A stretch of 64,000 bases of DNA from Dehalococcoidia bacterium (GTDB taxonomy: Bacteria > Chloroflexota > Dehalococcoidia > GIF9 > UBA5629). The notes under the pieces are model-generated. The model did no database searches and had not been told where the DNA came from. It saw nothing but the letters and a program-made list of their open reading frames with translations. Below are positions 1-64,000 of this stretch, piece after piece. The position numbers were made by a program, and so were the translations under genes. Each line of letters begins with the position of its first letter. Position 1 is the stretch's first letter. Location of the stretch: assembly GCA_050011565.1 (NCBI GenBank), contig JBEKIW010000002.1:256001-320000 (forward strand). The letters are read 5' to 3'.

Positions 1-1987
1 CCGGTGATGGTTCTTCGGTATTCACCAGCTTCTTCTCCCTGCCGTCCATCACCGTCCAGTCGTCCTCCTCCTTCCGGCTCAGATAGAGTCTTCTATACTT
101 AGCGGAATGAGGACCGAGGACTACTGGTATACCAAGGCGATTACAGCCCGTGGCAATAGACGCTGCCTTCTGAGAATAAGCTCCCCAGGCGAGGCCGCAG
201 GCACCGACCCGGTTCAAGATGTAGTCGGCTATAACCTCATAATTACCTCGCAAAGGCAGCGTGGCGAAGATGTTGGCTACCTTCATGGCAGCGCCGGTGA
301 TGTGGGCATTAGCTACACAGGAGCCGACGTTAAGCACGCCGCCGGCATCGAAGTTGGGCGGGTATTTCTCGTAAATAGTTTTGCCGTCTTTGTCCTTCTT
401 CATCCCGGCCACCATGGCCGAGCAGCCGCTGAGAACCACAATATATTTCCTCTTGGCGAATTCCTCAGCAATATCGGCTATCTCGGTGATTTCCTCAGGG
501 AAGTTGGAACAGCCGACGATGGCGATTATCCCGGGTATCGTTCCCAGTACAATGGGCGCTCCGACTTTTCGAATTTCCACATCCATAATAGGTCCTCGCC
601 CGGCGCGCATTTTCCATGTCTCCCAGCTGGCTGCCGCCTGCATCATCTTGATTATGGGCACATGGCGAGGGCATTCCTGGTCACATTTGCCGCAGCCGAT
701 GCATTTATTGAATACTTCGGTTAGCGGCTGGAGGTTGCCGTTCTTGGCCGCCTCGATAGCATCACCGACCGGAAGTAAGTTAGGGCAGACCTGGCTGCAC
801 ATATTGCACAGCTTATGGTCCTTAGCCAGATCCGGCACCTCTTCCGGTTTAACCAGTACCTTGTTTCTCTTCGGCGCCAGTTCCATGGCCACCCTGACAG
901 CTACTTCGGCAGCTTTATCCGGGTCGAATATCAATGTCTGCTTTCCATTCACCATTTCGCTGACTATTTCGTTGGCTTCCCTCTTGGTCACATCATCAAG
1001 CCCGTAGCATACCTTGTCATTGGTGGCAATCAAGGCGGTGCCTGCTTTGGCAGCCTCGACCGGCGTATCGCATCTGACACACTGCTCATCGGTGACGATA
1101 ACATCGGCGATGCCCGTCCTGACGAAAAATAACTGGCGGGACAGCGGGCCGACTACTTTAGCTCGATTGCTGTATCTGGCCACTTCCTGAGCCGTGCAGC
1201 AAATTCCGGCCACCTCTACCTTATCCTGCAGACCATTGGCATTTATATAATCGACAATGGGAATAGCTGTAACCGGGTTATGGCCTATTAAAAGGATGAC
1301 GGGCTTCGTCCTGTCCACCGCACCCCATCCCAGGTCAACCAGCGAAGTTTCAGCCACAGATGTCGGATAGCCGAAACCGACTATCTCGGCAATATCGGCG
1401 GCTTCCAGTGCCACGTGGTCTAACATGGAGATATGAAGCGCTTTCGACTCATAATCAAGTGCCGACCCCTCCTGACCCGTATGGAGCGCCGATACGCAGT
1501 GAATAAGCTGATTCTCCACGTACTCAATAGCTTTCTCCAGGTCACCCAAATTTTCGGGCTTCAGTCCCATGACCGTCCTTATATGTGGGGCTTCCACAAG
1601 TACCTGATCACCAAGGTTAATTTTATAGTCCGGTCCGTGTTTCTCAATTAAATATTGAAGTACGTGCCGGCCATGTCCGGCATGGGCTGCCGTACCCATA
1701 CAACATGCCATTAGCACAACCCTGGCTTGCTGAGCCGAAATATCGATGCCGCAAGCCCCTCTCTTATCCCCGGTGAGGTCGCATTTGCCGTAGGTACAAA
1801 AACAGCACAAATCACACATGGGGGCATAAAAAGGTTTGTAGGTCTTGAGCAACCTCATGTCCCAGTTTCTCAAGTCGGGCAGCTCGGGCATTGGAGTGTG
1901 TCCCACAGGCTCCCAATTGTCTTCCGCCCGTATTATCTCGTTAACTTTATCTTTCCGTGTATGTTTCTTCTTGGTTACTACCGCCAT
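1..1987 (-). CDS. cdhA: CO dehydrogenase/acetyl-CoA synthase complex alpha subunit, archaeal CdhA type (3' end runs off window)
   Basis: Not in ORF track. Both ends translated by hand: ATG 1987 (RBS GGAGGA) gives NWEPVGHTPMPELPDLRNWDMRLL..PMCDLCCFCTYGKCDL..GACGID; window edge gives IADYILNRVGACGLAWGAYSQKAASIATGCNRLGIPVVLGPH. Both are CdhA signatures. Confidence 0.9.
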   Translation of the reverse strand, partial: MAVVTKKKHTRKDKVNEIIRAEDNWEPVGHTPMPELPDLRNWDMRLLKTYKPFYAPMCDLCCFCTYGKCDLTGDKRGACGIDISAQQARVVLMACCMGTAAHAGHGRHVLQYLIEKHGPDYKINLGDQVLVEAPHIRTVMGLKPENLGDLEKAIEYVENQLIHCVSALHTGQEGSALDYESKALHISMLDHVALEAADIAEIVGFGYPTSVAETSLVDLGWGAVDRTKPVILLIGHNPVTAIPIVDYINANGLQDKVEVAGICCTAQEVARYSNRAKVVGPLSRQLFFVRTGIADVIVTDEQCVRCDTPVEAAKAGTALIATNDKVCYGLDDVTKREANEIVSEMVNGKQTLIFDPDKAAEVAVRVAMELAPKRNKVLVKPEEVPDLAKDHKLCNMCSQVCPNLLPVGDAIEAAKNGNLQPLTEVFNKCIGCGKCDQECPRHVPIIKMMQAAASWETWKMRAGRGPIMDVEIRKVGAPIVLGTIPGIIAIVGCSNFPEEITEIADIAEEFAKRKYIVVLSGCSAMVAGMKKDKDGKTIYEKYPPNFDAGGVLNVGSCVANAHITGAAMKVANIFATLPLRGNYEVIADYILNRVGACGLAWGAYSQKAASIATGCNRLGIPVVLGPHSAKYRRLYLSRKEEDDWTVMDGREKKLVNTEEPSP

Positions 1988-2055
1988 TATTAGTTCCTCC
2001 TTCTAACAGGCTGTGATAGACGGAATTATAGTACTATTAGGAATAATTATCAATA

Positions 2056-2961
2056 CTATATTTTGCCGTCAATAGCCTCTTTTATAAGCTTAAGGCTTTC
2101 AGGTTGGCGCAGTACCAGTATATTTGCGCCAGCCAAGAGCAGGCTGAGAGCAGTAACGCATTCCCATAAAAGCCCCTGCTTTTCGTTCTCTTTAGCCTGT
2201 TTGGTTTTCCCTGACTCGCTGCCCAGGTCAGCGATAATCGGCATCTGCATCGTATTATCGCCAAACATGACGCCAATGTGCTTCGTTCTCTCCATTATGG
2301 TAAAGCTGTATTCCATGCCATAGCCTAGAGCCGAACTCAGCGGGTCGATGACTATCCGCTCACGCGGGAAAGTCTTCAACAGCTTCACATTCAGTTCTTT
2401 CTCCAGGTTTATATCCAGTGGAGACTGAGCGATTATGCAGTGCCCGTGCTCTAAAGCGGCTTTGGCTATGGGCTCGTAGTTCTCCTTTGCCACCGGGCCC
2501 ACAAGAAGGTTCTCGCCGGCGCAGGCTTCCGCCACCTTGGTCAGGACCTCGATATCCTTCTTCTCATCCCCGGAACCGTAGACAATAAGCGGTGTTTTTA
2601 TAGCCGAGGCTACCTGCTTAACCACCGCGGCCGCCTTGTCCGCCGGGGCATTATCTCCGGCCGGGTCGGTACTCACCAGCCGCAGGCAAACCAGGTCGGC
2701 GCCGAACTCGAGGCACTTCTTCGCCCATGCCACCGGGTCGGAAAGAACGCCTTCATAAGGCCGGCGTTCCCATTCAGTCCAGGTCTTTGGCTCGGAATCA
2801 AAGACTTCCAATGCCAGTCGCGGCCGATTTTCTATGTTGCCCTCAAAAAAATGAAAGGGAAGAACGTTCTCCTCTCCAATCTTTAAAGCTTTCTCCCCCT
2901 TGCCAATCACCACCTCGGCTACTCTTCCAGAATAGGTTTCCAAAGGTGCTTTATAGTCCAT
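2056..2961 (-). CDS. acsD: Corrinoid Fe-S protein small subunit (CFeSP delta)
   Basis: IGEENVLPFHFFEG, PRLALEVFD, ALGYGMEYSFTIMER motifs; next to cdhA and acsE. Confidence 0.92.
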   Translation of the reverse strand: MDYKAPLETYSGRVAEVVIGKGEKALKIGEENVLPFHFFEGNIENRPRLALEVFDSEPKTWTEWERRPYEGVLSDPVAWAKKCLEFGADLVCLRLVSTDPAGDNAPADKAAAVVKQVASAIKTPLIVYGSGDEKKDIEVLTKVAEACAGENLLVGPVAKENYEPIAKAALEHGHCIIAQSPLDINLEKELNVKLLKTFPRERIVIDPLSSALGYGMEYSFTIMERTKHIGVMFGDNTMQMPIIADLGSESGKTKQAKENEKQGLLWECVTALSLLLAGANILVLRQPESLKLIKEAIDGKI

Positions 2962-2983
2962 CGTTCGCTCCTTTTAATTACTT

Positions 2984-3862
2984 CTAGCTCTCAAGCCAGG
3001 CGTGAGAATAAAGCGTCCCACCCATAAGAACCTTGGCGGTTTTCACGTAATCCTGTTCCTCTTTTGACAGGGAACCCATATCTACGGATTCGCTATCCAT
3101 GGTCTTATAGATAAGGTCGACAATTTTGGGAAGTTCACCCTTGTTCAATCGGACAAGGTCCTTGTCCAACACATCGGCAATCGCCGAGTAAAGTCCGCTT
3201 CTGCCCAGCATCACCATATAAGTGCGGTTAAGTATGCCCCTGAGTTCCTCGGGCGTTCCGTTGGACACATTGGACAGCCCGACTGTTGACTTGACGCCGG
3301 GTAGCAGGTCAGCCAGCATGCTTATGAAGTCCAGGGCTTCCCTGACCTGTTTCTGGTCAGCGCTGACCGGCAAAATAATGGGGTCAACCCAGATGTCTTC
3401 GTTGGGAATTCCCATCTCGTTGGCGAGCGCCACCGTTTCCATAATACTTTCAATCCTGGAATCAATATCGGGTGGGCATCCTTTGTCGGTAAGAACGGAA
3501 ATAACTACGTTGGTATTATATTTCTTAGCTAGAGGCAACATGCGTTCTTTGCTATCGGTCCTCCCGGAGGCCGAATTAAGCAGAGGTCTTTTCTTGCAGG
3601 CTTTGAGGCCGGCTTCCATGGCCACAGGATTTAAGGTATCCACGGAAACAGGTAAATCGCTAACCCCCTGAATCGTATTAACCAGCCACTGCGTTACTTC
3701 CTCGGGGTCTCTCTTCGCCGGTCCCAGATTCAAGTCAATGTAGTCTGCTCCGGCGGCGGTCTGGGTCTTGGCTAAGTCCTGTATTACCTGTTGATTGCGT
3801 TCCTTGACAGCGTCATTGACGTCCTTGGAAATAATGTGAATGCTCTCGCCGATTAAGACCAT
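2984..3862 (-). CDS. acsE: Methyltetrahydrofolate:corrinoid Fe-S protein methyltransferase
   Basis: Pterin-binding barrel: LIGESIH, IDLNLG, WVDP, STVGLSNVS; start moved to ATG 3862. Confidence 0.88.
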   Translation of the reverse strand: MVLIGESIHIISKDVNDAVKERNQQVIQDLAKTQTAAGADYIDLNLGPAKRDPEEVTQWLVNTIQGVSDLPVSVDTLNPVAMEAGLKACKKRPLLNSASGRTDSKERMLPLAKKYNTNVVISVLTDKGCPPDIDSRIESIMETVALANEMGIPNEDIWVDPIILPVSADQKQVREALDFISMLADLLPGVKSTVGLSNVSNGTPEELRGILNRTYMVMLGRSGLYSAIADVLDKDLVRLNKGELPKIVDLIYKTMDSESVDMGSLSKEEQDYVKTAKVLMGGTLYSHAWLES

Positions 3863-4030
3863 AATTTGCCCCCCCTTTTGTGAATTAGGTCTAAAACCGC
3901 ATAATTGTAGCATTTCACTATTTGAGCGTCAACAGCATTTGTACCTAATCAAGTAAGGTACACCAGTCGCAGCTGCATAATTGAAAGCTTCTGACGTTGA
4001 CAGCTATAATTGACATTTGTGAGCCAAAAA

Positions 4031-5866
4031 ATGAACAGCCTGGATGACATTCTTTATGAGGTCTCCAGGCCAGCTCGCTACAGCGGAGGCGAATGGAACA
4101 GCAGGGTTAAAGACTGGCAGGCAACCCGAGTCCGAATCGCCCTGGCTTTTCCCGACGTATACGAAATTGGCATGTCCAATCTGGCGCTGCCTATCCTCTA
4201 CAAAATAATCAATGACCAGCCCGACACCCTGGCTGAAAGAGTCTATGCCCCCTGGGTCGACATGGAGGTTCTCCTGCGACAGAATAAAATCGCGCTGTTC
4301 GGCCTGGAGACAAGACACCCTCTGAAAGATTTCGACGTTATCGGCTTTTCCCTCGGCTATGAGCTTACCTATACCAATGTGCTGAATATGCTCGACCTGG
4401 CTAAAATCCCGCTTTTCAGTCACCAGAGGAACAATTCGTATCCGCTGATAGTGGCCGGCGGCAGCTGCGCCCTAAACCCGGAGCCGATGGCCGATTTCAT
4501 AGACCTGTTTGTTATCGGCGAGGCTGAAGAGGTCATATTGAAACTATTAGGTGTGTTCAGGGCTTTCAAAGGCAATAAGAAAAAACTGCTGGTAGAAGCC
4601 GCCGGTCTGGCCGGTGTCTATGTACCGAGCTTGTATGAAGCGTCCTACCACAAAGACGGCACTTTCGCCGGTATAATCCCAAAAACGACCGAAGTTAAGC
4701 TGCCAATTAAGCGCCAGATAATAGATAAATTGCCACCGCCGGTTACGGACCCGGTGGTACCTAACATCAGAGTAGTTCATGACCGTGGAGCCGTCGAAAT
4801 CCAGCGGGGATGCAGCCGGGGTTGTCGCTTCTGCCAGGCCGGGATGATTTACCGGCCGGTCCGTGAACTTCCGGAGGAACAAGTAACCGACGCCGTGGCA
4901 GCGCTGGTGAGCAGCTGCGGGTATAGCGAAGTTTCCCTGGTGTCGCTCAGCACCGGTGATTATCGCGATATTAGCGGACTGATTGGGCAGCTGAGCCGCA
5001 AGTACAGCCGGGACAACCTTATCCTTTCCTTACCCAGCTTGCGAATTGACACATCGTCGATAGAGCTAATAGAGTCACTACCCCATCGCCGCAAGACCAC
5101 ACTTACCTTCGCCCCCGAAGCTGGAACCGAAAGGCTGCGGCGGGCTATAAACAAAAATATCTCTGAAGAGGCGATGTTCAACACCTTCGCCGCCGCCTTC
5201 GAAAAAGGATGGTTTAATCTAAAGCTATATTTTATGGTCGGGCTGCCCACTGAGACCATTGAAGACGTGGAGGGCATAGTAGATTTTGTTGCCAGGACCT
5301 CCCAGCTGGGCAGGAAGTTGCGAAACAGAGCGCCGGGACTGAGGGTCAGTGTCGCCACCTTTGTCCCCAAGCCCCACACCCCCTGCCAATGGCTAGCTCA
5401 GAATACGGAAGATGAGCTAACTCCTAAACATGAACTGCTCAAGCAAGGCTTGCGCCGGCTTGGAGTCCACCTTTCGTGGCAAGACACGAAAACCAGCCAG
5501 CTTGAAGCGGCTCTATCCCGCGGCGACCGCAGGCTCGGCAAAATTATACACAGGGCGTGGGAACTGGGCAATAGGTTCGATGCCTGGCAGGAATGTTTTA
5601 ACTACGGCAACTGGTTAAAGGCGTTCCAGGAAAACGAGCTTGACCCCGCCTTCTATGCCAATCGGGAGCGACCCTTAGAAGAGATATTGCCCTGGCAGCA
5701 CATAGATACCGGAGTAACCCAAAACTTCCTCAAGAAGGAATACCAAGGTATGCGCCTGGGCAAGAATACCTCCGATTGTCGTCATGGGGCGTGTAATGCC
5801 TGCGGGCTGCAGCGACGGCACCCCGATTGCCGGAAAAAATTCAAAACAAGGGACAAATTGATATAA
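4031..5866 (+). CDS. B12-binding radical SAM protein (TIGR03960-like)
   Basis: PARYSGGEWN, FPDVYEIGMS, RGCSRGCRFC (CxxxCxxC), FVPKPHTP. Confidence 0.88.
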   Translation: MNSLDDILYEVSRPARYSGGEWNSRVKDWQATRVRIALAFPDVYEIGMSNLALPILYKIINDQPDTLAERVYAPWVDMEVLLRQNKIALFGLETRHPLKDFDVIGFSLGYELTYTNVLNMLDLAKIPLFSHQRNNSYPLIVAGGSCALNPEPMADFIDLFVIGEAEEVILKLLGVFRAFKGNKKKLLVEAAGLAGVYVPSLYEASYHKDGTFAGIIPKTTEVKLPIKRQIIDKLPPPVTDPVVPNIRVVHDRGAVEIQRGCSRGCRFCQAGMIYRPVRELPEEQVTDAVAALVSSCGYSEVSLVSLSTGDYRDISGLIGQLSRKYSRDNLILSLPSLRIDTSSIELIESLPHRRKTTLTFAPEAGTERLRRAINKNISEEAMFNTFAAAFEKGWFNLKLYFMVGLPTETIEDVEGIVDFVARTSQLGRKLRNRAPGLRVSVATFVPKPHTPCQWLAQNTEDELTPKHELLKQGLRRLGVHLSWQDTKTSQLEAALSRGDRRLGKIIHRAWELGNRFDAWQECFNYGNWLKAFQENELDPAFYANRERPLEEILPWQHIDTGVTQNFLKKEYQGMRLGKNTSDCRHGACNACGLQRRHPDCRKKFKTRDKLI

Positions 5867-5897
5867 TGTATTTATATCACTCTTAGAGGAGGGGGCA

Positions 5898-7820
5898 ATG
5901 GTATCACCATCTTTTCCTTCAGAAGAAACGTATTGGCCGTTCAAGAAATATATGGATATGTATAACCGGTCAATACAAGACCCGGAACGTTTCTGGGCTG
6001 AGGAGGCCCGTAAGCTGGACTGGTTCAAGACCTGGGACAAAGTCCTCGACTGGCAACCGCCTTTTGCCCGCTGGTTTGAAGGTGGCAGGTTAAATGCCAG
6101 CTATCAATGCGTTGACCGTCATGTTAAAACATGGCGAAGAAGCAAGGTTGCCATATACTGGGAAGGAGAGCTGGGCGATAGCCAGGTCTTAAGCTATTCC
6201 ACATTGTACCGCTGGGTCAATAAATTCGCTTCAGTCCTCAAAAATCTGGGTGTCAATAAAGGAGATACGGTCGTCCTATATCTGCCGATGATTCCCGAGC
6301 TACCTATATTCATGCTCGCCTGCGCCAGAATAGGAGCCCCACATACCGTGGTATTCTCCGGCTTTAGCGCTCAGGCACTGGCCGACAGGATTAACGATCT
6401 CCAGGCCAAAGTTCTGGTCACCGCAGACGCCGGCTTCAGAAGAGGTAAACACCTGGAACTGAAGAACATCAGCGACGAAGCCGTAAGCCTATCGCCTTCA
6501 ATTGAAAAGGTGGTGGTGGCTAGAAGGGCAGGTATAGACATCAACATGAAACCGGGGCGAGACGTCTGGCTACACGAATTGCTAGATGATGCCAGCTCCT
6601 TCGTGCCCGCTGAACCGGTTGAGGCCACCCATCCCCTTTACATCCTCTATACTTCAGGTACCACCGGAAAGCCTAAGGGCATTGTCCATGGCACCGGCGG
6701 CTACCTCGTTTTCACTAATTCCGGCTACGAATGGGTCTTTAATGTAAAGGAGGAATCCGTTTACTGGTGCACCGCCGATGTGGGCTGGGTCACCGGGCAC
6801 AGCTCCATAGTCTATGGTCCCTTGTGCCACGGCGCTGCCATCGTCCTTTATGAAGGAGCTCCTGATTACCCCTCGGTAGATAGATGGTGGGACATCGTAG
6901 AGAAATATGGAGTTTCTATATTTTATACCTCGCCTACCGGCATCAGGATGCTTATGAAATATGGCGAAGATGTGGTCAAGAAACACGACCTGAGCAGCTT
7001 GGAGCTACTGGGCAGTGTTGGAGAAGCCATAAACCCCGAAGCCTGGCAATGGTATTACAAGGTCATCGGCGGCGAAAGATGTCCTATAGTAGACACCTGG
7101 TGGCAAACTGAAACCGGCGGTACTATGATATCGCCAACCCCAGGCATAGAGTCAGTACCTCTTAAGCCGGGCTCAGCAACCTTCCCCCTGCCCGGGGTCA
7201 ATGCCGATATATTTGATGAAAGCGGTAAATCAGTGCCATCCGGAGAGAAAGGCTATCTGGTTATAAAATCACCCTGGCCGGGGATGCTCACGGGCATTCA
7301 CGGAGACCCGCAAAGGTACCAGGAGACCTACTGGTCTAAATTCCCCGGCATGTTCTATACCGGCGACTATGCCATCAAGGACAAAGATGGCTACTACTGG
7401 TTGCTGGGCAGAGCCGATGAAGTCCTCAAAATAGCCGGGCATAGAATAGGCACCATAGAGATAGAAGATGCTGTTGTATCTCACGAAGCTGTAGTTGAGG
7501 CGGCTGTAGCCAGCAGGCCAGACGAGGTTAAGGGCGAATGCGTGGTCGTCTTCGCTACACTTAAGCAAGGGGTAGAACCCTCTCAGGAACTCAAGAACAA
7601 GATAAAGCAGCACATACGTAAGACGATGGGGCCTGTAGTCACTCCCGACGAAATCTACTTTGTCACCAAATTGCCCAAGACAAGGAGTGGCAAAATAATG
7701 AGACGAGTTCTCAAGGCAGTAGCCAGCGGTACCGCGATTGGCGACTTGACTACCCTTGAGGACGGAACCTCTGTGGACGAGGTGAAGAAAGCCTTCGAGG
7801 AGCTTCAGAAAAAGGTGTAG
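5898..7820 (+). CDS. acs: Acetyl-CoA synthetase (AMP-forming)
   Basis: YTSGTTGKPKG, DTWWQTETG, PKTRSGKIMRR motifs. Confidence 0.95.
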   Translation: MVSPSFPSEETYWPFKKYMDMYNRSIQDPERFWAEEARKLDWFKTWDKVLDWQPPFARWFEGGRLNASYQCVDRHVKTWRRSKVAIYWEGELGDSQVLSYSTLYRWVNKFASVLKNLGVNKGDTVVLYLPMIPELPIFMLACARIGAPHTVVFSGFSAQALADRINDLQAKVLVTADAGFRRGKHLELKNISDEAVSLSPSIEKVVVARRAGIDINMKPGRDVWLHELLDDASSFVPAEPVEATHPLYILYTSGTTGKPKGIVHGTGGYLVFTNSGYEWVFNVKEESVYWCTADVGWVTGHSSIVYGPLCHGAAIVLYEGAPDYPSVDRWWDIVEKYGVSIFYTSPTGIRMLMKYGEDVVKKHDLSSLELLGSVGEAINPEAWQWYYKVIGGERCPIVDTWWQTETGGTMISPTPGIESVPLKPGSATFPLPGVNADIFDESGKSVPSGEKGYLVIKSPWPGMLTGIHGDPQRYQETYWSKFPGMFYTGDYAIKDKDGYYWLLGRADEVLKIAGHRIGTIEIEDAVVSHEAVVEAAVASRPDEVKGECVVVFATLKQGVEPSQELKNKIKQHIRKTMGPVVTPDEIYFVTKLPKTRSGKIMRRVLKAVASGTAIGDLTTLEDGTSVDEVKKAFEELQKKV

Positions 7821-7830
7821 AGGGCACATT

Positions 7831-7869
7831 CCTTCCCCCTCGACGGGGGAGGGCTGGCGTGGGTATGAA
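7831..7869. repeat. REP-like palindrome (CCCCCTC..GGGGAGGG family)
   Basis: ccttccccctcgacgggggagggc hairpin just after acs; related sequences at ~17615 and ~20249. Confidence 0.5.
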
Positions 7870-7870
7870 C

Positions 7871-7899
7871 TTGACATATATATTAAAAACAGCTAATCT
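7871..7899 (+). promoter_or_regulatory. sigma70-type promoter of rplY
   Basis: TTGACA-17bp-TAATCT. Confidence 0.6.
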
Positions 7900-7932
7900 C
7901 TATGTTTTGGACTCAATATATGAGGTTACGAT

Positions 7933-8613
7933 ATGAAACGACATGAACTCGAAGTTTCTAAAAGAGAAATAACGGGCAAGAAAGTGAGATTTCTGCGCCG
8001 TCAAGGTATTGTTCCGGCCCATATTTACGGACACGGCATCGAATCCACTTCCATAAATGTAGACACCAGAAGCCTCAAACATCTGCTGGCCCATGTTGGC
8101 CAGACCGACCTAATATCCCTCAAAGTTGACAACTCAAAGGACCCTGTAAGGGTGTTAATGCGCGAGATTCAGAGGAACCCTCTTAACGATGAGCCTCTCC
8201 ACGTGGACTTCTACCAGGTCAGTATGACCGAAAAGATTAAAACAGAGGTCCCACTGGTGTTCATCGGGGAAGCACCGGTGCTGAAGAAGGTCAAGAACAG
8301 CTCCATATTCCATTTAATTGACTCCCTATATATCGAAGCCTTACCCGATGACTTACCTCACAGCTTCGAGGTCGATGTTTCACATCTGGAAGAACTCGAT
8401 CACACCATCCATGTCAAAGATATACCTCTTGGCCCTGGAATAACGCTTCTTAGTGACCCTGAACAGATGGCAGTTAAAGTAGCCGAAGCTCGTAAAGAGG
8501 AGGAGGTGGTACCTGCGGTGGTTGAGGCCGAGCTTAAGGAAGAGGGTGCGGAAGAAGTGGGAGAGGCTGAAGCTGGGGCTGAGGCCGAAGCGGGTGCTGA
8601 AGAAGAAAAGTAA
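7933..8613 (+). CDS. rplY: 50S ribosomal protein L25/CTC (long form, acidic tail)
   Basis: LRRQGIVPAHIYG, HVDFY motifs. Confidence 0.93.
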   Translation: MKRHELEVSKREITGKKVRFLRRQGIVPAHIYGHGIESTSINVDTRSLKHLLAHVGQTDLISLKVDNSKDPVRVLMREIQRNPLNDEPLHVDFYQVSMTEKIKTEVPLVFIGEAPVLKKVKNSSIFHLIDSLYIEALPDDLPHSFEVDVSHLEELDHTIHVKDIPLGPGITLLSDPEQMAVKVAEARKEEEVVPAVVEAELKEEGAEEVGEAEAGAEAEAGAEEEK

Positions 8614-8651
8614 ATTCCAGCATTCAGGATTTACTATCGCAGCCTGCAGCG

Positions 8652-8766
8652 CTATCTGCCTTCGGTAAATATGCGGTTTATGGCAATATTCAACTGCTTG
8701 CCATCAAACGGCTTGGTAATATAGGGTGATTTAGCCTTAGACAGAAAAGCCATTGTATGCGCCACC
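8652..8766 (-). pseudogene. Remnant of a response-regulator receiver domain C-terminus
   Basis: Manual translation VAHTMAFLSKAKSPYITKPFDGKQLNIAINRIFTEGR*; contains the receiver KPF motif but not the rest of the domain. Confidence 0.5.
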
Positions 8767-8777
8767 TGCCGCTGGAA

Positions 8778-9575
8778 TTAGCTATGCGCTGGGATAAAGT
8801 CGCGCAAAGCCTGTAAGTACGGTTGCATACCGCCTGACATAATGGTATTGTGGTCGACCCCGGGGATTATGATAAGGCGCTTGTCTTCAGCAGCAATGAT
8901 TTCATAAAGCGCCTTGCCCTCCTCGACAGGCACAATCTGGTCATACTCACCATGAATAATTAATGTGGGAAGAGAAATCTTCCCCAGTAGTTCCAAGCTA
9001 TAAGGCGCCCTGGGCACAATAACTCCAAGAGATTCCAGCGGAAAGCCTAAATACTTTAACAGGTTAAATACGTTGGAAAAGCCGCTCTCTATAATCAAAC
9101 CATTCAGTTGACTCTGGTAATTGGAAGCCAGCTCGATGGCAGACGCACTGCCCAGAGAACGACCCATAATGAACAGGTTTCCTGAAAATCCCCCGTCTTT
9201 CAAAACTCGCTTAAAGCCTTCAAAGATGGGATGAGCATCTTTTATCATATTACTAAGCGTAGGCTTGCCCCCGCTACTGCCGTAGCCCCGGTAATCAGCC
9301 ACAAAAAGATTGAGTCCAGTCTGATTATAGATAGACCCAATCGGCAAATAATCGCTGGCTATTTCCCCGTTACCGTGAAAGAAAAGTATATTCGGGTTAT
9401 TCTTTTCCCCGACATAGAAGCCATAAGAAATTGAAACAGCCTCATCAACAGGAATTGAGCCGCCGATAACGTTATCGTCGGCAGATTTCTCCAAAAAATC
9501 CCGACGCGGGTAAAAGATAAATTGAAGAATTTCCGGCCTGTCCAGCGCTTCAAGCTCCGGCCACGGCTTCGCCAT
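8778..9575 (-). CDS. Alpha/beta hydrolase (ABHD13/BEM46-like)
   Basis: FHGNGE, DYRGYG, GRSLG nucleophile, HG..D and H of catalytic triad. Confidence 0.85.
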   Translation of the reverse strand: MAKPWPELEALDRPEILQFIFYPRRDFLEKSADDNVIGGSIPVDEAVSISYGFYVGEKNNPNILFFHGNGEIASDYLPIGSIYNQTGLNLFVADYRGYGSSGGKPTLSNMIKDAHPIFEGFKRVLKDGGFSGNLFIMGRSLGSASAIELASNYQSQLNGLIIESGFSNVFNLLKYLGFPLESLGVIVPRAPYSLELLGKISLPTLIIHGEYDQIVPVEEGKALYEIIAAEDKRLIIIPGVDHNTIMSGGMQPYLQALRDFIPAHS

Positions 9576-9591
9576 TTCTTGCTCCCTTACC

Positions 9592-10059
9592 TCAAATCCT
9601 CAGTATTTCGCCTTTGGTATCCTCATCAATTGTGAGGATACCAAAAGACTGCCATCCCGGGCCGGGGTTAAAGAAGAGAACTTCTCCAATCTGTTCAATC
9701 TTTGCCCGATGGCTATGTCCATATATGATAATATCCACGTCGCCGAGCAGGTCTTTCACCCTGTTTTCTATTCCTGCCGGGCTGCCCCAGCCGTGGGTAA
9801 TCCCAATTTTCTTACTTCCGACCATAAAAATCTCCTTCTCCGGTAACAGGCTTCTGAGCTTCATCGAATCGACATTGCCGTGTACTGCCTTCACTTCGCC
9901 CAGTTGCTTTAGCCCATCGAGAACCTCTGAGCCAACAAAGTCGCCGGCATGAACAATCAAATCCACCCTCGAAAATGCCCTAACAACCTTGGCCGATATT
10001 TCCTCAGCCAGATGAATATGGGTATCTGAAAGCACACCTATCCTCACCAACGTCTCCAT
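9592..10059 (-). CDS. Metallophosphoesterase, YfcE/MJ0936 family
   Basis: SDTH, HAGD, GNVD, GHSH, NPG motifs. Confidence 0.88.
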   Translation of the reverse strand: METLVRIGVLSDTHIHLAEEISAKVVRAFSRVDLIVHAGDFVGSEVLDGLKQLGEVKAVHGNVDSMKLRSLLPEKEIFMVGSKKIGITHGWGSPAGIENRVKDLLGDVDIIIYGHSHRAKIEQIGEVLFFNPGPGWQSFGILTIDEDTKGEILRI

Positions 10060-10076
10060 AAAGATAAAACAGGGTT

Positions 10077-10766
10077 TTAAAGGTTTTTCAAAAACTCTTC
10101 GATTGCCCGATTCACTTCTACAGGTTTTTCTAAAAAGCAGTGATGCGAGCCGCCTTCCACAACAACCAGCCTGGCGCCGACTATTTTATTGGCTAAATAT
10201 TGGGAATACTTGACCGGCGTCATGTCATCCTCGCCGCCGCAGATAACCAATGTGGGGACTGCAATTTGATTGACTTTATCCATTATGTCGAACCTGTCAC
10301 AGCACCTGAAATCGTTAAGTTGCACGGCAGCGCCTACCTTAACCACTCCGTTAATTATGTTCTCTCTTACTTCGGGAGCCACCCGGCTGTATGGTGGTTC
10401 AATTATATTTTTCAGCCACGGAGACGGCGCATTAATGCCGTCTTCAAGTAATTTAAGAAACTCCGGCCTTACCCTCAGCCTGGCTCCGGTATCAATCAAT
10501 ATAAGTGCCTTTACATCCTGGGGATAACTAAGTGCATACGCCTGGGCCACAGCACCGCCCATAGAATGCCCTGCAATTACAAGCTGTGAATGACCTTTTC
10601 GACGGACATAGTGATGAAGCCACTCGGCATACTGGTCGACGCTAGTACATAGTTTACCCTCAGGATGACCCGGGAGATTGATGGCTTCAGAATCGGTGAA
10701 GTGTTCAGTTTGGTAATGCCAGACCAAGCCGGTGTTGCCGGCGCCATTAATGAAGATGAGCTTCAT
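10077..10766 (-). CDS. Alpha/beta hydrolase
   Basis: LPGH, GHSMGG, C-terminal H..FLEKP. Confidence 0.85.
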   Translation of the reverse strand: MKLIFINGAGNTGLVWHYQTEHFTDSEAINLPGHPEGKLCTSVDQYAEWLHHYVRRKGHSQLVIAGHSMGGAVAQAYALSYPQDVKALILIDTGARLRVRPEFLKLLEDGINAPSPWLKNIIEPPYSRVAPEVRENIINGVVKVGAAVQLNDFRCCDRFDIMDKVNQIAVPTLVICGGEDDMTPVKYSQYLANKIVGARLVVVEGGSHHCFLEKPVEVNRAIEEFLKNL

Positions 10767-11368
10767 CCCAATACCTGCAAGACGCCCTGGCGAATCATTT
10801 TTATGGCAATTGCCGCCAGAAACAGACTGACTACCTTCGATGCAGCTCTAACGCCTCCTTGACCCAGGAAAGCCACCACCCGGTTAGCCTGCGTAAAAAG
10901 TAGCCAACCTATTGCCAGATTGATGACAAAAGAAATTACCACAATAATGATGGAGTACTGGTCGATTAGTATGAGTAAGGTAGTTAAGACTGCCGGCCCG
11001 ACTACTAGAGGGGTGCCTATGGGGACGATGCCCAGCATGTCACCGCCAACTGAAGCCTGAGCATCAACCATCTTGCCGGTGATTAAATCCTTGGCGGCCA
11101 GGAGAAACAGGATAATACCGCCGGCAACGAGGAAGTCAGATATCTGAATGCCTAAAAGCAGAAAAACACCCTTGCCGATAGCCACAAAGCCCAGGCCTAA
11201 TCCCAGGGCGGTAATTACCGCCAGGCGCACTGTTCGGCTGCGCTCCTTGGCCTTCATATCCCCTGTCAAGGGAACTAATATGGGCAAGACACCGACGGCA
11301 TCCATGGCCACAAAGAGAGGAACAAAGGTCAAGCCGAATTCTTGCAGAATATTTAATACTTTGTCCAT
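10763..11368 (-). CDS. MarC family membrane protein
   Basis: LFVAMDAVG, AGGIILF, VPIGTPLVVGPA. Confidence 0.88.
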   Translation of the reverse strand: MDKVLNILQEFGLTFVPLFVAMDAVGVLPILVPLTGDMKAKERSRTVRLAVITALGLGLGFVAIGKGVFLLLGIQISDFLVAGGIILFLLAAKDLITGKMVDAQASVGGDMLGIVPIGTPLVVGPAVLTTLLILIDQYSIIIVVISFVINLAIGWLLFTQANRVVAFLGQGGVRAASKVVSLFLAAIAIKMIRQGVLQVLG

Positions 11369-11392
11369 AGCCAGCAAATAGAAAGACGCCTA

Positions 11393-13852
11393 TTACTCAG
11401 CCTTAGTCTTGTCGGCTGCCTTACTATCCCCCTGTTGGACGCAGTCAATTGAGACTACGCTGTCATGCTCTTCCAGTGTCTTCAAATGCACGCCCTGGGT
11501 ATCCCTGCCCTGAAGCGAAACCTCATCATCAACGGAGATTCGGATGACGATACCACCAGCGGAAACAATAATGACATGCTGCTTTGGAGGTATAAGCTTA
11601 GCCGCTATAACCTTACCTGTCTTATCCGTGACCCTATGAGCATACACACCCTTGCCGCCCCGGGCTTGAAGAGGGAAATTCTTTGCCCGGCTGCGCTTAC
11701 CAAAGCCTTTCTCCGTAACCGTAAGTAGAGCCGCGTCTCGGAAGATAGCACCCATCGCTACCAGGCGGTCTCTGGGAGCAAGTCTAATACCGCGCACGCC
11801 GCCGCTGGTCCGTGATGCCGGTCGTAAGGCCTTCACAGCAAACCTGATGCCTTGCCCGTTTTGAGTTACTAAAATAATTTCGCCTTTTTGCGTTACTACG
11901 TCAGCCGCCACCAACTCCTCATCAGTCCGAAGCCTCATGGCAATAAGTCCGCTGCTCCTGACCGAAGCAAATTTGTCAAAACTGGTCTTCTTCACAATGC
12001 CTCTCGAGGTAGCCATTACCATAAACAGGCCGGGCACGAACTCCTTAATCACCACCAGGGCGGTTATCTGCTCCTTCGGGTCAATCGAAAGGAGGTTAGC
12101 CAAGGCTGTTCCTTTGGTAGCTCGCGACAAGTCCTGCGTGATATCGTAGCATCTGAGCCTGTAAACCTTACCTCGATTGGTAAATAGCAGCAAATTATCA
12201 TGCGTGTCAGCTACCACACAGTGCTTCACCATATCAGTTTCCCGGGTTACCATTCCCGTGACACCGACGCCGCCGCGGTGCTGCTTTTGATAAGTTGTAG
12301 CCGGTATTCTTTTAATGTACCCCTGTTCGCTAAGCGTAACAATCACATCCTGATGGGGAATCAGGTCTTCGTCCTGAAACTCTTCAGCCTCTTCACGTTT
12401 AATAGCAGTACGGCGCTGGTCGCCGTAAGTCGTTTTAAGGTCGGTGACATCCTGCTTAATCAGGAAAAGTATCTTCTTCGGGTTCGCCAGGAGGCCCTCG
12501 AGATAAGCGATATTCTTCACCACCTCGGTATACTCATCGACTATTTTTTTCTGCTCTAACTGTGCCAACCGGCGCAGCTGCATATCCAGAATCGCCTGAG
12601 CCTGAATTTGGGACAGCTTAAATTTCTCCATCAAGCTGGTTCGAGCTGAATCCGCCGTCTCCGCTTTTCGTATAGTCTGTATAACCGCATCCAGTTGGTC
12701 GAGCGCAATTCTGAACCCTTCCAGGATATGGGCTCGGTCCTTCGCCTTCTGGAGGTCAAACTGGGAACGGCGGGTGATGACCTCGCGACGGAAATCGATG
12801 TAGCAAGTCAAGGCTTCTTTAAGATTGATAACCCGAGGCTGACCATCAACCAGAGCCAGCATATTAATAAAGAAGGCGGACCGCATGGAAGTATATTTGT
12901 ACAGGTTGTTACAAATCTTGGTAGGTTGAGCATCTTTTCGCAGCCCAATAACTATCCTCATGCCGTGTCTGTCAGATTCATCGCGAACATCGCTTATCCC
13001 CTCAATCCTTCTCTCCCTGGCCAGGTCAGCTATCCTTTCTACCAGAGTGGCTTTGTTCGTTTGATAAGGAAGTTCGGATATTATCAATTGCTGGCGGCCG
13101 CCTCTTAGAGTTTCATCGGTAACTTTAGCCTGAACTACAATCTTGCCTTGCCCGCTGGCATAAGCGCTCTTGATGCCCTGCCGGCCCAAAATAATTCCTC
13201 CCGTAGGGAAATCCGGGCCCTTCACAATCTTCATTAAATCATCTACATCAGCCTCGGGGTCGCTTATAAGATAGCTAATGGCATCGCATATCTCGCTTAA
13301 GTTGTGAGGCGGTATATTGGTAGCCATACCCACGGCGATGCCTGACGAGCCATTCACCATCAGATTTGGCATTCTGGCCGGTAAGACCGTTGGTTCCTTT
13401 AAGCTATCGTCGAAATTGGGCATGAAGTCGACTGTTTCTTTGTCGATATCGATCAACATTTCTTCGGCAATTTTTGACAGCCGCGCTTCGGTGTAACGCA
13501 TAGCCGCTGGCGGGTCATCGTCCATACTGCCGAAATTGCCCTGCCCGTCAACAAGCGTATATCGCATGGAAAAATCTTGCGCCATTCTGACCATAGATTC
13601 GTATATAGGCGCGTCCCCGTGAGGATGATATTTACCCATCACATCACCAACTATACGAGCGCTCTTCTTATAGGAACTGTTATGACGAAGGCTGAGTCCA
13701 TCCATACCATAGAGTATCCGCCTATGAACCGGCTTCAAGCCATCGCGTACGTCCGGCAAGGCTCGCGAAACAATAACACTCATAGCGTAGTCGAGGTAGG
13801 AGCTCTTCATCTCCTCTTCAATAATTACTGGTTTAACTACTCCGACTTCCAT
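11393..13852 (-). CDS. gyrA: DNA gyrase subunit A
   Basis: [25 protein letters not shown], GyrA-box QHRGGVG. Confidence 0.97.
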
Positions 13853-13856
13853 TCAA

Positions 13857-14699
13857 TTACTCCTCTTCGATAAACTCTTCTTCTTCTATCGCCGGTTCCT
13901 CATCAGTGGCGACCCCTTCGAATATGGAAAAGCCTTCAGGTATGAGTTCACCCTCATCCAGCTCGGCATACTCCCCTTCCTCCAGAGCTTCCTCTTCCAC
14001 AGCCTCATGTCGCAGCAAAGTATCTTTAACATGTGGTTGAAAGCCTTCAACAGCCTTGACTGGGAAGGAAAGCCGCCCGACCTGACTGGGATGCTGAAAT
14101 GTCTCCCTGATAATAACCCTGGCGTTATTGGTATCAATTTTGACAATGGCCGCGACATACTTATTACCGCCTTCTATCAACCTGGCGAGACGAAGGCCAT
14201 GGGGTGGCTCAACCAGCCCCAGGTACTCTCCCTGCTCGTTTTCTACGACAAGCTGCCGGCCCCTGACCTTCAAATAAACCTGGTTGCCCGCAGCCATTTT
14301 AGCCAGTACCTCTTTGGGCGCCAGGTCCTTAAGATTTACGACACCGGCCTTGCCCATTTCGCCGATAAAAAGGTCCGGGGAGGCCTCGCGGCGTTCTTCC
14401 TTTACGCTGACCTTGGAGTCACGCAACAACGACAGCCGCTGTAAATTTCTTTGAGCGATAGAATTGTAAGGGTCAAGTTCAATAGTACGGCTGTAGGCTT
14501 CTTTAGCTTTGGCGAATTCGCCCAACTCCGTATATGCCCTACCCAACCGGTTGTAGGCATCTATATCTGTAGGGAAAAGGTCAATTATGCTCTGATTGAC
14601 GGTAACTGCTTCCTGCCATCTACTCTGCATTGCCAGAGCAATAGCCTCTTGACTCGCTTTCCGTCTAAGCCTAGCCTTATCTTCTTCACGGTCAGGCAT
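13857..14699 (-). CDS. TPR-repeat protein with acidic C-terminus
   Basis: AYNRLGRAY..LGEFAKAKEAY..IELDPYN TPR. Confidence 0.8.
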   Translation of the reverse strand: MPDREEDKARLRRKASQEAIALAMQSRWQEAVTVNQSIIDLFPTDIDAYNRLGRAYTELGEFAKAKEAYSRTIELDPYNSIAQRNLQRLSLLRDSKVSVKEERREASPDLFIGEMGKAGVVNLKDLAPKEVLAKMAAGNQVYLKVRGRQLVVENEQGEYLGLVEPPHGLRLARLIEGGNKYVAAIVKIDTNNARVIIRETFQHPSQVGRLSFPVKAVEGFQPHVKDTLLRHEAVEEEALEEGEYAELDEGELIPEGFSIFEGVATDEEPAIEEEEFIEEE

Positions 14700-14922
14700 T
14701 TTTATACCCCCTGCAATTGCCGTGCCAACTCATGTCTGTAACACTCCATTTACCTGTGCCATATCCTGATGCAATCATATTATTTTACAGTAGTCACTGT
14801 GGCAAAAAAAGCGAGACTTGTCAAGTGTCTAAAGCCCAATCACAAATAAATTTTTGACAAAAAAGGTTCATTATGTTAGCCTACTAATCTAGGAAATACA
14901 AGCGAAAGCAAAAGGGGAATCT

Positions 14923-15141
14923 GTGAGAGACAAAGTGCAAACCGTGCTGGATAATATTCGACCGAGCCTCCGTGCCGATGGAGGGGATATAGAACTTGTT
15001 GACGTTAAAGATGGCATTGTTAGTGTGAAACTTAAGGGAGCGTGCGCCGGCTGCCCTATGTCAACTATGACCCTTAAGAACGGCATTGAGCGAATACTAA
15101 AGCAAGAGTTATCCGACGTAAAAGAAGTTATCGCTGTCTAG
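14923..15141 (+). CDS. NifU/NfuA C-terminal domain Fe-S carrier
   Basis: IRPSLRADGGDIELV..GACAGCP. Confidence 0.9.
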   Translation: MRDKVQTVLDNIRPSLRADGGDIELVDVKDGIVSVKLKGACAGCPMSTMTLKNGIERILKQELSDVKEVIAV

Positions 15142-15143
15142 CG

Positions 15144-16367
15144 TTAACTTTCCCCGTATTCCAGGGCAAACGCCTTGTGTAATGCCTTAATAGCGTCCTT
15201 CGCTCTATCCTCCGCAATAATGCAGGTTATCTTTATTTCAGAAGTGGTGATGAGCTGTATATTTATGCTCTGTTCAGAAAGAGCCCGAAACATCCCCGAC
15301 GCATAGCCCGGCGTGTTCTGCATTCCAGTGCCCACTATGCTGATTTTAGCCAGCGTCGAATCGCTGACGCAGTCCTTGGCCCCGATAGACTTAGCTATAG
15401 GTTTAATCAGAGACATGGCCTTATCTAAATCGCCTCTAGCTACGGTGAAGGTTAAATCAGTAATTTTATTGATGCTGGCATTTTGAACGATAGTATCCAC
15501 ACTTATGTTTGCTTTAGCTAACAGTTCGAAGACTGCTGAAGCTATCCCCGGCCGGTCGGGAACACCGACTATAGTGACCTTGGCCACATTAAGGTCGTGA
15601 GCAATACCCCGCACTTTGTTTCTTACTTCCATTGGAATCCCTCCATGAATGATAGTACCAGGCTTATCATTGAAGCTGGAAGCCACCAGTATGGGCATAT
15701 TATAAACCTGGCCCAGCTCCACCGCCCGTGAATGCATCACTTTGGCACCTAAGGTCGCCAGCTCCAGCATTTCCTCATAGCCGATTTCCTTAAGTTTGTG
15801 GGCTTCCGGCACAATATGAGGGTCCGCTGTAAACACACCCTCGACATCCGTGTAAATCTCGCATATTTGTGCTTTGAGAGCCGCAGCCAGAGCTACAGCC
15901 GTGGTATCCGAACCGCCTCGACCGAGGGTGGTAATATCCTTATCTTTGGTTATCCCTTGAAATCCGGCGACAATGACAATATTGCCTTTCTCCAATTCTT
16001 TAACAATTCGCTTTGGCTCAATATGCGTTATGCGAGCTTTGCTGTAGACAGCATCGGTCTCTATGCCCGCCTGGGGACCGCTCAAGCTCACCGCTTTATA
16101 GCCCATGTTATGCAACGCCATAGCCATTAGGGTGCTGGAAACTATTTCGCCGGTGGACAATAAAACATCGAGCTCGCGCTCCTGCGGCTTAGGATTAATC
16201 TTCCTGGCCAGCTGAATCAGTTCATCAGTAGTTTTGCCCATGGCGGAGACGACCACCACCACCTCGTTCCCCTTTTTCTTGGTCTCAGCTATGCGCCGAG
16301 CCACGTTGTTTAGCTTGTCGGCATCAGCTACCGAGCTACCGCCATATTTTTGAACTACCAGCGCCAT
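15144..16367 (-). CDS. lysC: Aspartate kinase
   Basis: [16 protein letters not shown], two ACT domains. Confidence 0.95.
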
Positions 16368-16415
16368 TTTTCCTCCTGCTTATTCTAAACCATCTAAAAG
16401 CTGTTTTCCACCTGT

Positions 16416-17612
16416 CTATGTTCGTGTCAGCTTATTCATAATTTTATACCCGTCGTCGATAAAAATGCCAGCGTTTTTAGCCTCGGCCTCGGTGAATTTT
16501 TTAGCCCCGTTCGAGTCAAACCCGGAACCCCAGAGCATAAACGGCACCGGCTCATCGGTATGAGTCTGAATCTTTATCGGCGTCGGATGGTCGGGCAATA
16601 CCAGAACTCGAAGTTCGCCCGGATTCGAGGAGCGTATCCGTCTGACAACTTCTTTATCTATTATCTGCAGAGCCTCTACTTTATCATCAATTAAACCGGC
16701 GTGAGCCGCCTCGTCCGGTGACTCGATGTGTATAACAACTAAATCATACTTCTCCAGCGCCTTTAAAGCTCCGTTGGCTTGAGCCACGTAATCGTTATCC
16801 GGACCATCGGTAACGCCGGGAATATCCAGAACCTTCATCTCCGCCATTTGAGCCAGTCCGCGGAGAAGGTCTACACCGGATGTCATAGCCGCATTAAGAC
16901 CGTATGCTTTCTTGAAAGGCGGCATCTCCGGTATTCTGCCGCTGCCCCAGAATAGCCAGATCATGGTCGCCGGGATATCGCCGCGAGCTTTCCGCTCCAC
17001 ATTTACCGGATGCCCCTTAAGCACAGCTTTGGAGTTTTCCATGAGGTCTAGTAACAGTTCGCTGCCCGCGCCCCGTGGCAGAAAGTCGGCGATTGGCTTA
17101 TCCGGTATATCATGCGGCGGGGTGCAGTTAGCCATAAGTACGTCCTCCCGCCCTTTTATCTTGCATATATGGCGATATCGAACGCCGGGATAAAAATGTA
17201 TTTCGTCGCTGCCAAGCTTTTCATTCAAGGCAGCAATAAGGACATGCGCTTCGTCTGTGTCGATATGTCCTGAGCTATAGCTCCACATCTTTCCGTCACG
17301 AACCGCGACCAGATTGCAGCGAAATACGACCTCATTGTCGGCGACGGGAATACCCATGCTCTTAGCCTCGATACCGCTCCTCCCCCTGTAATATACCTTC
17401 GGGTCGTAACCAAGCACCGACATGCAGGCACAAGCGCTGCTCGGCTCCATTCCCTGCGGCACAGTACGGACCAGCCTAACGACACCTTCCTGCGCCATGG
17501 CATTCAGATTCGGTATACGTGCCAACTCCAGACAGGTCTTGCCGCCGCGTTCAGGCAATGGCCAACCGGCAGCGCCGTCAATTATTAAAACGCAGTACTT
17601 CATTGCAGCCAT
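16416..17612 (-). CDS. apgM: Cofactor-independent phosphoglycerate mutase (ApgM family; members beside Asp-pathway genes are also proposed homoserine kinases)
   Basis: IIDGAA, FRCNLV, HIESPDEAAH, PDHPTP. Confidence 0.8.
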   Translation of the reverse strand: MAAMKYCVLIIDGAAGWPLPERGGKTCLELARIPNLNAMAQEGVVRLVRTVPQGMEPSSACACMSVLGYDPKVYYRGRSGIEAKSMGIPVADNEVVFRCNLVAVRDGKMWSYSSGHIDTDEAHVLIAALNEKLGSDEIHFYPGVRYRHICKIKGREDVLMANCTPPHDIPDKPIADFLPRGAGSELLLDLMENSKAVLKGHPVNVERKARGDIPATMIWLFWGSGRIPEMPPFKKAYGLNAAMTSGVDLLRGLAQMAEMKVLDIPGVTDGPDNDYVAQANGALKALEKYDLVVIHIESPDEAAHAGLIDDKVEALQIIDKEVVRRIRSSNPGELRVLVLPDHPTPIKIQTHTDEPVPFMLWGSGFDSNGAKKFTEAEAKNAGIFIDDGYKIMNKLTRT

Positions 17613-17679
17613 TATTTCCCCTCACTCGACCGGAGAGGATTAAGGTGAGGGTGAAAAAACACTATCTAGTTTACAATGC

Positions 17680-17708
17680 TTGCCCCAAAAGTTAAAGCCG
17701 CTTATAAT
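17680..17708 (+). promoter_or_regulatory. tRNA promoter
   Basis: TTGCCC-17bp-TATAAT followed by GC-rich discriminator GCGGCGG. Confidence 0.65.
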
Positions 17709-17717
17709 AAGCGGCGG

Positions 17718-17791
17718 CGGGGCGTAGCGCAGTCTGGTAGCGCGCAGCGTTCGGGACGCTGAGGTCGGAGGTTCGAACCCTCTCGCCCCGA
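17718..17791 (+). tRNA. tRNA-Pro(CGG)
   Basis: CGGGGCG/CGCCCCG acceptor stem, CAGCG-TTCGGGA-CGCTG anticodon arm, GGTTCGAA T-loop; no encoded CCA. Confidence 0.95.
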
Positions 17792-17916
17792 CATTCAAAA
17801 CTGTGTTAATCCCTGTCTTCTAGCTCTCATATATTCCCTCATATAAGTTCTGTATTCCTTAGTGTCTTTTTTGGCATTTTCCCTAACCTTTTTTTCTTTT
17901 TCCTGCTAAGGTAAGG

Positions 17917-18264
17917 TTAGTCCGTCTTTTTGTCTACTAGGTAAGCGTCTAAAGCTTCGGTTACTACGTCTTTAATCTGCCTCCTATCCCAATAAGCAGC
18001 TCTTTTTACCTTGTGTACCAAGTCCTGACGCAGGATAAAAGTAGCTCTAGTCCAGCCTTTTGGCAATCCTTTAGATGATGTAGAGGTACTAATAACAGAC
18101 ACGTGGGGGATATTTACTCCACCACTTACTTTAATACGTGGTTTTGCCTTAACTATTGTTGGCTTTGAAGTAGAAGTAAGTGTAGTCGCTTGCTCTACAA
18201 CTGGCGTAAAAATCTTATCTAAGCCACTTTGAGCAAAAGGGTCTCTGCCTAACCTACGCTCCAT
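17917..18264 (-). CDS. Putative centromere-binding protein (ribbon-helix-helix, ParG/omega-like)
   Basis: Overlaps parA stop; N-terminal RRLGRDP..GL, low-complexity linker, C-terminal RATFILRQDLVHKVKRAAYWDRRQIKDVVTEALDAYL with beta-alpha-alpha pattern. Confidence 0.7.
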   Translation of the reverse strand: MERRLGRDPFAQSGLDKIFTPVVEQATTLTSTSKPTIVKAKPRIKVSGGVNIPHVSVISTSTSSKGLPKGWTRATFILRQDLVHKVKRAAYWDRRQIKDVVTEALDAYLVDKKTD

Positions 18265-19021
18265 AATGCACCTCCATCTGTACTACTCTCTGAGCTAGAG
18301 CCATAAAATCCTGAGCACCTAGGCTATTTGGTCTGTATGCTAGAATATCCCAGCCTCTTGATGGTGCTTCTGCTAGGCTTATACAATCCCGAATCACGCC
18401 TAGAATTTTGCCTGGAAAATGCTCCTCTACTTTCGCAATAACCTCTCTGTTCAAAATACGCCTCTGGTCGTACATTGTACCTATAATTCCCGTTATTTCT
18501 ATGTTGCTATTAAGTCGCTTTTTAACACGTTCTACAATCTCTACCAGTCTCGCCATGCCTTGCATGCTTAAAAATTCAGCTTGCATAGGTACAAAAACCT
18601 CCCTTGCAGCGGTAAGGGCATTAACCACTATCATACCTAGACTTGGTGGACAGTCGAATAGTATATAGTCAAAGCTATTGACGCCGGACACAATCTCCTT
18701 TAATAACACCTGACTACCTACTTCGTTAGCCATTTCCACGTCAAAACCAGCCAGTTTAGGGCTTGCGGGTACAACAAATAAGTTGGTATTGAGCTGCCGC
18801 CACATAGCAGCATCCAGCTTAGCCTCTCCACGTAAGACCTCATATATGCTCTCTTTTACTTGGTCGGGTGGTATACCAAAACTAGAAGTCAAAGCCATTT
18901 GCTGGTCCAGGTCAAATAAAAGACACTTTTTGCCAAGGCTAACCAAGGCAGCTCCTAGGTTTAAAGTACATGTCGTTTTTCCTACCCCACCTTTTTCATT
19001 GGTCAAAGATATTATTCTCAA
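18254..19021 (-). CDS. parA: ParA/Soj family ATPase
   Basis: Deviant Walker A KGGVGKTT, DLDQQ, FDCPPSLG, LAEAPS; TTG start with GGAGGT RBS. Confidence 0.93.
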   Translation of the reverse strand: MRIISLTNEKGGVGKTTCTLNLGAALVSLGKKCLLFDLDQQMALTSSFGIPPDQVKESIYEVLRGEAKLDAAMWRQLNTNLFVVPASPKLAGFDVEMANEVGSQVLLKEIVSGVNSFDYILFDCPPSLGMIVVNALTAAREVFVPMQAEFLSMQGMARLVEIVERVKKRLNSNIEITGIIGTMYDQRRILNREVIAKVEEHFPGKILGVIRDCISLAEAPSRGWDILAYRPNSLGAQDFMALAQRVVQMEVHYGA

Positions 19022-19034
19022 TAAATACCTCCTT

Positions 19035-19115
19035 ATCGTTTACTTCGTTTACTCTGTTTACTTCATTTACTATGTTTACCTTGTATACTTTGTTTACCAT
19101 GTAAACTCAGTATAC
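19035..19115. repeat. Nine tandem 9-bp repeats (nnnGTWWAC), putative centromere/operator
   Basis: atcgtttac ttcgtttac tctgtttac ttcatttac tatgtttac cttgtatac tttgtttac catgtaaac tcagtatac. Confidence 0.85.
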
Positions 19116-19137
19116 TATTTTAAAATACAAATGTCAA
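19109..19137 (-). promoter_or_regulatory. sigma70 promoter of the par operon, -10 overlapped by the repeat array
   Basis: Minus strand TTGACA-17bp-TATACT. Confidence 0.75.
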
Positions 19138-19398
19138 GATGCCAGAACAATTAAGACCTGTAGGAATTGAGTATGCTCTGAGGAGTTAGTTATAGGTAGC
19201 ACAGTAACTGCCTGAAATGCCTTTCAATCGTAATTTGACTGAAGTCTGTTAATCCCCTGGTATTGATTCTATCTGTGAGATACCAGTTTGATACCTTAGC
19301 CAAGTTGTTTTTTGTTAATCCCGACATGCTTTTTAGCTTCATTTTTAAGCATTCGGGACGCTGAGGTCGGAGGTTCGAACCCTCTCGCCCCGACCAGC

Positions 19399-20172
19399 TT
19401 ATCCTATCCTCTGTTTGGCCTCTTCCCACAGGGCATTCTGCTCGTCAAGAGACAGGCTGGCTAAGTCGAGGCCGCGCTCGCGGCAGACTTCCTCCATGTG
19501 GGCGAAGCGGCGATAGAAACGCTGATTAGCCGAGCGTAGCGCTATCTCCAGGTCTATATCCAACCGGCGAGCAATATTTGCCAAAGTAAAAAGCAAATCA
19601 CCGAACTCGTTGGCTTTTTCCTGCTGGTTAGGAGCCTGTTTAATTTCGGCCACCTCCTCGGCCAGCTTATCTATGATTTCCTCCACCTTATCCCAATCGA
19701 AGCCCACCCCCGCCACCCGTCGCTGCATCGATTGGCTGTAGGCCAGTGCCGGCATCTGCTCCGGCATGCCGGCTAAAATCGATTCTCCCTCCCGTTCCTC
19801 TTGCTTCAAAGCTTCCCAGTTTTGCTCCACCTCCACGACGTCCTTCACTTTCTGACTGCCGAAGACATGCGGATGACGATGGATTAATTTGTGGCTTATA
19901 CCGCGGACGACATCATCAACATCGAACTGTCCCGACTCAGCCGCGATTTGGGCATGGAGCATAATCTGCAGCAGGAGGTCACCTAACTCGTCGCGGAGCT
20001 TTTCTGGAACGCCTTCGTCCAGAGTCTGCAGGACCTCGTAGGATTCTTCAACCAAAAATGGTCTTAGCGAGGCGTGCGTTTGTTTCTTATCCCAGGGACA
20101 GCCGTCCGGGCCGCGCAGCCTGGCAATAATTTCTTTGAGCGCCGTAAAACTGTCCGATTCTTTCTTAGGCAA
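19399..20172 (-). CDS. mazG: Nucleoside triphosphate pyrophosphohydrolase MazG
   Basis: LRGPDGCPWD, ELGDLLLQ, RHPHVF, GFDW. Confidence 0.95.
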   Translation of the reverse strand: MPKKESDSFTALKEIIARLRGPDGCPWDKKQTHASLRPFLVEESYEVLQTLDEGVPEKLRDELGDLLLQIMLHAQIAAESGQFDVDDVVRGISHKLIHRHPHVFGSQKVKDVVEVEQNWEALKQEEREGESILAGMPEQMPALAYSQSMQRRVAGVGFDWDKVEEIIDKLAEEVAEIKQAPNQQEKANEFGDLLFTLANIARRLDIDLEIALRSANQRFYRRFAHMEEVCRERGLDLASLSLDEQNALWEEAKQRIG

Positions 20173-20305
20173 AATTGACCCCGGCTAGAACCTATTTCGA
20201 CGCCATTATAATAAGGTAGTTATCAATTAGCAATTAGGTTGGTTTTGTTCCCCCTCACTCTAACTCTCTCCCGCCGGGGGAGAGAGAAATAAAAGGATAA
20301 TAATA

Positions 20306-20335
20306 AACCCTCTGAAAAAGGTGCTTCAGAGGGTT
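20306..20335 (-). terminator. Probable intrinsic terminator
   Basis: AACCCTCTGAA/TTCAGAGGGTT inverted repeat with AT-rich tail, downstream of the peptidase gene. Confidence 0.55.
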
Positions 20336-20358
20336 AGTGCAAAGCAGCAGAAAGACGC

Positions 20359-21066
20359 CTACCTTCGATTACCGCCCAAGGCAAGCATAACAAAATAGAA
20401 GAGTTGAGCCACTGCCTGAAGCGTAGCCGCTACATAGGTTAAAGCAGCGGCCGATAGAACAGCGCTAGCCCCATCATATTCCTGCGCCACCACCAGCCCG
20501 GTGCTGCGCAACATCTGCCTTGCCCGGTGGCTGGCATTATATTCCACAGGCAGAGTTACAAGGCTAAATATCACAGCCAGTGAAAACAGGAATACACCCA
20601 CCCAGACCACCGTCATGCCAAAAGCAGTGCCAAACCACGACAGCAGCAAACCCAGTATAACAAAGATATATCCGAGGGTACTGCCGAGGTTAGCTGCCGG
20701 CACCAAAGACGTGCGAAACCTCATATAGGAATAGCCAACCTGGTCTTGAACGGCATGCCCCACCTCATGCGCCACGATTCCCAGCGCAGCCACAGACGGC
20801 GTGTTCGCCACCGCCGGGGAAAGACGCAGCACTTTTTTGCTGGGGTCGTAGTGGTCACCCAGTCTACTTTTCACCTCCTCGACTCTAACATTGCCCAGCC
20901 CGTTAGACCGGAGCAACTTTTCGGCTGCCTCGGACCCGGTGATATGCTGAGAATTGACCACTTTGGAATACTTATTGAAAGCAGAATTCACCCTTGCCTG
21001 CGCATATATCATGAAGATAAGCGGCGGTATCATAATTAGAAACCACATCGGGTCAAAGAAAAACAT
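20359..21066 (-). CDS. Membrane zinc metallopeptidase (YugP-like)
   Basis: DHYDP, AHEVGHA, TLPVEYNAS, AAALTYVA. Confidence 0.9.
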   Translation of the reverse strand: MFFFDPMWFLIMIPPLIFMIYAQARVNSAFNKYSKVVNSQHITGSEAAEKLLRSNGLGNVRVEEVKSRLGDHYDPSKKVLRLSPAVANTPSVAALGIVAHEVGHAVQDQVGYSYMRFRTSLVPAANLGSTLGYIFVILGLLLSWFGTAFGMTVVWVGVFLFSLAVIFSLVTLPVEYNASHRARQMLRSTGLVVAQEYDGASAVLSAAALTYVAATLQAVAQLFYFVMLALGGNRR

Positions 21067-21119
21067 CTTCTACATTCCTCCTGAACAACAGTTAATTTTA
21101 GTCAAAACAAAAAATTCTG

Positions 21120-22064
21120 TCAAAGCAAATGGCTACCGATGAAATCCCGCTGCCCCCTCACAAATTCCTCCGCGGATAGCTCACGCTTTCCCTCCAATTG
21201 TAACTTCACCAGCCCCAGAACCCCGTCTCCGGTTTCAACTCCGACTGTTACCGGCGCCGGCGGAGGCAACGCTACCACCTTGCCGGGCTCATCGGACTTT
21301 TCACCATAAAGCGGCAACACTTTAACCAGCTTCAACCGCTTATCGCGCCACCGGGCAAAGCTCCCCGGCCAGGGGTCGAAGGCGCGTACCCGTCTCCATA
21401 ATTCCTGAGTGGAAAGCCGCCAGTCTATCTCCCCGTCTTCCTTTTTAATCATCTTGCTGTGGCTGGCCCCACTTTCGTCCTGAGGTCGCGGCTTTTTTCG
21501 CCCTTCAATCCATAAAGGTAAGGTTTCCATCAGCAACTGCGCCCCAACTTGAGCCAGCTTAACGCTGAGCGAGCCGGTGGTATCTTCATCCGATATTGGC
21601 ACTTCTCTCTGATTCAAAATGGGGCCGGTATCCATACCTGCATCCAGCAACATAATGGTGACGCCGGTTATTTCATCGCCCTGCAAAATGGCTGCGGCCA
21701 TCGGTGACGCACCCCGGTGCCGGGGTAGAAGAGAGGGGTGGACATTGAAACAACCGAACTTTGGCAAGTTCAGTACTTCCGGCGGTAAAAGCAGCCCGAA
21801 AGCGGCTACCACAATCAGGTCCGGAGCCAACGCAGCCAATTTCTCCACCGTGCCGGCAACTTTAAATTTTTCTATCAGGACGACATCGAGTCCCTGGGAT
21901 AACGCCAACTGTTTCACCGGCGACGACATAATTTGCTGACCGCGTCCGGCTCTTTTATCCGGTTGCGTATAGACGGCAACTACCTGATAACCGCCGTGAA
22001 TCAACGCTTCCAGACTGGGAACAGCGAACTCCGGAGTGCCCATAAAAATAATTCGTTTTTCCAT
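21120..22064 (-). CDS. fmt: Methionyl-tRNA formyltransferase
   Basis: FMGTPEFA, NVHPSLLPRHRGASP, MDTG. Confidence 0.95.
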   Translation of the reverse strand: MEKRIIFMGTPEFAVPSLEALIHGGYQVVAVYTQPDKRAGRGQQIMSSPVKQLALSQGLDVVLIEKFKVAGTVEKLAALAPDLIVVAAFGLLLPPEVLNLPKFGCFNVHPSLLPRHRGASPMAAAILQGDEITGVTIMLLDAGMDTGPILNQREVPISDEDTTGSLSVKLAQVGAQLLMETLPLWIEGRKKPRPQDESGASHSKMIKKEDGEIDWRLSTQELWRRVRAFDPWPGSFARWRDKRLKLVKVLPLYGEKSDEPGKVVALPPPAPVTVGVETGDGVLGLVKLQLEGKRELSAEEFVRGQRDFIGSHLL

Positions 22065-22287
22065 GCTAAATAAATTTTAGCAGGTTTCTCCATTATGTCA
22101 AAAACCCCCTTGACACCCCAAGAGAACGCTGTGTTAATCTTAGGGAGTTGTGGCGCGGGTCCTCGGAAAAATTTCGTTAGTAATTATCCGCTAAAAACCA
22201 CTGTCAAAAGAATTAAATTTTGGTTAGGGGTGGGGGGTTTTTGTTGCGTTTCCGGGGGGCTTTCAAACGAAATTTGTTAGGAGAGAG

Positions 22288-23655
22288 TTGAAGTCAGCAC
22301 AATCAATATGGGAAGCCGCTCTGGGAGAACTTCAACTCCAAGTTACTAAGCCGAACTTTGATACCTGGCTTAAGGATACTACCGGTATAAGTTATAAGGA
22401 AGGCATCTTTGTCATCGGTGCCCCTAACGTCTTCATCGCCGAATGGTTAAGAAGTCGCCTCCATTCTCTAATTAAAAGAACTCTCACCAGCATTACCAGC
22501 CAGCCTGTTGATGTCCAATTTGCCATTCGACCTATCAATCAGGAGATACAACCGGTCGCGGCTCGTCAGGCTGACGGAGGCACAAGCACCAGATTAAGGG
22601 AACCAATAACAGCATTCAGGCTAAATCCAAAATACACCTTTGATAATTTTGTAGTCGGTGAAAGCAACCGGCTGGCTTATGCAGCAGCCCTGGAGATTGC
22701 CGAAGAGCCGGGCAACAAATATAATCCTCTGTTTCTCTACGGTGACACCGGTTGCGGTAAAACACATCTGCTGCATGCCATCGGACAAATAGCCAAGGCC
22801 AAGGGGCTAACAACACTTATAGCCAGTGCCGAGCAGTTTACTAACCAGTTCGTAATCGCCCTCAAGAATAATAAAATCGATGATTTCCACCGCAAGTTCA
22901 GGAGCACCGACTTCCTGCTGGTGGATGATGTCCAATTCCTGAGTGGTAAAGCGCAAACACAGGAATGCCTGTTTCACATTTTCAACGACCTCTATGAAAA
23001 TAACTGCCAGATTGTGGTTACCAGCGACCGTCCGCCAAGAGCCATACCCTCGATCACCAAGAAACTAAGGTCCCGGTTGGAGTGGGGTCTTATCGCTGAC
23101 CTTGGCGTACCGGATTTGGAAACGCGACTGGCTATACTGAGAGTTAAATCGAAACAATTAAACATGTCGCTGCCACCAGAAGTTCTGCGGTTTCTCGCCG
23201 TACAATTTCAGCATAATACGCGCGAATTGGAGGGTGCGCTGAACCGGGTGTTCACTTACTCGAGGCTTAGCGGCGGAAAAATAGATATGAAGCTTACCGC
23301 ACAGTCATTGGCGGACATAATACCGAAAGACAGCAAGCATGAGGCTACACCTACGCCAAAGCTCATAATGACGACTGTAGCTAACTACTACGGGATTGAT
23401 ATGGAAGGGCTAACGGGTAAAGGGAGAGACAAGCAAACCTCATTAGCCCGACAGGTCACCATGTACCTGTTACGTGAGCGAAACCATTGCGGCTTGGCTG
23501 AAATCGGCAAAATGTTAGGCGGCCGGGACCATACCACCATAATGCACGGCTGCGAAAAAATCGCTGCCGAATTAGATGTTAATCCCGAACTCCAGGACTC
23601 AGTAAACGAGATCCGCCAAAAGTTGAAGCCCCGAAGAACCCCATCCGCATCTTAA
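22288..23655 (+). CDS. dnaA: Chromosomal replication initiator DnaA
   Basis: LNPKYTFDNFV, YNPLFLYG..G.GKTHL, RELEGAL, GGRDHTT. Confidence 0.96.
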   Translation: MKSAQSIWEAALGELQLQVTKPNFDTWLKDTTGISYKEGIFVIGAPNVFIAEWLRSRLHSLIKRTLTSITSQPVDVQFAIRPINQEIQPVAARQADGGTSTRLREPITAFRLNPKYTFDNFVVGESNRLAYAAALEIAEEPGNKYNPLFLYGDTGCGKTHLLHAIGQIAKAKGLTTLIASAEQFTNQFVIALKNNKIDDFHRKFRSTDFLLVDDVQFLSGKAQTQECLFHIFNDLYENNCQIVVTSDRPPRAIPSITKKLRSRLEWGLIADLGVPDLETRLAILRVKSKQLNMSLPPEVLRFLAVQFQHNTRELEGALNRVFTYSRLSGGKIDMKLTAQSLADIIPKDSKHEATPTPKLIMTTVANYYGIDMEGLTGKGRDKQTSLARQVTMYLLRERNHCGLAEIGKMLGGRDHTTIMHGCEKIAAELDVNPELQDSVNEIRQKLKPRRTPSAS

Positions 23656-23659
23656 ATAA

Positions 23660-23857
23660 GGGCGTTTGTGGAAAAACGGCGCCGGATAGTGGATAATTCT
23701 CCCAGCCCTGTTGATAAACCAGCACATTGAAATGGCAAAACTTTGCATTCGTAATATATATCTTTCCACATTATCTATGTTCTTTAAACATTATTAATAA
23801 TATAACACTATACTATATAAACATAATTAATATATATAGTATAAGGATATTACTATA
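23660..23857. other. Putative oriC
   Basis: DnaA-box-like TGTGGAAAA (23667), AGTGGATAA (23688), TGTTGATAA (23709), CTTTCCACA (23762), then a ~75 bp AT-rich tract; directly downstream of dnaA. Confidence 0.8.
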
Positions 23858-24940
23858 GTGGATAGAGCGGACATACTGGCATATGGTGGAAGTGGGGGTA
23901 ATGGTGTGGTTAGCTTTCACCACGAGAAGTTTATACCTCTCGGCGGACCCGATGGTGGGGACGGTGGGAAAGGTGGAAGCGTCTACCTTGTTGCCGATAG
24001 GAGTGTTAACACGCTGAAGCAATTCAAGCGCCAGAGGCAATTTAAGGCAGCATCGGGTAAGGACGGAGGGAAGCAGAAAAAACACGGCGCTAAAGGTGAT
24101 GACCTCATAATTAAGGTGCCTTTAGGAACAACGGTAGTTCTTAATAAAGAAGAGCAGGAAGTGCTGCTGGCGGATTTGAGCCAGCAGGGACAGAAAGTTC
24201 TGGTGGCTAAGGGGGGCCGGGGTGGCTTGGGTAATGTTCATTTCGCCACGTCCATAAACCAGGCTCCCAAAACGGCTACCAAGGGTATGCCCGGCGAAGA
24301 ACATCGCCTGGTTCTTGACCTTAAACTTATCGCCGATGTGGGCATTATCGGCTATCCCAATGCAGGTAAGTCCACTCTTTTGACCGCATTATCCAAAGCC
24401 AGGCCTAAAATAGCTGATTATCCTTTCACCACTATCGAACCGGCTCTCGGCGTCGTCGAAGTAGGCATGAAGACATTTGTTTTGGCGGAAATTCCCGGGC
24501 TTGTGGATGGCGCCCATCTGGGCAAAGGGCTGGGGCATGAATTTCTGCGCCATGCGGAAAGAACTAAAATCTTGCTTCACTTGATTGACGGCAGCTCCCC
24601 GACGGTGATTGATAACATGAACAATCTGAACCGGGAGCTGGCTTTATATAAGCCGGAGATGGCACAAAAGCCTCAGCTGGTGGCGGTAAATAAGGTGGAC
24701 TTGCCCGATGTCCAGGCTCGGCTGCCGGATATTCACTGGCTTTTCAAGTCTCTGGGGATAAAGGTCTTCTTTATCTCGGCAGTTACCGGGCAAGGTTTAT
24801 CCGAGCTAATGCCGGAGATAATGACTATGTTGGAGAGGGTGGGAGATATACAGGTTTGTCCAGAGGTACCAATAGCCGTTTTTAAACCCAAGCCCAGGGT
24901 TGGGCGGACAAAGAAAAAAGTTATTGAGCAGGCGGATTAA
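23858..24940 (+). CDS. obgE: GTPase Obg
   Basis: GGPDGGDGG, GYPNAGKS, YPFTT, NKVD. Confidence 0.95.
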   Translation: MDRADILAYGGSGGNGVVSFHHEKFIPLGGPDGGDGGKGGSVYLVADRSVNTLKQFKRQRQFKAASGKDGGKQKKHGAKGDDLIIKVPLGTTVVLNKEEQEVLLADLSQQGQKVLVAKGGRGGLGNVHFATSINQAPKTATKGMPGEEHRLVLDLKLIADVGIIGYPNAGKSTLLTALSKARPKIADYPFTTIEPALGVVEVGMKTFVLAEIPGLVDGAHLGKGLGHEFLRHAERTKILLHLIDGSSPTVIDNMNNLNRELALYKPEMAQKPQLVAVNKVDLPDVQARLPDIHWLFKSLGIKVFFISAVTGQGLSELMPEIMTMLERVGDIQVCPEVPIAVFKPKPRVGRTKKKVIEQAD

Positions 24941-25549
24941 ATGAACGTTGGTGTACTAGGCGGCACTTTTGACCCCATTCATTCGGGACATCTGGTCGTT
25001 GCTGAAGAAGCCAGACTAAAGCTTAAGCTTGCCCAGTTAATCTTTGTCCCCACAGGGCAGCCGTGGCTTAAAACGAACCGGAAAATTACCCCGGCCGTTC
25101 ACCGCTTAGAGATGGTGAAGCGGGCGATTGCCGGCAATGCCAATTTTGAGCTTTCGACTGTTGAGGTAGACCGGCCCGGGCCTTCCTACGGCGTGGACAC
25201 GGTAACTATTTTACAGCAGCAGCTAGGTACCAGGGCCAAGATTTTCTTTCTAATCGGCTGGGATAGCTTGGCCGAGTTGCCTCAGTGGCGGGAGCCGGCC
25301 AGGCTCATTCAACTCTGCAAGTTGGTGGCGGTTACCAGGCCGGGTCTGAGCCGCCCGGATTTAAAGTCGCTGGAACCATCTGTCCCCGGAATAACTCAGA
25401 GCGTGGTCTGGCTGGATATACCGCCCATAAATATCAGCTCTTCAGACATACGGGATAGAGTGGCTCAGGGGTTGTCCATCTACGGCCTGGTGCCTGAAGC
25501 GGTGGAAAGATACATAAAAGAAAATAAGCTGTACCGGAAACGGAAATAA
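24941..25549 (+). CDS. nadD: Nicotinate-nucleotide adenylyltransferase
   Basis: GGTFDPIHSGH, ISSSDIR. Confidence 0.95.
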   Translation: MNVGVLGGTFDPIHSGHLVVAEEARLKLKLAQLIFVPTGQPWLKTNRKITPAVHRLEMVKRAIAGNANFELSTVEVDRPGPSYGVDTVTILQQQLGTRAKIFFLIGWDSLAELPQWREPARLIQLCKLVAVTRPGLSRPDLKSLEPSVPGITQSVVWLDIPPINISSSDIRDRVAQGLSIYGLVPEAVERYIKENKLYRKRK

Positions 25550-25559
25550 AGCGGATAAA

Positions 25560-27491
25560 CTAGATATCCAGGTTTCTCACGCTTCTGGCGTGGGCCTGGA
25601 TGAAGGCTTTTCGAGGGGGAACTTCACTGCCCATAAGCATATGGAATATCCTGTCCGCAGCCATGGCATCTTCGATTTCCACCTTGAGCAAAGTTCGTGA
25701 TTCCGGGTTCATAGTGGTGTCCCATAGCTGCTCGGCGCTCATTTCCCCCAACCCCTTATAGCGCTGGATCTCCGATTTGCTGCCTTTAAGCTCCTTAAGC
25801 TTGGCATCCCTTTCTTTATCTGAGTAAATCCAGAATTGTTGCTTACCCGATTGAATGCGATAAAGGGGTGGCTGGGCGATGAAAAGGTGGCCCTGGCTGA
25901 TGAGCTCTGTCATGTTGCGGTAAAAGAAGGTAAGTAACAGTGTCCGGATGTGAGAGCCGTCAACATCGGCATCAGTCATAATGATTATGCGGTGGTAGCG
26001 CAGCCTGGAGAAGTCGAGCTGGTCGCCGATGCCGGCGCCTACTGCGGTGATAATAGCCCGTATTTCTTCATGGTCCAGAATCTTGTCTTTGGGTGCCTTT
26101 TCCACATTAAGTATTTTGCCTCGCAGTGGCAGTATAGCCTGGAAACGGCGGTCTCGACCCTGCTTGGCTGAACCTCCGGCTGAGTCACCTTCAACCAGGT
26201 AAAGCTCACACTGGCTGGGGTCGGTCTCCGAACAGCTAGCCAGCTTTCCGGGCAGAGTACCGGTATCAAGGCCGCTTCTCTTAAAGATAAGGTCGCGAGC
26301 CTTTCGGGCTGCCTCTCTAGCTTTAGCTGAAACAAAGCACTTATCTATGATTGCTTTGGCGTCATCTGGGTGTTGTTCCAGGTACACGGCAAGGCCATCA
26401 GCAAATATGGCTTCGACCTGGGTCTTTATTTCAGGATTGCCCAATTTGGCTTTGGTTTGCCCCTCGAACTGAGGCTCAACCAGCTTGACGCTGATTACCG
26501 ATGTCAGCCCATCACGGAAGTCATCACCTATCAGGTTGGGGTCGGAATCCTTCAACAGCTTGTTTTTCCGGGCATAGTCGTTCAATACGCGGGTAAGCGC
26601 CGAGCGGAACCCGGTAAGATGGCTGCCGCCGTCTATGGTATTGACGCAGTTGGCAAAGCTAAGCGTAGATTCGGAAAAGCCATCGTTGTACTGCAGGGCT
26701 ACCTCGACAATGGTGCTGTTCATGGTGCCGGATATGTAGATAGGCTGGCGATGGAGGACTACCCGGTTCTTATTGAACCGGCTGACCAGAATAGCAATGC
26801 CGCCTTCAAACAGGAATGTTGCCTCCTTGTCGGTTCTTTCGTCTTTGAAGCTTATTTCCAGGTTCTTGTTCAAGAAGGCCAGCTCTTTGAGGCGCTGGCG
26901 AATGGTATCGAAGTTGTAGTTAATCTCAGGGAAGATTTTGGTATCGGCCAGGAAAGTGGTGGTAGTTCCCGTTTCTTCCGTATCGCCTATGACTTCCAAT
27001 TTGCTGATAGGAGTACCACGCTCATATTTCTGGCGATAAATTTTACCATCGCGTCTTACCTCGGCATTGAGCCATGACGACAGTGCATTTACCACCGAAG
27101 CACCGACGCCGTGCAAGCCGCTGGACACCGTGTAAGTGCGACCGCCGAACTTAGCTCCGGCGTGCAGGCGGGTCATCACTGCTTCCAGGGCTGAGGTGTG
27201 GGTTACCGGGTGTTTGTCTACGGGTATGCCGCGGCCGTTATCGATAACCGTCACCGAGTTATCTTTGTGAATTATTATCTCGGTCTTGTCGCAGTAACCA
27301 GCCATGGCCTCGTCTATACTGTTATAGACTATCTCGTAGACCAGGTGATGCAGTCCGTGCTCGTCGGTGCTGCCGATATACATGCCCGGGCGGCGTCGCA
27401 CCGCCTCCAGGCCGTCCAGAACCCGGATATCCTCGGCGGTATAGTCTTGCTGAGCGTTGTTGGTATTGTTTTTAGTTTTTTTCTTCGGCAT
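25560..27491 (-). CDS. gyrB: DNA gyrase subunit B
   Basis: VRRRPGMYIG, EGDSAGG, PLRGKILN, DADVDG, RYKGLGEM. Confidence 0.96.
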   Translation of the reverse strand: MPKKKTKNNTNNAQQDYTAEDIRVLDGLEAVRRRPGMYIGSTDEHGLHHLVYEIVYNSIDEAMAGYCDKTEIIIHKDNSVTVIDNGRGIPVDKHPVTHTSALEAVMTRLHAGAKFGGRTYTVSSGLHGVGASVVNALSSWLNAEVRRDGKIYRQKYERGTPISKLEVIGDTEETGTTTTFLADTKIFPEINYNFDTIRQRLKELAFLNKNLEISFKDERTDKEATFLFEGGIAILVSRFNKNRVVLHRQPIYISGTMNSTIVEVALQYNDGFSESTLSFANCVNTIDGGSHLTGFRSALTRVLNDYARKNKLLKDSDPNLIGDDFRDGLTSVISVKLVEPQFEGQTKAKLGNPEIKTQVEAIFADGLAVYLEQHPDDAKAIIDKCFVSAKAREAARKARDLIFKRSGLDTGTLPGKLASCSETDPSQCELYLVEGDSAGGSAKQGRDRRFQAILPLRGKILNVEKAPKDKILDHEEIRAIITAVGAGIGDQLDFSRLRYHRIIIMTDADVDGSHIRTLLLTFFYRNMTELISQGHLFIAQPPLYRIQSGKQQFWIYSDKERDAKLKELKGSKSEIQRYKGLGEMSAEQLWDTTMNPESRTLLKVEIEDAMAADRIFHMLMGSEVPPRKAFIQAHARSVRNLDI

Positions 27492-27670
27492 AGCTACAGA
27501 AAACCCTTTTATAGTTTTGGTGTTTTATTGGTAATTCGAGATTGAACATAACGGGCTGGCAAGCAATTCGTAAACACCATATTTAGTGCCTGCCTGCCCC
27601 AAATGTACTAGGGATTGCATTGACTGTATTTTACCACATTTTCCAGAAAATCGAAAGCCCGCGTTCTTTT

Positions 27671-27773
27671 TGTCATCGCGAGGGGCGTAGCCTCGTGGCG
27701 ATCTCAATGTAAGCCAGACTTTGATGCTGTGCAGAGATTGCCACGTCCTTCAGCGGAAGGACTCGCAATGACA
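27671..27773. repeat. REP/MITE-like palindromic element
   Basis: Terminal inverted repeats TGTCATCGCGAG / CTCGCAATGACA and inner GTGGCGATCTC / GAGATTGCCAC. Confidence 0.7.
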
Positions 27774-27829
27774 TAAAAAGGGCCCGGAAATTGTTTACGA
27801 GTCTCCCGCCCATGGGTGACCGTTGTGCC

Positions 27830-28114
27830 CTAATGCCAGCTATCGTGCATTTTGGCGGCATTGAGAAGCTTTATGATACTTGGCCCCTTCAGGTCAGTCG
27901 AGCCGCAGCCCGAGGGGTCGAAGTGGTTACATACCGTGCAAGTCACGCTGTACTTGTTTATCTCACTTATATTGACGAACAGGTCACAGGTCTCAGCGCT
28001 GCGGTCAAACCACTCTTCCAGAATTTCGGCAATTTGCGGGTAATGAGCTCTGAAGCTTCTGGAGCTGAAGAAAACGAAATCGGTGCAATCTTTTGGTGGA
28101 TAGTAGATGCGCAA
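27830..28114 (-). CDS. Small Cys-rich hypothetical protein
   Basis: TTG start with GGGAGG RBS 2 nt after upstream stop; CTVC motif. Confidence 0.5.
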   Translation of the reverse strand: MRIYYPPKDCTDFVFFSSRSFRAHYPQIAEILEEWFDRSAETCDLFVNISEINKYSVTCTVCNHFDPSGCGSTDLKGPSIIKLLNAAKMHDSWH

Positions 28115-28116
28115 TT

Positions 28117-28710
28117 TCAGCCTCCCGGTTGTACCGAGATATGAAACTCACACATACTGTTCTCGGGCAGTGTTTTCGGCATCTCGATATTTATGCGGTC
28201 GCCGGTCTTCCCCGCTGCCGCCTCAAAACTGGCAAAGCAGAATCCTTTACAGGGGAGCCCCTTTATGCCGGTCTCGTTGAGCGCATTGTATATCGAACAA
28301 GCGGAGACCTGAAGCACCAGCTCTTTGGTGGTTGCTTTGGATGTATTCCAGCGGTCGGTAGGCCTCAGGCCGAAGATGGATAGCTCTACGTATCTGCCTA
28401 GGCGATGCGGGAAAGATATGCCCGTTTGCCGGTACACTTTCTCAATCATCTCACCGGTGCGGTCCAGATATTTATTGTCACCCAGCTCTATGGTGAGCTT
28501 CATCAGGTTTCTGCCTATCTCTTCGAGTGCTTTGTATAATTCCTTATCGTCCTTGCCCTGCAGGCTCTTCGCCACAGTCCCGATATCGAACTTCTTAGTT
28601 ATTTCCTCCACTAAGCCCTTATCGGCATCGAAAAGCAGAGCTTTGCCCGACTCTTCCAGAGTCATCAATCTTTCCTTCAATAGCTTGCCGTATTTCCAGC
28701 CTGTCGTCAT
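28117..28710 (-). CDS. Hypothetical protein, possibly V4R/ATC-hydrolase-like Cys domain
   Basis: ATG 28710 with GGAGGT RBS; C..PCKGFC..CEF pattern. Confidence 0.6.
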   Translation of the reverse strand: MTTGWKYGKLLKERLMTLEESGKALLFDADKGLVEEITKKFDIGTVAKSLQGKDDKELYKALEEIGRNLMKLTIELGDNKYLDRTGEMIEKVYRQTGISFPHRLGRYVELSIFGLRPTDRWNTSKATTKELVLQVSACSIYNALNETGIKGLPCKGFCFASFEAAAGKTGDRINIEMPKTLPENSMCEFHISVQPGG

Positions 28711-28721
28711 TTTTACCTCCG

Positions 28722-28958
28722 TTAGAAGCTCACCTGTATGGCGTTTTGGGGGCAGGTGTTGACGCAGTCCATGCAGCCGGTGCATTTTTCAAAGCGGACG
28801 CCGGCCACGATGAACTGGCTGGGGTCAATTTCCCGGAACTTTCGTGGCCCCACCTTGGTGCCCAATCCCAATACATGGGTCGGGCATATGAGAAGGCACT
28901 TGCCGCAGTTGAGTGGGTCATGGCACTTTTTATCATCTACGGTGATTGTTGGCAGCAT
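28722..28958 (-). CDS. 2x[4Fe-4S] ferredoxin
   Basis: C....CGKCLLICP and CTGCMDCVNTCP. Confidence 0.85.
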   Translation of the reverse strand: MLPTITVDDKKCHDPLNCGKCLLICPTHVLGLGTKVGPRKFREIDPSQFIVAGVRFEKCTGCMDCVNTCPQNAIQVSF

Positions 28959-28981
28959 TTCTTGTTCCTCTCTATAAAGGT

Positions 28982-29812
28982 TTACCAGACATTAGCCAGT
29001 GCCGGCAAACTGGCTCTTTCCACCAGCGATATAGCCTCCTGAGGACATTCAGTGGCGCAAAGCCCACAGCCGAAGCACTGGAACGAGTCGATATAGGCCT
29101 TGTTCTGGCTGGCCGAGAAGCTTAAGGCCTTGAACTGGCAGCGGTGGATGCAGGAGGCGCAGCCGTTACAAAGATCGTTATCGACCCGCGCCACCTGATG
29201 TCCTTTCCACAGGAATTGTATGCCGTGGTCGATGGTAGTCCTTATAGCGCTGCAGTCGGGGTAGTCGCAGTTACAAATCCCGCCGATATACGGTGTGCCG
29301 AAGGTAAACAGAGTCTGCACTAGACCCCTCTTATTCATCTTGGTGACGGCATCCTTGGCTTCATCCGGTGTCAGGAACTGGACACCGCCTCGATAGGTCT
29401 CGGGCCATCTCTCCCACTTATACATTCCCGACCCCATGCCCATGCAGGTAAAGTTCTCTTCGTTGACCAGGCCCAGCATGGAGCGGCGGCAGGCGCAGGT
29501 CATAAGAGCGATTGGGTATATGATATCTATGACCTTGAGTGCGTCCTCCAGGGTAACAACCTGCCCGAAATGGACTGTCCAGGCAAGCTGCTCTACATCG
29601 TGCCTCATCTTGGCTATCGCTTCATGGTCTTTCCTGTCCAGAGCCTCAATGAAATCCCGGTTAATCAAAGCCATACCGCCCGCGACTACAGGATTTGGTT
29701 GTATCTCCGGGCCCTCGTCCTTCCTTATTTTATAGAGCTTCCTAGCGTAGTTAGCCGGATTGAAATACCATCTGGAGTAGCCCTCGGCATACTTTTCACA
29801 CCATTCGCACAT
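28982..29812 (-). CDS. 4Fe-4S dicluster protein with N-terminal Cys-rich domain
   Basis: MCEWC, CACR, ICNC, CNGCASCIHRC, CFGCGLCATECP. Confidence 0.85.
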   Translation of the reverse strand: MCEWCEKYAEGYSRWYFNPANYARKLYKIRKDEGPEIQPNPVVAGGMALINRDFIEALDRKDHEAIAKMRHDVEQLAWTVHFGQVVTLEDALKVIDIIYPIALMTCACRRSMLGLVNEENFTCMGMGSGMYKWERWPETYRGGVQFLTPDEAKDAVTKMNKRGLVQTLFTFGTPYIGGICNCDYPDCSAIRTTIDHGIQFLWKGHQVARVDNDLCNGCASCIHRCQFKALSFSASQNKAYIDSFQCFGCGLCATECPQEAISLVERASLPALANVW

Positions 29813-29912
29813 TGTCGTCCTTCCTTTATATTATGGCGTTGCTTCTCAAGTATCAGGAGGTCGCTGTCAGTACTGAGATAGTCTAAGCAGCTCAAGAGAA
29901 ATTGTCAACGTG

Positions 29913-29941
29913 TTGACTTTATTGTATACTTGTGTTATATT
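29913..29941 (+). promoter_or_regulatory. Promoter of str/S10 supercluster
   Basis: TTGACT-17bp-TATATT with extended TG. Confidence 0.65.
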
Positions 29942-30090
29942 GCTGCTTTGTGTCTACTAGCCATTAGTCTGGGTTCCGAAAACCTGATTAAGCCGGCTGG
30001 TTGAACCGGGCCGAAAACCCGTTGGGGAAGTAGACCGGTGGACAACTAGGTGGCTTTTTAATTGTAAAGACATAATTAAAGGAATATGAA

Positions 30091-30588
30091 ATGCCAACTG
30101 TGAATCAATTAGTCAGAAAGGGACGGCGGAAGCGACCCAAGCGGACCAAAGCTCCGGCATTGGGCATTAGCTTCAATACCCTGAAGAACGTGGTTCGGCG
30201 GGATACAAGGTCACCGCAGAAGCGCGGCGTTTGCGTCATGGTCAAGACAATGACGCCGAAGAAACCAAATTCGGCTTTGCGCAAAATAGCCCGTGTGCGG
30301 CTGACAAACGGCATCGAAGTCACAGCTTACATACCGGGCGAAGGCCATAATTTGCAGGAGCACTCTGTAGTGCTTATCCGTGGCGGTAGAGTAAAGGATT
30401 TACCTGGAGTCAGATATCACATTGTACGGGGCGCTTTAGATACCGGCGGGGTGGAAAATAGGCAGCAGGGGCGGAGTAAGTATGGTGCCAAGCGAGGCAA
30501 GGCAGTGAAGATTGCGGGAGTTCCCTCGCGTGAAGATTTGGGCACACCAGCAGCAAGTAAAACAGTCAAAACTTCGGGTGAGGAATAA
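30091..30588 (+). CDS. rpsL: 30S ribosomal protein S12
   Basis: [21 protein letters not shown]. Confidence 0.97.
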
Positions 30589-31059
30589 ATGCCACGGCGA
30601 GCTAGGGCAACTACCAGGCAAAAAAGTCCCGACTCAAAATACGGAAGCGTTACCGTATCCATACTTGTCAATAAAATGATGTTCGGCGGTAGGAAAGCTA
30701 CGGCCGAACGTGTTGTTTACGACGCTATGGATATTGTCAATAAGAAGTTAAGCACGGAACCTTTGCCGGTCCTGGAACAGGCGCTTAAGAATGCTACGCC
30801 GGTGCTTCAGGTGAAGTCCCGGCGCGTCGGCGGCGCTACTTACCAGGTACCGATTGAGGTTGAACCCGCCCGCGGGCTGTCTCTGGCTATGCGCTGGGTT
30901 ATCGGTTTTGCCAGGGCTCGCAGCGGCAAGTCGATGGCGGAAAAATTAGCGGCGGAGGTCATTGATGCTTCTCAGGGCCAGGGAGCAAGCATTAAGAAGC
31001 GTCAAGATACTCATAAGATGGCCGAGGCAAATAAAGCTTTTGCTCATTATCGATGGTAA
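30589..31059 (+). CDS. rpsG: 30S ribosomal protein S7
   Basis: [24 protein letters not shown]. Confidence 0.97.
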
Positions 31060-31118
31060 TTACAGCAGGAATTAAATCCCAACAGCCCAAAAAGGCCGTT
31101 GGGATAGGAAACAATGTC

Positions 31119-33197
31119 ATGACCCGGACTTTTCCTTTAGATAAGGTGCGGAATATAGGCATCATAGCCCATATCGATGCCGGTAAGACAACGGTTACTG
31201 AGAGGATTCTGTTTTATACGGGACGCACCTATAAGGTTGGTGCGGTGGATGAGGGGACAGCGGTAATGGACTGGATGGCACAGGAGAGGGAACGAGGTAT
31301 TACGATCACCGCAGCAGCTACCACCTGTCACTGGCAGGAACACCGTATCAATATCATTGATACGCCGGGGCATGTCGATTTTACCGCTGAGGTAGAGCGA
31401 AGTCTTCGCGTTCTGGACGGCGGCGTGGTGGTACTGGATGCCGTGGCCGGAGTCGAGGCTCAATCGGAGACGGTATGGCGGCAGGCGGATAGATACCATG
31501 TACCCAGGATTTGCTTTATCAATAAGATGGACAGGGTTGGTGCCGATTTCTATCACACCGTGGATATGATTGAGGAACGGCTGCGGGCTAAAGCTATATC
31601 GATTCAGTTGCCCTGGGGTAAGGAAAATCAATTTAAAGGGATAATAGATTTAGTCGAAAACAAAGCCTGGTTGTTTTCTGACGACGTTAATATTGCGCCG
31701 GTGGAGTCGCCGATTCCGGAGGAAGAGAGAGAAGAGGCGTCCAGGCGCAGACTGTCCATGATTGAGAGGCTGGCTGAGAATGATGACCATTTGATGTTAC
31801 TTTATGTTGAAGGTAAAGAAATCAGCGGCGAGCAGATTAAAGCTGCTATTAGAAGGTTGACTCTGGCTAATCGCATAGTGCCGGTGTTTTGCGGCACTGC
31901 ATTAAGAAATAAGGGAATACAATCGCTGCTGGATGCCGTTGTTGATTATCTGCCTTCTCCGTTGGACGTACCGCCGCTTAGTGTTATCGATTTGCAGACC
32001 GGTGAGACGGATGTTCGGCCGGCCAGTGATGATGCTCCGTTTTCAGCCCTGGCTTTTAAAGTGGTCGCAGACCCCTTTATGGGCAGGCTCGTTTATTTTC
32101 GCGTTTATTCAGGTAAAATCCAGGCGGGAAAGCAAGTCCTTAATTCCAGTAAAGGGCGCAAGGAGCGTTTGGGCAGGTTGATTCTTATGCATGCCAATCG
32201 CCGGGAGGAAATTGAAGAGGCTGATACCGGCAGCATTGCCGCCACTCTGGGCTTAAAAGACACCTTCACCGGCGACACCTTGTGTGACCCCGCTAAGCCT
32301 GTGCTTCTGGAAACTATCCGTTTCCCGGAGCCGGTACTGTCGATGGTCGTAGAACCCAAGAGCAAGGCGGACCAGGATAAACTCGGCGAAGCCATGAATA
32401 AGCTTTCCGAAGAAGACCCCACCTTTAAGGTGCGCACCGACGCGGAAACGGGACAGACACTTATTTCCGGAATGGGCGAGCTGCATCTGGAGGTTTTGAT
32501 AGACCGCATGCTCCGTGAGTTTAACGTGAAGGTGAGCGTGGGTAAGCCGCAGGTGGCTTATAAGGAGACCATTACCGTGCCGGTAGAATCAGAAGGCAGA
32601 TTTATCCGTCAGTTCGGCGGCCATGGCCAATACGGGCATGTATGGCTCAAGCTCGAGCCGGGTGAACGGGGCAGCGGCTTCAGGTTCGTTGACCAGATTC
32701 GCGGTGGAGACGTACCCAAGGAGTATATTCCGGAAGTTGAAGCCGGTGTGAAGGAAGCTTTAGAAAGTGGTGTCGTCGCCGGCTATCCGATAGTAGATAT
32801 CAAGGCGACCGCGTTTGATGGTAGCTTCCATGAGGTGGATTCCTCTGATTTAGCTTTCAAAATGGCAGGTTCCATAGCCCTCAAGGAAGGTGTGCGTAAG
32901 GCTAAACCGGTAATACTGGAGCCTATTATGAAGTTGGAGGTCGTCATGCCGGCCCAATTCCTGGGCGAGGTCATCGGAGACCTGAATTCAAGAAGAGGAC
33001 ACATCGATGGTATCGAGACTCACGGTGAAACTTGCGTGGTCCGGGCTCTGGTCCCACTGGCTGAGACTTTTGGTTATGCCACGATTCTCAGGTCACTGAG
33101 CCAGGGCAGAGCAACCTATTCACTGGAGTTTAACTGTTACAGAGAGTTACCAGTTAATCTGGCTGAGCAAATAGAGGTCAGGGTCAGGGGTAGATAA
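31119..33197 (+). CDS. fusA: Elongation factor G
   Basis: [30 protein letters not shown]; start moved to ATG 31119. Confidence 0.96.
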
Positions 33198-33505
33198 TGC
33201 CTAAACAAAAGATTCGAATCAGAATAAAGGGATATGACCACAGATTAGTTGACCAGTCCGTGGAACAGATTGTAGAGACTGCGGAGCGCACCGGTGCTGT
33301 CGTAATCGGCCCCGTGCCCCTGCCTACTCAAATCGAGAAGTTTTGTGTTATTCGCTCTCCCTTTATTGATAAAGATTCGCGAGAACAATTCGAGATGCGT
33401 ACGCACAAGCGCCTTATCGATATCCTGGGGCCGACTTCAAAAACTATAGACGCATTGACTCAGCTCCAGCTGCCCTCAGGGGTGGAAATAGATATCAGGT
33501 TATAG
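33197..33505 (+). CDS. rpsJ: 30S ribosomal protein S10
   Basis: [23 protein letters not shown]. Confidence 0.97.
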
Positions 33506-33512
33506 CCGTAAA

Positions 33513-34130
33513 ATGATTCAGGGTTTAATTGGCAGGAAAGTAGGTATGACGCAACTTTTCCAGGACGATGGAGAAGTGGTGGTTACAGCCATTGAAGCCG
33601 GTCCTTGCTTTATTACTCAAGTAAAGACCGAGGCTAAGGATGGTTATAATGCTGTTCAGCTTGGCTTTGGAGAAGCCAAGCGACTTAGCTCTCCGGAGAA
33701 AGGTCACGTAAAAGAGATTGGTCAGCTGAAACATTTGCGGGAATTTCCAGTTGATGATGTCGAGTCTGCTCAGGTAGGGCAGAAAATTGACGCTGATATG
33801 TTTAAGCCCGGCGATTTAATTAATGTTATCGGCATATCAAAAGGCAAGGGCTTTGCCGGTGTGGTAAAGCGCCATCATTTTGCCGGTGGCCCCAAGACCC
33901 ACGGGCAGTCCGACCGCCATCGAGCTCCGGGCTCGATTGGTGCCACGACGTCACCGGGACGGGTATTTAAGGGAACACGCATGGCAGGGCACATGGGAGA
34001 CAGGCGGGTGACACAGCGCAATCTTAAAGTGCTCAATGTGGATTTAGCCCGCCACTTATTATTGGTGAGGGGAGCAGTACCCGGTGCTAGGAAGGGACTG
34101 TTGCTGATTAAGAAAGCCGGTGGGGGATAA
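33513..34130 (+). CDS. rplC: 50S ribosomal protein L3
   Basis: KVGMTQ, KGKGFAGVVKRH. Confidence 0.97.
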   Translation: MIQGLIGRKVGMTQLFQDDGEVVVTAIEAGPCFITQVKTEAKDGYNAVQLGFGEAKRLSSPEKGHVKEIGQLKHLREFPVDDVESAQVGQKIDADMFKPGDLINVIGISKGKGFAGVVKRHHFAGGPKTHGQSDRHRAPGSIGATTSPGRVFKGTRMAGHMGDRRVTQRNLKVLNVDLARHLLLVRGAVPGARKGLLLIKKAGGG

Positions 34131-34135
34131 ATAGA

Positions 34136-34792
34136 GTGAAATTTCAAGTCTATAATTTGAATGGTAAAGCGACTAAGCAAATCGAAATAAGAGACGATAT
34201 CTTTGCTGTTTCCTTTAATGAGGCTGTGGTGCATCAGGCGTTGGTCAGGCAGTTGGCAGATAAACGTCTGGGAACTGCTGATACTAAGAGAAGAGGCGAG
34301 GTTACTGGCAGCGGCAGGAAAATTCATGCACAAAAGCATACCGGCCGGGCGCGTCGCGGCGATATCAGGTCGCCCATGCTCAAAGGCGGGGGAGTCGCTT
34401 TTGGTCCCCACCCCAGGAGCTATCGGCAGGATATGCCCAAAAAGATGCGCCGTTTGGCTTTGAAGTGCGTCCTTTCGGATAAAGCAGGCAGCGGAGAGCT
34501 GAAAATTGTGGACAAACTTAAGCTTGATAGCCTGAAAACGAGGGCGGTGCTGGATATGTTGATAGCGCTGGGTATTGGCGATTCTGTAATCATCGCCACC
34601 GCCGGAGCTCAAGCTAATTTGGTTAAGTCAGCGCGTAATTTAGCGGGCGTCAAAACAATACCGGCGCCTTTGCTTAGCGTCGGTGAATTACTGTCATATA
34701 AGGACATAGTAATGGATGTCGATGCGATTCGGAAGGTGGAAAAGATTTGGGGCGAAAAGCCGGTAGCGGAGGCGGCGGCCAGCACCGGATAA
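34136..34792 (+). CDS. rplD: 50S ribosomal protein L4
   Basis: QKHTGRAR, GGGVAFGP. Confidence 0.96.
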   Translation: MKFQVYNLNGKATKQIEIRDDIFAVSFNEAVVHQALVRQLADKRLGTADTKRRGEVTGSGRKIHAQKHTGRARRGDIRSPMLKGGGVAFGPHPRSYRQDMPKKMRRLALKCVLSDKAGSGELKIVDKLKLDSLKTRAVLDMLIALGIGDSVIIATAGAQANLVKSARNLAGVKTIPAPLLSVGELLSYKDIVMDVDAIRKVEKIWGEKPVAEAAASTG

Positions 34793-34813
34793 TATTCTGA
34801 GGTTTTGTTAAGT

Positions 34814-35098
34814 ATGCATCCTTATCAGGTAGTAAAAAGACCTTTGATAACTGAAAAGGCTACGATTATGAAAGAGCGAAATAAGTACGCCTTTGAAGTG
34901 ATGAAAGAGGCTAACAAGCGACAAATTAAGGAGGCCGTAGAGGTTGCCTTCAAGGTTAATGTCGTTAAAGTTACTGTTATGACTGTCCCGGGGAAGATGA
35001 GAAGAATAGGCAAACGGCAGGCGCTGACACCGACCTGGAAGAAGGCGGTTGTTACCCTGACACCGGGAGAAAAGATAGAGTTCTTCGAGGGAGTTTAA
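34814..35098 (+). CDS. rplW: 50S ribosomal protein L23
   Basis: RPLITEK, WKKAVVTL. Confidence 0.96.
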   Translation: MHPYQVVKRPLITEKATIMKERNKYAFEVMKEANKRQIKEAVEVAFKVNVVKVTVMTVPGKMRRIGKRQALTPTWKKAVVTLTPGEKIEFFEGV

Positions 35099-35117
35099 TT
35101 AAGGTAGGGGAATAGAA

Positions 35118-35213
35118 TTGGGCTCAGTTATTAAAAAACGGAAGAAAAAAATGGCGAAGCATAAGCATCGCAAGCTCCTGAGAAAGACGCGATGGCAAAG
35201 GAGACATCCCTAG
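35118..35213 (+). CDS. Small basic ribosomal protein, bS22/AURKAIP1-COX24 family (31 aa)
   Basis: Manual translation from TTG: [31 protein letters not shown]; AGGGG RBS. Confidence 0.85.
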   Translation: [31 protein letters not shown]

Positions 35214-35231
35214 ACTTAGGGGAGGCAAGCT

Positions 35232-36053
35232 TTGGCATTAAAAACTTATCGCCCAACATCACCTGGCAGGCGGGGCATGGTTAGCGCCTCTTTTGAGGAA
35301 ATAACCAAGACAGTTCCCGAGAGATCGCTATTGTTGCCGATTAGGAAAAAAGCGGGGCGTAACAATAGAGGTGTAGTAACGGTGCGGCATAGGGGTGGCG
35401 GCGCTAAACGTAGATTACGGATAATCGACTTTAAGCGAGATAAAATAGATGTTCAGGGGAAGGTAGTTGCCGTTGAATATGACCCGAACCGCTCGGCTCG
35501 TATTGCTCTTATTTATTACGCCGACGGAGAGAAACGTTACATTCTGGCGCCTCTTGGTCTCAATGTGGGTGACACCATAATGACCGGAGAGGGTGCGGAG
35601 ATAAAGCCCGGTAATACCCTGCCGCTAAGCGCGATTCCGGATGGTACATTGATTCATAATCTTGAATTTGAACCTGGAAAAGGCGGGCAGATAGTGCGTA
35701 GTGCCGGCACAGCAGCTCAGCTTTTGGGTAAAGAGGGCAGATATGCGCTTGTTCGTTTGCCTTCCGGTGAGGTACGGCGTTTTTTGAGCGATTGCTTGGC
35801 TACCGTGGGGCAAGTATGCAATGTTGAACATCAAGGCGTGAAGTCGGGCAAGGCTGGGCGGATACGATTGCTAGGACGGCGCCCCCAAGTTCGAGGCTCA
35901 GCCATGACGCCACGTGACCACCCCCATGGTGGAGGTGAAGGTAGAGCGCCCAGGGGAATGGCGCCAAGCACACCGTGGGGTAAGCAGGCTTTGGGACCGA
36001 AGACGCGCCGGAACAAGGCTTCAGATAGATTAATTGTCAAGCGTCGGAAATAG
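35232..36053 (+). CDS. rplB: 50S ribosomal protein L2
   Basis: [17 protein letters not shown]. Confidence 0.97.
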
Positions 36054-36080
36054 AAAGGTAGTTGAAAAGGCAGGAACAGA

Positions 36081-36380
36081 ATGTCACGCTCATCTAAAAA
36101 AGGTCCTTATTGTGACGCTAAGTTACTTAGAAAGATAACAACGCTGAATCGTTCCGGAGAGAAGGTAGTGATAAAGACCTGGTCACGTGCCTCTACAGTA
36201 ATGCCGGAGATGATAGGTCATACAATTGGCGTACATGATGGGCGACGGCATGTGCCTATCTTTATCACTGAGAATATGGTAGGGCACAAGCTTGGCGAAT
36301 TCGCTATAACCCGGACATTCCGCGGGCATGTTAGCAAGGCGCAAGTAACTGTTGTGCCAAAGAAGCCGGAAGCGGTATAA
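36081..36380 (+). CDS. rpsS: 30S ribosomal protein S19
   Basis: [16 protein letters not shown]. Confidence 0.97.
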
Positions 36381-36383
36381 ACG

Positions 36384-36737
36384 ATGAAAGTATCAGCCAT
36401 ATCTAAAGATGTTCGTGTTTCGTCTCGTAAAGTCAAGCTGATTGTAGACATGGTACGAGGCAGAAAAGTTGATGAGGCTTTGACCATCCTCAGGTTCTTG
36501 CCGCCTACGCTGGCAGCGCAGGCTGTGGCTAAGACGATTAAGTCGGCAGCAGCAAATGCGGAAAATAATTTTCAGATGGAACCTGCTGGGCTTAAGATAA
36601 CCGATATCTTCGCTAATGAGGGACATACTTTCAAGAGATTCCGGGCACAGGCACGGGGTCGGATTAATCCTATTTTGAAGCGAAGTACTCATATCAATGT
36701 TTTCGTTGCCGAGGAGGAAGAGCAAAGTGGGACATAA
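36384..36737 (+). CDS. rplV: 50S ribosomal protein L22
   Basis: SAAANAENN, RAQARGR. Confidence 0.96.
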   Translation: MKVSAISKDVRVSSRKVKLIVDMVRGRKVDEALTILRFLPPTLAAQAVAKTIKSAAANAENNFQMEPAGLKITDIFANEGHTFKRFRAQARGRINPILKRSTHINVFVAEEEEQSGT

Positions 36738-37398
36738 GGTACACCCTTACGGTTTTAGAATCGGTATCATCCGGGGTTGGCTGGCCAAGTGGTACGACGA
36801 GAAGCACTATGCCGAGTTTCTGCATGAAGATTTGAAGTTGCGCCGGGCCATTAATGAGAGGTGCGCTGACGGCGGCATTGCCAGGACGGAAATTGACCAC
36901 CAGGGTAATGAAATTCTGGTAACTTTGTTTTCCTCACGCCCCGGCATTGTTATTGGCAGAGGAGGACAGCGCGCTGAAGAGTTGAGGTCATACTTAGAGG
37001 AAATCGGTGGCAAGAGAGTGCGGCTGTCGATAAAAGAGGTCGAGCAACCTGAATTGGAAGCTCGATTGGTGGCCAAGAATGTGGCTGACCAGCTTGAACG
37101 CCGGATGGCTTTCAGGAGAGCCATGAAGCAAGCAGCTTTCAGGACAATGCAAGCCGGTGCCAAAGGAGTGAAGATAAGCTGTGCCGGAAGGTTGGGCGGC
37201 AACGAGATTGCTCGCCGTGAAACCACTCTCCAGGGCCAGTTGCCGTTACATACACTTACTGCCGATATTGACTATGGTTTTGCTGAAGCTCGCACTACGC
37301 TGGGCAATATCGGAGTTAAAGTCTGGGTTTACAAAGGTCATATTTATCCTGAAGTAAGGAGAGAAAGTGCTACAGCCGAAAAGAGTGAAGTATCGTAA
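36727..37398 (+). CDS. rpsC: 30S ribosomal protein S3
   Basis: [20 protein letters not shown]; GTG start 36727. Confidence 0.96.
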
Positions 37399-37798
37399 AA
37401 CTCATCGAGGGCAAATGAGAGGCAAGGCCCATGCCGGGAGCACTCTTGTTTTTGGTGAGTTCGGGCTGCAGGCTCAGGAAGCGGCATGGTTGACTTCCAG
37501 GCAGATTGAAGCTGCTCGCCGTGTCATCGTTCGTTATCTACGTCGTGGTGGGCAGATGTGGATTCGCATCTTTCCGGATAAGCCGGTGACCAAGAAACCG
37601 GCGGAGACGCGCATGGGCAGTGGTAAAGGTGCTCCCGACCACTGGGTAGCCGTGGTCAGGCCGGGAAGAATGCTATACGAAATAGGCGGCATAAAAGAAA
37701 ATATGGCCAAAGAAGCATTGCATTTAGCTGCGTATAAGCTGCCTATTGCTACCAGGTTTGTAGCCAAAGAGACGGTTAAAGAAGAGGTAACAAGTTGA
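37367..37798 (+). CDS. rplP: 50S ribosomal protein L16
   Basis: [14 protein letters not shown]. Confidence 0.97.
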
Positions 37799-37992
37799 AG
37801 GTTGACGAAGTTCGCTCTTTAGCCGATGCGGAATTATTAAAGCGGCTAGGTGAAGCTCGCCAGGAGCTTTTTAATTTAAAAATTCGCTTATCTACCCGGC
37901 AACTTGCCAATCATCGCGAGCTGCCTAAGGTAAAGAAGAAAATCGCCAGAATGGAGACAATATTAAAAGAGAGGGAGCTTGGCATAAGATAG
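37795..37992 (+). CDS. rpmC: 50S ribosomal protein L29
   Basis: [15 protein letters not shown]; position. Confidence 0.94.
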
Positions 37993-37995
37993 CTT

Positions 37996-38277
37996 ATGAA
38001 AGAGAATCGAAAAACGAGAACCGGCACCGTAATCAGCGATAAGATGGATAAAACGGTGATAGTATTGGTGGAAAGCTTAAGACGTCACCCTCTTTATAAG
38101 AAAGTGGTCAGGGAAGCCTCCAAATTCAAGGTCCATGATGCGACCAATGCATGCAAAGTTGGTGACGTGGTCAAGATTGTTGAGACCCGTCCTTTATCTA
38201 AAGATAAATGTTGGCGGGTGGTTGAAATAATAGGCAGGAAGGAAGTGGCTGAGAAAGAGCCGACGGAAGTAATCTAG
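37996..38277 (+). CDS. rpsQ: 30S ribosomal protein S17
   Basis: SDKMDKT, ETRPLSK. Confidence 0.96.
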   Translation: MKENRKTRTGTVISDKMDKTVIVLVESLRRHPLYKKVVREASKFKVHDATNACKVGDVVKIVETRPLSKDKCWRVVEIIGRKEVAEKEPTEVI

Positions 38278-38298
38278 ATTCAGTCAGGTATAGAGACA

Positions 38299-38667
38299 GT
38301 GATTCAGCCTTACACCAGACTAAAAGTAGCCGATAATACCGGAGCCCGGCAGATAATGTGTATCAACGTGCCTGGCGGCACGCGGAGGAGATATGCTACT
38401 GTCGGCGATATTATTGTGGGTACAGTGAAGCGAGCCATACCCGGCGGTGTGGTCAAAAAGAGCGAAGTCGTTAGGGCAGTAGTGGTGCGTGTAACCCAGC
38501 AACATCATCGTCCGGATGGCTCTTATATTAGATTCGATGACAATGCAGCAGTTATCCTGGATGACAAAAACAACCCCAGAGGAACTCGTATTTTTGGTCC
38601 AGTGGCCAGAGAGCTCCGAGATAAAAATTTTATGAAGATAATATCCCTGGCTCCTGAGGTTCTGTGA
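38299..38667 (+). CDS. rplN: 50S ribosomal protein L14
   Basis: [19 protein letters not shown]. Confidence 0.97.
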
Positions 38668-38668
38668 A

Positions 38669-38980
38669 ATGAAGATTAGGAAAAATGATACGGTCCTGGT
38701 TATCGCCGGCAAAGATAGAGGTAAGAAGGGCAAGGTACGAAAGGCTTTACCCAGGAAAGATAAGGTTATAGTAGAAGGCGTTAATATGATTAAGCGCCAT
38801 TCCCGAGCTAAAGGTCAAGCCAGGCAGGCCGGCATAATTGAACTGGAAGCGCCCCTGGACATATCTAATGTCATGTTGATTTGCAACAAATGTAATAAGC
38901 CGGCCAGGGTGGGCTTTCGTTTTCTCAGTGATGGTAGAAAAGCGAGAGTCTGTCGCTCCTGTGATGAAGTAATCGACTGA
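38669..38980 (+). CDS. rplX: 50S ribosomal protein L24
   Basis: [14 protein letters not shown] motif. Confidence 0.96.
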
Positions 38981-38994
38981 TTGAAAGGTGCATT

Positions 38995-39543
38995 TTGCCA
39001 GTATCCCGCTTGAAAGAAAAATATAACAAAGAAGTGGTGCCCGAGCTAATGCGTAAGTTCGGGTACAAGAATGTGATGCAGGTGCCGAGGCTCAGCAAAA
39101 TCGTACTAAATATCGGCCTGGGCGAAGCGATACAAAACCCGAAGGCTCTAGAAAGCGCGGAAAAGGATTTGGCGGCTATTTCGGGTCAGCATCCCGTAAT
39201 CACCCGGGCTAAGCAGTCTATTGCCGCCTTTAAACTCAGAGCCGGAATGCCTATCGGCATGATGGTGATACTGCATGGCGGACGGATGTATGACTTCTTC
39301 GATAAACTGGTCAGTGTTGTTTTAGCGCGGATGAGGGATTTTCAAGGAGTGTCCCGGGATTCGTTCGATGGCAAAGGCAACTACACCTTGGGCATTAAGG
39401 AACAGGTAGTTTTTCCTGAGATTGACTACGATAAAGTGGATAAGCTGCGAGGATTTGAAATAATCATCGTCACTACTGCGAATAGCAATGAGGAAGGCAG
39501 GAGCCTGCTTGAGTCTATGGGCATGCCTTTTAGAAGGAGTTAG
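38995..39543 (+). CDS. rplE: 50S ribosomal protein L5
   Basis: KIVLNIG, FDGKGNY, FPEIDYD. Confidence 0.97.
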
Positions 39544-39554
39544 ATTCTCATAAA

Positions 39555-39740
39555 ATGGCAAAATTATCTATGGTTTTAAAATCACAGCGTCCTCCTAAGT
39601 ACAAAGTGCAGCACCGGAGCAGATGCAAATTGTGCGGTAGACCGCGTGCCTACATACGCAAATTCGGTTTGTGCCGTATTTGTTTTCGGGAGCGGGCTTT
39701 AAAAGGTGAAATCCCGGGGGTTAGAAAATCTAGCTGGTGA
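39555..39740 (+). CDS. rpsZ: 30S ribosomal protein S14, Zn-binding type
   Basis: [15 protein letters not shown]. Confidence 0.95.
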
Positions 39741-39766
39741 TTGAAAGCGCTGGAGGCATAAATTAA

Positions 39767-40159
39767 ATGGTTACTGACCCGATAGCTGATATGTTAACTC
39801 GGATTCGAAACGCAATCATGGCACACCATGATAGCGTGCAAATGCCGGCTTCGAGAATTAAGCTATCTATCGCCAAGATACTTAAAGACGAGGGATTTGT
39901 AGCCGATTATACCGTTCTCAAGGGTAAACCGCAGCGGATAATTAAGATATCTTTGAAATACATGGACGGACGCCCTGCCATTGCCGGTTTAGAAAGAGCC
40001 AGCAAGCCGGGGCTGAGATTGTATGTTGGCGGTCATGAAATTCCCCGTGTCTATGGTGGGCTTGGCATTTCTATTTTGTCCACCTCCAAGGGTGTTATGT
40101 CCGGCCAGGAGGCATGGCATAAAAATATAGGTGGTGAATTATTATGCTACATTTGGTAA
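39767..40159 (+). CDS. rpsH: 30S ribosomal protein S8
   Basis: [18 protein letters not shown]. Confidence 0.97.
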
Positions 40160-40181
40160 ATAAGCTTTTGGAGAATAGTTA

Positions 40182-40733
40182 GTGTCTCGAATAGGGTTAA
40201 TGCCCATACCTGTGCCTCAAGGCGTCAAAGTCAACATTAAGGGCAATGAAGTGACGGTTGAGGGCACCAAGGGTAAGCTGGTACGCTTGTTTCACCCCGA
40301 TATTTCTATTGCGTTAAAGGATGGAAATTTGATAGTGTCGCGACCCTCCGATAATAGAAATCATCGTGCTCTACACGGTTTAACTCGAAGTCTTTTGGCT
40401 AACATGGTTGAGGGCGTAACCAAGGGGTTTGAAAAGGTCCTTGAACTGAGAGGTGTTGGGTACCGGGCACAAAAAGTCGGCAATAAAGTATCTCTGCAAA
40501 TCGGGTTCAGCCATCCGGTAGAGTTTACGCCTTCGGCTGGCGTGGAGATTATGGTTGATGGGACAAACCGGCTTCGAATTGTTGGCATTGACAAGGAGGC
40601 TGTGGGCGAGACCGCGGCTCAAATTAGATCTCTGCGGCCCGTGGACTCATATAAGGGCAAAGGCGTTAAATATGCCGGCGAGAAACTAAGGCTTAAACCC
40701 GGTAAAGCGGGCAAGGCAGCGCTGAAAGGATAA
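40182..40733 (+). CDS. rplF: 50S ribosomal protein L6
   Basis: GVGYRA, YKGKGVKY. Confidence 0.97.
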   Translation: MSRIGLMPIPVPQGVKVNIKGNEVTVEGTKGKLVRLFHPDISIALKDGNLIVSRPSDNRNHRALHGLTRSLLANMVEGVTKGFEKVLELRGVGYRAQKVGNKVSLQIGFSHPVEFTPSAGVEIMVDGTNRLRIVGIDKEAVGETAAQIRSLRPVDSYKGKGVKYAGEKLRLKPGKAGKAALKG

Positions 40734-40739
40734 TAAGCA

Positions 40740-41108
40740 TTGGCGGTAAGGACTGATACAAGAGTAGCGCGAAAGCGAAGGCACGAGCGGGTTAGAGCCA
40801 GGGTAATCGGCACTGACGCTAGACCGCGGCTTTGCGTTTTCCGCAGCTTGAAAAATATTCATGCTCAGGTTATAGACGATTCTACAGGGTATACGCTGGT
40901 TTCGGCGAGCAGTCTGGACGCGGATATAAAGGAAAAAATCACGGGGAAGAAAAAAACGGAAGTTGCCGAACAAGTTGGCTCCCTCGTGGCTCAGCGTGCT
41001 TTAAATAAAGGCATTAAAAAGTTAGCATTTGATAGAGGCGGCTATAAGTATCATGGACGGATAAAAGCTCTGGCGGAAGCTGCCAGAAAAGCCGGCCTGG
41101 ATTTTTGA
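40740..41108 (+). CDS. rplR: 50S ribosomal protein L18
   Basis: [20 protein letters not shown]. Confidence 0.97.
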
Positions 41109-41117
41109 GGTTTAAAG

Positions 41118-41660
41118 ATGAAAGCAATTAAGAGATTAATTCAGGAAAAAACCCGCGTTGATGCTAGCGAGCTTGAACTTAGCGAAAAGCTAGTGTCACT
41201 TAACCGCATAACCAAGGTTGTCAAAGGCGGTAAGCGTCTTCGTTTTAGGGCGCTGGTAGTTGTCGGCGATAGCAACGGGCATGTCGGAATGGGCCTGGGT
41301 AAGGCCAAGGAAGTACCGGAGGCAATTCGCAAGGCTGGTGTTAGAGCTCGGAAGGGGCTTTATAAAGTAACTATGTCAGCGACTACCATACCTCACGAGG
41401 TTCTGGCTAAGTCGGGAGCGGCCAAGGTATTACTTAAGCCGGCATCACCCGGGACTGGAGTTATCGCCGGCGGTAGTGTTCGAGCGGTGCTTGAAGCTGC
41501 CGGTATAAAAGATGTCCTTAGCAAGTCTCTGGGTAGCTCTAATCCGGTTAATGTAGTTAGAGCGACGATATTGGCTTTGGCTAGCTTAGAAAACCCTGAG
41601 GCAGCGGTAGCCAGGCGCAAAGCTGAACTTGAGGTTAAGGAGGCCAGGTCGAGTGGCTAA
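41118..41660 (+). CDS. rpsE: 30S ribosomal protein S5
   Basis: [15 protein letters not shown]. Confidence 0.97.
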
Positions 41661-41847
41661 ATTGCGTATTAAATGGATAAAGAGTGATATCGGATTTGCC
41701 AGAGTACAGAAACGAACCTTGAAAGCTCTGGGTTTTCATCGCCTTAATGAAACAGTAGAGCAGGAAGATACGCCTTCGGTTAGAGGTATGATAGTTAAAG
41801 TCAGTCATTTAGTTAAAGTGGAAGTGGTCAGCGATGCTGCAGCATAA
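41653..41847 (+). CDS. rpmD: 50S ribosomal protein L30
   Basis: [18 protein letters not shown]; GTG start 41653. Confidence 0.93.
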
Positions 41848-42277
41848 CTTGAAGCCTCCGGCAGGTGCCACGCATAAGAGAAAACGCGTAGGGCGTGGCG
41901 ATGGCAGCGGACATGGCTCTTATTCGGGCAAAGGCTGCAAGGGACAGAAAGCACGCTCAGGAGGCGGGGTTCGCCTTGGTTTTGAAGGCGGCCAGCTTGC
42001 CTTAATAAAACGTTTACCTAGAAAACGCGGCTTCGTTAATATTTTTAGAACCGAGTATAGCATAGTTAACGTGGGAGAGCTTAAAGCCTTTTCGGCTAAC
42101 GCTGAGATTACTCCAAAAGAGTTACTCGATATCGGGCTCATCAAGTCTTTCAAGTTTCCCGTTAAGATTCTCGGCGACGGCAAAATTGACCGTCCACTGG
42201 TAGTAAAGGCCAACAAATTCTCGGCCGCTGCTGAAAAGAAAATTGTGGCTGCTGGTGGTAAAGTGGAGGCGATTTAA
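41834..42277 (+). CDS. rplO: 50S ribosomal protein L15
   Basis: RVGRGDGSG, GFEGGQ. Confidence 0.97.
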   Translation: MLQHNLKPPAGATHKRKRVGRGDGSGHGSYSGKGCKGQKARSGGGVRLGFEGGQLALIKRLPRKRGFVNIFRTEYSIVNVGELKAFSANAEITPKELLDIGLIKSFKFPVKILGDGKIDRPLVVKANKFSAAAEKKIVAAGGKVEAI

Positions 42278-43594
42278 ATGCAGCAAGTGAGCTCAAGACC
42301 ACGTCTCTGGCAAGCATTGCTTGATGCCTTTTCCCTTCCGGACCTGAGACGGCGTCTGCTTTTCACCATAGGCATGCTGGTAGTTTTTCGATTCATTGCT
42401 CATGTTCCTCTGCCCGGTGTTAATCTTGCTGCGTTACAGCAGCTTTTTGAGCGGAATCAACTGCTAGGTATGCTTGACCTGTTTAGCGGCGGCGCTATGA
42501 GGAACTTCAGCGTGGCGGCTATGGGAGTTTATCCCTACATTACTGCTTCAATCGTTATGCAGTTGCTGGTTCCGGTAATTCCAGCCCTTCGGAATTTATC
42601 TCAAGAAGGGGAAGCCGGTAGAAACAGGGTTAATCAATTTACCCACTGGTTGACCATACCTCTGGCAGCTCTTCAAGGTTATGCTCAATTGGCGCTAATG
42701 CGCAGCCAGGGAGCGGTGGCACAAGCTGCAGCCTTGCCTACCTTGGCCATAATACTGTCCATGACAGCCGGAACTGTCTTTCTCGTTTGGCTCGGTGAGC
42801 TGATTACCGAGCGAGGCATTGGAAACGGTGTGTCCATAATAATCTTTGGTGGAATTGTAGCCGGCTTGCCGCAGATGGTGGGTCAGGCTACCATAGCCAC
42901 GAACAATATACCAGGTTTGATTGTCTTCGGTATCGTCGGCTTGGCCACGGTGGCATTTATCGTAATATTTACCGAAGGTCATCGCCGTATTCCGGTGCAA
43001 TATGCTCGAACTGCCTTCCGCGGAGCTCGCATGTACCGCCAATCGGGTGCCACTCATATCCCCCTCCGGGTGAATACCGCCGGAATGATACCGCTTATCT
43101 TTGCCCTGTCGCTGATGATTTTTCCAGGAACTATAGCCAGTTATTTCGCCAAACCCACGGGAGAACCTCCCAATTTTGCCAATACCATTCAAACATGGTT
43201 CAGCCCGAATACAGCTCTGCCGGTAGGTTTGTTTTACTGGGTTGTTTATTTCTTGATGGTGGTAGCCTTTACCTTCTTCTACACTATGGTTATATTTGAG
43301 CAAATGGATCTGGCGCGGACTTTACAACGCCAGGGAGGATTCATACCCGGCGTACGACCGGGGAAACCTACCACTGATTACCTCGACAAAGTAATTAGCC
43401 GGATAACCTGGGGTGGGGCTCTCTTTTTGGCCTTGGTGGCGATTTTGCCGTTCCTAGTTCGCTCGGTTACGAATATCGCTGCGCTGACATTGTCCAGCAC
43501 GGGTATTCTTATTGTTGTGGGCGTAGCCTTAGATACCATGAAACAAGTTGAGGCGCAGCTGACAATGCGCCGCTACGAAGGGTTCTTGAAGTAG
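42278..43594 (+). CDS. secY: Preprotein translocase SecY
   Basis: PYITASI, GIGNGVS, FIPGVRPG. Confidence 0.97.
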   Translation: MQQVSSRPRLWQALLDAFSLPDLRRRLLFTIGMLVVFRFIAHVPLPGVNLAALQQLFERNQLLGMLDLFSGGAMRNFSVAAMGVYPYITASIVMQLLVPVIPALRNLSQEGEAGRNRVNQFTHWLTIPLAALQGYAQLALMRSQGAVAQAAALPTLAIILSMTAGTVFLVWLGELITERGIGNGVSIIIFGGIVAGLPQMVGQATIATNNIPGLIVFGIVGLATVAFIVIFTEGHRRIPVQYARTAFRGARMYRQSGATHIPLRVNTAGMIPLIFALSLMIFPGTIASYFAKPTGEPPNFANTIQTWFSPNTALPVGLFYWVVYFLMVVAFTFFYTMVIFEQMDLARTLQRQGGFIPGVRPGKPTTDYLDKVISRITWGGALFLALVAILPFLVRSVTNIAALTLSSTGILIVVGVALDTMKQVEAQLTMRRYEGFLK

Positions 43595-43602
43595 GAAGAT
43601 AA

Positions 43603-44265
43603 ATGTTTTTAGTTTTTCTCGGTGCTCCGGGAGCAGGTAAAGGAACTCAAGCAGCCGTGATTGCAAGCAAATTGGGGCTGGCTCATATTGCTTCCGGCGA
43701 CCTCTTCAGACAGGCTGTAGAAAAAGGCACTGAGCTGGGGAAGTCAGTCAAAGCCTATATGGATAAAGGCGCACTTGTTCCGGATAAAGTGACCATTCAG
43801 CTAATCTCAGAACGGCTGAATGAGCCTGATTGTAAAAGCGGATGTGTTTTCGATGGCTTTCCTCGAACTATCGAGCAAGCCAGGGCGCTTGATAAGATGA
43901 TGGCAAGCCGCGGCCAGGCTATAGACAAAGCCATATATATTGAGGTGCCTGAAAAAGAGCTGTTAAAACGTCTTACAGGGCGGTGGATATGTAGAAAGTG
44001 CCAGACGCCTTATCATGAGGTAAGCTCACCGCCAAAGGTTCGGGGGAACTGTGATAAATGTGGCGGCGAGCTATATCAGCGCTCGGACGATATAGAGAAG
44101 ACTATACGAGAGCGGCTTAAAGTCTATTTCGCTCAAACTACCCCTGTGCTTGATTATTACAAGGCTGGGGGTAAGCTTGCTGCGGTAGATGGTAATCGTG
44201 ACATTAAAGAGGTATCCGGGAAGATAATCGATATTCTCGGGCCCGTGTCGGTGAAAGCTATATGA
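43603..44265 (+). CDS. adk: Adenylate kinase
   Basis: GAPGAGKGTQA, DGFPR, Zn-lid CxxC pairs. Confidence 0.96.
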   Translation: MFLVFLGAPGAGKGTQAAVIASKLGLAHIASGDLFRQAVEKGTELGKSVKAYMDKGALVPDKVTIQLISERLNEPDCKSGCVFDGFPRTIEQARALDKMMASRGQAIDKAIYIEVPEKELLKRLTGRWICRKCQTPYHEVSSPPKVRGNCDKCGGELYQRSDDIEKTIRERLKVYFAQTTPVLDYYKAGGKLAAVDGNRDIKEVSGKIIDILGPVSVKAI

Positions 44266-45008
44266 CCGTGATAAAGTCACCGCAGGAAGTGGCTATTATG
44301 CGGCAGGCTGGGAAAATCGTGGCGAAAACTTTACAAAGATTGACGGAAGAAATAAAGCCGGGGATTAAAACGAGCCACCTTGATTCATTGGCTGCCAGCG
44401 AGCTGAAGAAATACGGAGCTAAAGCTTCTTTCAAAGGTTATCGAGGCTTCCCGGCATCGCTGTGTGTTTCAGTTAATGACGAGATTGTACATGGTATTCC
44501 CGGAGAGCGGGAGTTGAATACCGGTGATATCGTCTCTCTCGATTTCGGCGCCGTAGTTAACGGCTTCCATGGCGATGGAGCTATAACCGTTGGGGTAGGT
44601 AGAATTAGTCCTAAGGCTCAGGAGCTTATGGCCATAACTGAAGCCGCATTGATGGTCGGCATAAAGGAAGCACGAAATGGTGCCCACCTGGGAGATGTTT
44701 CAGCGGCAATCCAGAACTACGTTGAGACCAGGGGTTTCTCTGTGGTTCGAGAGTATTCAGGACATGGAGTAGGTAGAGACTTGCACGAAGACCCGTTAGT
44801 ACCGAACTTCGGCCCTTCCGGCGAAGGACCTGTTTTGCGAAAGGGCATGACTCTGGCAATAGAGCCGATGGTGACTACCGGAGATTGGCAAACCCGGGTT
44901 GCCAGCAACAAATGGACGGTGCTGACTGTAGATGGCAGCCTTGCCGCGCATTTTGAGCATACTATCGCTATTAGCGAGGATGAAGCAGAGATACTGACTT
45001 TATTATAA
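44262..45008 (+). CDS. map: Methionine aminopeptidase type I
   Basis: SVNDEIVHGIP, GHGVG..LHEDP, AHFEHT. Confidence 0.96.
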   Translation: MTVIKSPQEVAIMRQAGKIVAKTLQRLTEEIKPGIKTSHLDSLAASELKKYGAKASFKGYRGFPASLCVSVNDEIVHGIPGERELNTGDIVSLDFGAVVNGFHGDGAITVGVGRISPKAQELMAITEAALMVGIKEARNGAHLGDVSAAIQNYVETRGFSVVREYSGHGVGRDLHEDPLVPNFGPSGEGPVLRKGMTLAIEPMVTTGDWQTRVASNKWTVLTVDGSLAAHFEHTIAISEDEAEILTLL

Positions 45009-45026
45009 TATATGTAGAAGTGCAGT

Positions 45027-45245
45027 ATGCCTAAGAAGGAAGCAATAGAGGTTGAAGGCATAGTTATTGAATCTTTACCTAATGCTATGTTTCGCGTGGA
45101 ACTGGCAAATGGACATGAGGTTCTGGGACATATTTCGGGTAAAATGAGGAAACATTATATTAGAATATTACCGGCGGATAAGGTGTTAGTGGAGCTTTCG
45201 CCTTACGATTTGAAGCGTGGGAGAATTACGTATCGGTTCAAGTAA
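45027..45245 (+). CDS. infA: Translation initiation factor IF-1
   Basis: [18 protein letters not shown]. Confidence 0.97.
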
Positions 45246-45260
45246 CCATGAGCGTTTACT

Positions 45261-45289
45261 TTGACATAAGTGGTAACAAAGTTTATTAT
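45261..45289 (+). promoter_or_regulatory. Internal promoter for rpmJ-alpha operon
   Basis: TTGACA-17bp-TATTAT. Confidence 0.6.
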
Positions 45290-45318
45290 TATAGGGTTTT
45301 TTGCTTTAAGGTGATTAA

Positions 45319-45432
45319 ATGAAAGTAAGGTCTTCTGTTAAGCGTCGATGTGATAAATGCAAGATTGTCAGGCGCCGCGGCGTGGTTCGGGTTATTTGCC
45401 AGAATCCCAAACATAAGCAGCGCCAGGGATAA
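45319..45432 (+). CDS. rpmJ: 50S ribosomal protein L36 (Zn type)
   Basis: Manual translation [37 protein letters not shown]. Confidence 0.96.
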
Positions 45433-45449
45433 TGCAGGAGTTATAAAAT

Positions 45450-45839
45450 ATGGCACGTATCGCCGGTGTGGACATTCCAAAAGATAAAAGAGTAGAGATT
45501 TCTCTACAGTATATCTACGGTATAGGTCCTCATTCAAGCCAGCGGATTTTAGCTTCCAGCGGCGTAAACCCTGATACCAGGGTGAAGGACCTCAGCGAGC
45601 AAGAAGTTAATCGCATTCGCGAGGTTATCGATAAAGAGTATAAAGTAGAGGGCACGCTTCGTAAGGAAGTTAATTTTAATATCAAGAGACTTATTGAAAT
45701 CGGCAGTTACCGTGGTCTAAGGCATCGTCGTGGATTACCGGCTCGGGGACAGCGCACCCGAACCAATGCCCGGACCAAGCGTGGACTCCGCAAGACAGTG
45801 GCCGGACGCGGACAGAGACGTGGAACGACCAAGAAATAA
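45450..45839 (+). CDS. rpsM: 30S ribosomal protein S13
   Basis: [18 protein letters not shown]. Confidence 0.97.
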
Positions 45840-45857
45840 AGGAGTGATGAAGAGTAT

Positions 45858-46250
45858 ATGCCTAAGAAAAAGAAAACCGGCGCAAGAAGGCGAGAGCGCA
45901 AACAAGTAGCTGAAGGTAAAGCCTATATCCAATCTTCATTTAATAATACAATCATCACTCTTACCGACCAGAAAGGTGGGGTCATCGCCTGGGGGAGTTC
46001 TGGCACTGCTGGTTTTAAAGGCTCTCGAAAAGGTACGCCCTACGCGGCTCAGCTGGCAGCCCAGGGAGCGGCTCAGAAAGCCAAGGAACACGGTTTGCGT
46101 CAGGTAGAGGTCTTTGTTCGAGGTCCCGGAAGTGGCCGAGAAGCGGCTATCAGAGCCATCCAGGCCTCGGGGATTTTAGTCACCGGAATTAAGGACGTTA
46201 CCCCGGTTCCACATAATGGATGCCGGCCCCGTAAGAGAAGGCGAGTCTAG
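45858..46250 (+). CDS. rpsK: 30S ribosomal protein S11
   Basis: [18 protein letters not shown]. Confidence 0.97.
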
Positions 46251-46252
46251 AA

Positions 46253-46885
46253 ATGGCACGTTATATAGACGCTAAGTGTCGTGTATGCCGCCGAGCTGGC
46301 GATAAATTGATGCTTAAGGGGGACAGGTGTTTTACCTCCAAGTGCGCTTTTGAGCGCCGGGATGTTCCTCCTGGTTATAGAGGTGTCAGCAAGCGCCGTG
46401 CCAAAAAGTCTGACCGTGGGCTTCAGTTGCAGGAAAAACAGAAGGCGCGTTATACCTATGGACTTATGGAACGACAATTTCGAAAATTCTTTGCTGAAGC
46501 GGAAAGACTTCCGGGCATAACCGGAGTGACTCTTCTAATTTTGCTTGAGAGACGGTTGGACAATGTAGTTTTCAGGTTTGGCTTTGCCAGCTCCCGTGCT
46601 CAAGCCAGACAGCTGGTACGCCATGGTCACTTTCTCTTAAACGGCCGCAAGACTGATATCCCCTCTTGCCTGGTGAAGTCTGGTGATGCCATTGCCTGGC
46701 GGGAGGCCAGCACTAAGAGCGAATATTACAAAACGCTGGTTCAGGAAATTGAGGGCAGGACTATTCCCGGCTGGCTGGCATTAGACAAACAAAAAATGGC
46801 CGGTCAGATTATTAACCTGCCGACGGGTGAGGATATTGAAGTCAAGTTCGATGAAAAAGCTATCGTTGAATACTATTCTCGTTAA
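46253..46885 (+). CDS. rpsD: 30S ribosomal protein S4
   Basis: LERRLDNVV, ARQLVRHGH, IVEYYSR. Confidence 0.97.
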   Translation: MARYIDAKCRVCRRAGDKLMLKGDRCFTSKCAFERRDVPPGYRGVSKRRAKKSDRGLQLQEKQKARYTYGLMERQFRKFFAEAERLPGITGVTLLILLERRLDNVVFRFGFASSRAQARQLVRHGHFLLNGRKTDIPSCLVKSGDAIAWREASTKSEYYKTLVQEIEGRTIPGWLALDKQKMAGQIINLPTGEDIEVKFDEKAIVEYYSR

Positions 46886-46894
46886 GGAGGCTTC

Positions 46895-47920
46895 TTGGCT
46901 GGCTTAGCACTACCAAAGGTAGAATGTGTTGAAGGCACCGAAACGTACGGCCGTTTCGTTGCTGAACCTGTGGAAAAAGGTTTTGGAGTTACATTAGGTA
47001 ACGCATTGCGCCGGGTGCTTCTTAGCTCTCTGCCCGGTGCTGCGGTAACCTGGGCCATGATTGAGAGTGTCCAGCATGAATTCTCAACCATCCCCCATGT
47101 TAAAGAAGATACGATAGATTTCCTGCTTAACGTTAAGGCGATACGGCTGCGTCATCTTGCCCAGCGTTCAGGAAAATTGAGACTGGAGGCTGAAGGAGAA
47201 GGGCAAGTTCGGGCCGGCGATATTAAACCGTCGGCAGATTTCGAGATTGTTAACCCGGAACTATATCTGGCTACTCTGGATGCACCTGAAGCTAGGCTGG
47301 ATGTCGAGTTTAATGTCGAGATAGGCAGAGGGTATGTACCGGCCAGTTCCAGCGATAGCCTGCCGATTGGGGCGATTCCTATAGATGCTATTTTCACACC
47401 GCTTCGCAAAGTTAATTACTCGGTGGAGCCCAGCAGCCTAAGAGAAGGCAGTAATCAGGAAAAACTTATATTGGAAGTTTGGACTGACGGCTCCATATCT
47501 CCGATAGAGGCGGTTAGCCAGAGCGCGGCTATACTGATAGAGCAGTTTGGCTGCTTCCGCGAACTGGCTAAAGTGATAACCCAAGAGGGAGCCGAAATAG
47601 TATGGCAAAGGCTGATTCCTCCGGAGCAGTACTTGATGCCTTTAGACCAGTTGAATTTATCCACTCATACCTATAACAGTTTGAGAAGAGGCGGCGTTAC
47701 TACGTTAGGCCAGATTCTGGAGAAAAGCCTGGATGGCCTGTGTGCACTGGCTGGCTTCGGCGCCAAGTCCAGAGAGGAAGTGGAAGTGGCACTTAAACGT
47801 CTTGACCTGCCTTTCATCCCCGAGGCTAAAGAGAAAAAGGAAAAGAAAAAGGCATCAAAGGCCACGGCTTCCAAGAAAGAGGAAGATACTGAAAGTTCGG
47901 AAGGGAAGGCTGAAGATTGA
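46895..47920 (+). CDS. rpoA: RNA polymerase alpha subunit
   Basis: [21 protein letters not shown]. Confidence 0.96.
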
Positions 47921-48270
47921 GACATCGCGTAGCTGGACGAAAACTGAGCCGGCCTACAGCGCAGCGCTGGGCACTTTACCGTAACCTGGTGGCCGATTTA
48001 GTTAAATACGAAAAAATTGTCACCACCGAGGCCAAGGCAAAAGAGATTCGAGGGCTGGCTGAAAAAATGATTACCTTGGGTAAAGAAGGCAGCCTGGCAT
48101 CGAGACGGCGGGCTCTTGCCTTTGTTACCGATAAGAAGCTCGTCGATAAGATATTCAGTGAGCTGGCACCTAGATATGCAGAGCGCGCCGGAGGTTATAC
48201 GAGGATAGTTAAGTTGGGACGGCGGGTCGGTGACGGGGCGCGGCTAGCCCAAATTCAGATGGTAGAATAA
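47917..48270 (+). CDS. rplQ: 50S ribosomal protein L17
   Basis: [14 protein letters not shown]. Confidence 0.97.
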
Positions 48271-48282
48271 CAGTAAACCCCG

Positions 48283-49062
48283 TTGGAGAAGCTCTTTAAC
48301 AGCGTTAGCAAGATTGTTCTGGTTGTGGAGTATGACGGCAGAAATTATTATGGCTTTCAGTGGCAGGCTAAGTTGCCTACGATTCAGTCTGAACTGGAAA
48401 GCGTTATACGAAGAGTTGCCGGAGAAAGCAGCCGTGTGATGGCTGCCAGCCGGACCGATACCGGCGTACATGCCAGAGGCCAGGTAGTTAGCTTCCGGAC
48501 TCAGTCCAGCTTAACTCCACAGGTTTTTATCAGAGCTCTAAATTACTATCTGCCGAAGGATATTGCGGTTAAGGGCGCTTGTAAGATGAATATGGATTTT
48601 AACGTCAGGCGTGATGCTGTGAGCCGAGAATACGATTATTGTATATTGAATAGCTCAACCCGGTCGCCTCTATTTGACGGCTTTGCTTATTTTGTGCCCA
48701 AAAAGTTGAACACTAGAATTATGAATATGGCATGTAAATTTCTTGAAGGCGAACATGACTTTGTCTCCTTCGCCACAGCGCTGGGCAAGCCAAGAAGCAC
48801 AGTGCGCACTGTCTATAAAGCGAAGGTGACAAAAAAGGATGACGTGGTCACTTATAATATGATGGCTAATTCATTTCTACCTCATCAGGTCCGCAATACG
48901 GTTGGCTTGCTAATAAGGGTGGGTTTAGGTAAAGTAGGACTTGATGAATTTAGTCAGATTATGGAGGCAAAGCTGCTGGGGCTGGCCGGACCGACGGCAC
49001 CGGCTTGTGGCCTTTTTTTAAATAAAGTTAATTACCCTGCAAATCTGGAGCTGGCAATATGA
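48283..49062 (+). CDS. truA: tRNA pseudouridine(38-40) synthase
   Basis: [24 protein letters not shown]. Confidence 0.95.
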
Positions 49063-49499
49063 AGACCTATTCAACTAAAGCTAAAGACGTCGAACGCCGG
49101 TGGCATGTTATCGATGCCTCGGGGAAGATCTTAGGCAAGCTGGCCACACAGGTAGCAAACTTGCTCATGGGCAAACACAAGCCGACATTCGTTCCGTATC
49201 TTGATACCGGCGATTTTGTCATTGTGCTCAATGCAACTAAGGTTAAAGTCACCGGGAAGAAACCAAAGCAAAAAACTTATTATCGGCATTCAGGATACCC
49301 CGGCGGCATTAAAGCTGAGACTTATGAAGAGATGATGGCTGCTCACCCCACTAGAGTGATTGAGCATGCAGTCAGGGGCATGTTGCCGCACAATCGGTTG
49401 GGTAGAGCCATGTTTAAGAAGCTCAAAGTTTACGCCGGTGATAGTCATCCTCATCAGGCGCAGGTCGCCGGTATGAAAACAACTGCAAAGGGGAGTTGA
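49059..49499 (+). CDS. rplM: 50S ribosomal protein L13
   Basis: WHVIDA, GKHKP, HSGYPGG. Confidence 0.97.
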
Positions 49500-49900
49500 A
49501 TCTAGTGACTACTCAGACATATGACCGTGGCACAGGCAAGCGCAAATGCGCCATAGCACAGGTGAAGCTGTTCTCAGGCAAGGGAGAGATTATGGTTAAT
49601 GGTAAGCCGTACCAGGATTTTTTCCCTCGCCTTGAACATCGGCGCAATGTTGAGCATCCTTTTAAGGCTACGGATACTATAGGCAAGTTTAACGTTGAAG
49701 TTAAGGTGACCGGTGGCGGCGTTACCGGTCAGGCTGAGGCTATTCGACACGGCATTGCGCGAGCCTTAGTTAAAGCCAACGAGCAGTTCAGGCCTATGCT
49801 GCGTCAAGAGGGCTTACTGACCCGCGATGCTCGAATAAAAGAGCGCAAGAAGTACGGTCTCAAGCGCGCCCGCAAAGCACCTCAGTATACCAAGCGATAA
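49496..49900 (+). CDS. rpsI: 30S ribosomal protein S9
   Basis: [25 protein letters not shown]. Confidence 0.97.
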
Positions 49901-50086
49901 AGCTTAGCAACCGGCGAATACCGGCAAAAGCCTGCTTTGACTTAATATCCGTTATTTTAAATAACGACAGCCCAGTTTGAACTGGAGTCAGCAGCAGCTT
50001 TATAGTTCTCATATTCTTGCCTTGTTTCATTTGTCAGGCGGGCTTGACTGATACTACCTTGCCTGCCATAATGCGATAGGAAATAG

Positions 50087-51268
50087 ATGGTAAAAAATAC
50101 GGTAAATCGGAAACGCGCCAAAGTCGCCACTGCCAGTGTAGTGAGCGACGTGGAAAAAGAACTTCTTATTGCTGATAAAGTTTGTTCGGTGGAAAAGTCC
50201 ATGGTAATCGAAAACCACCAAAAAGGATGGTTCTGCGCCGCTATATGCTCCGACGGCAGTATGTTCATGGATGAAGCTGATTCGCCGGTCCGCATTCTGG
50301 AGATACTCAGCGGAGCCGTCATTGCCTGGGTGGACTTTCGCACCAACGATTTTGAGAAAGAAGCCTGCATTGCCGGCACACTTCTTGGGTTCAGCGACCA
50401 ACTTATTTCGTCGCTAAGTGGAGACTCTCGCCTGCTGTACGAAGACTTAAATACCGAGATGGGCCTAAAGCTTCCCTCCATTCAGATCCGGCTACACGAA
50501 CACCCTGACGTGCAGACTCACACCACACTACTTCTGCTGAGAAAGAACCTGATTCTAACCATTCACCCGGTGGATGTAGACCGTAGATTCAGCCGTCTGC
50601 GCCGGTATTCCAGTAAAGTATTGCAGAAAATACCTATCGATGCCTCTCCCGAAGACAAATTGACCGTATTGCTCATACGCATAGTCGACCAAAATAACGA
50701 CCGCAACTTTGAACACTTACGCCAGATTGAGGAACACGGCGACGAACTGAACAAACGTCTGATGAACCCCGAAACTCCGCGCACCATACTCGGGCCGGAG
50801 ATTTATGGCATGAAACACGCACTTATCAGCTACCTGAATGCACTATGGGAGACGGTTGATGTACTACACGATGTGCGTTATGGGGACGCCGAGATCATAT
50901 CTGATAACACACGGCTGCTGGAACAAGTAGGGCTGCTGGCTGAGAATGTAAAGCAGCAGATAGGTCTGGCCGAGCATTTATCCGAGGTACTGGCTTCGGG
51001 GCTGGAAGTATTGCAGTCGATTTACAACAATCAACTGCAGGTTCTTAACAACAAAATGGCGATGATTATGACCTATTTGACCATACTTGGTACCGCCGTG
51101 CTTGTCCCCAATACACTGGCCACGATCTTCGGCAACTCGGCTTTCGCCATGACGCCAGGTGATAGAGGCTGGTATGTAGCTCTATTGGTTGTATCTACTG
51201 TTATAGCCACCTACCTCGCCTTCTGGTGGGCCAAGAGGTCAGGCTGGTTTCCTAAAAAGATGGATTGA
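50087..51268 (+). CDS. CorA-family divalent cation transporter (non-canonical signature)
   Basis: Long helical domain, SIYNNQL..MTYLTI and two C-terminal TM helices; no GMN motif. Confidence 0.75.
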   Translation: MVKNTVNRKRAKVATASVVSDVEKELLIADKVCSVEKSMVIENHQKGWFCAAICSDGSMFMDEADSPVRILEILSGAVIAWVDFRTNDFEKEACIAGTLLGFSDQLISSLSGDSRLLYEDLNTEMGLKLPSIQIRLHEHPDVQTHTTLLLLRKNLILTIHPVDVDRRFSRLRRYSSKVLQKIPIDASPEDKLTVLLIRIVDQNNDRNFEHLRQIEEHGDELNKRLMNPETPRTILGPEIYGMKHALISYLNALWETVDVLHDVRYGDAEIISDNTRLLEQVGLLAENVKQQIGLAEHLSEVLASGLEVLQSIYNNQLQVLNNKMAMIMTYLTILGTAVLVPNTLATIFGNSAFAMTPGDRGWYVALLVVSTVIATYLAFWWAKRSGWFPKKMD

Positions 51269-51320
51269 GTTCTTGCGTCTGCTTCCCATCCATCCTATGT
51301 CAAATTGATAGTTGCCTTAT

Positions 51321-51656
51321 TTACAGGCTGACTATATCGTTATCCATCATAGACTGTATGGATTTCATCATGTTTGTCGGTTTGCCGACTGCCAGTTTAT
51401 CCGTCAGCTCAAAGTGTTCCAGGCAGGTGGTGCAGGACAGAAGCTCCACGCCCTGTTCTTCAAGCTGTTTCAAACGGTGCAAAACTGGAGAGCCTTCACA
51501 CGCAAGGCGCACTCCCGTATTCCAGAATATCATACTGTTCGGCTTATCTTCGCTTTCACCGAGCAATCTAAAAAAATTAGACATGAGCATGGAGCCCAGT
51601 TGCTCGTTCCCTCTTCCAAGTCCTTCCGATTGGATAAGAAATACCTTATGTGTCAC
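51321..51656 (-). CDS. YedF-like (DsrE-domain) sulfurtransferase/selenium metabolism protein
   Basis: GLGRGNEQLGSMLM, FWNTGVRL, LSCTTCL, VGKPTNM match the YedF C-terminal domain; GTG start with GGGAGG RBS. Confidence 0.8.
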   Translation of the reverse strand: MTHKVFLIQSEGLGRGNEQLGSMLMSNFFRLLGESEDKPNSMIFWNTGVRLACEGSPVLHRLKQLEEQGVELLSCTTCLEHFELTDKLAVGKPTNMMKSIQSMMDNDIVSL

Positions 51657-51685
51657 ATCTAACCTCCCTGTTGTTAATTTTTCAT

Positions 51686-51726
51686 AAATAAAAAAGCGAT
51701 GGCCGAGAAACTCCGCACCATCGCTT
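51686..51726 (-). terminator. Intrinsic terminator (attenuator) upstream of yedF-like gene
   Basis: Minus strand AAGCGATGGT-13nt-GCCATCGCTT then TTTTATTT, 30 nt before the start codon. Confidence 0.85.
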
Positions 51727-51749
51727 CAGGAGGCATTCTGTAAAATGCA

Positions 51750-51875
51750 CTAAACAGCCATAAGCCTCCTGATATTACGGAAACGGAGGTTCTGCGAGCA
51801 AATGACTGATGCAAAACTTGCACCCAGCCACTTGGCTCAAACTCAAGTGAACTGAAGATACAGTGCCTCAGTCAT
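51750..51875 (-). CDS. Putative Sec-containing leader peptide MTEALYLQFT-U-V-U-AKWLGASFASVICSQNLRFRNIRRLMAV
   Basis: AAGGAGGTGA RBS, ATG 51875, in-frame TGA at 51845-43 and 51839-37, then open to TAG 51752-50. Confidence 0.7.
51796..51838 (-). promoter_or_regulatory. SECIS-like hairpin
   Basis: Apical stem GGGTGCAA-GTT-TTGCATC begins 11 nt after the second UGA; lower stem GAGC-CAAGTGGCT / AGTCATTTGCTC. Confidence 0.7.
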
Positions 51876-51927
51876 TGCTCTCACCTCCTTTACATTTCTA
51901 GTCATTCGCGTTGGCAAATGTCGACGA

Positions 51928-51936
51928 ATTATAACA
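51928..51936 (-). promoter_or_regulatory. Extended -10 promoter for leader/yedF-like transcript
   Basis: Minus strand TGTTATAAT ~40 nt upstream of the leader RBS. Confidence 0.6.
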
Positions 51937-51994
51937 TCAATAAGCTGTTTGCGCTAATTATCTGTAAGGATGCGCATTAAAAGTATTCTGAAGC

Positions 51995-53059
51995 CTACTT
52001 CGCCTGGCTCAGCCGTTTCTTGAGGTAGTCGATGGCCTTTACCGGCGTGGGGTCTATCTCGTTGAGTATGGCCAGGTAATAGCTAACCCAATCGCCGAGG
52101 TAAATCAGGCCCATCATCTGACTCAGTTCATTTTTGCCCTGGCTATCAATGGTCTCGTGGCTGATTCCGCTCTGCTTTAATAGCTCGCCGGTAACCTGGT
52201 AGCGAATCAACATTCGGGGGTGCAGGGATGGAGAGCGGAGCATGACTACATATATTCTGGCGGCTAGTTCCCGGGGGAACTGGTAGCCGACGACAGCGTT
52301 GTGGTTAAGCTCGGAGAAAGTTTCGTAGAAAGCCGAGGCTTTGCTGTTCTCGTTAATTTGCGTTTTCCAGCGATGGGCGACCTCGGAGACAATACCGGCG
52401 CCGTAAATGACAGCTATCTTACCATCCAGCTTGGCAGCCAGTTGCTTGGCTGTGTTTGAGCCCGTGGGCACGGTCTCCTTTAGCTCGCCAAGCAGCTTAT
52501 CCAGGTCTTGAATCATCGCCTTGACCTCGGCCGTTTTGTCTTCAATGAGGTTCAGCTTTTGCAGGAAAGCTATGAGTGGCATGAAGCTGTAGCCCAGTGC
52601 CGCCCGCGGTTGGCCTTCATAGTCGATTTCGAAAACGGGCACCCCGGCATCTTCAGCCAGCTCCTTTAGTCTGCCGCCCGTGGTCATAACCAGCTTTTTA
52701 CACCTCTTCTGTAAAGCCTGAGAAAAGGCAGACAGCGTTTCCTCGGTATTTCCCGAGTAGCTAGAAGCAATTACCAGCGTCTTTTCGTCAACAAAAGCGG
52801 GCAGGTCATAATCGCGGTTAACGAAAATAATCGGTTTCTTTTTCGATGAAAGCAGGCTGCGGACTAAATCGCCGCCTATGGCCGAGCCGCCCATTCCCAG
52901 AACCACTACTTTATCGACGTTCCTGTAATCTTTGGGCAATTGGAATCTTTCAGCTTTGTTCCAGGCGGCGCGGCACTGCCGGGGTAAGCCATGAAGGTGC
53001 CCCCGCATGTTTGCCGGGTCGAGCTGTTTATATAGTTGAATGTCGTCTAAATTGACCAT
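51995..53059 (-). CDS. Bifunctional phosphoglucose/phosphomannose isomerase
   Basis: GMGGSAIGG, SYSGNTEET, QINENSK, ELNHN. Confidence 0.92.
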   Translation of the reverse strand: MVNLDDIQLYKQLDPANMRGHLHGLPRQCRAAWNKAERFQLPKDYRNVDKVVVLGMGGSAIGGDLVRSLLSSKKKPIIFVNRDYDLPAFVDEKTLVIASSYSGNTEETLSAFSQALQKRCKKLVMTTGGRLKELAEDAGVPVFEIDYEGQPRAALGYSFMPLIAFLQKLNLIEDKTAEVKAMIQDLDKLLGELKETVPTGSNTAKQLAAKLDGKIAVIYGAGIVSEVAHRWKTQINENSKASAFYETFSELNHNAVVGYQFPRELAARIYVVMLRSPSLHPRMLIRYQVTGELLKQSGISHETIDSQGKNELSQMMGLIYLGDWVSYYLAILNEIDPTPVKAIDYLKKRLSQAK

Positions 53060-53062
53060 ATC

Positions 53063-54487
53063 TTATAGCCCCAACATTTTCTTGCCGCTGTCCAGCAGCT
53101 TCTGCACCTGCTTGACGGTATTACTTTCGGCATAGATGCGGATGAGCGGCTCGGTGCCAGAGAAGCGGATGAGCAGCCAGGAATCATCGGACAAAATATA
53201 ACGGAAGCCATCCGTGGTGTCCAGTTTGGCTACCTGCATGCCGGCTATGGACTTGATTGAACTCTTAGCCAGCTTGTCGGTATATTTTTGACGTTCATCC
53301 TCGCCAATGTGGACGTCAATGCGGTCGTAGTAATGAGGACCAACCTTGCTGAACAAGTAGTCCAATAGTTGCGACGGCGTCTTGCCCGTTTTTATCATGA
53401 AGTCGAGAAAGTACAAGCCGGCGAGTATACCGTCGCGCTCAGGGACATGGCCGCGGAAGCCATAGCCGCCGCTCTCCTCGCCACCGATGAGGGCATTCTT
53501 CTCTATCATCAGCGGCGCTACATATTTGAAGCCCACCGACGTCTCATAAACAGGGACGTTGAAAAGCTTCCCCAGCCGGTCAATCATCACGGTGTCGCTC
53601 AAGGTCTTTATTATGGCACCCCGCTCGCCGCGGACCTCCAGGAAGTAAAGCACGAGCAGGGCGAAGACCTGCAGCTGATTAATGAAGTTTCCTTTCTCAT
53701 CGACGATGCCGATACGGTCGGCATCGCCGTCGTTGGCCATACCCACATTTGCCTTCTGCTCCTTAATTAGGCTGGAAAGCTTAGCCAGGTTTTTGGCGAT
53801 AGGCTCGGGGTTTATTCCGGGGAAGCTCGGGTTGCGCTCGCCGTTAATCGGTATAACTTCTATTTTGCTGCCCTGGAGTAGCTGTGTGAAATAGCCGATG
53901 CCAGCCCCGTACATGGAATCAACGATAACCTTCAGCGGGCTGCGGCGAATAGCTTCCAGGTCAATGAGGCGCCCTAACTGCTTGAAATACACCGGGTCCG
54001 GGTCTAAGTATGTAATAAGCCCGCTGTTCAGGCCATCAGCCAGAGGACTTCGCTTCACCTCTCCTGTGGACAGGGCTTCGTTGGCATTCTTTTCTATTTC
54101 TGCGGCGACCTCAGACGGAGCGCTGGCTCCAAGGTCATCCTTGAATTTGAACCCGTTCCAGCGGGCAGGGTTGTGGCTGGCGGTGATTATTATGCCACCG
54201 GCTGATTTGGTGGCGGTGACGGCGTAGCTTATCACCGGCGTTGGTGCTGCTTTGGAGCACAGGTTTACCTTAATTTTGTTTCCGGCAAGTACCTCGGCGG
54301 CAGCTGCTGCGAAATCTTCGGAAGCAAAACGGGTATCATAGCCGATGACCAGACCACGGTCGGTGAGCTTAGCCCGATTCAAGTACTTAGCTACACCTTG
54401 AGCGCAAGCCCGGACATTATCGAAGGTAAAGTCCTCGGCGATGACTGCTCGCCAGCCGTCGGTGCCGAATTTAATAACCTTATCCAT
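53063..54487 (-). CDS. Phosphoglucomutase/phosphomannomutase
   Basis: FGTDGWR, TASHNP, DGDADR, GEESGG, RFSGTEP. Confidence 0.93.
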   Translation of the reverse strand: MDKVIKFGTDGWRAVIAEDFTFDNVRACAQGVAKYLNRAKLTDRGLVIGYDTRFASEDFAAAAAEVLAGNKIKVNLCSKAAPTPVISYAVTATKSAGGIIITASHNPARWNGFKFKDDLGASAPSEVAAEIEKNANEALSTGEVKRSPLADGLNSGLITYLDPDPVYFKQLGRLIDLEAIRRSPLKVIVDSMYGAGIGYFTQLLQGSKIEVIPINGERNPSFPGINPEPIAKNLAKLSSLIKEQKANVGMANDGDADRIGIVDEKGNFINQLQVFALLVLYFLEVRGERGAIIKTLSDTVMIDRLGKLFNVPVYETSVGFKYVAPLMIEKNALIGGEESGGYGFRGHVPERDGILAGLYFLDFMIKTGKTPSQLLDYLFSKVGPHYYDRIDVHIGEDERQKYTDKLAKSSIKSIAGMQVAKLDTTDGFRYILSDDSWLLIRFSGTEPLIRIYAESNTVKQVQKLLDSGKKMLGL

Positions 54488-54496
54488 CTGCCTTCT

Positions 54497-55714
54497 TTAG
54501 TCTTTTAATCCCGCCTCGGCCCTGAGTATTTTGGCCTTGTCCGTTTTCTCCCAGGACAGCTCGAGGTCGTCTCTGCCGAAATGCCCGTAGGTGGCGGTCT
54601 GCCGGTAAATGGGGCGGCGGAGGTCGAGATACCTGATAATGGCTTCGGGGCGGAAATCGAAATGCTCATGAATCAGGTCAACGATGGTCTTATCCGGTAC
54701 CTTGCCGGTGCCGAAGGTCTCGCAGGAGATAGACAACGGATGGGCAACGCCGATGGCATAGGCAACCTGCACTTCAAGGCGGTCGGCCAGTCCGGCAGCC
54801 ACCAGGTTTTTAGCCGCGTAACGGGCCATATAGCTGGCGGAGCGGTCGACCTTGGTCGGGTCTTTTCCGGAGAAGGCTCCACCGCCATGGCGTGCATAGC
54901 CGCCGTAGGTATCGACCAGTATCTTACGGCCGGTAAAACCGGTATCCGATACCGGCCCGCCGATAACAAAACGGCCGGCGCCGTTAACGTAATACTTGGT
55001 ATTTTTATCCAGCAGTTTGGCCGGAATAACAGCTTTTATTACCTTTTCTATTATGCCTTTCCTGATAGTATCGTTGTCTACATCGGGATTGTGTTGAGCG
55101 CCGATAACCACCGAATCTATCCTCTTCGGCAAACCGCGGCAGTATTCCACAGTCACCTGTGATTTACCATCCGGGCGAAGGTAAGGCAGAATCTTCTCCT
55201 GCCTGACTCGAGCCAGGCGACGGCACAGCTTATTAGCCAGCGATATGGGCAGCGGCATAAGCTCAGGCGTCTCGTTGCAGGCGAAGCCGAACATCATACC
55301 CTGGTCGCCAGCGCCGGTTTTATCCAGCTCATCGACGCCTTTCTTTTTGTCTCTGACTTCCATCGCCTGGCTGACACCGGCGGAAATATCGGTCGATTGC
55401 TGCTTTATAGATACCAGTGTGCCGCAGCTTTTATAATCAAAGCCGTATTCCGGCTTGATATAACCGGCATCACGGACCACCTTATGCACGATGTCGGGTA
55501 TTTCTATATAGCAGTTGGTAGTAATCTCACCCAGAACGATTACCAGCCCCACAGTCACGGCGACTTCGCAAGCCACCCGGCCGAAGGGGTCTTGTTCCAT
55601 TATGGCATCGAGCACGGCGTCGGAAACCTGGTCACAGAGTTTGTCCGGATGTCCTTCGGTCACCGACTCCGAGGCGAAAAAATAACAAGGCTGCTCATTA
55701 AAGCTATTCGACAT
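54497..55714 (-). CDS. metK: S-adenosylmethionine synthetase
   Basis: [26 protein letters not shown]. Confidence 0.97.
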
Positions 55715-55728
55715 TTTTTCTCCTTTAA

Positions 55729-56994
<1,266 letters not shown>

Positions 56995-57062
56995 CTACTC
57001 CTTATTATAATTTATCTAAAATCTGTCTGCATGAGGGAGCACTCCAGCACAACATCCTGCTA

Positions 57063-57926
57063 TCACATGAACTGCTCCGCCACGTAGTCAGGTATATCCA
57101 GCGAGCCCATAATAATTGGTTTCTGATGGCAATCGCTGCCGCCGGTCAAGAACAGGTCGTGACTTTTGGCAAACTCAATGTAATGCGCAGTTGTTTTAGC
57201 GCCATTTGTTGTATGCCAGCACTCTATACCATCAACGTATTCCAGCATATATTCTTCGATAATCTTTGTCTGCGTCTCTAAATCAGATGTTATGCTGTCC
57301 AGTGACGTCCCGTGCGGGTCACTGGGATGCGCCAGTACAAGTATGCCGCCGGCGTTCCTGATTAACATTGATGCTTCAGCCAGCGAAAGCGGAAACTTGG
57401 GGACATCCAACCTGACCAGATATCTATCAAACGCTTCTTGAAGACTGCTGACAATCCCTTTTTCCACCAGATATCTGGCTATGTGAGGTCGACCGAAGGC
57501 GCCATCGACGCTGTCCTGTACGTTCCTGATGTCCGCTTGGTTAAATCTGGCGATGTTCTCCTTATCGAATTCAATGTTCAGCTTCTCCAGAATTTCACGC
57601 GCTCTTACCTCTCTGCGCCGCCTTATCAATTCAAGTTTATTCTTCAGCTCCCGGTCGCCGATATCAAACTGGTATCCCAGGAAGTCCAGAGAAATGGACC
57701 TGCCGGGTTCGGGGGGATATTGGAATGTGACGTTCAATTCTATGCCGGTAATATAATTAATGCCATATTTCGTAGCCAGAGACAGGGCTTTTTTCTGGCA
57801 TTCTATGGAATCGTGGTCGGTCAGCGATATTAAATCGATATTTTTTCTCTTGGCTTCCCGGAGTACCTCGTCTACATGCAGATTGCCATCCGAACATGTG
57901 GTATGTATATGTAAGTCTATTTTCAT
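57063..57926 (-). CDS. PHP-domain phosphoesterase
   Basis: DLHIHT..SDG, TDHD, GRPH, LAHP, GGSDCH. Confidence 0.9.
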   Translation of the reverse strand: MKIDLHIHTTCSDGNLHVDEVLREAKRKNIDLISLTDHDSIECQKKALSLATKYGINYITGIELNVTFQYPPEPGRSISLDFLGYQFDIGDRELKNKLELIRRRREVRAREILEKLNIEFDKENIARFNQADIRNVQDSVDGAFGRPHIARYLVEKGIVSSLQEAFDRYLVRLDVPKFPLSLAEASMLIRNAGGILVLAHPSDPHGTSLDSITSDLETQTKIIEEYMLEYVDGIECWHTTNGAKTTAHYIEFAKSHDLFLTGGSDCHQKPIIMGSLDIPDYVAEQFM

Positions 57927-58529
57927 CTATTTCTTTTGCACGCTGGTTACGTACCAGTCCTCAGGCTGGTCGTTACGGGTATCGACGATAAAGTAGATAA
58001 TATTAAGATTAGGGTACGAGCTCTTTAAGTCATCCAGCTTTACTTCTTCGAACTTCTTTTTGTTACTTAAATAGGCTTCTTCAGTTAGTGCATTCGATTC
58101 ATAATTTTCCTTGGTACGCCTTAATATGCGGGCGATAGCCACTTCTTTGGGGCAGTCCGTTTGCATGATGATGAAGGTCAGGTTGTGCTTGGCGGCTATG
58201 GCAGCAGCACGTCGTCTTAACGACTGGGTGACGAAGGTGGCATCGAGAATCACGCCGTCGCCCTTTCCCAGTATCTTTTCAGCCCGCGAGAACATCTCGT
58301 CATAGACCAGTGATCGTTTGTCCATATTAGAGGCCACTTTTTCATCGAATATATCCTCGTTTTTCAGCACCTCGAGTCTGATCAGGTCGGTTCGAAGCAG
58401 CCGATAACCTTTAATCCGCGACACTTCTTCAGTCGTCTCGGTTTTCCAGGTACCGGGCAGGCCGCAAACGATGAGTAAGAAACCTGCACCCAACTGGTTT
58501 TTCACGAATTCAGCAAACGGCTGTCTCAA
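57927..58529 (-). CDS. P-loop kinase (AAA_33-like)
   Basis: CGLPGTWKT, VILDATF. Confidence 0.8.
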   Translation of the reverse strand: MRQPFAEFVKNQLGAGFLLIVCGLPGTWKTETTEEVSRIKGYRLLRTDLIRLEVLKNEDIFDEKVASNMDKRSLVYDEMFSRAEKILGKGDGVILDATFVTQSLRRRAAAIAAKHNLTFIIMQTDCPKEVAIARILRRTKENYESNALTEEAYLSNKKKFEEVKLDDLKSSYPNLNIIYFIVDTRNDQPEDWYVTSVQKK

Positions 58530-58599
58530 TATATTGACTCCTTGCAGGGAATCCTAAACATTCTCTTAATTACGTTTAGCTGACTCCGTTGTTAATATA

Positions 58600-59601
58600 T
58601 CATATATACGATTCGGCAAGCTCGAAATACTTCCTGGCCGTAGCCAGAAGGCTTGTCTTTTCAGTCTCTGGGATGTAGGGGTCATCCAGCATGAAGCTGG
58701 TCACCTTGCCTCGAACATAGGCCCGATAACACTTGTAAAAATTCAATAGCTCAGGCAGTTCTTTATCCCGGCTCAGACGTATATAGGCGTCGACAAAGAC
58801 CCGTGACAGGTCGGCATGCCGGAAACGGTCTAAGTCCATAGCCAGGAAGGCGACTTCGGAGGCGACGTCGCCGTATCTGAACCTGTCGTTGAACTCGATG
58901 CAGTCGTAGATACAGATTCCATTGGTCAGACAAACGTGGGCAGCATGGAGGTCGCCGTGGCAGTCTCTTATCCTGCCGTCTTTAACGCGCTTATTGAACA
59001 GGGACTTATTGGATTTAAGGAAGTTATCGGTGTAAGCCTTGATTTGATTGTATTTGTCGGAAGGTGTGGAAATATCAATATATTTCTCGGTCTGGGAGAA
59101 GTTCTCATCGGTGTTTATCTTAATGGCCTCCGGTTTTCCGTACGCGCTAATTTCCGGGCTGGTTACGGCCTTATGATGAAATGCCGCCAGTTTCTCAGCT
59201 ACCCTGGCCACCATCTCCCCGGTCACCAGGTTCTGAGGTAAGAGCTTGTCCATCATCCGGTCGGCAGGTAGCTGTTTCATTTTGACGGCGTATTCGATTA
59301 TTCCCCCTTCGCCGCCAAGATGTATTTGACCCCGGCGGATGACTATGGGCACGACTTCTAAATAGGTGTCCGGGCAGAGGCGTCTATTCAGCTCTATTTC
59401 CTGCTGACAGAAGAAGCGGCGCTTCTCCAGTGAGGTATAGTCCAGGTAGCCTAAATCTACCGGTTTTTTAACTTTATAGACGTAGTCGCCGGTGAGGAAG
59501 AGAAAGGACATCTGTGTCTGCACCAGCTCCACCTTTTGGGGATGGTGAGCATAGGTTTCAGGTTTAAGTAATACCTCAACCAGAGCCGGGGGCTTTGACA
59601 T
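58600..59601 (-). CDS. Aminoglycoside-phosphotransferase-like protein (Rv2004c N-domain type)
   Basis: YKVKKPV, EIELNRRL, RDCHGDLH, DCIEFN, FLAMDL. Confidence 0.85.
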   Translation of the reverse strand: MSKPPALVEVLLKPETYAHHPQKVELVQTQMSFLFLTGDYVYKVKKPVDLGYLDYTSLEKRRFFCQQEIELNRRLCPDTYLEVVPIVIRRGQIHLGGEGGIIEYAVKMKQLPADRMMDKLLPQNLVTGEMVARVAEKLAAFHHKAVTSPEISAYGKPEAIKINTDENFSQTEKYIDISTPSDKYNQIKAYTDNFLKSNKSLFNKRVKDGRIRDCHGDLHAAHVCLTNGICIYDCIEFNDRFRYGDVASEVAFLAMDLDRFRHADLSRVFVDAYIRLSRDKELPELLNFYKCYRAYVRGKVTSFMLDDPYIPETEKTSLLATARKYFELAESYI

Positions 59602-59615
59602 GGCTCCTACTGACC

Positions 59616-60026
59616 TCAGGCTTCGAGGCTGAACAGTGGTCGGGCTTCGTCTCCGGCGGAGTATTTATCGCCGGGAAAAACAGCATGCCCCATTTTCACC
59701 TTCTTACCCATTATATCCATGGTCACTTTGTTCGGGTCGATGCCGGTCAGGTTGCCCATTATCCACGGTCCTTCATCGAGCTCCGTCATTACTATAACGT
59801 ACGGGCATTCGCCTTCGCGCCCTTCCGGGGGCACGAAGACGGTGGTGAAAGTCTGGATTTTGCCCTTGCCGCTTAGTTCCACGATATCCATATCGGTGCT
59901 GGCGCATTTGCTGCAGGCTATTCTGGGCGGCACTGTAACTGTGCCACACTGTTTGCACTTTAATCCCAGCAGCTTGTTTTGTTTCAGCGCCTCATTATAT
60001 TGTTTAAAATTCAGTTTATGTTCCAA
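59616..60026 (-). CDS. DUF35 Zn-ribbon/OB-fold protein (thiolase partner)
   Basis: CKQCG..PPRIACSKC, GKIQTFT. Confidence 0.9.
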   Translation of the reverse strand: MEHKLNFKQYNEALKQNKLLGLKCKQCGTVTVPPRIACSKCASTDMDIVELSGKGKIQTFTTVFVPPEGREGECPYVIVMTELDEGPWIMGNLTGIDPNKVTMDIMGKKVKMGHAVFPGDKYSAGDEARPLFSLEA

Positions 60027-60056
60027 TTATAACCTCCTGGTGAATTAGGCGACGGC

Positions 60057-61235
60057 CTAAGACCACCCTTTCTTCAGAATCACGTTACACAGCGTGCCGC
60101 CGTCGCCGCCGAGCGTATCGGTCATGCCTACTTTGGCGCCTTCGACCTGGCGCTCACCACATTCGCCTCTCAGCTGCCTGACTATCTCATACACCTGGGC
60201 GGTGCCGGTGGCGCCTATGGGATGTCCCTTGGCTTTGAGTCCGCCGGAAGGATTTACGGGCAGCCTCCCTCCAATCCTGGTCTCACCTTTCTCCACCGCT
60301 TCGCCGGACTTTCCCAACTCGAAAAGGCCCAGACCTTCCAGTGCGATAATGGTGGCTATGCTGAAGCAATCGTGAAGCTCAATGACATCTATATCCCTGG
60401 GGCTAAGTCCCGCCATCTTATAGGACTGCGCAGCCGCCAGCTCTCTGGACCTGAGCCGCGGTAGATATTCACTCTGGCTGAGTAAGTTGCCGGCTGAGGC
60501 CTGACCCACGCCGGCGACGAAAACAGGCTTATTGGTCAGCTTTTTCGCCTTGTCTTCCGAGACCAGGACCACTGCCGAGCCGCCATCGGAGAACGGGCAG
60601 CAGTCGTATAGCTGTAAGGGCTGGCATACCATGAAGCTGTTCAATACATCATCAACAGTTATCTCTTTCTGGAACTGGGCTTTGGGATTGCGGGCACCGT
60701 AGTAGTGGGAATTGACCGTTACCTGGGCCATTTGTTTCTTCAGCCTTTCCAAAGGAATGCCATATCTCTTGGCATAAAGGTGTGCCAGCAGAGCAAAGAC
60801 GCCGGGGAAAGTTATTCCGGCCGGGTATTCGTAGCGGCTGTCGCTGGCCATAGCGAAGGTCCTGGTCGCCAGAGGCGTGCCCATCTTAGCCGCGGTCTCG
60901 GCGCCGCCGACCAGTACTATGTCATAAAACCCTGAAGCCACCCACATAAAGGCATCCCGGAAAGCGGCGCTGGATGAGGCGCAGGCATTTTCATATCTGT
61001 TGGCCGGTATATGGTAAGCACCGATGTAATCGGCAACAAACGCTTGCGGTTGTGATTGCCCCTCGGCGAAGTCGCTCAAGGCGTTGCCCATAAACAATGC
61101 CTGGATATCCTTCGGCTTCAAGTTCGACTCGTTTATGGCGTCGATGGCGGCTTCGGCAAACAGCTCGACGGCTGTCTTGTCCTGCTTGCCGCTGAATTTC
61201 GTCATCCCGACGCCCACTGCAGCTACTTTTCTCAT
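60057..61235 (-). CDS. Thiolase (SCP-x/archaeal-type acetyl-CoA acetyltransferase)
   Basis: ENACASS, ELHDCF, NPSGGLKAKGHPIGATG. Confidence 0.9.
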   Translation of the reverse strand: MRKVAAVGVGMTKFSGKQDKTAVELFAEAAIDAINESNLKPKDIQALFMGNALSDFAEGQSQPQAFVADYIGAYHIPANRYENACASSSAAFRDAFMWVASGFYDIVLVGGAETAAKMGTPLATRTFAMASDSRYEYPAGITFPGVFALLAHLYAKRYGIPLERLKKQMAQVTVNSHYYGARNPKAQFQKEITVDDVLNSFMVCQPLQLYDCCPFSDGGSAVVLVSEDKAKKLTNKPVFVAGVGQASAGNLLSQSEYLPRLRSRELAAAQSYKMAGLSPRDIDVIELHDCFSIATIIALEGLGLFELGKSGEAVEKGETRIGGRLPVNPSGGLKAKGHPIGATGTAQVYEIVRQLRGECGERQVEGAKVGMTDTLGGDGGTLCNVILKKGWS

Positions 61236-61288
61236 ATATCTATACCTCCATTAATTAGTTTCTCAACTCCCTTTTCCTCCCTTAAAAA

Positions 61289-61498
61289 CGGGAGTAATTT
61301 AGCGAGGGGCTTCGCCACTCTGTATTATCTTCCCTCTCCTTATCCAAAGAGGGTAATTTAGCGAGGGGCACCGCCACTCTATATCAACTTTATCTCTCCT
61401 CACCCAAAGAGAGTAATTTAGAGAGGGGCGAAGCCCCTCTCTGTACCACCCTCCCCCTCTCCTTACTAAAGGAGAGGGGGATAAAGGGGGTGAGGTTC
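61289..61498. repeat. Three degenerate ~59-60 bp tandem REP-like units plus terminal hairpin
   Basis: GTAATTTAGMGAGGGGC-nnn-GCCMCTCT at 61294, 61353, 61413; ends with CCCCCTCTCCTT/AAGGAGAGGGGG. Confidence 0.8.
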
Positions 61499-61505
61499 AA
61501 ACAAA

Positions 61506-62027
61506 CTATTTTATCAATTTCGGGCGGCATCGGCTACAAAAAGCCGCCTGTTTCAAATCTGTATCAGACAGGCTGTTAGAAAAGTGCATGACACATTTAG
61601 CATTTGAGCAATGCTCCAGTCCGAAAGTGTGCCCCAGTTCATGAACTGCCTCCTTGGTAGTTCTGTCCAGAAAAAGGACATCGTCAGTAGCTGAGCCGTA
61701 ATATTCCTGCCTCAAGCGACACAACGAAATAGCGGCAGTTCCGGCGGTTATGTCCGCCTGGCCGAAGATGAAGTTAAGCCCCGGCGCGTAGAGGTCGACG
61801 TCGACTATGCCCAGGACCTTTTCGCCTTTAGCCACGCCTGCCTTCTTCAGTTGGGAGAGAAGCTTTGTAGCCAGGTATTGCTTTCGCTTCGAATCATAAG
61901 CTTTCTCCAGGTTGTAATCTTCGAGTGCTATCTCTACCGGACAGCCGAAGGTCTGCTTCAACCTTCCCTTTAGCTCTTCAGGTACATTCTTATCAAAATC
62001 GCCAATCGGCTTGAGTATTATCTTCAC
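61506..62027 (-). CDS. Archaemetzincin family Zn protease
   Basis: HELGHTFGLEHC....CVM.FS....D......FC..C. Confidence 0.92.
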   Translation of the reverse strand: MKIILKPIGDFDKNVPEELKGRLKQTFGCPVEIALEDYNLEKAYDSKRKQYLATKLLSQLKKAGVAKGEKVLGIVDVDLYAPGLNFIFGQADITAGTAAISLCRLRQEYYGSATDDVLFLDRTTKEAVHELGHTFGLEHCSNAKCVMHFSNSLSDTDLKQAAFCSRCRPKLIK

Positions 62028-62034
62028 TTAATGT

Positions 62035-62547
62035 TTATTTCAGCCAATCAAGTATTTCTTTTAGAACCTGGTCGTGGTTAGCCCGGGTAAGCTCTATTAC
62101 TTTTACGTTAGTACGGCGCCTTACGTTGTCGGCGAAGGGATGAGGGTTGAGCATAATGGTGCCCAGGACTTTCTTGCCGCTGTCTATGGCCTTGAGCACC
62201 GCCTCCCTGAAGCGGGGAGAAAAAAGCTCCATCTTACCTATTTCGTCGATAACTATTAAATCGCTTTCCGCTATCGCCCGCTCAATGGCGGAAACACCGA
62301 TGTTGTCCAGATTTCCGATGTCCACGCTGTACTTGCTTACCCGGTAGCGGCTGGGGTTATCGACATGAGCCAGTATGGCATCTTGCCCATCAAGTGTGAC
62401 AATACGGAAGCCCTGCCGAGTCCCGCCGCTTCTTATCTCTTCGGTGTAAAAGCCGCCGGCCTTTATCTCCGAACCGGCTATCGCCTGTTTGATAACGGTA
62501 GTTTTACCTGTACCCGGGCTGCCGGTTAAGAGATAGACGCTGGCCAT
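62035..62547 (-). CDS. Nucleoside-triphosphatase THEP1 family
   Basis: TGSPGTGKTT, GGFYTEE, IDEIGKME. Confidence 0.92.
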   Translation of the reverse strand: MASVYLLTGSPGTGKTTVIKQAIAGSEIKAGGFYTEEIRSGGTRQGFRIVTLDGQDAILAHVDNPSRYRVSKYSVDIGNLDNIGVSAIERAIAESDLIVIDEIGKMELFSPRFREAVLKAIDSGKKVLGTIMLNPHPFADNVRRRTNVKVIELTRANHDQVLKEILDWLK

Positions 62548-62552
62548 TAAGT

Positions 62553-63029
62553 CTATGCGGTTTCGGCCTTCTTCTTTCGGGCTGGCTTTTTCGGTTCCTC
62601 TGCCGTTTCTGCTGCTTTGGCTTTGGCTGCCTTTGCCGCGGGCTTTGCTGCCTTCGCCTTAGCTGCTTTTGCTTTCGGCTCTTCTTCTGCCTTAGCCGCC
62701 TTTGCCGGAGGTGCTTCAGCCTTGGCTTTAGCTACCTTCGCTTTGGGTTTGGCAGTGACAACCTCGGCCTTCTTCTTGGCTACCGGTTTCTTGGGCGCTT
62801 CCTTTTCTGCTTTTGGTTTAGCGGCTTTTGCCTTCGGCTTGGGAGCTATCGCTTCCGCCTTCTTCCTGGCCGGTTTCTTCGGTGCCGGCGCCTCGGCGAC
62901 TGCCACTGCGGGTGCTGGTTTAGGTGCCCCAACGGCAGCGCCAGCCAGCGCCATCATTTTTCTTCTCTCTTCCAGCTTCTTGCGCCGTTTGCGATGCTTC
63001 AGCATGGCCATTCTCTTACGTTTGTTCAT
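62553..63029 (-). CDS. Lys/Ala/Pro-rich histone H1-like protein with basic N-terminal helix
   Basis: MNKRKRMAMLKHRKRRKK then PKKPARKK/AKAAKAK repeats. Confidence 0.7.
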   Translation of the reverse strand: MNKRKRMAMLKHRKRRKKLEERRKMMALAGAAVGAPKPAPAVAVAEAPAPKKPARKKAEAIAPKPKAKAAKPKAEKEAPKKPVAKKKAEVVTAKPKAKVAKAKAEAPPAKAAKAEEEPKAKAAKAKAAKPAAKAAKAKAAETAEEPKKPARKKKAETA

Positions 63030-63267
63030 AATTTTTTCACCTGATACTGCGAATTTTACAAAGTTAGCTCGTATTATCCCTTAATTAGCTTGAGATTTCA
63101 AATTCCGAATGTAGTTGCGGGGCTTTAGTCCCGCCCAAATAGAAATCAAAAGCCCCCCAAACCTGTTGACAACGGTGTAGCAATATGACAAAATTTCGGA
63201 AAACCGCCCATAGGATAGCGGTCAATGTTGTTCTTTTTCGTGTTAATACAGCTTAATGAGGTGAGAG

Positions 63268-64000
63268 ATGACTAAACTGAGAGCCTGGAGATATTTCTCG
63301 ATGGTGATGGCGATGGCCTTGATTCTGGGAGCGATTGCTATAGCAATGCCGACAGTGCCCGTTCTGGCAGATGGAGGAACCTGGAGTATTCAGACGGTGG
63401 ATGATATCGATGTAAATTCCACCTCGATAGCTCTGGACAGCCACGGTTATCCCCACATCAGCTACACGACTGGTTTTGCTGATTCACTCCACTATGCCAG
63501 TTGGACGGGCTCAGCCTGGGTCAAGGAGATGGTGGATGATGTCCCAGCTATTGTTACCTCGCTGGCGCTGGATAGCAACGACCTTCCCCATATCGGGTAT
63601 ACCGTCGTCGGCGGCGCTTCCCTCCACTATGCCCGTTGGACAGGCACAGCCTGGATAAAGGAGACCGTGGACCCGGCTGATGTATGGGACTGCTCGCTAG
63701 CGCTGGACAGCCACGACCGTCCCCACATCAGTTATGCGACCATCGGCTCTAACTCCCTCCACTATGCCCGGTGGACGGGAACAGCCTGGGCAATAGAGAC
63801 AGTGGATGATATACATGTTATCTCCACCTCGCTAGCGCTGGACAGCAACGACCGTCCCCACATCAGTTATGCGACCGGCGGCTTGTACTCCCTCCATTAT
63901 GCGCACTGGACAGGCACAGCCTGGGTAAAGGAGATCGTCGACCCGGCAGATGTGATTTCCACCTCGATAGCGCTGGACAGCCACGGTTACCCCCACATCA
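63268..64000 (+). CDS. Secreted repeat protein, probable beta-propeller (runs off window)
   Basis: Manual: GAGGTGA RBS, signal peptide MTKLRAWRYFSMVMAMALILGAIAIAMPTVPVLA, then ~43-aa repeats W..E.VD....TSLALDS...PHISY......LHYA.WTG. Confidence 0.8.
   Translation, partial: MTKLRAWRYFSMVMAMALILGAIAIAMPTVPVLADGGTWSIQTVDDIDVNSTSIALDSHGYPHISYTTGFADSLHYASWTGSAWVKEMVDDVPAIVTSLALDSNDLPHIGYTVVGGASLHYARWTGTAWIKETVDPADVWDCSLALDSHDRPHISYATIGSNSLHYARWTGTAWAIETVDDIHVISTSLALDSNDRPHISYATGGLYSLHYAHWTGTAWVKEIVDPADVISTSIALDSHGYPHI

What the first reader, a model, noticed from the sequence alone, without database searches (positions are those of the whole stretch)
51686..51936. Candidate selenocysteine-sensing leader-peptide attenuator controlling a YedF/DsrE-like gene
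SEEN (minus strand, in order): extended -10 TGTTATAAT (51936-28); RBS AAGGAGGTGA; ATG 51875; a 41-codon frame MTEALYLQFT-UGA-V-UGA-AKWLGASFASVICSQNLRFRNIRRLMAV-TAG (ends 51750); a SECIS-like hairpin after the UGAs; an intrinsic terminator (51726-51686); then the yedF-like gene. The distal leader codons can pair with the terminator region: TCAGGAGGC (51772-64) with GCCTCCTGA (51734-26), CCGT with ATGG, and GAACCTCCGT (51792-83) with GCGGAGTTTC (51716-07). This antiterminator excludes the terminator. KNOWN: trp/his attenuators use tandem control codons in a leader; UGA plus SECIS is decoded by SelB/Sec-tRNA; YedF-family genes co-occur with selD-type selenium utilisation genes. INFERENCE: with ample Sec-tRNA the ribosome reads through both UGAs, covers the antiterminator 5' arm, and transcription terminates. 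Under Se limitation it stalls or releases at UGA, the antiterminator forms and the putative Se-carrier gene is expressed. That would be an attenuator using Sec as control codon; I know of no described example, though I could not search the literature.
Basis: partly seen in the sequence, partly recalled or inferred. Interest (0 to 1): 0.95.

Follow-up and report, generated by a model that had tools for sequence, protein, structure and literature searches.

The report
Selenocysteine-codon leader attenuator before selenium genes
A conserved 205-base leader RNA in Dehalococcoidia carries a tiny reading frame with one or two UGA codons, a selenocysteine-insertion-type hairpin and a terminator switch, so it probably lets the cell tune selenium-handling genes by how well it can make selenocysteine.

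Summary
The stretch 51891-51685 (minus strand) is a conserved structured leader. I found it in 8 of 14 genomes of the genus, in 8 further genomes of the class and in 27 metagenome contigs.

A covariance-model alignment of 34 sequences gives 95% of cells paired and 21 of 47 pairs with compensatory changes. None of 500 shuffles reached that.

All 34 keep a Shine-Dalgarno site, a start codon (29 ATG, 4 GTG, 1 TTG) and an in-frame UGA 8-10 codons later. In 33 of 34 a second UGA follows two codons on. Neither site is ever UAA or UAG, while the frame's final stop uses TAG, TAA and TGA. A hairpin sits 11-12 nt after the second UGA, with the same geometry as this genome's own formate dehydrogenase SECIS.

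The leader has three exclusive pairings (anti-antiterminator, antiterminator, terminator), with compensatory changes in distant members. Downstream genes are the YedF C-terminal half, a double-cubane reductase, an ArsP-type permease or a YedE-like transporter. All have published links to selenium.

Best reading: a selenocysteine-decoding leader-peptide attenuator (about 0.6). The direction of the response and translation past the UGAs are not shown.

The parts
51928..51936 (-). Extended -10-like box TGTTATAAT. Likely promoter of the leader in this genome.
   Evidence: Read. Similar TGnTAnnnT boxes lie 35-50 nt upstream in L051, L052, L112, L116 and L118. Absent where the upstream gene abuts the element (L003, L005, L006). 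Not listed by the consensus scan. Function inferred.
51685..51891 (-). Whole conserved leader element (207 nt), as matched by covariance models R1 and R2.
   Evidence: 255.9 bits; 246.1 bits. Structure statistics.
51883..51888 (-). Shine-Dalgarno GGAGGU. It is also the 5' arm of helix P1 (segment 1).
   Evidence: Pairs with 51790-51785. 97.5% of cells paired in helix 1. Lies 8 nt before the start codon.
51870..51880 (-). 5' arm of helix P2 (GAGCAAUGACU). Contains the start codon.
   Evidence: Helix 2: 10 pairs, 5 with changes on both sides, 94.3% paired.
51750..51875 (-). Leader reading frame: ATG, 10 codons, UGA, GUU, UGA, 28 codons, TAG.
   Evidence: Start codon and in-frame UGA in 34 of 34. 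Frame length 35-46 codons.
51843..51845 (-). First in-frame UGA (codon 11).
   Evidence: UGA in 34 of 34, and in 14 of 14 of the sequences found without a pattern.
51837..51839 (-). Second in-frame UGA (codon 13).
   Evidence: UGA in 33 of 34 (CGA in L116). The codon between the two UGAs varies: GUU, GUC, GUG, AAC, AAU, GCU, AGC.
51808..51824 (-). SECIS-like hairpin GGUGCA-AGUUU-UGCAUC, 11-12 nt after the second UGA.
   Evidence: Helix 5 is 97.5% paired. The closing A-U is replaced by G-C in 8 sequences. Same spacer, stem and loop plan as the genome's FdhA SECIS.
51796..51807 (-). 3' arm of helix P2.
   Evidence: helix 2.
51777..51796 (-). Segment 2: anti-SD ACCUCC (51790-51785, 3' arm of P1) within the 5' strand of the antiterminator (CGCAGAACCUCCGUUUCCGU).
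   Evidence: Pairs either with the SD or with 51722-51703.
51727..51771 (-). Hairpin H2 (CAGGAGGC 51771-51764 with GCCUCCUG 51734-51727). It is the apical part of the antiterminator. The leader frame's stop codon lies in its loop.
   Evidence: Helix 6: 8 pairs, 7 with changes on both sides. The stop lies between the two arms in 32 of 34, and 5-8 nt before the end of the 5' arm in 2.
51703..51726 (-). Segment 3: terminator 5' arm plus loop (AAGCGAUGGUGCGGAGUUUCUCGG). It is also the 3' strand of the antiterminator.
   Evidence: Duplex with 51796-51777 at -18.9 kcal/mol. Duplex predicted in 34 of 34, and better than 95% of shuffles in 22 of 34.
51690..51726 (-). Intrinsic terminator: 9-bp stem (51726-51718 with 51702-51694), 15-nt loop, run of six U.
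   Evidence: Helix 7 is 98.4% paired, with 3 pairs changed on both sides. Present in the minimum-energy fold of the free RNA in 30 of 34.
51321..51656 (-). Regulated gene: 111-aa DsrE-like protein equal to the C-terminal half of YedF. It starts 34 nt after the U run, so there is no room for its own promoter.
   Evidence: TIGR03527 at 130.2 bits (cut-off 110), profile positions 85-189 of 194. Pfam DsrE at E = 1.8e-4, below the gathering score.

Best explanation
This is a translation-coupled (leader-peptide) transcription attenuator. Its control codons are in-frame UGA codons read with the help of a SECIS-type hairpin. It therefore reports the cell's capacity to decode UGA as selenocysteine (SelB-GTP-Sec-tRNASec, and so the selenium supply). 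It sets read-through of an intrinsic terminator in front of selenium-linked genes.

Anatomy (shown):
- Segment 1 (Shine-Dalgarno site plus start codon) pairs with segment 2 (AGUCAUUUGCUC...ACCUCC).
- Segment 2 can instead pair with segment 3 (the terminator's 5' arm and loop), with hairpin H2 at the tip.
- Segment 3 can instead pair with segment 4 to give the terminator.

Mechanism (inferred):
- A ribosome loads while the SD is still free and reaches the UGA pair at codons 11 and 13.
- If ribosomes are held on the 5' part while the polymerase makes segment 3, segment 2 is free, the antiterminator forms and the gene is transcribed.
- If the 5' part is empty (no initiation, or quick release at UGA), helix 1:2 forms and transcription ends.
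- If a ribosome has read through to the stop in the H2 loop, it sits on H2 and transcription also ends.

Which selenium state holds ribosomes at the UGAs at the moment of decision is not settled. It could be slow double Sec insertion when selenium is plentiful, or waiting for scarce Sec-tRNA when selenium is short. I rate the two directions about equal.
For: 1. Real, conserved RNA.
- Element found in 8 of 77 genomes of the family, all in one genus.
- 2 more from a pattern scan of 185,579 species genomes.
- 27 of 29 metagenome loci from a pattern scan.
- 6 more distant members from two model searches without any pattern, each over 151 genomes of the class.
- On the 34-sequence alignment, 95.0% of cells are paired against 33-52% when partners are slid by 1-3 columns. 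21 of 47 pairs have changes on both sides. 0 of 500 shuffles reach this.

2. Coding signals up to the UGAs.
- SD and a valid start in 34 of 34 (29 ATG, 4 GTG, 1 TTG).
- The start-to-UGA distance is 8, 9 or 10 codons. Four separate length changes there are -6, -6, -3 and -3.
- Across the aligned part of the frame, 5 indel events are multiples of 3 and 1 is not. Outside the frame the figures are 1 and 23. Fisher p = 2.4e-4, or 4.7e-3 if two compensated +1/-1 pairs are counted against.

3. UGA-specific conservation.
- First site UGA in 34 of 34, second in 33 of 34, never UAA or UAG.
- The codon between them changes at all three positions.
- The frame's last stop is TAG 23, TAA 7, TGA 4.
- In the 14 sequences found without a UGA-forcing pattern: 14 of 14 and 13 of 14.

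4. SECIS likeness.
- The hairpin starts 12 nt after the second UGA in 29 of 34 by the column count. That equals 11 nt by the count used for FdhA.
- 5-nt loop with GU.
- This genome's FdhA reads UGA, 11 nt, 7-bp stem, loop GGUCU.
- 19 of 66,085 TGA triplets have such a hairpin.

5. Sec machinery.
- Present in the own genome.
- selA found in 15 of the 16 element-bearing genomes tested.

6. Switch.
- Free RNA: terminator in 30 of 34.
- 5' part masked: antiterminator becomes the minimum-energy fold in 14 of 34.
- Ribosome at the frame's stop: terminator in 32 of 34.
- Before the terminator's 3' arm exists, the antiterminator forms in 10 of the 11 sequences folded.
- Distant members change both strands and stay complementary: L113, L114, L115, L116, at most 1 of 300 shuffles as good.

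7. Regulon.
- YedF C-terminal half, double-cubane reductase NF040772, ArsP_1 permease, YedE/FdhT-like transporter.
- Passages read in PMC5322559 and in preprint 10.1101/2022.07.06.499078 link YedE, YedF, 2-hydroxyglutaryl-CoA-dehydratase-like genes and NF040772 to SelD. The preprint reports 955 of 970 NF040772 proteins in SelD-containing assemblies.
Against: - No experiment and no expression data. No RNA run was listed.
- Translation beyond the UGAs is weakly supported. The stretch from the second UGA through the anti-SD is also free of stops in the other two frames in 28 and 32 of 34 sequences, so its openness in frame 0 (34 of 34) says little.
- Four lineages shift frame after the UGAs: L082, L112, L115, L116.
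- Substitutions show no codon periodicity: 121, 115 and 132 parsimony steps at positions 1, 2 and 3 on 28 sequences. The peptide itself is not conserved, which fits a leader peptide but equally fits non-coding RNA.
- 20 of the 34 sequences came from pattern scans that forced the two UGAs and the hairpin letters. Their conservation there is by construction.
- No Rfam family, bacterial SECIS families included, matches the leader at E up to 10.
- The genome's selD SECIS has a different loop, CGGGA.
- One element-bearing genome (G003, 77% complete) shows neither selA nor selB.
- selA is common in the class (94 of 151 over the cut-off), so co-occurrence has little power.
- Masking a single ribosome at the UGA does not stop helix 1:2 forming in the energy model (27 of 34). 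The ON state needs a steric or queuing argument that I cannot test.
- One member (L116) has a single UGA, 21 nt from the hairpin.
Confidence: 0.6

Rival explanations
1. Ordinary short leader peptide. The frame is only the 8-10 codons up to the first UGA, which is a plain stop, and the second UGA is a back-up stop. The hairpin and the rest are structural RNA. The attenuator reports general translation, release-factor activity or an unknown trans factor. Selenocysteine is never inserted.
For: - Coding signals are strong only up to the UGA.
- Openness of the frame after the UGAs is not distinctive.
- Frame shifts after the UGAs occur in 4 lineages.
- No codon periodicity.
- No Rfam SECIS match.
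Against: - A plain stop should drift among UAA, UAG and UGA, as the frame's final stop does (TAG 23, TAA 7, TGA 4). These two sites are UGA in 34 of 34 and 33 of 34.
- This reading gives no reason for a second UGA exactly two codons on.
- It gives no reason for a hairpin of FdhA-SECIS geometry 11-12 nt after it.
- It gives no reason for four different selenium-linked gene families downstream.
Confidence: 0.15
2. Riboswitch or protein-binding leader. The 5' domain (P1, P2, small hairpin, large hairpin, conserved UUCACCUGA...UGA junction) binds a small molecule, an ion, or a protein such as SelB without any translation. Binding stabilises or opens helix 1:2 and so sets the terminator. The reading frame is incidental.
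For: - Strongly covarying structure with conserved unpaired letters.
- A clear expression platform.
- No conservation at the amino-acid level.
- From memory, E. coli uses a SECIS-like hairpin in the selAB leader as a SelB binding site without Sec insertion.
Against: - The 24-30 nt between start codon and UGA is the most variable part, and it changes length only in threes (-6, -6, -3, -3). That is odd for an aptamer junction.
- A valid start codon is kept in 34 of 34, including where the paired neighbour changes.
- The SD is at ideal spacing.
- No Rfam family matches.
Confidence: 0.12
3. A real small selenoprotein gene (35-46 aa, U-x-U motif), perhaps a selenium carrier working with the YedF half. 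It is followed by a leaky terminator, and the alternative pairings are secondary.
For: - SD, start, two UGAs, SECIS-like hairpin and a defined stop.
- The YedF here lacks its SirA-like N-terminal domain.
Against: - Apart from U-x-U, the peptide is not conserved. The N-terminal part varies freely.
- L115 and L116 read the C-terminal part in another frame.
- One member has a single UGA.
- The parts that look conserved as amino acids are the RNA helices.
- The covarying antiterminator is unexplained.
Confidence: 0.05
4. Decayed remnant of the SirA-like N-terminal domain of a once full-length yedF. In this genome the leader ATG is in the same frame as the yedF start, 73 codons upstream.
For: - The same frame in the own genome.
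- Full-length two-domain YedF genes exist in the family (L103, L104, L106, L108, L111).
Against: - Four stops lie between the two starts.
- 1-nt indels after the leader stop break the shared frame in relatives.
- The element precedes three other, unrelated gene families.
- It has RNA covariation.
- The peptide shows no CPxP motif.
Confidence: 0.01

Closest known systems
Leader-peptide (ribosome-mediated) transcription attenuators of amino-acid operons (trp, his, phe, thr, leu type). Textbook knowledge, also summarised in the introduction of PMC3892789 (passages read).
   Same: - Short frame with SD and start.
- Tandem control codons.
- Three overlapping pairings (1:2, 2:3, 3:4) ending in an intrinsic terminator.
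- The decision is set by where the ribosome is.
   Different: - The control codons are stop codons that need recoding by SelB and a SECIS hairpin inside the leader.
- The SD itself is part of segment 1.
- The control codons lie in the loop between segments 1 and 2, not inside segment 1.
- The regulated genes are for transport and redox handling, not biosynthesis.
Selenium control of fdhF(Sec) transcript elongation in Treponema primitia (Matson et al. 2013, PMC3892789; abstract and passages read).
   Same: - Selenium acts after initiation, through coupling of translation at a UGA/SECIS to transcription.
- The authors compare it to attenuation.
   Different: - There the UGA and SECIS sit inside the selenoprotein gene itself, with no leader peptide and no dedicated antiterminator/terminator pair.
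- Here a separate leader controls genes that are not selenoproteins.
- That paper states that an attenuator based on incorporating a rare amino acid had been engineered (Liu et al., its ref. [quoted passage not shown]
SECIS-like hairpin in the 5' leader of the E. coli selAB operon, which binds SelB and lowers selA translation (Thanbichler and Boeck 2002).
   Same: A SECIS-type hairpin used as a regulatory sensor of the SelB/Sec-tRNA state in an mRNA leader.
   Different: As I recall it has no translated UGA frame and no terminator, and it acts on translation initiation of the Sec machinery itself.
tnaC leader of the E. coli tryptophanase operon. Recalled; not retrieved.
   Same: A ribosome held at a UGA at the end of a short leader peptide decides transcription termination downstream.
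   Different: There free tryptophan blocks release. Termination is Rho-dependent, and there is no recoding and no SECIS.
Bacterial SECIS elements of selenoprotein genes. Reference used here: this genome's own FdhA, Grx-like and SelD genes.
   Same: In-frame UGA, 11-12 nt spacer, 6-7 bp stem, and a small loop with G and U. The plan is closest to that of FdhA.
   Different: - Two UGAs share one hairpin.
- The host frame encodes no conserved protein.
- No Rfam SECIS family matches.

Membership tests
Leader-peptide transcription attenuator | Short upstream reading frame with ribosome binding site and start codon | tested here: met
   SD and start codon in 34 of 34 (29 ATG, 4 GTG, 1 TTG). Frame of 35-46 codons.
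Leader-peptide transcription attenuator | Conserved control codons in frame within the leader | tested here: met
   UGA at codon 9-11 in 34 of 34. A second UGA two codons later in 33 of 34. Length changes before it only in threes. 20 of the 34 were ascertained with a UGA-forcing pattern. In the other 14 the figures are 14 of 14 and 13 of 14.
Leader-peptide transcription attenuator | Intrinsic terminator between leader and structural gene | tested here: met
   9-bp stem, 98.4% paired, 3 pairs changed on both sides, then a U run. The gene starts 34 nt later.
Leader-peptide transcription attenuator | Mutually exclusive antiterminator and anti-antiterminator pairings | tested here: met
   Compensatory changes in L113-L116. 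The equilibrium fold switches in 14 of 34 when the 5' part is masked.
Leader-peptide transcription attenuator | Read-through responds to supply of the cognate charged tRNA | not testable with these tools
   Needs reporters or in vitro transcription-translation.
Bacterial SECIS element | Hairpin at a fixed short distance 3' of an in-frame UGA | tested here: met
   By the count, the spacer is 12 nt in 29 of 34, 15 nt in 3 and 14 nt in 1. L116 has 21 nt from its only UGA. The own FdhA has 11 nt by the count, which gives 11 for the leader too.
Bacterial SECIS element | Apical loop with conserved G/U contacted by SelB | tested here: inconclusive
   GU is in the loop in 34 of 34, but forced by the pattern in 20. 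In the other 14 it is 14 of 14. Loops of own-genome SECIS differ: GGUCU, AGUU, CGGGA. SelB contact cannot be tested.
Bacterial SECIS element | Genome encodes SelA, SelB, SelD and tRNA-Sec | tested here: met
Bacterial SECIS element | Match to a curated SECIS covariance model | tested here: not met
   No Rfam match in 51000-52600 at E up to 10, apart from a chance snoRNA hit on the other strand. Rfam's bacterial SECIS families are lineage-specific.
Bacterial SECIS element | Directs Sec insertion at the UGA | not testable with these tools
   Needs 75Se labelling or mass spectrometry.
Riboswitch (known class) | Match to a described aptamer class | tested here: not met
   No Rfam family matches.
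Riboswitch (any) | Ligand-dependent folding without translation | not testable with these tools
   Needs in-line probing or in vitro termination assays.
YedF (TIGR03527), downstream gene | C-terminal DsrE-like domain with score above the family cut-off | tested here: met
   130.2 bits against a cut-off of 110, profile positions 85-189.
YedF (TIGR03527), downstream gene | N-terminal SirA/TusA-like domain with CPxP | tested here: not met
   Profile positions 1-84 have no counterpart, and the protein is 111 aa. It is a stand-alone C-terminal half, not a full YedF.

The most novel reading that the evidence does not exclude
This would be the first natural attenuator whose control codons are recoded stop codons: a Sec-tRNA/SelB-sensing leader peptide with tandem UGAs and an internal SECIS. 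It would define a selenium regulon in Dehalococcoidia that joins YedE-like and ArsP-type transporters, the stand-alone YedF half and double-cubane (8Fe-9S) reductases. It would therefore also point to a selenium-related substrate for the so far orphan double-cubane enzymes.
Probability: 0.55. Interest if true: 0.92.

Novelty: new variant of a known kind. Interest (0 to 1): 0.88.

Why it matters
How bacteria sense their selenium or selenocysteine status is largely unknown. As far as the passages I read go, only a proposed LysR-type regulator and translation-coupled effects inside selenoprotein genes are on record (PMC5322559, PMC3892789).

A leader that measures UGA-to-Sec decoding directly would be a new sensing principle. 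It is built from two known ones, attenuation and Sec recoding.

It would give a compact, testable natural part for selenium-responsive gene control. The tandem-UGA design should respond steeply to the supply of SelB carrying Sec-tRNA.

Its regulon gives independent, regulatory evidence that YedE, YedF, ArsP-type permeases and double-cubane reductases work in selenium handling. So far that link rests on gene neighbourhood and co-occurrence only.

Tried and rejected
- Rfam scan of 51000-52600 at E up to 10 found nothing relevant.
- The simple promoter/terminator scan missed both features because of its own limits.
- Codon-position periodicity showed no signal: 121, 115 and 132 steps on 28 sequences. 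Three truncated sequences (L055, L063, L065) had been dropped from the 31 unique ones.
- A count of sporadic stops by frame looked supportive. I down-weight it after one search showed that the post-UGA stretch is nearly stop-free in all frames.
- De novo search for selenoprotein genes in the genome by a codon-usage score was crude. It recovered a Grx-like UPWC protein but missed selD. The hairpin-based scan recovered FdhA among 35 candidates, most of them chance.
- Co-occurrence with selA has little power. In the genus 12 of 14 genomes have it, in the class sample 94 of 151.
- RNA expression: no RNA holder was listed.
- Searches centred on other genomes covered only 3, 3 and 1 genomes and added nothing.
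- L117 (G250, 23 bits) matches only the terminator. I did not count it as a member.
- L053, L059 and L060 were chance pattern hits.
- The idea that the leader is a decayed SirA-like domain, and the idea of a UxU selenoprotein, were considered and rated low (see rivals).
- Literature: searches found no paper describing a natural selenocysteine-codon leader attenuator. Subscription journals are not covered. Supplementary tables of PMC5322559 and of preprint 10.1101/2022.07.06.499078 could not be seen. They may list which genomes carry YedE, YedF or double-cubane genes.
Full report
**1. The observation**

- TGTTATAAT 51936-51928.
- AAGGAGGTGA 51890-51881.
- ATG 51875.
- Two in-frame UGA, at 51845-51843 and 51839-51837.
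- TAG 51752-51750.
- A hairpin after the UGAs, 51824-51808.
- A hairpin 51771-51727.
- A terminator 51726-51690.
- A 111-aa gene 51656-51321.

The gene matches only the DsrE-like C-terminal half of YedF: TIGR03527 at 130.2 bits against a cut-off of 110, profile positions 85-189 of 194. The upstream gene is a bifunctional phosphoglucose/phosphomannose isomerase.

The 274-nt leader folds far better than shuffles: -94.7 kcal/mol, z = -4.42, 0 of 200 as good. No Rfam family matches it at E up to 10.

**2. It is a conserved element**

*Searches within the family and order*
- A DNA search of 61 related genomes found the leader in 7 other genomes of the same genus, at 81-93% identity. The conserved block starts exactly at the Shine-Dalgarno site and ends after the terminator.
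- A covariance model from these 8 (R1) found it in 8 of 77 genomes of the family. All 8 are in this genus (own plus 7 of 13). It was in 0 of 63 genomes of the 24 other genera.
- It was in 8 of 151 genomes sampled from the order.

*Pattern scans*
- A pattern scan of the species-genome collection gave 10 loci. Nine carried the element and two of these were new and divergent: L051 and L052.
- A pattern scan of metagenome contigs gave 29 loci, 27 with the element.
- Both patterns forced the two UGAs and the hairpin's letters, so these 20 non-redundant sequences cannot count as evidence that those letters are conserved.

*Pattern-free searches*
- I rebuilt the model from the wider alignment (R2) and searched two samples of 151 genomes of the class without any pattern.
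- This gave six new, distant members in four other families: L112, L113, L114, L115, L116, L118.
- One weak hit (L117) is only terminator-like, and I do not count it.

*Final alignment*
- The final alignment (A3) holds 34 sequences. Of the 43 hits I had, I left out 6 exact duplicates and 3 truncated ones. L117, the terminator-only hit, is not among the 43.
- 95.0% of cells form standard pairs, against 33-52% when partners are slid by 1-3 columns.
- 21 of 47 pairs show changes on both sides.
- 0 of 500 shuffles reach the observed values.

**3. The reading frame**

All counts in this section are unless stated.

*Features kept in all or nearly all sequences*
- All 34 have the SD and a valid start: 29 ATG, 4 GTG, 1 TTG.
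- All 34 have UGA in frame 8, 9 or 10 codons later.
- 33 of 34 have a second UGA two codons further on. L116 has CGA there.
- The codon between the UGAs is GUU, GUC or GUG in 28, AAC in 3, and AAU, GCU and AGC in one each. So the UGAs are conserved as triplets, not as part of a frozen block.
- Neither site is ever UAA or UAG.
- The frame's final stop is TAG in 23, TAA in 7 and TGA in 4.
- In the 14 sequences found without a pattern, the first UGA is kept in 14 of 14 and the second in 13 of 14.

*Length changes*
- Between start and UGA they are -6, -6, -3 and -3.
- In the aligned part of the frame I count 5 indel events that are multiples of three and 1 that is not.
- Outside the frame I count 1 and 23.
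- Fisher p = 2.4e-4. It is 4.7e-3 if two compensated +1/-1 pairs are counted against the idea.

*Results against translation beyond the UGAs*
- Substitutions show no codon periodicity: 121, 115 and 132 steps.
- The stretch from the second UGA through the anti-SD is also stop-free in the other two frames in 28 and 32 of 34.
- Four lineages shift frame after the UGAs (L082, L112, L115, L116), although each stays open until the H2 region.

So translation up to the UGAs is well supported, and translation past them only moderately.

**4. The hairpin as a SECIS**

- The genome has selD with one in-frame TGA, selA, selB and tRNA-Sec in one cluster.
- Its own formate dehydrogenase gene reads UGA, 11 nt, a 7-bp stem and the loop GGUCU.
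- The leader reads UGA, 11 nt, a 6-7 bp stem and the loop AGUUU.
- A Grx-like selenoprotein has the loop AGUU after 15 nt. selD has the loop CGGGA after 10 nt.
- Only 19 of 66,085 TGA triplets in the genome are followed by a hairpin of the FdhA/leader plan.
- In the alignment the hairpin's closing A-U is replaced by G-C in 8 sequences.
- As I recall, an 11-nt spacer is also the E. coli fdhF rule. I did not retrieve that paper.

**5. The switch**

*Three pairings compete*
- Segment 1 (SD and start region, 51888-51870) pairs with segment 2 (51807-51785).
- Segment 2 and its flank (51796-51777) can instead pair with the terminator's 5' arm and loop (51726-51703), with H2 as the tip.
- Or the terminator forms (51726-51694).

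*Folding results*
- With segment 1 removed, the minimum-energy fold of the own sequence is the antiterminator, with no terminator.
- Before the terminator's 3' arm exists, the antiterminator forms in 10 of the 11 sequences I folded.
- A duplex between the two strands is predicted in 34 of 34. It is better than 95% of shuffles in 22 of 34.
- The distant members L113, L114, L115 and L116 have different letters on both strands and remain complementary, with at most 1 of 300 shuffles as good.

*Constrained folds of all 34*
- Free RNA: terminator in 30, antiterminator in 3.
- SD through UGA region masked: antiterminator in 14, terminator in 20.
- One ribosome at the UGA only: terminator in 30, because the energy model lets helix 1:2 close around it.
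- Ribosome at the frame's stop: terminator in 32.

The frame's stop lies between the two arms of H2 in 32 of 34, and just inside the 5' arm in 2. A terminating ribosome would therefore sit on H2.

**6. What it controls**

*Downstream genes*
- YedF C-terminal half in the own genome and in 6 genus relatives, and in L051. L051 was judged by sequence likeness and was not family-tested.
- Double-cubane-cluster reductase NF040772 in L052 and L112 (510 and 508 bits).
- By N-terminal likeness only, the same reductase in L005, L115 and L118.
- ArsP_1 permease in L113 and L114.
- YedE/FdhT-like Sulf_transp protein in L116.
- I did not examine the downstream genes of the metagenome loci.

*Published links to selenium*
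- Passages of Lin et al. 2015 (PMC5322559) link YedE, YedF and neighbouring 2-hydroxyglutaryl-CoA-dehydratase-like genes to SelD and the Sec genes.
- Passages of a 2022 preprint (10.1101/2022.07.06.499078) report that 955 of 970 NF040772 proteins lie in SelD-containing assemblies.
- The same preprint describes ArsP-family and DsrE-like proteins in a selenocysteine-associated system.

*Other context*
- In three genus relatives the same isomerase-yedF neighbourhood has a plain spacer of about 100 nt without the element (L092, L094, L095).
- selA was found in 15 of the 16 element-bearing genomes tested. The exception is G003, which is 77% complete and also lacks selB.
- selA is in 94 of 151 class genomes anyway.

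**7. Reading**

The best explanation is a leader-peptide attenuator that uses UGA/Sec decoding as its signal (confidence about 0.6).
- Shown: the anatomy, its conservation, the UGA-specific conservation, the SECIS-like geometry, the exclusive pairings and the selenium-linked regulon.
- Inferred: that ribosomes start at the leader ATG, that SelB reads the hairpin, that Sec is inserted, and the direction of the response.

Release cannot give ON in my folds, because an empty leader terminates. ON needs ribosomes held on the 5' part. That could be a ribosome waiting for scarce Sec-tRNA, or slow double Sec insertion when Sec-tRNA is present while release factor clears the site quickly when it is absent. 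I cannot tell which.

The rivals are a plain 10-codon leader with tandem stops (0.15), a riboswitch or protein-binding leader with an incidental frame (0.12), a small UxU selenoprotein (0.05) and a decayed SirA-like domain (0.01).

**8. Novelty**

Six full-text searches found no description of a natural selenocysteine-codon leader attenuator.

The nearest item is the translation-coupled selenium effect inside fdhF(Sec) of Treponema primitia (PMC3892789, abstract and passages). [quoted passage not shown]

I therefore file this as a new variant of a known kind: attenuation combined with Sec recoding.

Limits of this claim:
- The library lacks most subscription journals.
- Supplements were closed.

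Noticed in passing
G000 contig C4:46992-52951 (outside the window): Complete Sec gene cluster: selD with one in-frame TGA (a selenoprotein itself), selA, selB and tRNA-Sec side by side.
   Followed up: partly
G000 C1, TGA at 402030-402032 (minus strand), and C2:356892-357131 (plus strand). Both outside the window.: Two further likely selenoprotein genes. One is a formate dehydrogenase alpha subunit with U in an HCARLUHSPTV context. The other is a 79-aa glutaredoxin-like protein with a TUPWC motif. Neither was put through a family search.
   Followed up: partly
L116:1501-1895: This member has a single UGA (the second site is CGA). It also has an insertion of about 216 nt in the H2 loop, made of three similar palindromic repeat units of the REP type.
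   Followed up: no
L092, L094, L095 (G005, G006, G002): The same isomerase-yedF-half neighbourhood as in the window, but with a plain spacer of about 100 nt and no leader. The element is therefore present or absent within one genus.
   Followed up: partly
L091 (G003 C1:134775-138107): In G003 the yedF half lies directly after the 3' end of a second double-cubane-like gene, while the leader in that genome precedes another double-cubane-like gene about 142 kb away. This suggests the two proteins work together.
   Followed up: no
G003 (whole genome): Carries an intact leader with both UGAs, but neither selA nor selB was found. The genome is 77% complete and holds runs of N.
   Followed up: partly
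G318 C20:27392-28742: selA matches in two adjoining pieces (profile 1-340 and 336-454) in different frames. This is a possible frameshift or assembly error.
   Followed up: no
L115, downstream of 1501 on the minus strand: The double-cubane-like gene after this leader is open for only 192 codons. It may be a frameshift or a pseudogene.
   Followed up: no
L117:1501-1648 (G250): A stand-alone terminator whose stem and U run are almost the same as the leader's (AAGCGAUGG...CCAUCGC then U run), but without the 5' domain.
   Followed up: no
window 54497-56991 (minus strand): S-adenosylmethionine synthetase-like and adenosylhomocysteinase-like frames lie side by side upstream of the phosphomutase and isomerase genes. 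The names are from reading the translations, not from a family search.
   Followed up: no
window 51321-51656 (minus strand), L113 and L114: The yedF half gives a weak hit to the DsrE-related SaoD family, and the ArsP-type permeases give weak hits to the efflux transporter SaoE family. Both are members of the selenocysteine-assisted organometallic system of the 2022 preprint. All these hits are far below the cut-offs.
   Followed up: partly
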